Shown in pieces: positions 1 to 64,000 of a DNA stretch of 64,000 nucleotides. Source of the stretch: Xylographa opegraphella (Eukaryota); NCBI GenBank assembly GCA_022813865.1, contig JALDZX010000033.1:62001-126000 (forward strand), given 5' to 3'. A model generated the notes under the pieces. The model did no database searches. It saw only the letters and a list, made by a program, of their open reading frames with translations, and was not told the DNA's origin. Positions within the stretch are counted from its first letter, which is position 1; every line of letters starts with the position of its first letter. A program made the position numbers and the translations under genes.

Positions 1-2087
1 TCCCCGTGTAGTTTCCACTCTGTGTCGTGAAGTCGCCAACTTGAGTCAGGCTTGAGATTCTGCCAAGCAAGAACTCCAACATCCTGTAGCCCGCGCCTGG
101 TGTGTACTGGGGTACTTCTGCACGGCAAATCAGCATTGGGAGAGGGGACTGGCGTATTTTTAAAAAAGCTTACCATGTCCGGCGAGATTTACGGTGCAAA
201 ATGTGAACCCTCTCTCGGTGTGCGTCGTGCCCTGAATACCTGCTCCGGCATCGTTGTTGAACGGAATGAGCGCCGCATCCCCCTCATCCACTTCGTTCGC
301 ATCTTCACTGAGCTGGGGATGATAAGGCACGTAAAAAGGATCACCGGGTGCGGTCTGGAAACCTTGCTTGCCATTCCACGTCATGTTTTGGATGGTGGCC
401 AGCGAGCCATTGGCGAAGAGTAAGAAGTCCTTGAGCCCGTGGCCCATAAGGACATTATTGGTCCGCTCAATTACACTAGGGAGAGGTCCAAGACCACTTG
501 GGACCGATTGATCACCCTTGGGGAAGAGATTCGGGCCGCCGCCGCAGATTGAGAAATCTGTTGGAGGTGCGTGGATGACCCTTAAAACAGAGCTTGTAGT
601 CAGCATTGAGCCTTGAAGATTATCATGAGTGCATCCACCAGTCTTCATCAGTGTACAATGGGTTTTATGCTCCGAAGTGTGACTCAAGCCTCAATGGCTG
701 TAGCACTCAAAGAGGTAGTCTTAAGAGTTAACTCACTTTTGAACGTCGCTGCGGTTGAAGTAATTATTGGGCCCGCCAGCGTAGGATGGGAATCCTATTC
801 CACTTTAGATAAACGTTTTCGTTAGAGCTTTGAGAGATATACCTAGCTCATCCCATAAGTACGGACAGAAGTCCAAAATGTGGTAAACATTATAACAAGG
901 ATTCACGTAGGCTGCAGCAGTAGTGAAGTCATCGAAGACGTCGCACCCGTTTCCGAATGCTTGCGGAGCGGTAGGTAGCTTTCCCTTTGGGGGGAAAATG
1001 AGAGCGTCCTCCATGAACTTGGTGAATCCACAGGAGTCGGCCTTTTGGTTGAGAAATGCCAAGTACGTCGCATTGAGATTGAGAATGTTGTTGGCTTGGT
1101 TGACGGCCATCATAGCCGGAGCTACAAGTTTTATTAGCACCGTTTTGGGATCATCGACCACTTCAATAGCCAAGGAGCTCACCTTCCAGCATCGTCTCGT
1201 CGTAGTTGACGCTAGGGTCATTGATTTGGATCCCCTTGACATTGTAGTACTCGGTATTTTTGGCATCAAGCATAGCGCTCGCTATGTAGGGAATCTATCC
1301 ATGGGGTTAGCTCGATTCCGAATCAGTCAGATGGTTGCCGGATCGTGGCTCACGTATTGACCCGCATAGCTCTCGCCAGTAAGATAAACATCTCGACCAT
1401 TGAGTGAAAAGGTTTCCATGAAGTTCTTCCAGAACCCCATGAAGTCTTTCGCAACATCTTCCTCGTTGTTGACGGTGATGTTGCCGGGCGAGAAGCCTGT
1501 TGATACTGGCTGATCGATATAGATCTAAGCAAGTCAGCTTGGTCTACGGGTTTAGAGTCGTAAGATCATGCCATATTGGTGAGGTTCGTCCAGGAATATG
1601 GCGATTTCACTGGGCGAAAAGTACCAGACTGCCATTGGAAGGGGCCGTTTTCCTGGAAAAGACCGTCTAAAGATGAACAGCCGGGCCCACCATTAAGCCA
1701 GATGGTGATCTCGTTCGATGCTGCCGGATTCTCCGAAGGGAAGAACCAAAACCACAATCTATTATGGTTGTTCGCGTTTGAGTCAATCGACAGCGTTCCG
1801 GCATATGATTCACCAATGTCGAAGTTGACCTCAGGCAGGGCACTCCCGTTGACCGCGAATGCTTGATCGGTCTTAGTAGGCTTGGTCCACAAAAGAGTAG
1901 CAGCAGAGTACTTACAAGCTGTCTTGCTCGTGAGGTAGACGGAGTCCTTCACCATCCGAGGGGCTGTGCTTGTGTGGATAACCTGCTGCTTCTTCGGGGC
2001 ATACTTGGCAGCTTTCTTATGTGGGCTCTGGAATGCTGCCAGGGCAGACACGCCCAAAAGCGCCAGCAACGAGAATTCGGCACGCAT
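1..2087 (-). CDS. Secreted serine carboxypeptidase, family S10 (multi-exon; 3' end runs off the window)
   Basis: Signal peptide [28 protein letters not shown] motif; catalytic GESYAG near 1360-1380; NLAGH|EVPQY spliced across the intron near 118-172; GT-AG introns restore the frame where checked. Confidence 0.93.
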
Positions 2088-2664
2088 GATGAATAAATTG
2101 GATTTCCGAACAGCAATAGCAAGAGAGCGGTAGGCCAGGTCGCTCTGCTGGGCGCAGGCGGTTTATATAGCTTGCCATGGCACAATGGGCTGATAACGAT
2201 CGGAGCTCAGCTGGACGGATCAGTACAAGGCTCGTCATTGTCAGTCGGAGATGACGATGAAGCTGCAGAAGCGGGCAAGAGTCAGCATTACGAGGCGGGG
2301 TCGTCCCAGGTATCTATGCTGGACCTGCAGCTTTTGGTTGGCGATCTTCGTTGCGTGCGCGGTTGTGAGCTCCCTAAAGAGGCAAGAGGGCAAGACGCCA
2401 AGATGCCATGCCGAGGTAGGAGGTGGCCGGCAAGGGCCGTCGAGTCGCCGACAGGGAAAGTGAACACGGGACCGGCGTTGGAAGAATCAGATAGGCTCGG
2501 AAGAGAGCCAGGAACCCTTATCGTGCAGGCGTGCAAGAACCCTGCCAACTAGGATGGGAGTGCAGCCTGAGGTACGGACCACGGTACACAGCTCAGAACC
2601 AGACGTTGTACTAGGGGTGGGATAAATTCGTGGACTGCTGACTCATGCTCCGGCCGAGAGCTAA

Positions 2665-2760
2665 AAGAAGGAGAAGAAGAGGAGGAGGAAGAAAGAGAGC
2701 CGGAGGAGGAGGAGGAGAAGGAGGACGAGGAGGAGGAGGAGGAGGAGAAGGAGGAGGAAC
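2665..2760. repeat. Purine-rich (GAG/GAA)n low-complexity tract
   Basis: About 95 bp of gaggaggag/gaagaa between two divergent genes. Confidence 0.9.
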
Positions 2761-3115
2761 ACACTCGATTACGGAGTAAGGTGCTGACTGTTCCAGTGGC
2801 TTGAAGCGGCCCGCCCGCTTGACGCTAGAACTAGACTAGGACCTAGTTCGGGAGCTGTGGCTGATGCTCCTCGTAAGCGAGCAAATCTCTCTGCCCTCCT
2901 CGTGGATCAACGATCTTATGCGTTGAACACGTTGACTGGACGCCTTTCTTGGTGTCAACTCCATTGCCGAAGCCTCCGATCAGTGCAATCTCTGTACTCT
3001 TGGGCATGAATGTACTGATGGTTAGGCACTCGTGGCCATGTATTGTCGACTGTAGGACCGGCGCTTAGCGCCCAATACAAACCCCGTTCCTGCCGGCGAG
3101 CTGCAAGTCGCTTCA

Positions 3116-4792
3116 ATGCCAGAGCGCATCCGACTCCACATCTCCCCATTGAATCCGGAATTGCTAGCTACCATACTACCACATTCTGTCTTGCCCAAGG
3201 CCACTGGCATCTCCTACCATTCGCTACAGAACTTTCCGGAACGCAACTACGGTTACATAGAACTGCCCGTCATGGAGGCCACGAATCTGAAGAAGAAGCT
3301 CAACGGCTCCATATTGAAAGGTTCCAAAGTGCGTGTCGAAGAAGCTCGACCAGAGAAGAAGACCAAGAGATCTGCCGACGACGATGGAGCAGAGGATGAG
3401 ACAGAAACGAGTAGCAAGAGGAAAGCTAAAAAACTAAAAAGGGAAGAAGGTGTTTTACCAGGGTATGAGCTACCGAAGGAGCGTAAGGTCAAGCGAGGAT
3501 GGACAGACCAGATGGCGAATTCGAAAAAGGGTAAAACGAAGGAATCTTCCAAAGAGAAGTCAACCAAGAAGGGTAAACAGGAAACGGCACAGCCTTCCTC
3601 CTATGGCGACGGACCTGAATGTCTTTTCCGTACCACATTGCCACCAAACGCCCCTAAGTCCGAAAATCCGGCTGCTGCAAAGGTGAAAAAGTCTAAGAAG
3701 ACGGTGGGTAGTAAAGCGGATCGTGGAGTTTTGGTGCACGAATTTTCAAACACAACCAAATACCCAAGCTTCATACGAGACAGCCACGCAGTTGATGGCA
3801 GCAAGGCAGCCTTGGAATACATCGATGGGAAAGGCTGGGTAAATAATGATGGTGAAATCATCGAGGCGCCGCGAGCTGAACACCGATCGTCGCGGAGCAC
3901 TCGATCAACGAAAGCGCATGTACTGGACAATCGATCTCTTGAGAATCTTGCCATCGACGACGACAACCTGAGAGTAAATCAGGAGCAGGACGTGGTGCTT
4001 GATTCACCGTCTTCCGGTGACACGTCTTCTAACGGGATAACGTCGTCTGATGAGGACAACCATAGAAGTGAATCGAGTGACAGAGCCGGCGTTCCACATA
4101 CTAATATCGTCCAAGGAGTAAATGCTGAGCCTCTGGACAGAATGAAAACCAGCAAGGGTCATCCAGGACCTGAAAGCAGTCGTGATTCTGATGCAACCTC
4201 CAGCAGTGGCACTTCATCCTCCTCCGACTCTCACGACGAAGACAATCGTCCCACCCTCACTGTGTCTTCAACAGAGGCATCAAGTGAGGTTCATCCGCTA
4301 GAAGCCCTATTCAAACGCCCAAAGTCCAGCTCGTCCGACAGCTTTCGTAAACCGCAGCTGGAAGTGAAGACATCATTCAGTTTCTTCGAATCCGAGGACA
4401 ATAGCTCTGATCATCATCGACTGATGCCTCAGACGCCATTCACACAGCGTGATATGCAATATCGTTCCATCCGTAGTGCAGCGCCAACACCTGATACTGC
4501 TGCACCTGGTAAAAGTGCATTCGGGAATCTGTGGGGTCAGGAAGGAACAGAGGATGATGAGGATGACGAGAGCGGTATGAGTGAAGGTGATGCCCGAGAT
4601 GGTACTCCTTCGGCCAGTAAGAAGAACTCTTCGATTGAGATCACGAACGACAAGCCTCCGGAAAGCGATTTTGCGAAATGGTTCTGGGAGCACAGAGGTG
4701 AGACAAACCGAGCATGGAAGAAGCGCATGCGGGAGGCAAAGAAAGAGAAAAGGCAGAAAGAGAACAAGAGGAGAGCAAGGACCGTTGTATAA
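3116..4792 (+). CDS. Nucleolar-type protein with N-terminal RRM-like domain and Ser/acidic/Lys-rich tail (Nop8/'SRP40-like' fungal family)
   Basis: 558-aa intronless ORF; RLHISPL...NYGYIEL...LKKKLNGSILKGSKVRVEEARP RRM-like; C-terminal FAKWFWEHRGETNRAWKKR plus a basic NLS-like end. Confidence 0.8.
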   Translation: MPERIRLHISPLNPELLATILPHSVLPKATGISYHSLQNFPERNYGYIELPVMEATNLKKKLNGSILKGSKVRVEEARPEKKTKRSADDDGAEDETETSSKRKAKKLKREEGVLPGYELPKERKVKRGWTDQMANSKKGKTKESSKEKSTKKGKQETAQPSSYGDGPECLFRTTLPPNAPKSENPAAAKVKKSKKTVGSKADRGVLVHEFSNTTKYPSFIRDSHAVDGSKAALEYIDGKGWVNNDGEIIEAPRAEHRSSRSTRSTKAHVLDNRSLENLAIDDDNLRVNQEQDVVLDSPSSGDTSSNGITSSDEDNHRSESSDRAGVPHTNIVQGVNAEPLDRMKTSKGHPGPESSRDSDATSSSGTSSSSDSHDEDNRPTLTVSSTEASSEVHPLEALFKRPKSSSSDSFRKPQLEVKTSFSFFESEDNSSDHHRLMPQTPFTQRDMQYRSIRSAAPTPDTAAPGKSAFGNLWGQEGTEDDEDDESGMSEGDARDGTPSASKKNSSIEITNDKPPESDFAKWFWEHRGETNRAWKKRMREAKKEKRQKENKRRARTVV

Positions 4793-5041
4793 GCGCTTCA
4801 TATGTGGTGGATGTCATGTATTGTAGGTAATGGTAACTACCCTAGAAGAAAGTGGCAATATAGAAACATTTGAAAGATCAACATTGCCTATTCAGCATAT
4901 TACTCCGTTTGGCTGACCGCCTTAGTGCCAAGGCTCCCTTTGATCGCTTCTGCTGTGTGTTCAACGTCTGGTTTCTTCTTCCTCTTTTCCACCTCCCTTC
5001 CTTCTCTACACCACCCTAGGCATGGTACTAACAATGGTCGT

Positions 5042-5584
5042 CTATGATGCCGTAACCGGAGCCACCGAACCAGAAGCCACCGCCACCAATGTCGACGTTG
5101 GCGGGTTCAGGACCCAAGAAGGCAGGCGACGATGATCGACCACAACCTCGGCCGATTCATTTCGACGAGGCTCATGATGAACTTCCCAGGACGGCAGGTG
5201 TCGATGGTCGGCAGTCTCCGCCGCCCCGTCATCCCTGGCATGGTGGCCGGTGTAAGGGGGCAGATGGCCATGGTCCGGCACATCCACGGTGCTGTTCTTG
5301 GCGCCGGACAGAGGCGGAAACGGCCCGCCTTCCCTGCTCTCGAGAATGGGGCCACCAGAGAGGATCGGTACGGGATCCAGGTGGGTGGCGGCCGCCGTGG
5401 GTATCGCCTGCATGGTATGCCCGTTCATGCCGTGTGGGAGGACCATTTCGCCGGCCGAGTTGGTCGGGAATGCAGCGGGCGCCCGCTGCGCGGTTTGAGC
5501 CTCGACGGTGTTGCTACCGGTGAGTGGGCGGCTGGCGCAGGTGCCGGCTAGGGCAAGGGCGCAGATGGTGGTGAAGGCCTTCAT
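5042..5584 (-). CDS. Small secreted protein with His-rich internal repeats
   Basis: 180 aa; signal peptide MKAFTTICALALAGTCAS; three DH(G/R)(H/R)LP(P/S)(Y/W) repeats; elevated GC. Confidence 0.75.
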   Translation of the reverse strand: MKAFTTICALALAGTCASRPLTGSNTVEAQTAQRAPAAFPTNSAGEMVLPHGMNGHTMQAIPTAAATHLDPVPILSGGPILESREGGPFPPLSGAKNSTVDVPDHGHLPPYTGHHARDDGAAETADHRHLPSWEVHHEPRRNESAEVVVDHRRLPSWVLNPPTSTLVAVASGSVAPVTAS

Positions 5585-6161
5585 TGTGCTATTGTTCTGG
5601 GATTGAAGTTAGTATGATTGAGTGGTTTGAATAGGAAATGCTACTAGAGGAGTGGTCATTGTGTACGGACGGGCGCGATGTGGTTGGAAGATGGTATTGA
5701 AATACTTGCAGCAGGAAAGATGTCTCACAACTTACGATGTAGTGTGATGAAGAAGTGTTGAGAAAGAAGAGCGACGGGAGGTCCTTGCGGCAGCGGATTG
5801 TTTGTATTTCTGGTAAGTGGTTGCAGAATTCTTGATGCCAGTTGACTTGATCGATTTGATTGATTGTATGCTACGACAGAGGGCACCCGACTATTTATCT
5901 ACAGGAATTTGGATTTCAGTTCTGACTGCCACGCGTGATTTCTCTCCGTTCGCAAATCTGATTGATACGCGATTTGAGTTCAGTCAACGCGAATCAGCCC
6001 TGCCCCTTAGCGAAGTCGGTGGTATTGCCAACACCTATTATTTGCTAGGTGTCTGCTTAATGATGCTACAATAATCGCACTATAATTACAGTGATAGAAT
6101 ATTACAAGAGTGGAGATTACCCAGCGTGATCCCATCCACCAAATCGCCGCCCGCCATACAC

Positions 6162-8099
6162 CTACAGGGTGCGCTCCTCCTTGGCCACTCCCAAACCAGC
6201 CGGCTCGCCACGCTCACTGCCTGAACTCGCCTTACTCTGCAGTCGCTTCGTCTCCAGGAAGGTCTCGAAATTCCTCCGCCGCTGCTGGATCTCCCACTCC
6301 TCATCCTTCATGCGGTTCGAGAGGCGCCCGATTCCCAAGCTTCGTCCCCCGGTGGACCCTTCCTCCTGCGATTCAGTAGTGCTGATACTGTCCTGAGTAT
6401 CTGAAATCAGTGCAGCAGCTTCCTGGTCAGCCCCCGCAGCAGCAACTTCGGTCCCATCCTCCCAGCTCGCCACCTTCCTCAGACTCTCCGCCGTCTTCTT
6501 CCGCCTCAGGCTCTCCGTCAATGACGTGGCATCCTCCTCCAACGCGTGGCTCTCCTCGAAATTCTCATCGCTCTGCGCGTCGCCGCATCCCCCGTTGCCC
6601 CCTCTGGCAATCTCAACAGCTCCGATCTCCTCATCGGAATCCTCTTCATCGCCTTCTTCACTGGAGTCGGTATCGAATGCCGATCTCAGTTCCGGGCCCC
6701 ACTCATGCGTTGCCCCCTGCTGGCTTTCCGCTTCGCCCGCCGCCGGATCACTTCTGTCAGCACTGAGTTCTTGAAGTGCCTCGTGTAGCTGTGTCGATCC
6801 ATGCTGTAGTTCTTGCTGACGCTCTAGTGCCTGGCGGTATTGCTCCGGAACGACGTACCTATCCAAGACCGTCGTCTGCACGTCCGGTGATTCCGATCCA
6901 TCAATGACAGGCTCTGGTGGCGATAGCAGTAGGCTCTCTTGCAGACGACCCGGCACTGGTTGCAGCGGCGAAGAGATAAGCGTCTGACTATCACGCCATT
7001 GGGGAGGCGGCGACGTCGCTTCCGAACCATGGCTCAGGTTCCGGAAATGTAACGCTTTCACGGAATTGTACCTTGGAAGCCAACCGATAGAGACCCGTCG
7101 TGGTGGATGACTGGGAGATTGAGCTTCCGAGAGTAGAGAGGTAGGCGGTGAAGTCGGAGAAGGGGACGACTGGGTTGGTAGAGGGGGTAGAGGTGAAGAC
7201 GCGGGAAGTGATGGCGGAAGAGGCGAAAGCACAGGAGGTAAAGACGGCGAGTGAGGGTTTTCCGGAACGGAAGGAAGAGGCTTCTCAATCGCCTCACCTC
7301 TGAGCCGCGCATAAGCTGCCCTTTTCGCCCTTCCAACATTGCCCTTTGTCGTTGCCGTCTCTGGTACTGTTCGTGTCATGCGGATCTCCAGTCCATCCAG
7401 CTCCGCGATCTCGTCTTCGGTATCCAGGTCCCTCTGTGCGGTGCCTCTCCCTGTTCGTCCTCGGCTGACGCTCCTCACTTCCTCCTCATCGCTCCCGATA
7501 TCTAGCATCATGCTCTCAGACCAGGCCCGGCTCATCGAGTCATCCCTTCTTCTCCGTACACGGCTTCTGCCCCTCAGTCTCTCGCCGACAGCGCGCAGGA
7601 TCTCGATCTCGCGGCCTCGTTCTCGTGCCAGCATGCGCCATCGGTGGGCTTCCCGCTCTAGCTTCCTCCTCCGGTTCAGTTGGGTGTTTTTGCGTCGAAT
7701 GGATAGTACACCCACGCCGGCGCCGAATAAGCCGGCGCAGAATGCAATCACGAAGAAAGCAACGAGAGGCGATATGAATGTGCGGCCGGCATTTGCGGCT
7801 TGCGCAAGAAAGACGATGGAGACGGGTAATGCAAGAAGCAGAAGGACGAGGATGGTGACGAGCGGGTAGAAGAGGAGCTTGTGGTTGCGGGACGCTCTGC
7901 GTCGAGATGAGGAGCGTATGCTGGGGCTTCTGAAGTAAGGATTGACGGTTGGAAGGGGTTGATTCAGAAATCTCTCTCGTTGCTCAGGTGTCATATGGTT
8001 GAACGACGCGAAAGTTCCAAGTGAAGCTTCAGGCCGCAGTGTGTTGGGACGCCTGCTGTCGGAGTTCAGCCCTGCTGGGAGGCTTCGAATGTGTTGCAT
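6162..8099 (-). CDS. Hypothetical membrane protein (two TM helices, long disordered Pro/acidic C-terminus)
   Basis: ORF of about 645 aa from the first ATG at 8099; hydrophobic segments LLFYPLVTILVLLLLALPVSIVFLA and FISPLVAFFVIAFCAGLFGAGVGVL. Confidence 0.75.
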   Translation of the reverse strand: MQHIRSLPAGLNSDSRRPNTLRPEASLGTFASFNHMTPEQRERFLNQPLPTVNPYFRSPSIRSSSRRRASRNHKLLFYPLVTILVLLLLALPVSIVFLAQAANAGRTFISPLVAFFVIAFCAGLFGAGVGVLSIRRKNTQLNRRRKLEREAHRWRMLARERGREIEILRAVGERLRGRSRVRRRRDDSMSRAWSESMMLDIGSDEEEVRSVSRGRTGRGTAQRDLDTEDEIAELDGLEIRMTRTVPETATTKGNVGRAKRAAYARLRGEAIEKPLPSVPENPHSPSLPPVLSPLPPSLPASSPLPPLPTQSSPSPTSPPTSLLSEAQSPSHPPRRVSIGWLPRYNSVKALHFRNLSHGSEATSPPPQWRDSQTLISSPLQPVPGRLQESLLLSPPEPVIDGSESPDVQTTVLDRYVVPEQYRQALERQQELQHGSTQLHEALQELSADRSDPAAGEAESQQGATHEWGPELRSAFDTDSSEEGDEEDSDEEIGAVEIARGGNGGCGDAQSDENFEESHALEEDATSLTESLRRKKTAESLRKVASWEDGTEVAAAGADQEAAALISDTQDSISTTESQEEGSTGGRSLGIGRLSNRMKDEEWEIQQRRRNFETFLETKRLQSKASSGSERGEPAGLGVAKEERTL

Positions 8100-8100
8100 A

Positions 8101-8222
8101 ACGTGCTGAGATGAAGAAAGATCAGAGAGAGAGTCGGCGTCTAGTGGTATGGTCACAGAAGACGTGCTGAGATGAAGAAATATGAGAGAGAGAGTCGGCG
8201 TCTATCGGTATGGTCACAGAAG
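8101..8222. repeat. 61-bp tandem duplication (2 diverged copies)
   Basis: acgtgctgagatgaagaaagatcagagagagagtcggcgtctagtggtatggtcacagaag (8101-8161) repeated with about 4 mismatches at 8162-8222. Confidence 0.92.
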
Positions 8223-9381
8223 ACGAGCTGGGTATTCGAACGAAAAGCTATACGACGTGTTTGTGTTCTTGAGGACGTGATGTAAGAGGGAAACGGAGCA
8301 CACGAAGTGGGAAGTCTTCCCAACGCCCAACGGTATTTTCTGCGGAGCGTTGGTCGCGCAATGGAGTGAATGTTGACGCCGGGGGGATACGTGAATGCAC
8401 GGCTGCGGGCCTGGGACAGCCAGCAACAGACACTTCTTCGGAATGCTTTGGCTACCAGCGTGATGACGGAGAGTGATCCACAGAGAGAGACCTTGTGAGC
8501 TATCAACCCCTTGAACAAGAAGAGATATTTGTGCATGCTCTCCCGACACCAACGCCGAACCGGGATACCTTCCCATCCTCGCCAGTGCTGGACTGTGCTT
8601 TCTTGGCCTTTTGACCAAATTCGCTCATGGTCGTTGACGCTCCAACACTCACCGATTGCATGCTTCGTTTGGACGACCGAAGATCAATTTGAAGAGCGTG
8701 GGTGAATTTCAGCCGTCCTCAACCTACTCTCTTCGTCCACCCTCTTAAAGAAATCAAAACCATGATTAAGTATCCGACTGCGAAACAAACCTTGGCCACA
8801 CAAGTGGAAGCCAAAGCAATTCGATATAGAGAAGAAGAAGAACGTGAACTATGCCTCTGCAACTGGCGGTTTGTGCCTTTATGTTCGACCCAAGCCGAAG
8901 TCGGCGGCATTTGATACGATCTTTCCGGTTGAAGATCACAGTATGTACTAGCAGAGATACTAGCAGATATACCAAATTTACATGAATGCTGTATAAGACT
9001 CGCAAGATATGACGAACGACTGCTGCTGTTCTCCGTCTCTGGCATCATATATAGGTAGCACAGATATACTCACAAGAACAGAGTTCCTTCCGCCATGGAG
9101 AACAAATACAGCCGAAGTGTCGAAGACCAACGCAGTTACAAAGCCGGATTTCACGCCAGCTCATGTGTGATTCGACCTCACCTTTGGCCAAAATCATGGG
9201 TTTGGAGCCCCTTTTCCAGCCTCATGCATATCTAGCTAGCGTATCACGAGAACCGCACGAAATTGGACGCTAATGCTCTGCCGATGGTTACTTGGCAACC
9301 TCCATCTTGAATTATTACACGTGAAGGTTCTCTACCTCTGAACAACCGTCTTACCAGAAGAGTTCGTAGCTCGTAGACACA

Positions 9382-10250
9382 ATGCCGGCCACCGTTCCCG
9401 ACTACATGGAAGCACGAAGATTCAATAGAGCTTGTCGGAAAACGGAGCATGAAGTATGTACTTCTTCCTTCTGCCCTCCGTCCGAATACATCGATACGTG
9501 CAGATCAACTATCTACCATAAATCTACCTATCTCGGCCTTACTAATGCATGGCTTAGTTTGAACAAAATTTCAATGTTGTCTAGTGCTAATGCAGCGGCC
9601 GAGATGCATGCACACCAAGAACATGTGCCTGCCTCAAAAATGGCGCAGTTTGTACTGATCATTGCGGCTGTTGCGCCGAGGACGGGCTCGGCCAAGACCG
9701 CTGCCGCGACTTCTTCAAATTTCTGTTTGGGGTCGATTTCCCCAATGTCCGTATGAATCCCTGCTTCCGTGACTATTGCGAAAAACGACAGGAGAAGCTG
9801 CGTACACAGAATGCTATGAGGTTTATCGAAGAATTACGAATGAAACTCATGGGCGTGGAGTGTGGCGACATGTCGTCTCTGCCTCGTAAGGAGGCATTCT
9901 CTGAAGGCTTTGATAGTAATGTTGTTGAGTGGAAAAAACAATGGGCGAATAAAACTCCTGGAGAGGAGGTGGAAAGGGAATGTCTCGTGCAACGTTTGTT
10001 CAGGCACGCTTTGGGTCTAGAAGAAAATGTCCCCCGAAAGTTTTATTACTCGTTTTGCCAAAACTATTGGGTACAAGGCAACTGTACGTGGCACTGCCCT
10101 ATTTGCAAGGAGTGTAAAGAGTGGAGGGACTGGCATTGCGACGAGTGTAATGAATGTACCTATGGTCAGTCTATTCCATGTGAAGGATGTGGAGGGGTCT
10201 CCCAATCATATCTTTCCATGAGGCGTTATGGTGAGATCGAAGACGACTGA
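9382..10250 (+). pseudogene. Cys-rich CXC (tesmin/TSO1-like) plus C-terminal zinc-binding protein gene carrying two in-frame stops (pseudogene or editing-dependent)
   Basis: Exon1 9382-9453, intron GTATGT..ACTAAT..TAG 9454-9557; exon2 reads [37 protein letters not shown]... in frame with ORF 9753-10250 ([34 protein letters not shown]). Confidence 0.65.
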
Positions 10251-11014
10251 TTCAGCGATTCATTCCGAGTGCTATAATTGTATATACGCAAGCATTGACG
10301 TTCAAAAATTTTTGAAATTGATTATCTGAGCGACAACCATACTTCCCGCACTTTTTTGACTTGCTCATGCTAACAGCTCTCATATGATAGTGAAGCGTTT
10401 CAGGCTCACTCATCCGTCAGCCCTTTCAGTTCCGTGATCGGCCGGCTTTCTCCGTCCAATGTGGTAGACCTGCGATGCATGCTGGATGAGGCATCTGCAG
10501 ATGTGCGGGACCATTGATATTGACGTGCCAATCGGAACATGATAATGAAAACGCCGACGCTCGAACGCCTCAAAGGATGCGATTCCTAGTCGGCTACACT
10601 AGGTCTCAACTAGAACCGAAATCATAGGGCACGCTAACGGTTGAAGAACTACCTAAGGTAGGTACCTAGGTACAGAGCAAGAAACAACTCTACACGAGAC
10701 CAAGCAAGATAGCACTTGGGCACATACCTATGTAATCAACATAACATGACTTTTGGTCCGAAAGCCGTCCACATGCGGCTGAGTAATTGAACCAGCGCCG
10801 CAACTCGTCCAATACTCCTGGGTAAGCTTCACGTAAGCGAGAATCTTACTTCGCGTCATATAGCGGTCAGCTGAATCCCTGGTCCAGCGACAGTAGGACC
10901 AATGAATCGAGAAGAAAATGCGACAAGGGACAAAAACACGAGTAAGAATAGCTGGAGCAGGGACCTTAGTATGTCGGAAAGACAACGTCCGACCTGTTCA
11001 ACCAAGGTCAGCTG

Positions 11015-11071
11015 CGTTGTGCGGTTCGGCCGTCGTTGTGCGGTTCGGCCGTCGTTGTGCGGTTCGGCCGT
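11015..11071. repeat. 19-bp minisatellite x3 (cgttgtgcggttcggccgt)
   Basis: Three perfect tandem copies about 90 bp upstream of the F-box ATG. Confidence 0.93.
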
Positions 11072-11161
11072 CGTTTTGCTCTGCGGCAGACTTCCTAATA
11101 AGAAAGAACTTGAAGTGAAGCTGCCGATTTCAATCAGCCTGAACGGTTCACTCTGTATGTG

Positions 11162-11908
11162 ATGGCATTGCACAATCTCCCCATCGAAGTTACCCTACAT
11201 ATTCTGTGTCTTGTCACACCAACCGATATAGCAGGCCTTCGACTATCCTCGAGAAGGCTCCATCGGATCGTTCAGTATCACGAAGTTTTTATCTGTAGCG
11301 CTATCGACAAAGCTTGCCACCTCAGATATGAATGTTGGACATCGCCTCGTCCTCAAAACAACGATGGCTTGCACCCATTGCAATTACTGTGCGAAATGTG
11401 GCGTCGTCATATAGTCATCGAGCGCATCATGGCAGAGATTGATCGAAGAGATAGCGGTATGCGGCGAAGCCTTTGGAAATTGTGGGACTACCACGAAGCT
11501 TTGACGTTTGACATCCAAAGCCAGTCTCCAAAAAACCATCGCGCCTTCGTGCAGGCTACCAGTGCAGACGATCTCGTCTCGTTGATATCCGCAGTGCAGA
11601 AGTGCAGTAATCTTCTTCATAAAATCCCGAAGCCGTATCCAGGAGAAGCCCAGCAATGGCCATCAAATGCCACTGTGAAAGATCGGAAAGAATATGAGTG
11701 GTGCCCAGACGCACTTGCCGAGATGGTTATAACAAAAGGCGTGGGGTTCATAGTAAAGGCAGCACTGGAGAAAGAGCCCCAAGCGGTCAGAGAATTTTTT
11801 GACTGGACGAGACCTCATCGCCAAAGTGCATTCTTGCGACTCTGTGACGAACAGAGATTCAAAAGCAAGATTGCAGCATTACAAGCAAATGCTGCAACTC
11901 CTAGCTAG
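11162..11908 (+). CDS. F-box domain protein
   Basis: N-terminal LHNLPIEVTLHILCLVTPTDIAGLRLSSRRLHRIV matches the F-box consensus; intronless ORF. Confidence 0.8.
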   Translation: MALHNLPIEVTLHILCLVTPTDIAGLRLSSRRLHRIVQYHEVFICSAIDKACHLRYECWTSPRPQNNDGLHPLQLLCEMWRRHIVIERIMAEIDRRDSGMRRSLWKLWDYHEALTFDIQSQSPKNHRAFVQATSADDLVSLISAVQKCSNLLHKIPKPYPGEAQQWPSNATVKDRKEYEWCPDALAEMVITKGVGFIVKAALEKEPQAVREFFDWTRPHRQSAFLRLCDEQRFKSKIAALQANAATPS

Positions 11909-12490
11909 ATAGAAGCTCGATGCATGGATGACTGGCTGCGTATTGCATGAAGTACAAATAGAGGCAGAGAGACTGCGAAAGAGAGTTGCTAGCACTTTGT
12001 CCGAATATCAAGCATACATATCCACCAGGAGTGAAGCAGACTCTTTGAACGGAGGGACGAGCGGTCAATTACGGAACAACCGCGCGAGGCGCGAGGTGTG
12101 AGAAGCCAATCAAGTATGGTCGTGATGCCGGATGGCATAAAGCACTTTTTGCAGCTGCAGCAATCTAACAGTAAGAAGAGTAGCCAAGGCATGAATGTTG
12201 CTCTTATGTGCATTATACTGAATGTGATGATGATGACTGGTGTGGGGAGTGTAAGAGTAAGCCGCAACGGGAAAACCTCCATCGCTGCCGATCAAGCGGG
12301 GCAGAATGAATTTTGGTCCATGGCCGAAATCCAAAACCCCACGTCACGGCTCCTGTGATTATACCACTGGGACTGCGACTCGCAACCGCAATCACACCAG
12401 TCAAGAGTGGCCTGGTGACACACAGGCTCTCGAGCCCAAGCTGATGCTGTGTCGACTTCAACTGTCTCGAGCATCCAGTCCCAACATGCA

Positions 12491-14396
12491 ATGGCACCCA
12501 TTCTCATCTCGTATGATCAAGTAGATGAGAGTGCGAAGCCTATTGTCCCGGCTCAGCTCAAGAGACGCTTCAAACCCGTTGTCCCTGTCGTCCCTCGAAT
12601 CTTTGAACGCAAGAAGGGTAAAGGTGTTCCGCAGACGCCGACTTCATCAATTGCCATTGATGGTCAAGAACATCATCCAGTCGAGGCGATCCAAAGCCCT
12701 GTGATACCACTGCCGATTGATGAAAAACAGGGTGTCGAATCTCTGGTCATTCGAAGTGATGGCTATCGATCTCAGCATACACTGGATGAGTCACCAGCTA
12801 CCACAGCTGTAGAGGATCAAGGTATGTCGGATATTTGCCCAACCCGAGGTCGTCGTTAGGATCACTGCTAATCGGTATTCAGTTGCTAGCCCTCCACCCA
12901 CACTCAATTCAAGTCAACTTCACTATCCACAGCAGAATGGGTTTCAATTGTATCCTGCTCTGTATCCCAGTACACCGCGCTCCTATCCTGTTACACAGCC
13001 TGCCTACTCGTTCCCAACCAACAACCACGCAAGCCAATCCAGAATTCTATCGCCATACACACTTGACAAACCGATTGTGTTCCAAGGTGAACCAGATTCA
13101 AACAACTCGTCACCAATCTCGCTCCCTTCTGCGAGTTCCACCACCTTTACTCAACCTACACCGTTGAGCGATGCTACATCCTACCACTCACAATCAATCT
13201 ATCAAGGCTATGGTCATGTGCCCAATGCATATCGGCATTATGTACCAACGAGATTAGCCTTTGAAGCACAAGAAGATGCTGAATCGCAGCCTACGTATAT
13301 TCCATCGGCGAACGGGCTTGATCATCCTCACGCTGGGCCATCAATAGCATATTCAGCGTCTACAAATCAAGGAAGCTCTCAAGATCCATTTGACAATGGA
13401 CAATCTACAGTCAGTATATTGGGATCATACATCTTGGAGCAATTCGGAAACCCATCATATGCCGATTGCGTATTACACCTCGCCTTCGGAAGCCAGGAAG
13501 ACACGGTAATGACCCATGGCCTACTCATAGCTCAGTGCCCAACACTTCGAGCTCTGTTGGACTCTGTCATGACCTATAACACTGAAGGCCGAAGAGAGAT
13601 ATGGTTGACATCTAATGAGCCCTTTCTGACCATTCCAGCTGTTCTTTCGGGTCTTCAATCGTATTACGGTAAACCGCTCTCTTATGAGCCAGGATCTACC
13701 CGCGATATTCATTCCGCGTTGGCATATTTTGCAAGTGGTCGGCTTCTTCAGATAGCTCGTATGCAGGAGATTGGTATCGCTTCGGTCTCTGAGATTCTGA
13801 GGCTCGATAATATCGAACTCGCTTTCGAATGTGCACTATACACAAAGAAAGATGAAGCTGTAGACGGGGAAGAGGAGAGGTTTGACGTGAATGTTGCAGA
13901 CCATCGCTTTAGCGAGTACTCTCTTGGGGGAAAGCTAATGGATATGGTTATACACTTCGTTGTGATCATGTTTCCAGAAGCCTTCGTCTTCGATCCTGCC
14001 GCCCCTGCTCTACCGGAACTGGGCGGACTCCCTCAAGCGCAGACATCAGAGCAGAAGACGTTAAATCCAGCACTCATATCCATTCAATTCGGCGACTTTC
14101 CCAACAATAGTCATCCCAAACCCAATCGAGAGAGCGTTATCCTGTCCCGTCTCTTGCTTTCCCTTCCATTCGCCCCTCTAAGGAGCTTGCTCAATGCTCT
14201 GAGATTACCAGTTGGCCAGCAACTAATGAAGCCAGTAGTTGAAGAGAGGGAACGAAGACGAATGGGAGCCGTGAACGATAAGACGAAAGCGGCAGATCTT
14301 ACAAAACTGGCAATGGAAAGGCTCTCCTGGGAGGAGCGAGTATTCGATAGCGGCTCCTATGTGGATATCGTCCGGGTCCGATCTCAACACCGATAA
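12491..14396 (+). CDS. BTB/POZ-like domain protein (2 exons: 12491-12821, 12883-14396)
   Basis: GTATGT..GCTAAT..CAG intron joins the two ORFs in frame; FGNPSYADCVLHL...HGLLIAQCPTLRALL is a BTB-like start; start codon uncertain. Confidence 0.75.
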
Positions 14397-15549
14397 CCTG
14401 ATCCGAGTCTACGCTTCAATTCAACTTCTATGCGATCAGTTTTTTTTGAGCGCGTTACTGTTCTGGGCGCATTTTGCATGGTAGGCATGGAGTCTGGCAC
14501 CTTGGCCATTGGGATGGTGCATTGGCACGGCCCGCACTGTTATAATCGCTATCCATGTGCTCTATTCTGGACGATTGTTCCCACATAATAATTCATGTAG
14601 CCGGATGGAAGACGGGATGGGAGGAGAAGAAAAAGTTTACGGGTTTTAATAGTAGTAAATATTTTCGTTCTAGTGCTGTATCGTTCATCCTGCTTGTGAC
14701 CAGCTAATTTTGTTTTTTTCCCCCTTTTTTTCCTCTTTTGGCTGGTTGATTGTTCACTTTGCTCTTCACATCGGTCATCCACTCGCTCATTCGATCACTT
14801 CAGAGATCTGTGCTCCGACCCTTAAGTGCACGATATGTTCCGGACTCCTCTTTATCGCACCAGATAATATCAAGAATGGATCCTAGTATAAATACTCTAC
14901 GTATTGCTCAAAAAATCCTCATCTAACGACGACCCTATACGTGAAACAAGCAGCCGGGCATCGCTCGGCAGCCCTCACCTCCAAGCCGGCCTACCTACCG
15001 TGCCCGGCTCTTTAATGAAAGGCTCGGAGATCGAGTACCTGTGGAGTAATGCGGAGAAGAAGCCAGACGCGTGAAAGCACGCGACGGCTTGATAGATTCT
15101 TGCAGCTGTAGCGATGGGCATCGACGTGTACTACTGGGACATATGTTTGTTTTGATATATATCGAGGCGATGGTGATTATGTGAAACTCGAGGGACCGAC
15201 AAATGGTCACGGATAAGCCACACGGGCGTCTGATATCCAGTTTCATTCGACCATGTTGTGTAATGGTCATCGTCGACTCCCATACTCATAGTATTTGCAG
15301 GGCTCCGCACTGCCACTTCGGCCAAATCAGTTCAGTCAGTGCAATAGCTAAAGTCATAATGATGTGGACTTGTATGATACGTGATGGCAGGTCTATAGTT
15401 TGATCATCTAATTTAATAAGGTTGTATGAATAACTAGGTACCGGAAAAATTAGGGCCCGCCTAACAGACCATGGCACAGAACGAATGCTCGAGCAACCTT
15501 GCAGAAGGGATCACGAAAACCCAGCGGTTGACAGAAGTGGCGAGGCCAG

Positions 15550-16809
15550 CTATATCCGGCTACTGGTCCCGACTCCATCGTCCCCTAAAGTATGCACAGC
15601 CATCTGCTTAGGAGAAACGGCGGGCGTGGGCAGTGGGGCAGGAAAGGGCAGATGCAGCGATCGTTTGTTGGCGAAGTCCGGGCCTGGACTGGGCCATGCG
15701 TAGTCCAGCCAGGAGCCGATGAGTTCCTTGACAACGACGGCCCGGTCTCGCACCTCCTTCTGTCTTTGCAGACTCCATGCTCGTTCTGGGCTTTGTTTGT
15801 TCGTTTCTGAAGTGTTATGTTCGCTGTCCTCCAGACCGTCCAGGATGCTGCGCCATACTTGCAGTGTCTCGTCGAGTTCTTTAAGGTTGCTTACGCCGAT
15901 GACGCTGATCCCTTGTCTCGACTCTCCAGTACCTTCGACGACCGTATCGTTTCCAGGTTTCACATTTGATCCTAGCGTAGCACCTTCCTTTAGCCAAGTC
16001 CCCAGCGCCCAGCGAATAGCGACCTTCTCAATCCTGTCGCCTAGACCATCGCAGTACCGGCTGGCAGTATCAACGGCGGACCGTAGTTCATTGGGCGACG
16101 GATGCCAGTCCCCTAAGCTGCCTACAGGCACACCTCCACGGCGAAGAAGTCCCATAGCCAAGACCGAGGCATTTGGCACCACATCAACGCCGGCTGCCTT
16201 CAGTCTTGGTAAGGCCACAGAGCTGAGTCTCGTGTTCTGCAGGGTATAATTCGCGTAGGACATAACAATGTCCAGCGGCTCCCCCGTCCTCTCGAGGATC
16301 ATCTCGGCCAACTCACAGAGTACGGCCACCGGATATCCCGATATTCCCACATACTTCACGGCGCCATTTTCGTCTCGAATGCGGCGGAGCTCTGTGACTG
16401 CTGTCAAGACCTCCTCCGGTGTCACAAACTCCACATCATGACAGTATACCACATCCAAGTAATCGGTCTTGAGGCGTTTCAAGCTGCGCTGGATGCTGGT
16501 CCGCACCCAAGCAGGTGAGTAGTCGAACTCGGCGCCGCCTACTCTTCCCACCTTTGTCAGAAGGTAGTAGTCACGCCGGGGAAAGTTGTCGTGTACGAAG
16601 GATGTGTCGAGCGCTTGGCCTAAGAGCTCTTCGGCCGGTCCGTAGTAGGGTGATGTGTCAAATGCGCGGACACCCGACGACAGAGCACGATGCACGATGC
16701 CGGTGGTGGGAAGGGCGTATGGGTCTGGATTGTACTGAGAGTTGAAGGTAGCTGTACCGCAGATCAGAGGTGGAAGAAAGAAGGACAAAGGCGGACTGGT
16801 CGCGGGCAT
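15550..16809 (-). CDS. Aldo-keto reductase (D-arabinose/L-galactose dehydrogenase, ARA2-like)
   Basis: 419 aa; LICGTATF, AFDTSPYYG, LLTKVGR, SLKRLKTDYLDVVYCHDVEF, YVGISGYP motifs. Confidence 0.92.
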   Translation of the reverse strand: MPATSPPLSFFLPPLICGTATFNSQYNPDPYALPTTGIVHRALSSGVRAFDTSPYYGPAEELLGQALDTSFVHDNFPRRDYYLLTKVGRVGGAEFDYSPAWVRTSIQRSLKRLKTDYLDVVYCHDVEFVTPEEVLTAVTELRRIRDENGAVKYVGISGYPVAVLCELAEMILERTGEPLDIVMSYANYTLQNTRLSSVALPRLKAAGVDVVPNASVLAMGLLRRGGVPVGSLGDWHPSPNELRSAVDTASRYCDGLGDRIEKVAIRWALGTWLKEGATLGSNVKPGNDTVVEGTGESRQGISVIGVSNLKELDETLQVWRSILDGLEDSEHNTSETNKQSPERAWSLQRQKEVRDRAVVVKELIGSWLDYAWPSPGPDFANKRSLHLPFPAPLPTPAVSPKQMAVHTLGDDGVGTSSRI

Positions 16810-18071
16810 GATGTGAAGCTCTGGCAGGTGAAATAGAACGGTTCGTTGAGTGAGAAAGGTAAGTCAGTAGCAGTCCGGACCTGAATACTTCTATACACAA
16901 AGCAGAGCTTATCAGTTGGTCAGTGAGAACAATAGGCTTTCGCCCCTGTCACTGTAAGCAGTCTATCATAGTGTCCGATAGATGCGCGTCAACACATGCG
17001 TTTGTTCCGCCCAAAAAAATCTGTTTTCTAAGCTCCTTTGCGGGTGCGTAATCGTATCAATAACCAAAGGCAGATTAGGGCAAAGCCCTGCTGATGACAC
17101 CATCGGGTCGATGACGCCTAGACTCCATAGCGCTGATGCCAATGGCGGAAGGAACCGTAAGGTGATTCTCTTCTGCGCATGAACGGGCGCATGGAGAATT
17201 GGGAAGATTGGAGAGCTTCAAGAAGTTGAGCAAGCAAAGTGCCCATGCAGCTTCTCGATTGGTGTGGGACCGTCTGAGCATCGGCCGTGAGGCTGACCAG
17301 ATCCCTGCCGCATGAGAACGTTGCTCGGATCGCCGATCAGTCCGCCGAGCCAAGCGAGTCAGTCCCGCTCCAGCTAATCAAAGGCCTCGGAATCACGGGA
17401 CCCGAGAATCCAATCCCGAGGTCCAATTCGGGCTCGGAACGGCCCTTCTCTCGGTACGAAGTGGTACGAAGTGGTAGGAGTTGGGAATGATACGGTAAGG
17501 TACCTTAGTAAAATCAGCAACGCATTTCTGCCCAAACACTTATTTGTACAGCTAACTTCGAGAGCGCAGCCAACACTACCACTATCGGCCTTTCTACTGG
17601 CTCTGGATCCTCCGTATATCCTGGATCACTGGTCGCCCCTGTCAACTGCTCATTCCTTTGTGCTTTTTTCTACGGTGAACGCTGTCACTGGGTTGGCGAT
17701 TCGACTGGAGCGATCACATTCTCCTGGCTTGCTGCCGACGAGTGCTATCTAAGCAGTGCTACAGGAGTAACGGTTGTGTTCGGTCCTGCGTGGATGGATC
17801 CAGATGGCTGAACCAAGCTCGGGCTTTCGCTGTTCGGACATTCGTGATCGAGCGAACCGAAGATGTTATGCATGAGTGCGTATGGTATGCCTGATCGAGA
17901 ACCGATGCCATAAAATGAGCTTGCGAGCTGCTGCAGGTCTGTCAGAAGTCTTGGAGACCGCAGCTCTGCCTCCACTAGGCCTGCTCCGCTTCCAGTATCA
18001 AGGACCTCATGTTGCCTAGTATTCCTTTGAAGATGCTGATAATTCCGTCATCGGAGAGACTATCACCCCGC

Positions 18072-20083
18072 ATGTCTGCCTTTCAGTGCGGTTTTGCTTA
18101 TTTGACCGCGTTGGCGCTGGTTTCGTACATTACTCTCTCGTTCATTTCATGGTATCGGCTTCGTCGATTCAAAGGTCCCTGGCTAGCCTCCGTCTCTGAG
18201 CTCTGGCTAGGAAAGGTAGGACTCAGTGGTCGGTCGGCCGAGTTATTCGACAATGTCAATAGAGAATACGGTAAGCTGTTCCTACACAATGGCCATTCCC
18301 GACTCACACAATGTTAAGGCCATCTCGCCCGAATTGGACCGAACGACTTGATCACGGATGATGCAGATATCATCCGTCATATCTCCGGATCGAAGGTGCC
18401 AGGCTACGGGAAATCTAAATGGTACACAAGCTTTGCTCTGGGTGCGCTAGATGGTCTGACAATGTGTCTTGCTCCGTACTGAGCTGCTGTCAGATTCCGC
18501 ATCATACCATCTCTTCTCTACCCCAGATGTGGCATACCATGATAGACTACGGACACAGATGATTGCTGGGGTACGAATGAGTGGCGATCCTGAGGTTTAA
18601 AGTTGCTGATGAATACAGTATGGGAAGAAAGAGAATCCAGGCCTCGAGTCTGCCATTGACGGCCAAATAATCAATTTGACTCGTCTCATCGAGAGAAAAT
18701 ATCTATCCGCTCAATCGGAGACTCGACGGATGGATCTAGGGCTACTGATGTCGGTGAGGCCCTTTCCAAATGCGTACCGACTCGGATTATTCTAATAGAG
18801 ACAGTACTTTACCCTCGACGTGATATCCGATCTGACGTTCGGTGATGCTTTCGGATGTCTGAACAAGGACGAAGATGTCCATGAATACCTCGCCAGCTTC
18901 TCATCCACGATCCCATTCAAGACGCTGTTGTCCTTGTCTCCCTCTCTACGTCGGCTTTTGTCGATTAGATGGCTTGCGTCCATTTTTGGTCCCTCAAGGA
19001 GTACAAGTAGGGCATTTGGGATTCTCGCACGGTACGTAGCTTACACGCGATTGAGGTGCCTTGTGTTATGCACTCCTTGGGTCTGACAATTTTTACTCAT
19101 CATGGAGTCCGAATCACGGAACTGAGCATTATCCACGTTGTACCTTGACTAATATAGATTAAGCTTATCTAAAGACCTGGTCAAAACAAGGATAGCAGGC
19201 GAGGAGAAGTCTGATATGCTCGGCTCCTTCATGAGACATGGTCCGTTGAAGACAATTACAATGTAACTAGCATATAACTGACTATTCTATTCAGGACTCA
19301 CTCCCCGCGAGCTCCAGAACTCTGTCATGCTTCAACTGGTGGCTGGATCGGAGACGACCGCAACCAATTTAAGCGGAACACTACTACATATCATCACCAA
19401 TGCAAGGGTGCTGCAACGCCTTCGCAACGAAATGGATGCTGCCGTGTCATCGGGGAAGATCTCGAGACCAGTCATTCAGACGTCTGAGGCCAAGCAGCTA
19501 CCATATTTGCAAGCATGTCTCCGCGAAGGTATGCGAGCAAACGTGCCTCTTTCCACTGGCTTTGCCAAAGTAGTTCCCAAAGGAGGTGATACGTTGGCTG
19601 GAAAATATGTACCCGGGGGGACTCAAGTTTTTCAGAACACGCGGGGTGTCATGAGGAACAAGGATGTCTTTGGAGAAGATGTGGATAACTATCGACCGGA
19701 ACGGTGGCTTGACGACGAATCAGAAGGAAAGGAGACGAAGCGTGGGGAACAAATCATGCGAATGCTCAAGGATATAGATCTGAATTTTGGATATGGAAAG
19801 TGGGGGTAAGTTACAGCTGCGATTGGACCAGTGTCTACTCCTCATCAATTAATGTGACGATAGGTGCTTGGGAAGACTGATATCCGAAACCGAGTTGCAT
19901 AAGATCTATTTCGAGGTTTGTAAGATCCAATCCATTCCGAATAGCAGTTTTTTAATCTTTGTTTGTCAGCTACTTTATCGATACGACTTTGCCGTCATCA
20001 ATACCAGCCAGCCATGCACTCGGATTGAATATGTCCAGATTCTTGTCAAGGATCTTTGGGTGAGAGTTTCTCTTAGGGAATAA
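18072..20083 (+). CDS. Cytochrome P450, 9 exons (pisatin demethylase/benzoate-monooxygenase-like group)
   Basis: N-terminal TM anchor; RIGPNDLITDD; I-helix AGSETT; EGMR (ExxR); PERW; heme FGYGKWG|CLG split by an intron. Exons approx. 18072-18270, 18319-18441, 18494-18570, 18619-18753, 18805-19031, 19158-19240, 19295-19805, 19864-19915, 19970-20083 splice in frame. Confidence 0.93.
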
Positions 20084-20506
20084 GATCAACATCAACAACG
20101 GCGGGCCTGAAACCCCGTAGCACTGTAGGATGAAAGGAAGGACAAGTGTGGTTGGCATGCTGGGAGGATCAATGATATAGTTAGACCCGCGAACACATCA
20201 CACTGCCATTCTACCAGTCTATGACATGACTCAGTTCAAACAAGACTGTATAGACTTTCGCCCAAGGTAGACATTTAGATGCAGAAGGACGGCTGGTATA
20301 CGTATCAGAGTCTCCTACTTGCAAGCCGCGAGGAAGCGTTGCTGCCCAGTATGTGATGACCAACTAGCGTCCAGGTGATCCCTGTCACCTTGTTTACATT
20401 GTCATTCGCGAAAACGAAGAACACGGCAACCTTTCTCCGTACATTGTTAGCACTTGTCGCGAGGCGCAATCTCCCACGTTGTGATTCGCATACCTGCTCT
20501 GATACC

Positions 20507-22660
20507 ATGGCAAATCCGTTATCCCCACTTTCTTCATCAGGTCTCAATGTCAAGTCGCCAGCGAGAATTGCCCTGAAAGCCAAACTCGAAGGAACGACTC
20601 GGATGGCGTCGCAAGATCAGATATTCGACTATGGCTCCGAGAATTACCACGACAATAAGCCCACACAAATAATGACAAGCTCACCATTCGTTGAAGATGT
20701 CGAATCCACCACGGCAGGCCTGCCTTCGTACCAAGAAAGTCCTAGCAAGCAAAGGTCACCGAAGAAGCCTATGTCGGCAACAGTATATGGTGCTCCGCTG
20801 ACAGAAGACGCGTTACGAGAAAACGAAGACCTTACAGCCTCTGTCAGCACAGCAGTCGATAGCAGGACAGAGAGCTACTGTGAAGCTCGTAACGACAACG
20901 ACACAATGTCCATCATAAACGAGCCCAAATCGTATGCTGGCGCCGACGACACCTGCTTTAGCACCTTTTCCGCCGTTCCAAACACCGATATGACTATGTT
21001 CGCGCGCATTGGTCAATCTCCGATTAAAAGCAGTCCTGCCAGTCCTACCCGATCTGCCAGACACCGAGATGGACAAAGAACACCTGCACACAGCCGGCCT
21101 ACGACTCCTGGAACTATCAGGCGAGGCGATTATGATCCTGAATTCCCACCTTCCTCCCCGACCCCACGGCACAGATACACAAATACCGCAGATGATACTA
21201 TGAACCTACTGGAATTCACTGGCCAGTTAGACGACATCGCTCCCTCATTTCGATCCCCTCGCCATACGTCTCCTAGAAAACCTCAAATGAGACATGATCT
21301 TACAGGATACCCAGCGAGTCACCGCCTACGGTCTCCGACGCGTGACGGCTTCTTTCCTGCCTCGCCTGCAGAAGCTCGACATCTCACCAATCTTCTAGAC
21401 TTTGACCTTCCACCTGCACCGACTCCGCGCTCCATACCTACAATCACGGCACGTGAACTCGAATCTCTGAAGTCATCATTTAACTCTCAGATCTCGTCTC
21501 TGAAGGCTTCACTTAGCGGCAAAGAAGCCGAGATCATGAGCCTCAAAGGTGCAAAAGATGATGCGGAGCAGAGGGTTGGGGAAGCACTCGAGCAGATTCG
21601 TGACCTTAGAGATTCCAAGGAAGACTTGCAAGCGGAGAAAGGAGATTGGGAGAAGAGAGACAAGGAGATGCAAGTTGTTCTTCGGGGTGTCAAAGAACAA
21701 ATCATGTGCAACGAAAAGGAGAGAGAAGAACTATACACCAAGACTAGGGATCTTGAAAGGCGTTGCGAGGAGGCAGAGACTCGAGCTTCAGAAGCAGAAA
21801 GCAAAGTAGCAGGTCTGGAAGCGGGGAATTCTGTTACTGCAAGTTCGCAAGGCGAGGGAAACCCAGGGGATATCAGCACACCTGGCTCAAACAGCAACAA
21901 GGCCGTGGAAGTAGCGGTCGAGAAAGTAGCGCGCGAGCTCCACACGCTCTACAAAGCGAAGCATGAAACGAAGGTGTCCGCTCTGAAAAAGAGCTACGAA
22001 GCGCGGTGGGAGAAGCGTCTGCGCGACTTGCAGGCCAAGCTCGACGAAGCCACGCGCGAGAACGACGAGCTACGCGTCGGTCGTGACGCTACCATGTCCG
22101 GGCTCGTACCGCCTCCTATAGATGTTAGATCTGAGCCACCTTCGTACAATGAGATTGAGGAAGCGCAGAAGCTGGAGGACTTGCAGCTCTTGGTCGACAT
22201 GAAGGCGCAGCTGGAGTCGCTGGCTACAGAGATCGACACGCTGCGGAGAGACTCCGCGGCTCTGGAGGCAGATCTCGAGGGTGCGCGTAAGGAAAGCGCC
22301 GCCTTGCAAGAGGAGCTCAACATCTCAAGGCGAGAGAACAGCGAACTTGTCGGTGCGGTCGAGCAGATGCTGAGTCTTGAGGTTGTGCCTGCATCGGTGT
22401 CGGTGTCGCAGCCTCCACTTCCGCATGCGGCCTCAAGTATGGGTGTGGCGGGCGAGGCTAGCTTCAAAGCTTCGGTGGCTTCCAGAGCGTCGGGGCTGAA
22501 GGGTCCGGGATTTGGTACCGTTGGAGCAGGTGCGGCGGATGGGAGGTTCGGCATGGGCCTGATGAAAAGAAGTGTGAGTGGAGGGCAAGGTTTGGTGGCG
22601 CCCCGGAGTGGGATTATGAGTAATATTGAAAGGATGGGGAGAGGTCGGGGGTTGGAGTAA
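20507..22660 (+). CDS. Coiled-coil spindle/kinetochore-associated protein with fungal TACC (Slk19-type) domain
   Basis: S/P-rich N-terminus, long coiled coil, VARELHTLYKAKHETKVSALKKSYEARWEKR motif; first ATG at 20507. Confidence 0.8.
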   Translation: MANPLSPLSSSGLNVKSPARIALKAKLEGTTRMASQDQIFDYGSENYHDNKPTQIMTSSPFVEDVESTTAGLPSYQESPSKQRSPKKPMSATVYGAPLTEDALRENEDLTASVSTAVDSRTESYCEARNDNDTMSIINEPKSYAGADDTCFSTFSAVPNTDMTMFARIGQSPIKSSPASPTRSARHRDGQRTPAHSRPTTPGTIRRGDYDPEFPPSSPTPRHRYTNTADDTMNLLEFTGQLDDIAPSFRSPRHTSPRKPQMRHDLTGYPASHRLRSPTRDGFFPASPAEARHLTNLLDFDLPPAPTPRSIPTITARELESLKSSFNSQISSLKASLSGKEAEIMSLKGAKDDAEQRVGEALEQIRDLRDSKEDLQAEKGDWEKRDKEMQVVLRGVKEQIMCNEKEREELYTKTRDLERRCEEAETRASEAESKVAGLEAGNSVTASSQGEGNPGDISTPGSNSNKAVEVAVEKVARELHTLYKAKHETKVSALKKSYEARWEKRLRDLQAKLDEATRENDELRVGRDATMSGLVPPPIDVRSEPPSYNEIEEAQKLEDLQLLVDMKAQLESLATEIDTLRRDSAALEADLEGARKESAALQEELNISRRENSELVGAVEQMLSLEVVPASVSVSQPPLPHAASSMGVAGEASFKASVASRASGLKGPGFGTVGAGAADGRFGMGLMKRSVSGGQGLVAPRSGIMSNIERMGRGRGLE

Positions 22661-23175
22661 ATAACGAGTTCTATTGTGGCATGGTATAAATGTACGAAAA
22701 GGGTGCCAGTGGGTGACTTCTTGGCGGAGAATGACACGATCGTGTATAGGTACTTAGACAGACCCAGCCTCATGTATGCGATGATGACCTTGGGGAAGAA
22801 GGCGGTTCCGCTGGCGCTGCGCATTTCCAAGAGGTGGGAATGTCTCAGCACGATAGTGCTGGGTGGTGGTATTGGTGCGGGTCTCTAAATACTTTTTTTG
22901 AATCGGTATATATTGGTTTGTGCAATTGTCACATTTTGGCATATGTAATCTACAATAAGGGATCCGCTGTATTTGCGTAAAGAAGATGTTGTTCGACAAT
23001 CAAGAATATTAGCGTGAACACGCTTCAGGGGAGCGAATATTGTATCATACAAGTATGCATACGAGCTGTACATATGATGAGATGGGGTTGGAGGTCATGA
23101 ACAGACAAGAGATTTTCAACGGCCAAACTATATCTACCTGTTTGCTCAGCCTGGTGCAGTAATATGGCCGGTCTC

Positions 23176-24719
23176 TTATTTCGTCTGTACAACCAGCTGA
23201 GTTCCCTCCTCCATTTTGATCACTTCTTTCGCGTCCCCTGCATTCTCTACGTCATTCATCTGCTCTCTAAGAATTTCTGCCTGCTGCTTAAAGTTGCGGA
23301 GAAAGACGGATGGATCGGCTTCATCGACATGCGGTTTCTGTGCTTCGAAGGCGCTGTACAGCTCAAACAGCGTTGCCATGAAGGCCTCCTTCAGATAGGC
23401 GAACGTGAACCCCTCAGTCAGAGCTGCTATGGCAGCGCAGTCGGACTCAGACATGTCGACTTCAGGAACGTCGGCGAGCTTGCTTCTGTTGAGAAAAACA
23501 CATGTCAGCGGAGATATTACTTTAGTACTACTGACAGCTTACTTCCAATAGGCAGCATACAGCGCTCGCTCTGGCTCGCCTGGAGAATAAAAGGGGTATT
23601 TTCTGTCAAAGCGACTTGGCCGTTTCATGATTGCAGGATCAAGCTTATTTACTGGGTGAATCATCAGCGGGTGGTCGCCATCAATCCTGACCCGAAACAC
23701 TCACAATGGTTCGTGCTCCCTAAGATCAGTATGCCTTCATTGGTTGACAAGCCATCCACTTCATTCAAGAAATAACTTCTGTGCTTGTCGGTGACTAAAC
23801 TATCAAGGTCTTCGATGACGAGAAAGCACGGCGCTGATTTGCGAGCCATCTGGAAAATCATGGATATGGCCCACTCCTGACCTCGACCCGACACGAACGA
23901 TTTGACGTAAAGACTTGGGACAGGATCGGGTCGTTTGCTAAGAGACTTCATGATAGCTTTGATACTGATAGTCTTACCATTACCCGGCGGACCGTGAAAG
24001 ATGATTCCGCGCTACAGTTCATTAAGGGAGTTTCAAAAGTAATGAGTCAATTGACGAGACTATACCTTCCATGGGATGCCAAATCTCTTATAAGTATCAC
24101 GGGCATTGAAGAATCCTTCAATATCCTTGATCAGTAGCTCCTTTGTTCCCTTGTCAAGAACGACATCCTTCTAATCGGAGCTCTGAACGACTTGGTGAAG
24201 TTCCTTACTTTTCGACCAAGCTTGATCGAAGACCTAGATTTCGTTATGAGACTTCGCGGTCCATTCGGCAACTCTCTTGATCAGCTGCTCCGTAGCAGCA
24301 GAACTCCCATAAACACTTTCATCCTCCCGAGCCTGGGTCAGAATGAAGCTGTACACCTTGTCCTGCTGGTAAGGTCTAGACACTTCCACGTTGTAGACAA
24401 TAAAGTCGTGACCCTCCCACTTGCACCTGTATTCCACAATAACATCTGCTTGTATGCAAGATTGGTCTTCCGAGAATTGATTGGGGCTGGTCCTATAGTG
24501 AGATTCCACTGTACTATCTTGAACAAATGTGGCATAACCAGCTTTGGCAAACGCCTTAAGATCACAAGCACTCAACGCAACAACCGAAAGAATCATCCCA
24601 GGGTATTGTGCACGAAGTGAAGAAGTCATAGCCACCTGAGTCGAGACTTTCTGTGCGGACGAATGGAGTTCATAGTCTCTCACAACGTCACTGTGCTGGG
24701 ATGGCTGCAACGATCCCAT
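23176..24719 (-). CDS. AAA+ ATPase (4 exons) with two in-frame TAG codons in exon 1 (editing-restorable gene or young pseudogene)
   Basis: Walker [15 protein letters not shown], Walker [16 protein letters not shown], sensor GSTNH, Arg finger [10 protein letters not shown]; canonical introns; TAG at 24234-24236 and 24171-24173. Confidence 0.88.
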
Positions 24720-25247
24720 CTTGTCCTTGGCAGGTTAAGATTCCTTATAAAAGACTGTAGCTAGTCTTGGACAAAAAAAAATGCTATTCCGGCTAGACCA
24801 GAGAGTACTTTATAACCAGAAGAGAAATTGAGGCAAGAAATTGCAGCATTATTAAGAAATAGTTCCTTACCACCCACAACACATTCGTGCGGGTGGGCGA
24901 CGTTTCACAAGCCATAATCCATGTAGGATACGTCCACCCAAGATGGATACTGTTTCTGTACCACGCTGATGGATGCAGCGACTATGAATCCGTTGGTTGA
25001 GTATGGGCATAGGTGCATGCTCTGCTCTTTGCCTTAAACTCACTGTGGAGTTAATCCCAACTGCGCGTAAATCCTCGCTACTGGCTAGAAGGCTTTAGGG
25101 CAAAGATCCCGTGCCGAGGCTATCCAGCTAGATAACGTGGTGCAATACGGAGTAATTTCAAGTACGAAGTAAGCGACACCATTTCCCGGATGGACGTGTC
25201 GAGGTCCATCCTCGAAGTGATTCTGTGACTACCTTCATGTAAGAGTC

Positions 25248-27005
25248 ATGGCGGACAATGGACCTGAGGCGTCCCCGCGGACCGGGAGCGCCAAGATGGA
25301 TCCAGTACTCCGCAACGCGATCCGGTACACCATCAGCGCAAAGGAGTACAGGACTTTACACGAATACCTACTCAAGCAGTCGCCGACGATTGTCAGAAGC
25401 CGCGCGCCACTGCCTTCCAAATACGATGCGGCTATCAAAAACAAGGATGACTACAATGCTGCAGCCATTCGGGCCTCGCTACGAGTCTTCTTGGCTGCGC
25501 AGTTGGGGTTGAAACTGTGGGATATCGTCACCGAGCAGCTCCTTCGGCGAAGCAAGCCTACTCGGTATTTCTTATATACTCCTAAGCCTTCATTGTTAGC
25601 GCTGATTTGAAGTACTAGGACGACTGCCAAATCTGCTCCTTTCAAGTCGCCCAACTTTCGGCTTTCAATCTCCATATCTCTTATCCTGCTACTACACCGC
25701 GTTCTTCATCGCTTTTTTACCAGACTTCGCGTCAATCTTCTTACTAAAGATGCGGCGCCGTTTCGCCGGCGAAATCCTCGGATATCAAAAGCCTTGACGG
25801 CCCGCCTTGCCCCGGCCATTGGCTCAAGCCTGGCAGGTTTCGTACTGGGCGTGTCCCCAGGCGACCAGTTCAGGATCTCGGTAGCTATTTATCTGGCTAC
25901 GAGGGCAGCTGAATTTGCCTACAATACTTTGGAGGATGACGGATGGTTCAAGAACAGACCCTGGTGGTTTGGAAGCTGGTTATTGATGCCTCCTGTGTTT
26001 GGACAATTGCTGCATGCCTTTTTGTTCGACAGGGACTGCTTTCCGACGGTGCGTTATAGTTGTTCATTCTTAAGATATTGTTCTAACTTTCTTCTAGTCT
26101 TACGGAGACTTTATCCTAAAGAACACCCCTAACTATATTCAGAAGCGGCCTCCTGGATATCCATCTCAGCTGGCGTGGCCGACGAATGATGGGATCGTGG
26201 ATGGTCTCGCAGAAATATCGAAATTGAATTACCCGTACGTTGTGTACATATTGCAGATATCCAGATTCTCAGCTAATCAAGTTTTCGTTGAAGCGCTTTC
26301 GTGTCTCCTATCCTCTTTCCGTCTGCATCTCAAACACTTCCCTCGTCCATCTCCCAGATCTCGCCAATAACGTCGTCAGCCCACCCGTCCATACGCGCGC
26401 TGACTTGTGCCCTCCTTCATCCGCAGGAGCCCTCCTGCTTGCGTACGTACATCAGCTTCTTTCTTGGCGCCGTGCCAATGTTCGCCAAGTTCTTTGCGCT
26501 GATCCTCGGTCTCTTTTCGCTTCCACGCTACAAAATGTTTCTGAAAGACCCCGTCAAGGAGGTGGATCAGCTTGCTAAAACTGTCTTGCGAATGACAATC
26601 TTTGTCAGCGGAGCTATCGGAACCAGCTGGGGCAGCATCTGCCTCTTCCAGTACATTCTGCCGCGGACATTCTTGCCAACACAGAGGTGGTTCTGGGGTG
26701 GCTTCCTGGGAGGGTTTTGGGGTTTCCTAGAACGGAAGAAAGGCCGAAGCCAATTTCTATACTCGACACGTACGAGCATTGACAGTCTCTGGAAGGTCGG
26801 AGTCAAGAGGGGGTGGTGGAAGTCGGGCAAGAATGGAGATGTGTGGGTATTCGTTGCTAGCCTCATGCTACTCAATGCTGTGTATGAGGTCAAACCGAAT
26901 GCAGTCACTTCAGGAGTTGTGAGAAAGAGCCTGGGAATGCTCCGTGGCGAGGGGTGGGTTGATCGGGCCAGACTCGTTAAGAATGAAGGGGCTCAAGAGG
27001 AGTAG
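25248..27005 (+). CDS. TMEM135-like multi-pass membrane protein (4 exons: 25248-25564, 25619-26048, 26098-26234, 26294-27005)
   Basis: In-frame splicing; motifs RPWWFGSWLL, LTCALLHPQEPSC, GAIGTSWGSIC. Confidence 0.82.
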
Positions 27006-27722
27006 CTACGGTAGGGACTCCTGTTTTGGTTGAGTGTCCATAATGACTTTGCGGCCGAGCTGTCGACGGTGTTCCGGTGATCGGAGTGAGTTGATATCCC
27101 TGTTTTGGTGCAAGCGCTCTATGATTTCCTAGCTACTATCCATATCTAGAATTACCTCTTATAGCATGATAGTTTATAGCCTTGTAAACACTGTATCTAG
27201 TCACGCGGCAAACGGCATATCACTGATTACAATTTTTTCATGTTTGTCTCGAAATCGCCAATATCCCACGTTGACTGAACACACAGGTAGTCTAGCAACC
27301 CGAGATTGTCCTAGCTAGAAAGTCTTGTCACGTTGGTGATTACACTGTTATTCAAGTCGACCTCCGCTGAAGCCTCGTCGTTGCTCGTCCATCAGGGTCC
27401 ATCTCAGATCTCTAGTAGGACTGAATTGCTATCTTGACAGTAGGTAGAAGAATCGATATTCTTAGGAGGAAGTGTAACACTCTCAATTGTGATGTTATAT
27501 CCTCTGCGTGATATGCCCGTGGAATCAAAGAGGTTATGGACATGCTCCTTTAGAGGAAGTCCAGGATAGAGGTTTCAGCGTACCCATTGCACTTAGAGAC
27601 TATAGAGCTGGCAATACCATGTTAGACAGCTGAATGTTGTTTTCCGTAGAAATGTTCGGCAGATCCCGATATTAGACGTTGTTCTCAGGGACTTACAAGA
27701 ACACCACAATTTTAATCCAGGA

Positions 27723-28734
27723 TCACTCCTCACACAGATCCTCCAGTAATACCAGAACCTTTTTCTGCAGCTCGAGTACCTCTCCCGAACGTAATTTCCG
27801 TTTCCTATCAGTCGCGCTCACCTGATCATTCATTTCATCGTCTGTCTCATCATCCCGCAAGACCAGTTCGCGCCTGATCCCAAACGAAGGAATTCCCAAG
27901 GACTGTAGCTCTACCCTCGTGGCATTTACCATTTCCAAGCACGCCCGGTGTACCTTCTTGTCGTAACGTACTAGTTCAGCGACGTCCTCAGCGGGTGTCT
28001 ATACATCTTGTTAGTCCTCGGCAGCTGGCGATAAGCAGACACCCTTACCGGTCCAGAGACTTGAGTGGATACTTTGCCACCCATCGATTTACTATCAGAA
28101 ATCGTTAGCGACTGGCTGTAAAGAAGTATTGGTAGGGTGCCGGTCTGAGCTTCTATAAGGGAACAAGAGCTCAGAGCATGAGGATAACCCACAGCACTTC
28201 CTCCACCTTCTTCCTACCTTCCTCCCGCTCTTCTTGCTGCTTAATCAAAGCTTGCCTTCCATCCCACCACTGCCGCTCGTGTTGATGCTGCGAAGAGATC
28301 AGCTTTCTCAGGCGGGATATCGTGGCCTCGTTGCGAGCGACGATCTTCGTGATGTGGCGAAGAGCAGCAGGGTAGGTGATGATGGTGCGGGGATCTACAG
28401 TAGTGGGCTTTGGAATACTCTGGGAGATTTCCGTTTTAGAGATCGCATCACCAAGGGTGGAAGTAACGGTAGTTTGTGATGACACCGTGGGCCCTCTTTC
28501 ATGTCCTTGAATGGGAAGAAGAGCATCGTTAGGGTCGTATTCGCCCTCTTCAAGCTCAAGGCCGAGGTCTAGGTCCTGAGCGTGGCCGATAGTTCCATCG
28601 AGCTGTGATGCACGTGGTGAATTAGGTCTCACGGGTTGGATTGGCAGAGGAGGTGCCGGATGGTGCGAGGTGGTTGCGGCAAGCGAACGAAGGATAGAAG
28701 CAATATCCGGGGTAATATAGTTGTTGCTTGACAT
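27723..28734 (-). CDS. Conserved fungal protein, DUF2458-like (3 exons)
   Basis: DPRTIITYPAALRHI...QHQHERQWWDGRQAL...ELVRYDKKVHRAC...LGIPSFG; introns splice in frame. Confidence 0.75.
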
Positions 28735-29143
28735 CTTGTATGCCTTGAGCAGAACTAAAGCATGAAGATGCAACGAGATCTGCTCGCACTAAACAGAACA
28801 ACGAAAGATTTCGGACCACATCAATTCATGTAAATCATGATTGTTCAGATGCATACGACATTTTGGAGATTTATACGAAAAGCAGAGTTAAAAGATACCA
28901 AACCTCAAGACCGTGTGATTTTAAGAACGAGTGTCTCCGTAATTATTGAGATAGTGAAAGGAGTGATATCTATCCTAGACCACCCGAGAATTCAGAGCCC
29001 GGACAACCCCTGTTCCAAGCGTCTGGCGCTAAGATAAATTTATGCTCGTCATCCAGACATCCATTTCGCCGGTCAGCTTCCACCCTGCAGCACATTCAGT
29101 TGTACGCTACCATTCCCAATAGGCTTGTTAGATATTCCTGAAC

Positions 29144-30114
29144 ATGTCTCGTTCTGCGGCAGACGCAACGCGATTCACGGCCACTTCTCCTCACGCCTAT
29201 TCCAAACCCAGTACGCTCCGCTCTGCAGCCTCAAATACTTTCTCACCTTCTTCTTATCCGAGGGCACACCCACTACCGCACAATGCGAAGCCTCAGTCGT
29301 CTTCACCTGGCGGACCAGCTGCAAGGCCGTCCGCTAGCGAGACAGCAGCACAAAAGGTTGCTAGATTAAGAGCTGCGCGTGCGATACAAAAAGAAGCACA
29401 AATATCGACTTGGGACAGGGTAGTTGTCAGAGGAAGAGTGATTGCAGATGCAGCGCACAGATTCACAGCCCTGGGCTTAATTGGACTAACAGGTAAGTGT
29501 CTATGGTGTTTGATGAGCCAAGAGATATGATCGGGGAGTTCTAATTCAATTAATTCACTATAGTCCTGGCGGGAGGTGTGGCCACATTTGCTCTTGGTGA
29601 TATGATAGTCTACAACAGGCGAAAACGGAAGTCCTTCTTTGCGGAACAACACATGCTTCTTGAGCAGCGACTTGCTGAAGCTCGACAAGCGGCCGCCAAC
29701 GGTACAGCAGATGATGACCAAATGCTACTCATAAACCGAGAACGAGCAGCCGATGAAGCTGAAGAGGCGCGCAAGGCACGTAAAGGTCCATTGACTTATT
29801 TGAAAGAGCTTTTTTCGACGGAGGGCATGAAGAAAGAGGACAATGGAAGCGGACTTGATCTGCTTGGCGAAGAAGGTCTTCGGAAAATAGGCGAAGAAAG
29901 CTCCATCATACAGCCAGGCGGCGAGACGAAGGTCCAAGATCAGGAGGTTCCAAGAGCCTCCATATTACATGAAGTGGAAGAGAAGCGGCAGGAAGGACAA
30001 CAGAAACCTCTGAGTGTAGGGGTTCAGGGAGGGCCTTTGGATCAATTGGCAGAAGAAGCAACCGCAGCTGCAAAGTCCAGAAGTGGATGGACAAGTTGGG
30101 TCACATCAAAATGA
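29144..30114 (+). CDS. Cytochrome c oxidase assembly protein, COX14-type (2 exons: 29144-29492, 29563-30114)
   Basis: MSRSAADATRFTAT...ETAAQKVARLR...DRVVVRGRVIADAAHR followed by a single TM; GTAAGT..TAG intron. Confidence 0.75.
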
Positions 30115-30565
30115 CGACGCTATCAAAGAAGGATCCGGATCGCAGCACACCCCTATATCCTACTCAATGCATGGCGCGGGAGTTCGTGGATGATTTGTAT
30201 GGAATGGAGTCTAAATGATCCTGCAAAACCCTTGTTCATATAAATAGAGACATTTCTTCATTGCTCGACTGGTATGCTTTTGGTGGACTAGGTCCTATAT
30301 CAGGTACTAGGTATGTCAGCAGACATACGGTCAGGTGATGATCCTGAGGAGCACAAATCATACATGAAGCCTGTATATATGCCACAAACGTATCAGGACT
30401 TCTCGTGATTGCCCTCTAATTTCGCAATAACTCCAAGCATGAATGCTGGAGCCTATTGAACGGCGTTCTCTGCCACAGTAGGGCTCGCCGTTGCCGTCTC
30501 GGAAGAAACCGAACCAAACACCCCACCACCTTCCTCCTCTCTCCCCTCAACGTTCGCTCAAGAAC

Positions 30566-31409
30566 ATGATTATCCGCCTGGCAAATGCTGTTTACTCGTT
30601 ATGTTTACTCGGTTTCATTTCCTCCCTCTCACCTCTCGCATCTGCAGCCAGTACAGTCCTCACCCTCACTCTCCTACAAAGTAACCTTCCCCAGCTGACC
30701 AGCGCTCGTACCAGCACCCACATCTTTCTGCAAATGCACCTGCTTCGAGAATAGCTACATTATCCCCCTCGATAAACCCCCGAAAGCGACTTCTACCGTC
30801 TCGCCGCACAGACTACTGCATGCGCCCCGTGCGGATGAGTTCCCCGCGGGTGGGGAAGAGCCCGCGAAGGAATACAGGCCGGGAAACTGCAACGACTGCA
30901 ATCGGCAATTTTGCTTAGGGTACAATTTGCCGATATGTAAGGGCGCAACGGAGAAGGATGTGTTTGCGACCTGTTTCCGTGAGTGACCATTTCCGTCTTG
31001 TGAATCTCTAGATCCGTCTTCCGAGTTGGGGATTACAGCTACAAGATTGAGGGAGCTGCATCACAAAAGACGAATCTCATCTAGAGGCTATCAAGTTGAC
31101 CGCGCTCGTTATATGGGACATGACTGGCCATACAAACCACTTGCTAACCATCCTGGTGTATCTTCAGAAAGGGACTCGAGGAAGGACGAAACTGTTGTCT
31201 TTATATTTATCTTTGCCACAGTTGGGCTGCTAGGGTGGTCATTCATACGGCCTTGGGTGCAGAAATGGGTCGAGGTATGCGTTCTCTGAAGCCCAGATAC
31301 CAACTTTCCAGCATTATGAATCCAGAGGCTGATGCTTCTGTTACTTAAACAGAGTGCGAGGGAGAGAAGAAACTATATTCCAGTAGCATCTACAGGAGAC
31401 GGAGCATAA
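30566..31409 (+). CDS. Small conserved Cys-rich secretory-pathway membrane protein (multi-exon)
   Basis: Signal peptide; FCKCTCF...CNDCNRQFCL...C...CF|QRDSRKDETVVFIFIFATVGLL TM; ends ARERRNYIPVASTGDGA*. Confidence 0.75.
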
Positions 31410-31797
31410 GTTATAAGATACAGGGCGCCGAATACGATGTGGAGGCGCATAGTCATATGGGTACAAGGTTGTACTGAATATCATAGCGTCGGCGTTGGGT
31501 AGCTGTCGTGGTTCACCGTTTTGGATTATGGCGATTTGTGCTCCAATGGGTAATCGGGTCTGTTCAACATCGAATCAGGTTGTCATGGTCATGAATTTCC
31601 AATTCGCGATTCACACCTTATTTCACCGGAACAATATATCGATATCTGCAATGTCTGCTCCGGATGTGATTCGGCTACTCGAGTGCTACTCACAACCCAT
31701 ATGATAGCACGCAAGGCTAGCATTTTACCACAGCTTCCTTTTCTCACTATCCACGCATCTGAGCCCCTTGCTCCCCCACCAACTTGCTTGCCGCCGT

Positions 31798-32037
31798 TTA
31801 GTTTCCTATATTGCCCCTCCCGTCCTTGCTAACCTTCTCCTCCGCCGCATCATCGATCGCGCTTTTCGGGTTACTAGGCAGACTGTCCTTCGTCTCCTCG
31901 CTCTTGTCTTTCGAGTGCGACTCGCTCGGTGCAGCATCCACTTTGGCCTGCTCGTCACCCGCGTGCTCGGTAGTGCTCTGGACTTGCTTCGGGGCGCGCT
32001 CTGGCTCGGGCGACTGACGGCCGGCTTTGTCTGCCAT
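31798..32037 (-). CDS. Small hydrophilic fungal protein (79 aa)
   Basis: MADKAGRQSPEPER...LPSNPKSAIDDAAEEKVSK resembles a conserved GRQSP..SNP small-protein family; good ATG context. Confidence 0.7.
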   Translation of the reverse strand: MADKAGRQSPEPERAPKQVQSTTEHAGDEQAKVDAAPSESHSKDKSEETKDSLPSNPKSAIDDAAEEKVSKDGRGNIGN

Positions 32038-32593
32038 TGTTGCGATGTTATGGAGGGATTGAATTGAGATTTTGGGTTTCTGAGACGGCAGAAGTGGATT
32101 AGCAGAATTGCACATGTACGTTCAAGGAGCAGGTTTATGGTTTCGGTAGGATAGTCGCCCACGGTGCTGAACTTTAGACGCAACTGGAATGGTGTTGGTA
32201 TGGATATCACTTACAGCGGTTTTCTTGGGAACTGGGGCTTGCAATCTTGGATAACGGTGGTCTAGCAAAAAACGTCGAACCTTGGAGGGGCTCCGGATTC
32301 ATAGGGAAGTGAGCCCCACTAGATCGTGGCTACGTCACAGCGGATGAGTCCGTATGCGCGCCTGTTATTCAGCAAATGTCCTTGAGAGACTATCAATTGG
32401 CGTTGATTATCAAGTCCGCCTTGCAGGCGTGTTTCGGCTCCTGATACAATGAAGCTCGACGATAGGAAATGCTCCTAGCTTGAGGCGAATAGTCGTTTTG
32501 CAGCAGGAAACCTAGATCCGACAACCTGATCGTCAAGCAGCTCAGTTGAGGACTATTTGGATATGTACAATATCCATACAGAATTATTTCATT

Positions 32594-33841
32594 CTATTCT
32601 CGGACAAATAGACCCGCCATTCCCATACCGGTTCCGATGCACATACTGACAACGCCCACCTCGAGACCCCTTCTCTCCATTTCAGGCAGCATTGTCGCCA
32701 CTTGCCTGGCCCCAGTAGCCCCTAGGGGATGTCCCAGCGCGATTGCTCCTCCTTTCAAATTCACCTTCTCTTCGTCAATCTCGAGTTTCCGCATACAGTA
32801 CAGCGCCTGACTAGCAAATGCCTCGTTGATCTCCCATATTTGAACTTCGGATTTCGTAATTCCAGTGTACTCAAGGAGCTTGGGAATGGCCACTGCTGGA
32901 CCTACACCCATCTCATCAGGGTGACATCCAACAACTTGCGATCCAGCCCATTTTCCGATGATTGAGCTTGAGAGCCCTAATTCGGTCGCGGTCGACCGCC
33001 GCATCAACAGTGTTGCTGCAGCGCCGTCTGTGACCTGCGAGCTGTTTCCAGCCGTAGAAGTGCCGTCGGCTTTAAAGGCAGGCTTCAACTTCGCCAGTGT
33101 TTCCATTGTTGTGTTCGGCCTGATTCCATCGTCTTCCTTAACGGTAATTTCTTTCTCTGTGACATTGTCCTGGTTCTCCTCAAGATCCCGCCATCTCGTT
33201 GTTACCGGTACAATTTCCTTGTCAAATAAACCGTCCTTCCGTGCTTTGGCAGCTTTTTGGTGTGATCGAGCGGCGAAAGCGTCCTGCTCCTCACGGGAGA
33301 CATTATACCTGGAGGCCACATTCTCAGACGTTAACCCCATTGGCATAATACAGTCTCTTGCATCCTTCACAGGGGAATCTTTCAGTTCTGGCCAGAGCAC
33401 TGTAGGAATAGCTCTTGAGCCGTAATTTCTTGTCATAGATTCCATTCCTCCACCAATGCCAATATCAATACTGCCTACCGCTATGGCATACGCAATACTT
33501 GTAATCGCAGCTAATCCGGACGAGCATTGGCGATTTATAGTATGGAATGCAGTTACGTTAGGCAGCCCAGCATGGTTCGCTGCCATTTTTCCAGCCTTTG
33601 CACCTCCGAGCTCTTGAAGCACGGAACCAACAGCAACGTCACGAATCCTGGACGGGTCGAGCTTTGGGTTGGCAGCAAGGGTGGCCTTCAAGACATGGTA
33701 AAGGAGCTCTTCGGGGTAGGCGTCTTTGAGGCCACCCTTTTTGGCGCGAGTCAGAGGAGTCCGAAGAGATGAGAGGATCACGACGTCATGAGGTGACTTG
33801 GTGAGAATGTTTTTGAGCCCTTGATGCATATAGCCTGCCAT
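32594..33841 (-). CDS. 3-ketoacyl-CoA thiolase
   Basis: INRQCSSGL catalytic Cys; NEAF; GGAIALGHPLGATG; SMCIGTGMG; intronless. Confidence 0.96.
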   Translation of the reverse strand: MAGYMHQGLKNILTKSPHDVVILSSLRTPLTRAKKGGLKDAYPEELLYHVLKATLAANPKLDPSRIRDVAVGSVLQELGGAKAGKMAANHAGLPNVTAFHTINRQCSSGLAAITSIAYAIAVGSIDIGIGGGMESMTRNYGSRAIPTVLWPELKDSPVKDARDCIMPMGLTSENVASRYNVSREEQDAFAARSHQKAAKARKDGLFDKEIVPVTTRWRDLEENQDNVTEKEITVKEDDGIRPNTTMETLAKLKPAFKADGTSTAGNSSQVTDGAAATLLMRRSTATELGLSSSIIGKWAGSQVVGCHPDEMGVGPAVAIPKLLEYTGITKSEVQIWEINEAFASQALYCMRKLEIDEEKVNLKGGAIALGHPLGATGARQVATMLPEMERRGLEVGVVSMCIGTGMGMAGLFVRE

Positions 33842-34276
33842 TGCTATTCTCCGGGTTTCGATTGAGACGACTTCGTAGTCCAAACTATATATGCAAGCTC
33901 TCTAAAAAGACTCCTAGTCAATAAAACAAAATAGAGGGCTATTTCAATGCTCGAATGTGATCAACAGAGTGCATATGCGTGGGACCACGTAGCTCATAGA
34001 CATTATTGTACAACAGCAGAGAAAGGAAGAAAATGACGAGGCCGGAAAAATATCAAGCTTCAAGCAAGCCACGGGCTTGCCGCCGTTTGTCGGGATGTTC
34101 ATGGTTGTGGATGAGAGTCCGAAAGGCATTTAACCACGGGAATTCCATTGCGATCAGCCCTGCATAACTCAGCCCTACCCAAGCTTGAGTTCGAATTTCC
34201 GTATTCCGTACTTCTTGTTTATTGCAAAGTGAGCTAATAGGACGGCCAACCGCGTAACTCCTTATCATCTCCTGAT

Positions 34277-35634
34277 ATGAGCTCATTATCTCAAACATCC
34301 CGTCTGATCCAACATATTTCTCATAGTGCTAGCACAAGATCGGGTTATGTGTGTATCAGGTGCCAGCACAGTCTGAGTGCGCGCTCCTTTGCCATATTAC
34401 CGAAGTCTATACCAGTGGGGATCCAGAGGCACGCGAGCACCGCAAGAGAGAAAACACCATACACGGAGAAGATCAGACGGAAAATATGGGGAACTCAAGA
34501 TCCTCCGGGGCAGGCTGATCCGTATGGAGATGCTAGCGTCCTCGATCAAACGAAAAAGCAGACATTGGAGTCCGAGCCCGAGCAAGCCGTCGAAGAACGT
34601 CCTACGACAGGAGATGAGCCTCTTTCGACCTCTGCCGCAAATGAGGACTACGTTCCTGCAACCACGTGGGACGGGTTAGATCACATCGGTGGTGCGACAG
34701 GGTGGTGGGAGGAAGCTTGGGATGAGGAGCATCAGTTTACCAGGTGTGTACTGCAGCTGTAGTGCTGTTTGGATGCTGACGGGGTTTTACTAGCTTTATA
34801 AGCCCACTGAAGCTGGAATCCAATGATGATGTCAAAAGAGCTATTCGTAAAGCAGTTGTGGAGGTTCATATGCTTAAGCAAGTCGATAGGCCCCTCGCGG
34901 AAGTTACTCAATTTCCGCTCGAGAGCCAATTTGATTTCTCGAGTGTCACTTTCGTCAAAGCAGAGAGTGGTATAGTCTCAATCGATAATGGCGATGTTGA
35001 GGATAAGAGCGGCATCTTGTACGCGATGACGCACCCGGACGACGTTGCAGAATTGGACGGAATTGTAGCATCGGACAAAGTTGCAGAAGTGCAAGCCGAA
35101 GAACCAACTGATACCTTGGGCAAGGATGATATGTCAAGAGAAGCTATGGAGTCACACCTCAAGTTTGGAGACTTTACAATTACTCAAGACACCCTTGAAA
35201 GAGAAGTTCCGAATCCAGAAAATGCAGAGAAGCCTGTTTCTTCGAAAGTGGAGGATCAGACCTGGATGGGTATTTCTCTCGAAGATCAGATGATGAAATT
35301 TGCTGTAAGTCATGGCATCGTTTTGCTTGGATTTGCATTAATTTAAAGTCAGGTTATCAAACGTGTTATGCAACTTTCTGGGAGACGAATCGCGGATCCT
35401 GTAATTGGAAGAATAAATATTGTCGCTGATATTGTCGAGCACTTAACCGAGAAACCCAAACCGAAAAAGCTCGTTGAGCAGCTCATTGCCAAGCCAGCTT
35501 TAGCGAATATGCCAAATGTTCAAATATTTGATCGTCGTCATACTCCGATCGACAAAGAGAAAGAAGTCGGACGATGGAAAGTCATCGAAAGAGAATTGAG
35601 AAAAAGGGGCTTGCCTGTGACGGGTCGAGCTTAA
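34277..35634 (+). CDS. Mitochondrial large-subunit ribosomal protein mL50-like (3 exons: 34277-34743, 34793-35304, 35353-35634)
   Basis: Basic presequence; RRKIWGT..PPG..DPY; YVPATTWDGL; KFA|VIKRVMQLSGRRIADP; PIDKEKEVGRWKVIEREL. Confidence 0.82.
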
Positions 35635-35753
35635 GCGACTTCTTGGCCAATCCAACCTGCTAAATTAATGAAGCCTCCTGGTAGGAGTACTGAAAGGTCC
35701 TCAGGTTCGTATGTATATATCTGCATCTACTACTTGTATGCAATCATCATGGA

Positions 35754-36440
35754 TTACTCCTGCTTGCCATTTACTGCTCTTATCTCTCGCGGTGTGTACT
35801 CCTTATAACAAACTCTTAAGCCGACGAGCCCACCTACAAATGCAGCAAGCCACAATGTTACCGCCGCCACCAGTTGGGCTATCAATCCACTTCCCAGAGA
35901 TTCGAAAAGCAGGGGAGTCTCGTCCATGCCCGATGATATCACCAAAATCTGCCACCCAACCCACCAGCCCATGGGAAGCAGTTTGCTAAAGTCTTCTTTC
36001 GTATTGGCTGCGTCGAATATGACACTGAACAGGTTCCGAAAGAAGACCTCTTTTACACCGTCGGCAGGGTCAGTCCATTCCTGCAAAATCAATTCTTCCC
36101 CGTCCGCGGTTGCGCGGGTCCAACCATGGACCACAAACTTGGCGATGTGAATGATCCCGTCTGCCTTGGTGTAAGTCCTTGTGAGAGGGCCAAGCGTGAC
36201 TTTTGCGCTCCCTTGTACCACACGAAGGTATTCCGTGTGTTTCATGTGATAATGGAGGTCGACTGTGTATGAGGAGGACGTCGGGACACGGATCAATACA
36301 GTAGTGGAGGTCGAGTCTGCAGAGTTCAAATTTGAAGAGCACGAAATCGACTCTGGTGCTTTTGATGCATCAGGTATCTGGAACGTCGCGGAGTTAGGAT
36401 CACCAAATGTGTGCCAGGAGGTGGTGTTCGTGCGAGGCAT
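35754..36440 (-). CDS. Cupin-fold (RmlC-like) protein
   Basis: 228 aa; LHYHMKHTEYLRVVQG and IAKFVVHGW cupin metal motifs; DPADGVKEVFFRN. Confidence 0.8.
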   Translation of the reverse strand: MPRTNTTSWHTFGDPNSATFQIPDASKAPESISCSSNLNSADSTSTTVLIRVPTSSSYTVDLHYHMKHTEYLRVVQGSAKVTLGPLTRTYTKADGIIHIAKFVVHGWTRATADGEELILQEWTDPADGVKEVFFRNLFSVIFDAANTKEDFSKLLPMGWWVGWQILVISSGMDETPLLFESLGSGLIAQLVAAVTLWLAAFVGGLVGLRVCYKEYTPREIRAVNGKQE

Positions 36441-36800
36441 GTTGCTGTTACTCGAGCCTGGGGATCGTTTCGACAGGCAATTCGAAGCACCTCACTCCCA
36501 CAAATCCTCAGCATGGTCCAGATTCCCACATTTGCGAAGCAAGAAAGACCTTATAAAAGCACCGCCCTGGTCTCTTTCTAAGCCCTAACTTTTGTCATCA
36601 AACAAGCGTTCGCTAAGTAATGCGGAAACTGTTCCGCTTCGCTCTGTTTACGCGTATCCTTGCAGTGGTGATGTCACTTCTTACAGACTCACTCATGTAT
36701 TCTACACATCTTGCCATACCACGTTTCTATTCTAAACTCCTCCATACTTTCAAATTTACCACTCATTCACTGCTCCAACCCAAACTGCTCCAACCCCAAG

Positions 36801-37322
36801 ATGGCCAACTCTCGTCCCGCACCCAAATACGTGCTTCCGACCACCATCTCTCGCCCAATTAGCCTCGACCCCTCCGCCCCAGGAACCATCATGCGCTCCG
36901 CTCTCCTTATCGAAGCACTCTCCAATATCCTGGGCGCTATTCCCATGATATTTCTCACCCGGCCACTCCTCACTCTCATTTCCTCCTCGGCGCCCTCTCC
37001 CCTCGCTGTCTCCCTCACGCAATGGCTTGGCGGTCTCATTTGCGGCCTCGCTGCTCCATTGCTGCTGGCTTATCCAAATACGAGGCGCGCGATAGAGAGC
37101 CGGACGACGGTATACTGGACACTGGGTGCTGGGGAGGGGGCTCTGGTCCCGCTTATGCTGTGGCAGTATATGAGTCAGGGGCAGGGGAGCGGGTTACCTG
37201 GAGGCTTCTTACTGGGCGCGGCTGGGGTGCTGGGCGCGACGGCGGCGTGGCGGCTGTGGGTGATGCTGGTGAGGCCAGAGTGGATGGGCAGGTATAGGGA
37301 CGAGGGGGTTAAGGGGGAGTGA
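36801..37322 (+). CDS. Small multi-TM membrane protein
   Basis: About 173 aa from ATG 36801; four hydrophobic segments. Confidence 0.72.
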   Translation: MANSRPAPKYVLPTTISRPISLDPSAPGTIMRSALLIEALSNILGAIPMIFLTRPLLTLISSSAPSPLAVSLTQWLGGLICGLAAPLLLAYPNTRRAIESRTTVYWTLGAGEGALVPLMLWQYMSQGQGSGLPGGFLLGAAGVLGATAAWRLWVMLVRPEWMGRYRDEGVKGE

Positions 37323-37619
37323 GTCAGATTGTAGCAGGCGTGTAAACTACTGCAATGCTTAGGACTTGTTTCTTCGGACTCTTTGATGGGTTGTCAAGAC
37401 ACGTTCATTGTTATTACAGAGTGATTGGAAAACTTGAATATATTCACTTCAAAGTGATCTTAAGTGGTTTCAATTGTGGACGTCAAAACTGTAGATTTAT
37501 ACCAAAAGGTATACGGATTCAATATTTTGGAGTAGCGGTGTTATAAAAGTGTCTTACGCTGGCTTTATGCTGAATACTACGCCATGTCCAGGCTTTATTG
37601 GCATGGCTATGGCGTTCAT

Positions 37620-38897
37620 TCAGCCCTTCAGTTCGATATTGGTCGATGGCTGATACTGCTTCCCAACGTTGTGGTGGTCCTGTACTGCTTCGGTGACATC
37701 ACTTTCGATCTTGTCTCCAGTCAATGGTGCGTACCTGTTCACCAGATAACGCATATCGTTGAGTATACTACACAACGTGTCAGAATCTTCGTTTCGCTGG
37801 TAATGCTCACTTACAGAATTCTGACTACTCCTTTCGTCCCCGGGAGAGCTATCGAATGTGCCAGGTATATTTTATCGAATACAATCTATTTCTATCGTCC
37901 CACTGATCCATTGGTTCGCTCGGGGGACGGTTTCTCAAGTACTGCCGAATATATGTCTTGCCGAATCGAACGATCTCCCGACGCCACATACCTAGTTCTA
38001 ACTCGTTGTGTGAGTACATTGCAGAGGAGTCAAAAACGACAGGCTCTCCTGTTACAAGGTTGGTTCCGGTATTTTCTTCCCACAGATCGCCGTGTATTAA
38101 TGAAGGTTTCAAATGACGTCGTCTGACTGGAGAGGTTCGAGAATCTGGGGCACAACATGAGAGACTAGCTGCTCGAAGGTCTGCTCATATTCCGGCCATG
38201 TTCCATTCTTGTCAACCTCCCGATAGAAAAACCGCTGCAGAAGTCTGGTGAAATAGAAACACCAGTTGCTATTCCATTCCACGTTTTGTGCATTTGGACC
38301 GTGGCACGTCGTAATCGGGAACCCAAACATCCCAGTTGGAGAGCGGCTTGTAAGGTGCAGCTCTGCAATGCGAGCGCAAAATGCCGTTGGGTCGACCAAA
38401 CTATTGCTCAAATCAAGGAAGTCAAGCAGAAAGAAATACGTTTCTGGCGGCGAGTGACTAAATTTCCCCCAGGCATAGGGCTATGGAACCAAAGATGGCA
38501 TGAGTCTATAGATTTCCGACATAGCACGGAATTCACCTTCCATCATAACTTTCCCCTTATCCTCAGTCGCACACTGTTCATGTAACATCAGCATAAAGCT
38601 GATACAGTTGAAATAAAGGTGGTGACCTTTAGGAAGTAGTCTTTGACAGAGCCCCCCTGTAGCTGGACCGATATACGTGCCGTACGGGTCCATGCAGAAG
38701 TCCAATAACTACTGGTCTCAAGGACAGTTGAGCCAGCTGGCAGGGCTACGGAATTTGTCAGCATAAAAAGAACCACAGAAGAAAAATTAAATGGAAGAGC
38801 GGGACGGTTCCAACCTGCTATAACACTGTCATCAAGGAGAAAGTTTCCCCCAAGTCTCTGGATTAATATCTTTCACGCTACTCTGTGTTTCTGCCAT
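37620..38897 (-). pseudogene. Fructosamine-3-kinase family pseudogene
   Basis: YFLK, MMEGEF, GMFGFPITTCHG, KPSLIHGDLWEEN, YSHNELELG motifs; lesions: +1 in G-run (38847-38851), TAG at 38481-38483, frameshifts near 38118 and 37862. Confidence 0.85.
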
Positions 38898-38984
38898 TGC
38901 ATAGTAATTTCCGCCCGACGAATAAATCGCCCAACGAAAAAAGAGAAGTACATGCTGCCTCTCGTTTGTCTCCGCCTTAGAAAT

Positions 38985-39277
38985 TACCAGGTGATCCAGC
39001 GTGAAAGGACCTCTCGCTAAATAAGGTATGCAGCGTTGTGGAGAGCCAAGACCCCCTTAGAGCTAAACCTGAATAGGAAATAAAGTATACATCGGAGCGG
39101 AAATACTACGCTACTAGCGGCCGAAGTTCGATTTGCACCCCCTCATCCTTAGAGCAGCGTAAGTTCGTGCCGAAATCAGTACAATATTCCCTCTTTAGGT
39201 TTAGCTTCCTCCGGGCCTTGGCTTTCCACAACGCTGCATATTGAGCGAGAGGTCCCCTCACGCTGGATCACCTGGTA
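38985..39277. mobile_element. Putative MITE/foldback element with ~95-bp imperfect terminal inverted repeats, flanked by TA
   Basis: Left arm TAccaggtgatccagcgtga..ggacctctcgct..tatgcagcgttgtggagagccaag..agctaaacct matches the reverse complement of the right arm ending tcacgctggatcacctggTA; no coding capacity. Confidence 0.75.
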
Positions 39278-39864
39278 GCAGCTACGCTGCAACAAAGAGT
39301 GGCTGCCAGTGGTTCCTGATGCCCATGCATAAGTTCAGCAGTACGGAGTATTACGTTTCGAACTCGACATTCTGAATCGCGCCAGCGGCATCAGCCGCAA
39401 CGCTATTTGACGACGCACCGGGCTTGGATGTTCTAATTTGGCGTCCGGCGCCTATGCGGGATCCGAACACACGGGCTTGCTACCATTAGCCTACCTACCT
39501 TAGTTACCACCATTGATAGGGTGTCTGGACGCTGCCATTGTCGCAAAACCATGGGCACGGAAATCTATTTCTACTCCGTATCTCCGGCGGAATAGCAACA
39601 ACCTATCGCGGGCATGGCCACCCCTCCAATGCCGTACCGCCGTCCGAAGTGTACAGATCCGCCGCGGGATACAAGTCTTCTTTTACTTCGGCCACAAGCG
39701 GGGTCAAACTACGATCCTTTGATCATAGATCCTCAGCCGCCCAAGCGGCTTATGACGCCTCGGCCGTACTTAGTCCTTCAGTTGTGGTTCTTCAAGCAAA
39801 AGAATTACTGTAAAAATATGCAGCGCCTCTTAGAATATACGTCTTGCTGAAAATTGCTATAACT

Positions 39865-42800
39865 ATGGTAATATATGAAATTTCCCAAGAGCTTCACTTA
39901 CTCTGCATACTAAATCACTCGTATAGTTTCATCGTTTTCGCCGGAAGAGGCACGGAATCCCAGGTGTCGAAAGTAGGACAGCCCCGATTGCAGATTCCGA
40001 TCCACAACAGGACTCGAACCACGATACACGTCAAGGCCGGACGCTCCACCATTCGCCGGTCATCCAGAGTACAATCTCTTCGTCTAATATTCCTGTCGGC
40101 AATAACCTTACGATTAAGGCGGAAGCTCGTCTCAAAGACCGATCCCAGGAACGGTGTGCAGACCCCTTGGGGCTTCACGTCATTTACGAGTCGGGGTCGA
40201 AAGCGACAGTGAACATCATCTTTGTTCATGGGCTCGGCGGTAGCAGTCATCGATCGTGGTCTAAAGATCGGGACCCAGCACTATTTTGGCCTGAGCAATG
40301 GCTTCCCAAAGAGCCTGTAATTTCAGACGCGCGGATCTTCTCTTTTGGCTACAACGCAGCATTTCAGTCCACAATGGGCAAAGAAAACATCCTGAATATC
40401 TCGGATTTTGCGAAAGACTTGTTGTTCAGCATGAAGTTCATGGTGGGAGACGGAGGACATCAGCTTAATTTAAGCCAATTGCCGATCATTTTCATAGCTC
40501 ACTCGATGGGCGGACTGGTTGTCAAAAAGGCCATTATTTTAGGACAATATGATCCACACTACAAGGAGTTTGTGCAGGCAACCCGTGCTGTTATATTCTT
40601 GTCAACTCCTCATCGGGGAACGAACCTGGCGAAGATTCTCAATCGAATCTTGACCGTTTCTGTTTTCGGTCACTCCCCGAAGCAATATGTCTCCGAGCTT
40701 AAGAGCAATTCTCTCACGCTGCAAGAGATCAATGAACAGTTCCGCAGCTTCGCTCCAAGTCTGGCAATCGTTTCCTTCTTTGAGACACTTGAGACAGCCG
40801 TTGGCCCCGCGAAACTGATGGTACTTCACAAAGAATCGTCGATACTGGGTTATCCGGGCGAGATATCTCAGCCACTGAACGCAGATCATCATGATGTATG
40901 TAAGTTCGCAAGCCAGAGCGATCCTAGCTATATAAGTGTCCGGAATGTTTTGAAATATCTTGTAGAACAATTCCAGGCTCGAGATACTGAGGAGTCTAGT
41001 TCCAATTGCGTTAAAGAGCGCCGCAAGATTGAGTCGTTCATTTCAATCTCTTCGCCTCCAGTCGATGATTATGAATTTTACCTGGAGAAGAGATCCAATG
41101 GCTCATGTGTATGGCTGCTTACCGACAAAACCTTTGCGCCTTGGATATCAAATGAATCCAAGTCTTCGGGGGTTCTGTGGTGCAAGGGCCGCCCGGGGTC
41201 TGGCAAGTCAGTTCTGGCTGCTTTTGTAGTTCAACATCTTCAGGAATCGAACCACAACTGCGCTTTTTATTTCTTCCGCTTCGGGGATCAGGCCAAAAGG
41301 ACCGTAAGCGGATTTTTGCGGTCTGTTGCGTATCAATTATCATGTATTGTGCCCGAGTACCGGACGCGGCTTCTCCGGATGATTGATGACAGCCTGACTA
41401 TCCCCCAGGCTGATAGCAAATCCATATGGCAAAAGCTTTTCATATCCGCATTTTTTAACCTTGCAATCGTCAAGCCAGTCTATCTCGTCGTCGACGCGCT
41501 GGATGAATGTGAGGTGCCGAGCTTGCTGTTGAAGTTTTTTGCGGACACACAGGCGTCTATAGTGCCCATACGTATTATTATTATAAGCCGAGATAGCCAG
41601 TCATTATCGAAAATATTCGAAACGGCGCTACGGTCTACGGAAGTCACTAATCTCACGATCGATGACTCACGAGAGGATCTTCGGTTGTATATTGTTGACG
41701 AGATCAGGTCCATGCGTGGAGATCCCGGATTCAAGGATCGAGTAGCCGCCGAGATACTCGATAAGGCCGATGGAAATTTCTTGTGGGTGCATCTTGTTAT
41801 TCAGGAAATCCTACAATGTCATACCCAGGGCGCTGTCGCGGAGGCCTTGACCGGAATTCCAGTGGACTTGGAGGCTTTGTATGAAAGAATGCTTGCTGCG
41901 CTTGAAAAAAACCTACGTTCAGAGGAGCAAGCAATGGGCCGAACAATTCTGTCATGGGCCACATGTGCGAGACGATCCCTTACGCTTTCAGAGTTGGCCC
42001 GAGCATTACAGCCTGAATACCCTCGAATGATAGATCTCAAATTCACCGTCAGCCAGGTCTGTGGGGAGTTTGTTGTTGTGGACAACTTGTCTCAGATATC
42101 TATGATCCATTCGACTGCGCGAGAATACCTTACGAAAAGCTCGACTTCTCGATTCGGAATCTCCATGGTGGCGGCTCACCAGCACATCTTCATGAAATGT
42201 TTGACGGTTCTTGCAGAACCTGGCTTAAGGTCACAAGTGGAACAGCTTGCCTCTCCATCATTCCTATTATATGCAGCTACATCGTGGCCGTATCATCTGG
42301 AACTTACTGCCGCATCTTCAGACGAAGCGTCCTTGATCTTACTCGCAAAATTCTTCCGCAGATCCAGCGTCTTGACATGGATTCAAATTTTGGCTCTTAC
42401 TAGGCAGCTTCGTGTTCTTGTGCATGCTTCTAAGATCATTAACACCTTTATTGAGAATAGTAATAAGCTGGACGCCGACCGGAGTCCTCTGATGCATCGA
42501 CTGCAGGAAAAAGAGCTTCTAGCACTCTGGGCTACGGATTTGATACGTATCGTTGGAAAGTTTGGGAGCCATTTAGTAGGGCATCCAAAATCCATTTACA
42601 GACTAGTTCCATCTTTCTGTCCTCGCAAATCTATACTTTTCCAGCAGTTTGGTCCGAAGCAATTTTCAGCTCCCATGAGTATTTCTGGGACCTCAAATAC
42701 CACTTGGGATGATTGCTTGGCCAAGTTTTCGGTCACAGACCACAATGTTCCTCTTGGCGTCGTCTGCCTAAACCAGTATTTCTGCATTGTAATGTCGGAT

Positions 42801-44867
42801 GGTGTTGTCATCCTTTACCATTCATCTACTTACGAGGAGGCGCGGAGGTTCTCACATGGAGAACGCGTCTTGACTCTTTGCTTTAGTAGTGATGGAGAAA
42901 AACTAGCCACATATGGCTTTACTACAACGAAAGTATGGAGCGTGGCTTCGGCCAAACAGATGCACTCGTTCGTCAACCCGAGTAGGGCAAAGGCTCTTGC
43001 TTTAACTTTCAAGACTGGGGACGATGCACTCATCGTTTTTTCGGACGACAGAGTAGTGCGCTGTATATTCTTGAACCATGCTGACAATAAATGGGAAACA
43101 TATCAGAACATCTTGGGAAAAGATACAGACGGCCGCCAGTACAACTCGCCCCGATATGTCTCGTTTAGTCCTGATAGCGACCAAGTAGCCGTCGTCTTCA
43201 GGGGGTTCCCGCTATCCGTTTGGGGGGTCGAAGAACCTCGGCCTCGACTCATTGGAAGATGTGAGCGTCATGGTGATAAAGGAGAGAGACGTGGAGGATC
43301 TCAGAGTAATTACACCGATGTACAGACCATGTGTTGGAATCCTATCACGAAGCACGTCCTCGGAACTTACAACGACGGTTGCATTTTCAAATGGCATCCC
43401 TTCGAGACAGACTATCACGAATCAGATATTCTGGCAGTTAATATTAAGTGTAGCCCGAATGGAAAATTCTTTGTTACAAGCAGCGTCAGTGGTGTGCTCA
43501 GAATATGGGACTTTCAACATTTCTCGATCATCTACCAGCTTTCTTGTACTTCGTCGATAACAGATCTAGCCATAGATATAGATGGCAGGCGAATCTATGA
43601 TCTCAGAGATACTTTCTGCAGCATATGGGAACCTAATGTTTTACTTCGTCTCTACGAGACCGATGAGAAGGCTAGTGAAACGACAAGTACCAAAGACAGC
43701 TCGATCATGATGTCCATGACATCCGAAAGCTCAGCAGAAATGTTGGAGCCCGTTACCGCTGTTTCTGTGAATCCGCGAAATCTGCAATACGCGGTCGGAA
43801 ATGACGAGGGCTGTGTCAGACTTTTCGGAGTCGATGGCGAACTGATCATGGAATTGTCTCAGGGCTTCATGACTGTTGAGCACATAGTCTGGAGTGACGA
43901 TGGCAGATTAGTTGCCATTGCTGATCTGAGCAGAAGAATCAGCATCAAGTCAGTGAACCACGAAGTTGCAACGACGCCATTCCAATCGGTTCTGGTCTTC
44001 AAAGAGGAAGATATAATTGAACAGATTATTTTCAATTCTTCTGCAGATTTACTATTGGTCTGTACAGCTCGGTTCTTGAATGTGTGGTCTCTGAAGACAA
44101 TGGCGTCAAATTTGACATGGCCACAGACGTTCTCAGGGACAATTTGGGCTACACATCCTTTGAATAATGCTTTACTGCTTGGATTTGGCTTTACCTCTAT
44201 CCATGTATCTAACTGGGCTGACCTTCGGATGAGTAAAGAGGTTACAATTGACAGAACAGCAATCGATGTCGAGTCCAACAAATATCCACAGGAGTCTATG
44301 CGTCGGAGACCCTCAACCCCTCTGCCCATGAGCCCAAGTGAAAATGAGGCCAGAGTAGACAAAGTCTGGTTTGCGTGCGATGGCACGGAAGCGTTGGTAG
44401 AGACATCCTCAGCAGCCTCACATGGAAGGCGAAAGAAGCAATTCATGCTCATTGCCCTTACTCGCCTGCCTATACCGGGCTTGCCCGAGACAGAATCCAA
44501 AGTAACCCCCAGACTCTTACCTCCTGATATTCTTGCCCGAATAGAGATGCCTCTGGGGTTTATCTCGAACGATGTACGACCAGACCGGCGGAGTTCATCG
44601 GTTCAAAAGAGTGACGCTGACTCTTTGCCCGTAACCAGCGAAAACACTCTGGTTTTCCTGGATCGAGAATACTGGATCTGTACCTGGTCCTTCAGCAACA
44701 TCGGCATAGGGTCAAGAGTCCGCCGCCATTTCTTCCTCCCAAGGGATTGGCTTAACCTGGCGTCCTTGGAACTCGCACTTATGCGAAACGATGGCACTTT
44801 GATGTGCCCGAGGAACGGGGAAGTTGCGCTGGTTTGGAACGGACTGAAGGAGGAGTGGATTGAATAA
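39865..44867 (+). CDS. NLR-like STAND protein: alpha/beta-hydrolase (SesB/PGAP1-like)-NACHT-WD40
   Basis: IIFVHGLGG, AHSMGG nucleophile elbow, STPHRG, NADHHDVCKF; Walker A GRPGSGKS, Walker B LVVDALDEC, ADGNFLWV; WD40-like C-terminus. Predicted ATG-only exon 39865-39867, intron 39868-39926, exon 39927-44867 (about 1647 aa). Confidence 0.92.
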
Positions 44868-45524
44868 CAAAGTTAGTAGCGCTTCACGTTTGCCCACGTG
44901 CTACATACCTTCTCGTGGGATGTCACATTACACGTCAACGACCCAGTACGTTCTGAAACACCGAACTTCTGGCATTATACTTATTGAAAAGCTTCCTGGC
45001 ACTCATTCATGCATAGAAGAATGAACATAGGTTTACGAATTCAGAAGCTAGATACAGATCTTATCATGAAAGAAACCACAATTGAGAATATTTTGGAAAT
45101 CGAATGACGGAAGGAGAAAATCAGAGCCTCGATAGATTTGTAGCCCTTCTTGATCAAGACTTATACAGTACCTTCCGGTTCTCTGTAAATCTCCTCAACT
45201 TGTACTCTGCATGGAAGTACCTGCTTGTATAATTCCATAGTGCTAAACTAACCAACGCTTAAACCTCACCGCTGTACTTCATCCTCTGGTCAAATTCCAC
45301 TCACCGGACGTTCACATTCTCGGAAACTGATGATTGATGATATAGGTAGTGCTACGAATTTAAGGCATTTTATGCACGATGGTGAATTCCAGAACACCTC
45401 CCATGGTCAAGTTCCCTCAGTCAGCGGGGAAGTTTGGAAGGTCGTGCTCCCCGTTGATATTCTCGAGTAATCTGCTTGTTCTAAGCCATCACCCTGATCA
45501 AGATTTGGTATCCCCAAGAATACC

Positions 45525-47401
45525 ATGTCTGTCTCCATAGACGATGAGATCAAGGTCCGACTCGGGTCAGACGTGTCCGACGGTATAGACACTGTATCTA
45601 GTAACTCACCTAGCAGAGCTCCAGCAGCAACTTTGGAGAATAGCACGACCACTGCTGACCCACCTAACGCTCCCTATTCTACTTTCAGCACTGCTGAGAA
45701 GCGCGCTATAGTCTTTCTCGTTGCCTTGGCGGGCTTTTTCTCGCCGTTCAGTGCTTTCATCTACTTTCCAGCTTTGCAGGACATAGCCAATGCCCTTTCT
45801 GTATCTCTCGAAGTGATGAACCTTACCGTCACGCTATACGCCGTGGTTCAGGGTATAGTCCCCTCCCTGTTTGGCGATATGGCGGAAACGCTGGGCCGAC
45901 GGCCTGCTTGCTTGCTCATTTTCTCGATCTACGTGCTTGCTTCCGTGGGCTTGGCGCTTCAAGACTCATACCCTGCTTTGATCCTTCTACGCATGGTGCA
46001 GAGTGCTGGCAGTTCAGGTATATGGCTCCACTCGAAGTAAAGAGAAGTGAGCGTGATGGACTAACTGGCTGGCCATAGGTACCATCGTCCTTGCATATGG
46101 AGTGATCGGCGATATTGCAGCTCCATACGAACGTGCAGGTTACGTTGGTGCCGCCCATGTAGGGTAAGCTATACTTCTTACGGTACCTAGTGAGGATATT
46201 GACTAACTTGATCCTCATAATTTCAACTCTACTCCAAATCTCGGACCCTGTCCTCGGTGGTGTCCTAGGAGATAATTTGGGCTGGAAATGCATATTCCGC
46301 TTTCTTTCCATTCTATCTGGAGCATTGCTTGACCATCATGTTCATCCGCTTTCCGGAGACAGCCCGAACACTGGTCGGGAACGGTAGCCTGGCTGCAACT
46401 GGGATCAACCGCACCTTGATCTCAGTAGTGCAAAACAGAAGACAGGGCGACGAACCAGTCCTCACTCGTCCTACATTTCGCTTCCCGAATCCTATACGCT
46501 CCCTCCGACTCGTATTTCACAAGACGACGTCGCTTGTGCTCTTCTCGAATGCTATATTCTATATGAAATACAGCTGCGTGCAAGCCTCGCTCTCGCCGCT
46601 ACTCATCAAGGTCTATGGTCTCAACGAATTACAAGTAGGACTGGCTTATTTGGCATTCGGTATAGCTTGTGCCGCTGCCTCTTATACAGTTGGTAAATTT
46701 AAGAGTCCTTCACGCCGGACAATTTACTAAGCGTGTGCAGGCAAGATAACAGACAGAGACTATCGACAAATAGCTTCTTCACTAGGTTTTGCAATCGATA
46801 AAGTGAAGGGCGACGACCTTGCTAAATTCCCCATCGAAAAAGCGAGACTGCGATCGATAATGGTACTACATCGTTATATCCTCAGCGTCCACGCTAGGGT
46901 ACGGCTGGGCCATTGAGGCGAAGACAGTAAGCACGATAATCGTTGATGTTTCGGTATTATTTGTTGACCCGATTTAGCCCCTCGCGGTTCCGCTTGTTTT
47001 CCAGTTTCTCGTTGGCCTGACTGTGACGGGAGTCTTCAATGTGTGTATCTGACCCTTAGTCAAGATTTATTTGACTTTCAGCTTCTTTTATAGGCCTGAC
47101 AAGCGAATCTATGCAGGTCTGTAACACTCTGATCGTGGATCTCCATCCTGATGCTCCGGCCACTGCTAGTGCCTCCGTGAGCATTATCCGCTGCAGTGTC
47201 GCGGCCATAGGGGTCTCCGTACTGCAGATTCTGTTTGATAGTATCGGTGTTGGATGGACGTTTACCATCATCGCCGCCCCTTGCTTTGGCACGATACCTG
47301 GCCTGCTGATCGTACGGCGGCGTGGCTGGGACTGGAGAAAACAGAAAGCTACCAGGGCGACTGAGCTAATGAAGGAGAAAAAGACGACTCATCCTCCATA
47401 G
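45525..47401 (+). pseudogene. MFS DHA1-type (QDR-like) multidrug transporter, disrupted
   Basis: PYSTFS..EKR, FSAFIYFPAL, GRRP, LRMVQSAGSS, FPETARTLVGNGS, FPIEKARL motifs; apparent +1 frameshifts at about 46247, 46325 and 46860; intron acceptor reads TAA rather than TAG at 46218-46220. Confidence 0.8.
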
Positions 47402-48119
47402 CGGTCACGGTAATACAACGAACATCGTCTGAACACAATATCCCGCAACGAAGTGCTTGACAACACAGGTCGATCGCGATGATATCGGTTACGCGGGCCG
47501 CTCCCTACCGACCGTCGCATTATCTACTGCTCCTGCAGTTCGAGCGTCTCCGATGGACATGGTTATCGTATGAACGACTACTACGTTGATCAAGTTGCCT
47601 CACCCGCCCTTTAGGGTGACACAGAACCCGGTGGGGGACATTCGTGGCCTTCGGAGTAGGGGGAGTATCGTGGCCTCGGGGAGTGGGGGATGACGGTGGC
47701 CTCTGGCAATTCCGTACCACCAAGGCTGAGCAGCGCTCTGCATACTCGAGCGCGAATCAGGAGAGTCCGTTTCAAAGTCGAAAACCTCCGGTCGCAGATT
47801 GTTGTGTCATGTGGACCGGTCGCTTATTGGCTGACGAACATGAAGAAGCGCGGAGATTTGATTCTATGTGCAATTGTTGCACCTACTGCAAGGGCTGTTT
47901 GCAGGGGCGCGGTGCAGGGTTTGATAAACACCCATGGGGGAGGTTTTTGATATCTCAAATCCCTGGAAACCGTCAGTTCCTCTGAGCAATGGTCGTATCG
48001 GTTACTCCATGTCCTGTTGATGAGCTACACCGACTCCCTCATATCGCCGCAAGCAGTCCTTTGCTTCGGAGAAGCCTGCCGGGCAGCCTCCGTGCACGGT
48101 GCGATCAATACTCCTCGTG

Positions 48120-48882
48120 ATGCGTCCCGGCCTGACCACAGCTCGCCTCGTCACGCTCCTCGTCGCCCTCCTGCCCCAGTCCGCCCACTGCATGATGGCC
48201 ATCTGCCTGCAGTCCAACACCGAGCCCCGAGCGTCGGAGTGCCAGCTCGCGTTGCGGCAGATCCTCGCAGACACTCACCCGTCCAACTTCGGGCGCGAGG
48301 AGACCTGGGTCCCCATCCCGGACGGCATGGACGACGACCCGTACTTCGACGACATGATGGCTTGCGGGGCCCAGTGGATCCACGGTGCGTCTCGCAACGG
48401 CCACCTTCTTAACCTTGCGCCTTTGCCGTCCCCCAGGCTGCTGCTGCTGCTATTGTCGTTGTTGACATCATCGTCCTAACCGTGCGTGCTGTTAGGCTCC
48501 TGCGCCGTGACGATGGGCTGCGACCGCCGCGCGCGCGTCTCGCTGCTCCAGATCCGCGACACGGCGGCCCAAGCCGTGGAGGCGTGCATGGAGCCCCATG
48601 GCCAGAGCCCCGCCCGCGCCTTCAACGCCCTGGCCTTCTTCGAGGACAACTTCCGCTCCGGCTGGTGGGTGACCGTCGGCCCCCGGGACGACTTCCTGTA
48701 CTACCGCAGCGAGGTGGATAGCAGCCTGGAGCTGTTCATGACGCGCGCCGGGGCTTCGATGGCGTATTTGCTCGCGTGGGTACGTTTTGTTTTCGGGTGC
48801 GATGCCGGGGTTCCCGGGGAGCGTTTTCGTACTGACGCCGGCGTGTCTTTAGTATCAGCTTCAGCTGGGGGCCTTGGGATGA
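48120..48882 (+). CDS. Small secreted Cys-containing protein, candidate effector (3 exons: 48120-48384, 48496-48779, 48853-48882)
   Basis: Signal peptide MRPGLTTARLVTLLVALLPQSAHC; canonical GTGCGT..CTAAC..TAG and GTACGT..CTGAC..TAG introns; about 192 aa with 6 Cys after the signal; high GC. Confidence 0.75.
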
Positions 48883-49265
48883 AAAGGAGGGAGAGTCCGC
48901 TGTGCGGCGGCGAGCGCGTGGCTGCAGAAGACAGGTTCACTCTGGGAGTGAGGGAATCGGGGGCGGGGTTCCGATCCTGCTAGATCTGCCGGCGTCTGGA
49001 AACGTTGAGGGGAGAGTGGATATCGAGCGTTGTATAGTTAGTCTACGCAGACCTGTCACGTTTGTGACAGGTAATGCAATGTCATCTCAGGGCACAAGCT
49101 GTCTCCGAGACATCAGTCATTCGTCACAAAATGATTTCATGCTACCTAGCTATCGTGAACCTCGTTATTCTCGTTTGTAAACCACACTCTCTCATCCTCA
49201 CACTACAAGTGCGTCCCGGAGCACTGCCTCCAATCCCAATCGCAAGACTCGACACTGGACGCGAT

Positions 49266-50365
49266 TCAAACGCCTTTCTCCCCGAACGGCGCCACGGTGG
49301 AACTATCGGCCACGATATCTGCCTTTCCCGTTGCGGTGCTCTCGCCCATTCCACTGCTGTTCTTCGAGCATCCCGAGCACGCGCATTTGCCCTCTGCGCA
49401 AGGACAAGTCCCATCGTCGCCTCCGCACTTGCAGGTTGTCTTTCCGCTGCTGACGCTCTTCATACTCTGCTCGTTCGCCTCCATGCTTCCTCCCTTTCCG
49501 CTCTTGAAGTCCGCCAGCCGTCTCGCTTCAGCGTGGATGTCGCGGACCTGTTTGTCGCCCATGGTGTAGAATTCCGCAAGCTTCTGCCCGGTCGGCGTAC
49601 CCAGCGCCTTCTGGAAGTAGCTGTTGAGACCACTCCACCCTGTTGCGGCCTTGTCTGTGATGCCGTAGCTGGCGTCGAGTCCCTTTGCCTTGTCGGTAGC
49701 GTGGTACTTCTCATCGAAGGATGCAAGGTAATTTGTGAAGCGCGTGCTGACGCCGTGTTTCTGGTCAAGCGAGATGGCCCGTTGGATGGCGGTGTCGGAA
49801 AGGGCATAGCCGTGGGCGAGATACTCGGCTACGATGCGCGAGCGAGGTTTGTCTTCCTGGGAAATCTCTCCATTGGTGCTACCACCGAGAGCACCGGTGA
49901 CGGTGTCCTTTGCAGAAGTGACGATGTCGGGTAGGCCGGCGGCGGATGAGACCTCGACTTGAGAGGGACCGAGTTGTGTGTGGTCTAGGAGTAGAGCTGT
50001 TTTGGCAGCGCTGATACGAGAGGATCAGTTTTCATCCAAAGATGGTGGAGTTAAGGAATAGTACGGGAAACTTGGGGCGAGACTTACGTTTCCTTTTCGA
50101 AAGTCACCGTGGCTGATTTGGCGCTCTCTGGGTCTGAAGATGTGGGAGTGACAGAGAGCGATGTGATCTTTCCACTAAAGCATAATTCAGCATCAGGATA
50201 TTTGACTTCGTAAAAGCACAGTCGTACCAGAAGCTGAAGAAATCGCGAACTTCCTTCTCACTGGTCTGGTGCGAGATATTCTTCACCTGTGGACCCCACG
50301 TGTCAGTATGCAGAGCCGACCACTAGACGGAAGCTCCAACTTACGTGGACAACGGTGGACGACAT
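49266..50365 (-). CDS. VIP1: Vip1-like RRM protein (4 exons)
   Basis: VHVKNIS..TSEKEVRDFFSFCGKI, VTFEKETAAKTALLL, QEDKPRSRIVAEYLAHGY; Cys-rich C-terminus. Confidence 0.85.
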
Positions 50366-52007
50366 GTTGTGTGGATATTAGGCTTTGTGAATCGGGTTTA
50401 TGTTAAATGGTGATTGAGTTTTGTGAGGGAGGATGTTGAGAACGTTGAGAATTGCAGTCCCAAGGCTCAGTCCAAGAGTAATGGAGGGGCAAGGCAGTGG
50501 CGTTTGGGGATCAGCGTACGTCATGCAGTGGCTGATCAGCCCCTTACTTTCACTCGGCCGATTCGGCCCGCATGGGCCCGAGGGGCTAGGGGCTGTGGAC
50601 TGGACCCTGGAATTAAGGGCTATTCTTCCATTTCAAGCACATCAAGCAGCACTTTCAACAATCGAGACCCATTATTCACACCAAGTATTCACCGAGGCGG
50701 GTGCTTTCATTCGACAATAGAAATCAATCACTCACACAAAGTATCACCTAGGCAGGTGCTTTCAATCTCATCATCTGCGGCCTAAGGTAGAGGCTGTGAA
50801 ATCAGTGTCATACGAGTCAGAAAGCATTATTCATTACCCCTATCCTATCAACCTCGGCCGAGCTACGTGCATGGGCTTACAGCACAAGTAGACAGCAAGT
50901 TCCCCAGCCCTTAAAGTGTGTGAATAAGGCCAGCAACAGAGTTATACTATCGGGCGAGTATAAAATCTCTTGTGTCAATGTTCACAAAACGGGCAGAGTC
51001 CCCGTGCTATCAACCGACTTGTCATGAGCAAGTCTGCTTTATGGCAACATATACTACCTTTATACAAAATAGTCAACCGACATGTCCACACAAAAACACG
51101 AGAAGAAAATCTCTCTCGAAGGACATTTATAACAAACCCCAAACACCCATCTTCTACCTCATATCCTCCCATTCCACCCAACAAACAGCATGCAGCAACC
51201 CACCAAGAGAAATTCGATTAGCCCCCGAGAATTACAGCAAACCACCGATCGAAACCGCACAGCCAAGTTGCTGACAAACCTTCATTCCCATCCGCAACGA
51301 AAAAACAACAGTTTTGAAAAGAAATGCTCGAACTCTGATCTATACTTGACGAGTCCAGGCAGCACCAGAAATCACGAAGCCCCCCCCTTGAATCCGGCTT
51401 AGCCTTAGGGTTTGATGCCCACGATGCGACGCAGATTTCGACAGTGAATAGTTGAGGTAACGGCTCTGATTAAAGTACCAAATGTATACCTACTACCTGC
51501 CTACCTACCTACCTCTCCGCACTTAACCCCCCCCCACCGCCGACTCCTACAGTCAATAATAAGGTAATCCGCACCCCCACTTCCATTCCATTCCACCAAA
51601 CCACACCAGCAGCGATCTCCCACGCCGAAAATCCCAGCCGACACAAACCGCCCGGGGCCCCCTCCCCATCCCCACCTCCCCTCCGTCTCACCCCAAACAC
51701 ACCCAACCAGAACGCTCCCCCACGCCGGCGCGTTGCGAGAGTATATTACTTTGCCCCCCCCGCCCGGGCGCGTGGCACCGCACCTCACCGCGCTGTTCGT
51801 TATCGTCGGTGGGTGGGCTGTGTGCATAGATACCCTACCCTACCCTCCCTGCTAAAAGTAAGACGTACATCAACCAAGTCGGGTACCTTACCTTACTTTA
51901 CCTTACCTTACCACACGCCCCACACATCCCTGCCAAAGCCACGTGCAGCACGCACACACCCACCAACGCTCACGCAGCATGCTCACGCTCACGCCCACGC
52001 GCTGCAG

Positions 52008-52036
52008 CGGCGACGGCGGCGGCGGCGGCGGCGGCG
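52008..52036. repeat. (CGG)n microsatellite
   Basis: cggcgacggcggcggcgg... run. Confidence 0.85.
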
Positions 52037-52562
52037 GTTGGAATTGAAGGGTCATGCCTTACCTTAGGTTAGGTTAGATGGTGCACTGCCCACCAGCGAA
52101 TGCAAACGTAAATGCAAGAGCCAGGGGCGAGCCACGAGGTTCAGAGTATCTCTCTACCTGCTACTACCGTATCCTACCTTGACCTAGGGTAACGAGGTAG
52201 GGTAGGGTAAGGTAGGGTAGAGACGGTCGAAACACACCCTTTGAACCCTTTAATCTACCGGCCGGTTGTCAGAAACACGCAAACACAACGCAACGTAGAT
52301 ATGTTTCGCCGATTAATGCGTTGTGTCCACCAGTCCACCAGCCAGCGAGCCAGCGAACGACGGGCGAGGCGGGCGGGTGGGCGGGCGGCGTGGCGGAAAC
52401 AGGTATTTTACCTACCGATCGTACCTACCTTACCTATCCACCTACCGTTTTCCCCGACCTTATCTAAAAGTGAGTATGAGAAGTCATGCGCTCGCGAACC
52501 CGCAACCTAGTGGGCCGGCCGCTGCTCCAAGGCGCGGCGGCGCGCAGGCCGGGAATCTCGGT

Positions 52563-52596
52563 CGTTGGCCGTTGGCCGTTGGCCGTTGGCCGTTGG
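52563..52596. repeat. 7-bp tandem repeat (cgttggc), about 5 copies
   Basis: cgttggccgttggccgttggccgttggccgttgg. Confidence 0.9.
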
Positions 52597-53283
52597 TATT
52601 ATTCGACGGTAGTTTTAGGGCAAGGTAATCGATCTAGAGGACGGCAGAAACCAATCTACATAGTCTAGTCCACAACTGCCTGCCTGCCTGCCTGCCTTGT
52701 CATTCGCGACCGCAGGAGTTCAAAGGGGGCATTTTTCTATTTCTCAAACACCAACAACGTGGCGAGAGCACACGGGCCGGCAGACCACCTTACTTAAGAC
52801 TAGTGGGCACGAAAGGGACGAAAGTGCAGAAACGAAAAAGCAGGGTGTGGGGGATCCATGATTGGGCCCGTTGGTGATTCCCCAATAATACTGTTTCGCG
52901 ATACTTCTAAGGTAAGGTATACTCTACTGATCACCAACGTAGGGCAGAGCCGTCGACTCCGTCTGCTCCCTGTCCCCCGATGCCCACCCATCATTCACAC
53001 CCATCCCTTGCCTTGCCCCCACAAAGCGGCCGTGGGAAGCCGCGGTCGTGCTATTATACAGTCAGTCGTTGTGGAGTCGTGAACCCCGAACCCAGCCCAG
53101 CCCATCGATGTAAATCGTTCCAGAACGCCGAAACAAACGCTTTCTCGCTCCCTTCATCACACCCCCCCCGGGGGGCCCGGGCTAGCGAGGACAGTCGATT
53201 CAAGCATGGGGTCGTAAACAACGGGAGACAACGCCGGGGAACTGGTATCGTGATAGTGTACAAGGATGCTTTTTTTCTTCTCC

Positions 53284-53309
53284 TTCTTCTTCTTCTTCTT
53301 CTTCTTCTT
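53284..53309. repeat. (CTT)n microsatellite just downstream of the NDT80-family gene
   Basis: cttcttcttctt... run. Confidence 0.85.
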
Positions 53310-53360
53310 TTCTAGAGGCCGTAAACAGGTCGTCACTCCATCTCGTCACTCGTCTCGCCA

Positions 53361-55232
53361 TCATCCCCACTTGGCCGTGTGAGGGCACAAGATCCCATCG
53401 ACCGAGTGTCCCTGCGTCCCGTTCGTAGACTGATGATAATCTTGGCCCGCGGGATAGACCCAGTCCTCGACGCTAGGGTAGTAGCCATACACCAGCTCGG
53501 CCGCACCTCCACTCGTGCTTCTCCCCATCCCATTGCTCGCGAACGTAGGATTGCCCATCATGGAGGCGAACCGGAATGCATTCGTCGGCAGTCCCGACGA
53601 GTCCTCGGGCAGGTAGGATGGAGCGCTCGTCCCGAACGCATGCCGGGATGATTTCCGAGGGCGTTCCGCCGGCGCGGACCGACTTTGTTGGGTGCCGATG
53701 TCCTGCGGAATGGTGAGCATCAACGCCGTTTTCGCATCGACGTAGGATGATTTGCGTTTGAGCGATGGTTTCCGCACTCTTTTGAGCTCGGGTTCGTGCT
53801 TGACATAAGGCGAGACGCTGGGAGTGCTTGGTAGTGTAGATGATTGAAGCGTGGTGCTGGAGCTGGGAGAGAAATTCCGCCATTCGTGATGGCTGGCGGG
53901 CACTTGGCTGTAGGGATAGCTATCATTACCCATCACATCTGCTTCCTGATGGGCCGGCATGTGCACTTGATGTGACTCGGGAACGAGCCTTCGTGAGGTC
54001 GCCGGTGAGGATCCTGCTCTTCTTCCTGGTGGTCGAGAATCGGGCAGGGGAACGTCCTCCTTTGTCTGGAAGTTCCGAGGACTTCGGCCTCGAACCACAA
54101 TCGGCCCGGAAAGCGCTTGGCAGATGGATACTTCGGCCCCATTCGAAAGCGTGGCGGTGACGAACAATCGGACCGTAAAATGCTGCTGTAGCTCTTTCCG
54201 GCGTCCGTTATTCGCCGTGGCAACCCGGAACTGTAACCGCTTCCACGCGAAAGGATAGATGTTGAATTCTCCGTCGACCTCATGGCTTGACGTGGGATCA
54301 AGCTGGACCGGGACCGGTTCCTTTTCCGTCTTCTCCTCTACGACGGGCGGCGCCCCCGTCGCTGATGGCTTGAAGGGAACCGAAATGATCTTGATGGGAC
54401 TGCCTTCCACCGATTCCGATGCCGATATCGACAGTCTTTGGGATACGATTGCGAGGCGCTCGCCCTGATCGGTCACCACGGACTGGATCATCCGCGGTAC
54501 GGTCACGTAGCCCGTGATCTGAAACAGATTCCGCCGGTAGCAGGTGAGCTCGGCCGGGGTGCCCGACATGTCTTCGGAGCCCGCTCGTGATGATTTGGCC
54601 AGAAAGAACATGCCATGCAATTGTGCCGCCAGTGATACCGAAGTCTGCCGCATGGAGTAATCGAGGAGGCCAAAACTGCAGGTTGAGCGCTGGAAGCCGA
54701 GCAACTTGTTGCCCGTTTCTATCTCCGGTATTTGCGGTGACGGTGGGTCGTACACGGGGACTTCTGTGACCTCCTGCATCGGCTCCTCGTAACTGGAAGC
54801 GTAGGAATGCATTCTTTGGGGCGCCAGCGGTTGGGTAGCATAGGTGAATGCGTCGGCCCTACAATTGATCTGAGCAAAGGGGCTCCCGTGCCGGTTGTGG
54901 TGGAGGGAAACTGACCTGGAGTACTGTCCAGCTGTATATGCATCCTCGGGATACGAATACGACGGTCCGCGCTTCCGATATCGTGCGGTGGTGAGGATGG
55001 GCTGGAATGAAGATGGACTTGCACTGTACATTGGCAGACAAGATGAGTCGTATAGGTCCATTGAACGTCTGGGTGCTTCTACATGAGCAACGAAGACCAC
55101 GCCGTTTGGATGAAAACGGTTAGAAGGAGCAGAGTCCGGGGCCACGGGGAAAGGGTCGGTGAAGAGGAAGTTGGAAATGGCAAAGCTGTTTCGAGGAAGC
55201 CAAAGAGAGCGACGAGTGGATGCATATAACAC
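53361..55232 (-). CDS. NDT80/PhoG-family transcription factor, VIB-1/XprG-like (5' end uncertain; first in-frame ATG at 55061, upstream exon possible)
   Basis: LHGMFFLA, ELTCYRRNLFQITG, WKRLQFRVATANNGRRKELQQHF, PIVVRGRSPRNF. Confidence 0.88.
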   Translation of the reverse strand: MLYASTRRSLWLPRNSFAISNFLFTDPFPVAPDSAPSNRFHPNGVVFVAHVEAPRRSMDLYDSSCLPMYSASPSSFQPILTTARYRKRGPSYSYPEDAYTAGQYSRSVSLHHNRHGSPFAQINCRADAFTYATQPLAPQRMHSYASSYEEPMQEVTEVPVYDPPSPQIPEIETGNKLLGFQRSTCSFGLLDYSMRQTSVSLAAQLHGMFFLAKSSRAGSEDMSGTPAELTCYRRNLFQITGYVTVPRMIQSVVTDQGERLAIVSQRLSISASESVEGSPIKIISVPFKPSATGAPPVVEEKTEKEPVPVQLDPTSSHEVDGEFNIYPFAWKRLQFRVATANNGRRKELQQHFTVRLFVTATLSNGAEVSICQALSGPIVVRGRSPRNFQTKEDVPLPDSRPPGRRAGSSPATSRRLVPESHQVHMPAHQEADVMGNDSYPYSQVPASHHEWRNFSPSSSTTLQSSTLPSTPSVSPYVKHEPELKRVRKPSLKRKSSYVDAKTALMLTIPQDIGTQQSRSAPAERPRKSSRHAFGTSAPSYLPEDSSGLPTNAFRFASMMGNPTFASNGMGRSTSGGAAELVYGYYPSVEDWVYPAGQDYHQSTNGTQGHSVDGILCPHTAKWG

Positions 55233-55703
55233 CGGCTAAGGGGGGGACACATTTAGCACGGTGAGCAGGCTCCTTCAGCTGAGCCGGAGGGTGTGAGGGT
55301 GGCATGTAGGGCTATGGAGGAAGAGTAGCATTAAGCATTCAATGTGCTGAGAGGACAGAGGGACGGCGGCCAACGACTGGGGAGCGGTCGCTGCATCGCA
55401 GGGGCAAGCCATGTGCAGACGTTGCTTGTGGTCAGAGACATTCCATCTTAGCCTCGCTCGCACGACAGGGGTGGTTGGGTGTGATGGTGGAGGAGGAAGA
55501 CGAGCCGGGTTTTGGGCAGTGAATCGGGGCAAATCAACAGCAGCAACGCGAGGTTGCGGAGCAGGAGCTTCGGCAGGATTTGCGTTTGGGGCTTTCCATG
55601 GGCTTTTTTTGTCCGCCGTGCTTTTGCTTTGCTAGGCGTTAGCTGGGCTGAGGACGAATTGGTGAAGGGTGAAGGGCGATGGGGGAAAAGGGAGCAGGGG
55701 GTT

Positions 55704-55721
55704 GTGTGTGTGTGTGTGTGT
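55704..55721. repeat. (GT)n microsatellite
   Basis: gtgtgtgtgtgtgtgtgt. Confidence 0.85.
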
Positions 55722-55930
55722 GGTCGACTGCCAAAAACGAGACAACGACGAATAGGCCATTGAGGCTTAGCTTAGCTCGAGCAGCGTCGTCGTTCAGAAG
55801 AAATCTTTTCGTCCTAGTTTGAGCCGACCTACCTGCGGACCTTGAAGCCTTCGCTCCCTCGACGTGATCTACTTATCGGCAAGGTTCCGTGGGATGGTGG
55901 TGGGGAGGAAGACGAGGGGGCAGGGGAGGG

Positions 55931-55980
55931 NNNNNNNNNNNNNNNNNNNNNNNNNNNNNNNNNNNNNNNNNNNNNNNNNN

Positions 55981-56041
<61 letters not shown>
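55931..56041. other. Assembly gap (50 N) followed by a ~61-nt poly-G run
   Basis: Seen directly in the sequence. Confidence 0.97.
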
Positions 56042-56042
<1 letters not shown>

Positions 56043-59000
56043 GTGGTTCAGAACGGGAAAGAATGGGAGGATTTCGAAAGAGAGAGATTAGCGGCCACTG
56101 GCACCCGGGGGCAGAAGCACACGGACGACCTATTTCTCGCTGAAGAACAAAGTAGCTACCTACCTACGTTACCTGACCTGACCAGACCGTCTGCCTCCCC
56201 TCGGCCGTGGCTTCTTTCACCGCTCGGTCTGGCCGAGACCACACAGCGCAGCGAGCCAAGGGTGAAGCCGACGTCGAAAAGGTTCGAGACAAGCGTGATT
56301 GTTGTCGCTTCAGCTCGGGCCACGCTGCACCGGGCTGATGTCATGCTTGGTCTGAGCCGCCAAGCCGCCAAGCAGCCAAGTCAACGGCTTCCGTCCGATG
56401 GCGATTGTGTTTCTGCGACTAAGGCGAAAGAGAGTCGCTGCAAGTTGTGGCGCCCCCCGGTTCCAGACATGCACGGTACGGTAGGTCGTCCGTCATCTGT
56501 CCGTGCCGGGCTCTGATGTTGGACTTATCGGAGGGGAAAAAGGGAGTGGGAGAAGGGAGAGACGTGAGTGTGCCGGCGACCAAACTACGGTAGCCACTTT
56601 CACTTCACTCATGCGGCCGTCCAACCACCGGAACGGCGAGTATGATTTCCTATCCTAACCTACCTTACTCCAAGTTACTCCGCCGTAGATTCGACCTCTA
56701 CGTGGCCGTCCCTGAATGTCCCAGGGCCGAATCCTGCCGGCTACAGGAGGCCCTTGTCCGTGCAACGGTCGTCGACGGGTGATGCAGGTGGTGTGTCGGC
56801 CCTCCCCTTCCCTCGCACGAGGCGACAAATGGCCCCAACGAGTAAGGTGGGGCCCGTTTCAGACATGCGACTCCCATCCACCGACATTAGTTATGAATAG
56901 GACATGGAAGCCGTCGTCGAACTCGTGGCACTTCCAGGAATCGGCCCCTAACCGCGGCCGGCACGAGGGATGATCCTGTCGCCGATCGCTCGCTGGGACG
57001 GGACCAGGGGGGCTGTGATGCACGTTTCCGCGCCGCAGATCTCCCTTTCGCTCCCCCCACTTCTCTCTCGCTTGTTTCGCAATTTGCGCGGGCTCGAAAG
57101 TCGTCAAACCTCTAGCGGGGAAGGTGACATGCCCGAAGAGGCTTAGAGCGCACGCTGGCGAGCAATTGCAGGCAACCGAAAATCCGTCGGCTATCCATGG
57201 CCCACGCACCCAGCCACTCTCATGCCCCGCTTCCGATGGTAACGTGTTGGAACTAAAGCATGGTGGGGGGAAAAGAGCGGTCGTGGCCAACACCAACGGA
57301 CGTACTCACTGCACCCAGCGCAATAATTGAATTCATCGAAGCTTCCAAAAGTGCGTGATCCACCCCCTCCCCGGACAGGGCCAACCTTCGATGCCCGCTC
57401 CAGAGACGGGCCGTACCATGTTTCCCACCCCCCATTTCCGTGCCGTCGTCGCGCGCCCCCCATGGTGTCATCCGCCTTCGTGGCCGCCTCCATTGGTATC
57501 CGTCCGTGGGAAACGAGGCCGATCAAACAGAAGCCAGACCTCGTGGCGGAGCAGCAGCGCTCTGATCGGTCGAGGCAGTTGCATTAGCCCACTTCATGCC
57601 TCCCTCATCTCATGCACACGTGTGTATGCGGCGCGCGGCAGCGACGTCGTCCCTCGTCGTCGCACTGACCTGGCCAGTCTCGGAGTGAAATCCCAAAGAC
57701 GACCGCATGTCCTGCGCATGGGAGCGCATGGCGACTGAACCCCTGCTGATCTCCCCAGTATGTATGCTGTATGTACCTAAGGTAGCCTGTTGTGTGCGTG
57801 GTCGTTCACCTCGAATGCATCTCCATCGAATCCGGAATGGGTCGAATCGGGTCCTCTTGTATTTGAGATGCCCCTTCACAAATAGTAATCATGTGAGAGC
57901 TCGAGAGCACACAGAAGGTCGGCGGGACACGGTCGTTGAACGGGTGCGACGATTGATCCAATGGTACGTCGCCCCGAACAGCGCGGAGGGACCTACGGTG
58001 CCTGCCGTGATCGTGGCCCGCGTACCGTATGTTGAGCAAAGTGCGTAGCGAGTGGGATGGCATCCTGTCAAAGATGCGGGAGGCCCCAGACGCCTGCTGC
58101 ACGGATTCCAGATCCGCCACCACCATCCCACGTCATGGGTTGAGATGGGACGATTCGAGCAGATCAAGTCGATTCTGCCTCATGCCCGCCTTTGCTAGAG
58201 GAAGACAGCCACCAGAAAAAGCCCTGGACAGGAAAAGCGCAACTCTGCTCCCGTGCCTGGCGAAAACGTGCATGAGAAATGGGTGGCCAGGGTGCATGAA
58301 GCCAGCAATTCGTCCCTCCCCTACCTTGACCATGCCGGACGTGGAGTCGCACGCGTACCTGAGACCCCGTACTGCGGTCGCATTCATTTAGGCATTCGCA
58401 CGCCCGCTCAGCAAAACCTCTCGATCCCTTTTTTTCCTTCCGCCCTCCCTTCTGCGCTGGGAAATTGCAGTCCTTTATTGCACATCCTTTCCTCTTCGCC
58501 CCTTCATGCATCGTTCTGCATGCTGTACGCATGGATGAGGGGGAGGGCAACCGTCGAGTGGACGCGGGTCCCCCCCCCCTGGGCCATCGCCTACTTTCTA
58601 CTTCTATAGGACATCTCAAGCGAACAAAAGCTCGTCCCCGCCGTCGGCCTCGAGTCATGAGCTCGTGACGGTGATGACGGCGAACGAGCTGAAATGCAGA
58701 GACTGAAGTCAATCGCGCCAAGCAGCCTGCTCAAGCTTGAACCCATCGCTCGTCCGCTCACGCCGGTCCTGGTTCAGCCGCAGCGGTGTCGGCTGGGGCC
58801 GAGGACGCCTTGCTGTTCAATGGAAGCCAATGATCAAGATCAAAATTATGTCTTGGGTGAATCGTGGTGCTTACGGCCGTAGGCGCGTAAAGGCTTCGAA
58901 AATCCGAATCTGGCCGGAGGAAGGCTGCTTTGCAGCCATACGGCCATCTACCACTAATCGCTATTATTCATCGCTTCTAGAGCCCGACTCCATTCCCGCA

Positions 59001-59253
59001 TTTCGATCTCCTGCTCACATGACCCAGGCATTCATTGCATGCCTGCGCTCCAAAGCCATGTAAGCATGTTTCCCACCCGTTCCCTCCACCTGATGAACCT
59101 AAACACGCCTGTCGCTTCTCCTCTCCTTGTGCGCCTGCCCTTTGCAAAATTCTCCATCTCATTCGCTTTGCTTTCCATGCCGGTGTGGGTTCACACCATG
59201 CGTGCAACGTAGCCTTCGAAACCCCCTGGCCGTGTTCCCAATTTGCATTCTCC

Positions 59254-60366
59254 TCACATCGAACCAACTGACAGTGCTTCTGCTGTGCCATGTTCCGCAG
59301 ATCTGCCTGGGGACATTTCACTGGAATTTCTGCTCATACCTTGCTGTCGTTGACCACTCAGAGTTCTTTCCAGCTCTCGGATCCGCCGTCGTAGCATTTC
59401 ATTCTCGTGTTTCGCCGACTCCAGCTCTGAGCGATGGAATGCAGCTTCTTCGAAGCGAGCAGTGCCGACGGTCGACACACGGGTCGGAGAGCGAGCATCA
59501 CTTGGACTGATTGCCTGGGTTGTCACATGTGAATTATGAAGATAGCCATGCTGCGAGGTCGAAGGATGGCGATGCAGCTGTGCGGAATGGAAATGGTCTC
59601 CTTGGGTCTGCGACGATGGGAGAGACGGTGATGGCAGCTCGGATCTGCGGGATGAGGTTACAGAGCTTCTTCGACTCACACCATCCCTGCTGTGACCGGA
59701 CGAATGGAGAGTAGCTTCTCTTGCAGGAGCGATCCGGGATACGGTGCTCGATGTGATACCTGCAGCATTTATGCTTCGACTACTCAGACTCGAGGATGAT
59801 CGATGCCGGCGCGAGGGGGTAGGATGAAGGCTACCAAGGAGCGTGTGGTTATCTGTGGGCTCCCCGACACCTGCCGATGTCGATGATGTCGTTGACGCCA
59901 CGGAAACTGATTGCTGCCGTAGAAGTGATAGCTCGCGTGTAAGGCGATTGACCTGAACGAGATTACTCTCTTATGAGCATAGTGTCCACTGTGGGAGAAG
60001 AAAGCTGAACTTACAACTGCTTCTTGTTCTTTCTCTAGCTCTAAATGAAGATCGGCGGCCGTCAATGGTCTAGGATGTCGGAGAGGACCTGGTCTGCGTT
60101 AGGACCTCTTTCTACATTGCCACAGGTAGCTTCAAAGAGGTATGTTTCATACCTGGTCCACCTCCAACTCCAGTGTTATCAGCCATTATGTTGTGGGCTT
60201 GGCCTGAGGGGCTGGGTTGCATGTGCGTGAATTCTCTTGCTAGGGCTGCAGGCGCTGTGGGAGGATTCGCGAGTTGAGAAGCACGTCTTGAAGACGAAGC
60301 TGATGACTGCAGAGATCGGAAGGCGTCGCGCGGTGAAGGAGGAACCGAGTTTAGGTCAGGAGCCAT
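59254..60366 (-). CDS. Conserved Ser-rich coiled-coil fungal protein (3 exons)
   Basis: MAPDLNSVPPSPR...GPG|P...RHPRPLTAADLHLELEKEQEAV|VNRLTRELSLLR...ELESAKHENEMLRRRIRELE; canonical introns. Confidence 0.78.
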
Positions 60367-62128
60367 GGCTTTCACAACGATTAAAGTTCGTCGCGGAGCT
60401 GAGGCTACAACGGGAAGCCAGTAAGCTGGTCAAAGAAAAGCTATCCCTGACATATCATCTCAGCATCGTGGCCGATTGGCGTCTGTCCAGCAGAAATAGC
60501 CATATATAATATGAGGACTTTATCCAAATGGCCGTTAGGCTACGCTGAGTGTTATGAGTTACCTTACTATTGTCTCTTATTAGGTACTACCTATTTCAAA
60601 GCGGGGACATTCTACACAGCCCTACCTAACTAGCGAGTATGCAGGGATTCCCCACTAGAGTGCGAATTAGGATTACGCTCGTACTCCGTACAAATCGCTG
60701 GCTTGACAATTCTGCAACAGAACTACAAACTGATATTTGATCATCACGGTCCAAGCTGAAGCACTCCCCATAATTCTGTGTTCGTCCGGTCATGAACATG
60801 CATGCTCCGAGCTGAAACGCTAGCAATCTCGCTGGTGATGTGCCTCAGTCGACGTGGTCATGGGTGCGAAAAGGGACTACATGCTCATCACGAAATCAGT
60901 TTACACTTGCAAGCTATTGATTATCTGCCTTGGCTGGAAATGTCGAATCCAGGTTGGCTTTTTCACTGAGGAGGAAATCGCAGATTTCGATACAAGCTCC
61001 TTTATCGTGCTCAATCAAAGCCAGATACTTTCCGTACTTGTGAGCAGGGCCATATGATATGCTGCGAGAGGCGTACAGTCAGCTCCAACGAGTGGAGTCC
61101 GATGTTTACGCAGTCTATAGTCACAAGATGGGTCCCTAAGTAAACAGAGTGAAACGGCCATGCTAGTGTTATGTATACGAATAGTGGCTCAAACTGGCAG
61201 ATTTCGACAAGCCAATCTTATTTGATCGAGGCTGAACACTGTCTTGTGCACTAAATGTTGCCCTTCTTCGGGGTTGTTCTAGCACGTCCATCTTGAAAGA
61301 ATAAATATGGTAAATAAGCGCAATAATAGATTCTCCGACCTTACATCTGATTTGTAGTAACTGAGGCTCCTATAGGAAAGCTATAAAGATAAGTAGACCT
61401 CGGAGGTTCATCAAGTGGGTAGATGAAGCACCTTATTTGGAGGGGAAGAAAGGATTGTCAACAATACTCTGTACAATACTCTGTATAATAGCATCACAGC
61501 CGCTATAGGCGGCGACATAACGAGTAACGGCAGGAGAATGATTGCAGATCAAGCCCAGAAGACGAGCACTGAGATATCAATTCGGTCGGTATCTCTGCTG
61601 AGATTGGCTGCGAATCGATTTACAAATGATCCCACTCAGTATCTTTGGAAACAGATCATGGTCGTTGGATCAAGACGAAGCTGCTTGATGCACGCATGCG
61701 CCTTATCGAGCACGGACCAAGTGCTTCCCAGGGATACCGGCAAGCCCAGTGCCACCACATGTCAGCACTTTACACTAAGCTCACAGTTACCATTAGCCAT
61801 AGCCCCCCTTGCAACAAATCCGTTCAACCGTTCGGCCACTATTGTCATCATATCGCTCATCTGAGTGGTGACGAGACAATCACTGGGTCTAAGTCCTTGA
61901 GTCCTCGGACCATCCGGAAGCCCAGTTATTGCGAGAAATCATCCAGGAACACGACGTCCGCTTGTCGTGGTACGACGTATGGAGTGGCTACTAAGTGTGC
62001 TTTAACTGCCACTCACCAATTCCAGAGTCGGGACCAACCGGTCCAATATCATATCCTGCGTTGCATTTCAATCGTCCAGGCACTGATAGCTCTAATCCTA
62101 GGACTCTAATGTCGTAGTGACCGCTAGC

Positions 62129-64000
62129 ATGGGAAACACATCAACCAAAGAACAACGACCGCTGTCCCCATCCTCACGGAACAGCCATGTCCGTTCAGTC
62201 TCTTCGCCGCAAATAGCAACGCAACAGCCACCATCCGCTTCCGAGCAAGAGGATGCAAGATCATACGTTGTCTACAGCTCCCGTCAAGGGAGAGGCAGTA
62301 GATCCGAGCTTTCGTCACTTTTGGGCATTGGTTCTGGCGCCGATAGAAATGCGGACGCTTCGGAAAGTCGAAGGGAAACCAAGCAAGACAGGGATGCTAG
62401 AAAACTCGAAAAGGAGCGTATTCTACGTGAGAAAGAACGTGAAAGAAGTATGCGTGAGGAGAGTGTCGATGGGGGCTACCTGGTTACACAGGGTGTTTAT
62501 ACGGGTCTTGAAGATTACAACAAGGCTATAGTAAGACAGTTGATGGTATGTAATACACTGGACAGACAGACACAGGATGTTAACGATGAGAAGATTGAAC
62601 GCCGAATCGCCCCATTTTGGCGAGGCCTTAACGACCACTCGAGTTCATGGACAGAAAATCAGCTTGTGGCAGCTGTTCGGGCTCTACCAATCCCGGCCCC
62701 TGACGAGATACCATCAGATGAACCACAACGAGCGTTTCCCATAGATGATACTGATGCTCGGACCTCCAATCTAAACATCAACAGTCTGACTGTTCCGATC
62801 TCTTCTCGGTCGCCATCCTACAACTCTGACTCGTCATCGAACCTTTCACCCACGCAGCCAACATTTTCACTTCCCTCACCCTCGGCAGCATCCACCCTTC
62901 TCCGAGGGCGTGCCAAAACATTAGCTACGCTCACAACATCGTCAAAGAATATGCCACAGGCTGAACTGGTACCTAGGGAGATGAATCTGCCAAAAGATCC
63001 CTTCGTCAATGGCCAGCACATCGAAGCTTACCTATACAAGGATGCATCTGAATGTCCAATCTGTTTTCTTTACTATCCCCCGTACTTGAATAAAACAAGG
63101 TGTTGCGATCAGGCAATTTGTTCGGAATGTTTCGTCCAGATAAAGCGTCCGGAGCCTCATCCGCCAGAGCATGCTGACTCTACTGCCCCTCCTCCCTTGG
63201 AATCTGAAAGCTTACAAGCTGAAGACATAGACCCGGATGCCTCTCTTGTTTCGGAGCCGGCAGCTTGTCCATTCTGCGTCCAGCCTGAGTTTGGTGTCAC
63301 ATTCGAACCACCTCCTTTTCGTAGAGGACTGACTTACGTTAATCAATTAGCGGGAAATTCGTTGGCCCGTGCTACATCTGCAATGTCTTCTTCATCATCT
63401 CTTGGGTCCTTCTCTGGCAGTGGCAGCTTCATACCGCCTTCAACCATCAACCGTCGCCGAACAACGTCTATATCTGCCAATTCACCAGCGGTCATAACGA
63501 CTGATCGGGTGAGACCCGGTTGGGCTTCTAAGTTGTCGACTGCTAGAGCTCATGCCGCTAGGCGGTCGGCAGCAGCTACAGCGCTACATAGTGCGGCATA
63601 TTTGATGGGTGGTCGTAACGGTTCCCCTGATACACGCAGCTTCGGAGCCTTGGGCCGCCGGGCTATTCTACGGCGAGGCACAGGTGCAGATAGTCCATCT
63701 GGAGGCAATAGCTCAACACACTTGAGTATGCTAGCATTGATGGCTGAACGTTATGGTGCACCTGCTGGCGCAAGGGGTGAAACTGACACCAACGGAGAAA
63801 CGTCTCCAACAATCTTTGGTCCACCACGAGGTAACTCCAGGAGGAACAGGGTAGACGACCTTGAGGATATGATGCTAATGGAAGCCATTCGACTCAGCTT
63901 AGCTTCGGAAGAGGAAAGGCGAAGGCGCGAAGAAAAGGAAGCCAAAAAGGAGGCGAAGAAAAAAAGTAAAGACGATAAAAAAGCCGAAAAAGCTGCCCGG
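62129..64000 (+). CDS. SIP5: Sip5 (SNF1-interacting protein; RING-like), 3' truncated by the window; intron 62546-62593
   Basis: MGNTSTKE myristoylation-type start; [90 protein letters not shown]. Confidence 0.92.

Follow-up and report, generated by a model that had tools for sequence, protein, structure and literature searches.

Two in-frame TAG codons in a Xylographa AAA ATPase gene: probably a young pseudogene, less likely a target of RNA editing

We found that a classical AAA ATPase gene of Xylographa opegraphella (minus strand, positions 23176-24719 of the window, that is, the whole 64-kb stretch of DNA that was analysed) contains two in-frame TAG codons, and that it is probably (with a probability that we put at roughly 0.6) a recently inactivated, lineage-specific pseudogene, at the species or strain level, of a fast-evolving and probably dispensable fungal ATPase. 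Specifically, two G>A transitions would have turned two tryptophan codons (TGG) into TAG, the unedited transcript would yield only a 161-residue N-terminal fragment without the ATPase module, and the stops would go unrepaired, being too young for more decay to show. The genomic DNA carries disabling mutations that are absent from the orthologues, as in a young unitary pseudogene. If it is simply a fresh pseudogene, the locus is a routine case of turnover within a family of rapidly evolving fungal ATPases. On present evidence, we rank restorative RNA editing of the two stops below the very recent, lineage-specific loss of a gene that turns over fast, and the weight left beside these two readings falls to a clustered mutational origin or to a product that is independent of editing.

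The gene runs from an ATG to a natural TAA stop (23176-23178) through four exons, which together hold 459 sense codons plus the two TAGs. Exon 1 (24066-24719, 218 codons) encodes a fungal N-terminal domain without a Pfam name and the start of the single AAA module, and contains both stops: codon 162 (24234-24236; site 1) and codon 183 (24171-24173; site 2), the latter at the entry to the AAA module. These are the positions, 21 codons apart, that an earlier note on this DNA had given for the pair, and its description of a gene with three canonical introns and no frameshift proved correct as well. Introns 1 (24012-24065), 2 (23652-23704), and 3 (23486-23542) measure 54, 53, and 57 nt, with the ends GTATAG..TAG, GTGAGT..CAG, and GTAAGC..CAG, respectively, all of the GT..AG type. 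Across intron 1, the junction between exons 1 and 2 reads as a continuous protein matching the relatives P0003, P0004, and P0157, and the whole length of exon 1 could be aligned with P0155 (81% identity), as well as with exon-1-type open reading frames (ORFs) of relatives. The AAA core lies in exon 2 (23705-24011) and includes an intact Walker A motif, as the same note had stated (GPPGNGKT, 23970-23993), and the stretch FLVIEDLD (about 23808-23825), both positions being read off the translation. The translation of exon 3 (23543-23651) is colinear with P0003, P0004, and P0157, and exon 4 (23176-23485) ends in the natural stop. Two antisense ORFs (24138-24617 and 23101-23772) had no Pfam match.

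The stops are not an error of this assembly, since a Logan contig of sequencing run X1 (28,010 nt, word depth 162) had zero differing letters over positions 23100-24800; X1 is possibly the source of the window itself, so that this agreement is no check on the sample, and rare variants are lost from contigs. Two further runs of the same study, X2 and X3, yielded nothing beyond fragments of 67 and 86 nt that were less than 90% alike, or no match at all, which does not prove that the orthologue is absent from them.

Assignment to the classical AAA ATPases rests on a significant AAA profile match together with the Walker A motif. Exon 2 matched PF00004 in Pfam with an E-value of 1.5e-13, and the orthologue P0004 matched it with 2.6e-22 over nearly the full profile (1-129 of 131). 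In the PDB, the P0004 AAA module matched an archaeal VCP-like ATPase, Afg2, YjoB, and the p97 D2 domain (E 1e-42 to 1e-36). The protein shares with the archaeal VCP-like ATPase, the D2 domain of p97/Cdc48, Afg2, and Bacillus YjoB the classical-clade AAA module (PF00004), site 2 aligning with the tryptophan before the DIGG stretch of the VCP-like ATPase, but differs from them in having one AAA domain behind a fungal N-terminal domain. The latter, comprising the first 140-180 residues or so, had no Pfam match, and its best Atlas score (0.84) was not convincing; in the family alignment it was conserved. The family counted 520 representatives at E<=0.001, 240 of them at E<=1e-10, while a metagenome scan returned one locus, whose sole relative was only 26% identical.

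To identify the residues that the stops replace, we used 152 aligned members, comprising 150 of the 520 matches, as listed, plus P0003 and P0004. At site 2, tryptophan is near-invariant among the matches listed (145/152, with three phenylalanines and two tyrosines), and the column aligned with the W of 'vhWdDIgg' in 5vc7_A, the xWxDIGG-type stretch of the D2 domain of an archaeal VCP-like ATPase. Site 1 is a hydrophobic or aromatic column in which, among the same 152 members, tryptophan (48) is scarcely more frequent than leucine (44) and tyrosine (41), followed by phenylalanine (11). In P0157 from X. soralifera and P0155 (ENA), the two nearest relatives (83% and 81% identical to the window gene), both sites hold tryptophan, as they do in P0005 (49%), while P0004 from X. 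bjoerkii (76%) and P0003 (JGI; 73%) have leucine and phenylalanine, respectively, at site 1 and tryptophan at site 2. The proposal that both stops stand at tryptophan positions therefore held for site 2 and, for site 1, in the nearest relatives but not across the family, and the consensus proposed for site 1, 'EIWVFD', was only partly right. Given the near-invariant tryptophan at site 2 and the tryptophan of the two nearest relatives at site 1, both stops are most simply read from the alignment as TGG>TAG changes.

The same relatives also speak for recent inactivation. All five that were available have sense codons at both sites (the nearest being 73-83% identical in protein), such that the expectation that the TAGs would be kept in related species failed. 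One of them, P0004, is the syntenic orthologue: in X. bjoerkii, the locus tags of the AAA protein (MMC18_005045) and of a thiolase (MMC18_005040) are five apart, on contigs equal in size (135,895), and in the window a thiolase gene (32597-33790, minus strand) is located 8 kb from the AAA gene. This thiolase was 97-98% identical to proteins from five named Xylographa species, which places the window in that genus, and 91% identical to that of Ptychographa. Congeners share 73-83% identity in the AAA ATPase gene and 96-98% in the thiolase, so that the former is, judged by these protein comparisons, evolving much faster than its housekeeping neighbour. Our searches returned no AAA protein for four of the named congeners that had given a thiolase match, for which loss, breakage, or annotation failure could account. 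In addition to the stop-free relatives and the rapid evolution of the gene, the pseudogene reading is favored by a lineage in which editing is unreported, by decayed neighbours in the window, and by the mutational class of the stops. Among 25 residues specific to this lineage, 21 had a single-base origin that could be classified: 12 GC>AT transitions, to which class both stops also belong, 5 AT>GC transitions, and 4 transversions.

What weakens the pseudogene reading is that the gene bears no other sign of decay. We sought relaxed constraint and further decay through rate tests and conserved columns, and these revealed neither acceleration nor excess residue loss. We took the 109 columns whose conservation among 38 full-length outgroup members was 80% or higher, and the window gene deviated in five of them, compared with seven in P0003, five in P0004, and an outgroup median of seven; all five deviations were conservative and four were common to close relatives. 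In relative-rate comparisons, unique changes numbered 18 versus 14 (with P0157), 11 versus 11 (P0155), and 32 versus 22 (P0004), none of the differences being significant. Inactivation is thus compatible with these results only if it was very recent. Moreover, under a model of this coding sequence the ratio of nonsense to missense changes is near 0.057, so a second stop would usually bring many missense changes with it, and these were not seen. Two stops without a missense load fit a very young pseudogene and an edited, functional gene equally well. The identity of the two stops also weighs against the pseudogene reading, since random nonsense mutation in this coding sequence (kappa 1-5) would give TGG>TAG once with P=0.04-0.11 and at both stops with P=0.002-0.012, although the locus was chosen for that very pattern; the chance that both stops would simply be TAG is about 0.25.

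Restorative editing is the alternative that survives best, and we consider it unlikely rather than negligible. In this scenario the gene is a putative A-to-I target of a deaminase of the Tad2/Tad3 type in sexual tissue, where both UAGs would become UIG and be read as tryptophan and the full ATPase would be made only there, while in other tissues the transcript would give the 161-residue fragment or be degraded. Several features of the locus are consistent with this. UAG is the sole stop that a single edit in the preferred context turns into tryptophan, and both stops are UAG; tryptophan is present at both sites in the two nearest relatives and at site 2 in nearly all members; and apart from the stops the gene is fully intact and shows no acceleration. 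There is also precedent: among 71 premature-stop-correcting (PSC) pseudogenes of F. graminearum, six have two sites (PMC10776026), so that a two-site 'double lock' is not new. According to the same paper, TAG at F. graminearum PSC sites derives mainly from TGG but often from other codons, and some PSC sites carry premature stops in other classes of Pezizomycotina, whose editing status it leaves undetermined. The window gene resembles these Fusarium genes in its TAGs at tryptophan positions within an otherwise intact, conserved frame and in having two sites. It differs from them in its Lecanoromycete host, in stops that its relatives do not share, in being known here from DNA, and in a site 1 that has neither the hairpin nor the flanking preferences; furthermore, tables S1-S6 of that source contain no AAA or ATPase entry.

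The lineage carries much of the argument against editing. Xylographa belongs to the Lecanoromycetes, outside the lineages with demonstrated sexual-stage mRNA editing, and our literature search turned up no paper that describes mRNA editing in a Lecanoromycete or a lichen. In a review (PMC11156358), editing is described as shown in several Sordariomycetes and Pyronema only, and genome-wide editing as not found in cleistothecia of Aspergillus nidulans or apothecia of Botrytis cinerea, with the tested representative of the sister class among the negatives; which Pezizomycotina classes edit 'remains to be determined', in the words of that review. The Tad3-Ame1 interaction, and with it the machinery, has been placed in the ancestor of Sordariomycetes (PMC11087585 and PMC10776026), with an independent system in Pezizomycetes (PMC11087585), whereas PMC5381528 argues that editing is a conserved feature of filamentous ascomycetes. 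That Xylographa performs sexual-stage A-to-I mRNA editing, with the AAA ATPase as a putative two-site target made only in apothecia, is accordingly a doubtful proposition, if anything a little more so than the general scenario. Were it true, stop-correcting editing would extend to the lichen-forming class Lecanoromycetes, where it has never been seen, and it would have arisen either a third time independently or earlier than the published Sordariomycete model allows. Editing of this gene would be the first indication that lichen-forming fungi restore reading frames in this way, and would bear on the question in which classes of Pezizomycotina editing occurs and how many times it evolved.

Structural cues did not discriminate, given the high hairpin background and mixed flanks. 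Using the ±30-nt protocol of PMC4817773, site 2 was predicted to fall in an 8-nt hairpin loop (in three of four window sizes) and site 1 in an interior loop. The flanks of site 2 (-2 U, +3 A, +4 G) are a partial fit to Fusarium preferences, while those of site 1 (-2 C, -3 U, +3 U, +4 C) fit poorly. Hairpin loops hold 145 of the 375 As and 24 of the 55 UAs of this mRNA anyway, a background of 39-44%, compared with 62.4% of the edited sites of F. graminearum reported in PMC4817773. Overall, the double TGG>TAG and the lack of other decay speak most strongly for editing, and the lineage, the stop-free relatives, and the decayed neighbours most strongly against it; the selection of the locus for this very pattern counts against it as well.

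A third possibility concerns the origin of the stops within an ordinary pseudogene: both may have arisen in one clustered, strand-coordinated G>A event, through RIP-like or deaminase-type hypermutation at TpG, which we regard as improbable. The two changes are both G>A at TpG, on the same strand and 63 nt apart, and GC>AT transitions dominate the lineage-specific changes (12/21). A TGG>TAG change is also TpG>TpA, the classic RIP-type nonsense mutation. Against this, only two of the 12 GC>AT changes have a TpA context, and Trp168, which lies between the two stops, has kept its TGG. By the usual thresholds for RIP indices, the values were negative for the gene (TpA/ApT 0.65, (CpA+TpG)/(ApC+GpT) 1.28), for the window as a whole (0.70 and 1.22), and for every 4-kb bin. 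RIP would also require a partner of which we saw no sign here, in that no close duplicate was detected and a second X1 contig matched over 36 nt only. We therefore reject RIP; the earlier view that heavy RIP is unlikely was borne out, as was the survival of six TGG codons and many CAA/CAG codons in the gene (7 CAA and 17 CAG by our count).

Mechanisms that would bypass the stops fared no better. Among GT..AG spans of up to 400 nt, 188 cover both stops, but the real introns of this gene measure 53-57 nt, and the shortest in-frame span would cut 34 codons (150-183) from a poor donor (GTTGCC) and delete residues invariant in the relatives. A GTAAGG..TTAG span between the stops is 38 nt long and out of frame, and would leave stop 1 in place. 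Useful re-initiation downstream is not expected, since the first methionine after stop 2 falls behind Walker A. Lastly, a useful product made without editing, either the 161-residue N-terminal domain alone or the full-length protein through UAG readthrough or suppression, is very improbable: the 161-residue ORF is intact and has been called as a separate protein (P0156), and its domain is conserved in the family, but the position of that methionine leaves no useful start past stop 2, no tRNA gene of any kind, suppressor or otherwise, lies within the 64-kb window, each stop is followed by G or A and not by the C that favors readthrough, and two readthrough events in succession would multiply low efficiencies.

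Returning to the pseudogene reading, two other loci in the window show that ordinary gene decay occurs in this region, and they are broken in a different manner, through frameshifts and a stop at a non-tryptophan position, as had been claimed. The fructosamine-kinase-type FN3K gene (PF03881; 37852-38708, minus strand) is interrupted within its domain by an in-frame TAG (38481-38483); the Pfam alignment runs on past it (profile 52-177), and the stop falls in the 'LVPxPYAWG' position, which is not tryptophan-like. The gene also changes frame at about 38127-38165, profile positions 79-177 and 181-262 being split between two ORFs that overlap. In the MFS transporter gene (45498-47400, plus strand), a frameshift at about 46330 interrupts a continuous transmembrane stretch before 'FPETAR', with 'ILSGALL' in one frame and 'TIMFIRFPETAR' in the next, and with neither room for an intron nor a homopolymer. 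Like ordinary young unitary pseudogenes of this sort, the AAA gene has disabling lesions that are fixed in the DNA and absent from relatives, and it belongs to a fast-evolving family. It differs from these two loci in the kind of lesion, since the two TGG>TAG changes are all that it carries and no relaxation could be measured.

The divergent neighbour of the AAA gene, in contrast to these loci, is probably not broken, since its in-frame TGA (25608-25610, plus strand) lies inside a likely GT..AG intron (25565-25618) of 54 nt, a multiple of three. Elsewhere in the window, a TAA (48477-48479) separates ORFs of 151 and 167 residues at 48024-48983 (plus strand), neither with a Pfam match, and represents either an intron or a broken gene. 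A single open frame of 1646 residues (39927-44864, plus strand) encodes an NLR-like protein with an alpha/beta-hydrolase N-terminus of the PGAP1/DUF676 type, an NTPase of the NPHP3_N/NACHT type, a winged-helix region, and WD40 repeats. Finally, the window contains a gene for an NDT80/PhoG-type DNA-binding protein (53364-55235, minus strand; PF05224, E 1.4e-36), from a family that includes meiosis regulators.
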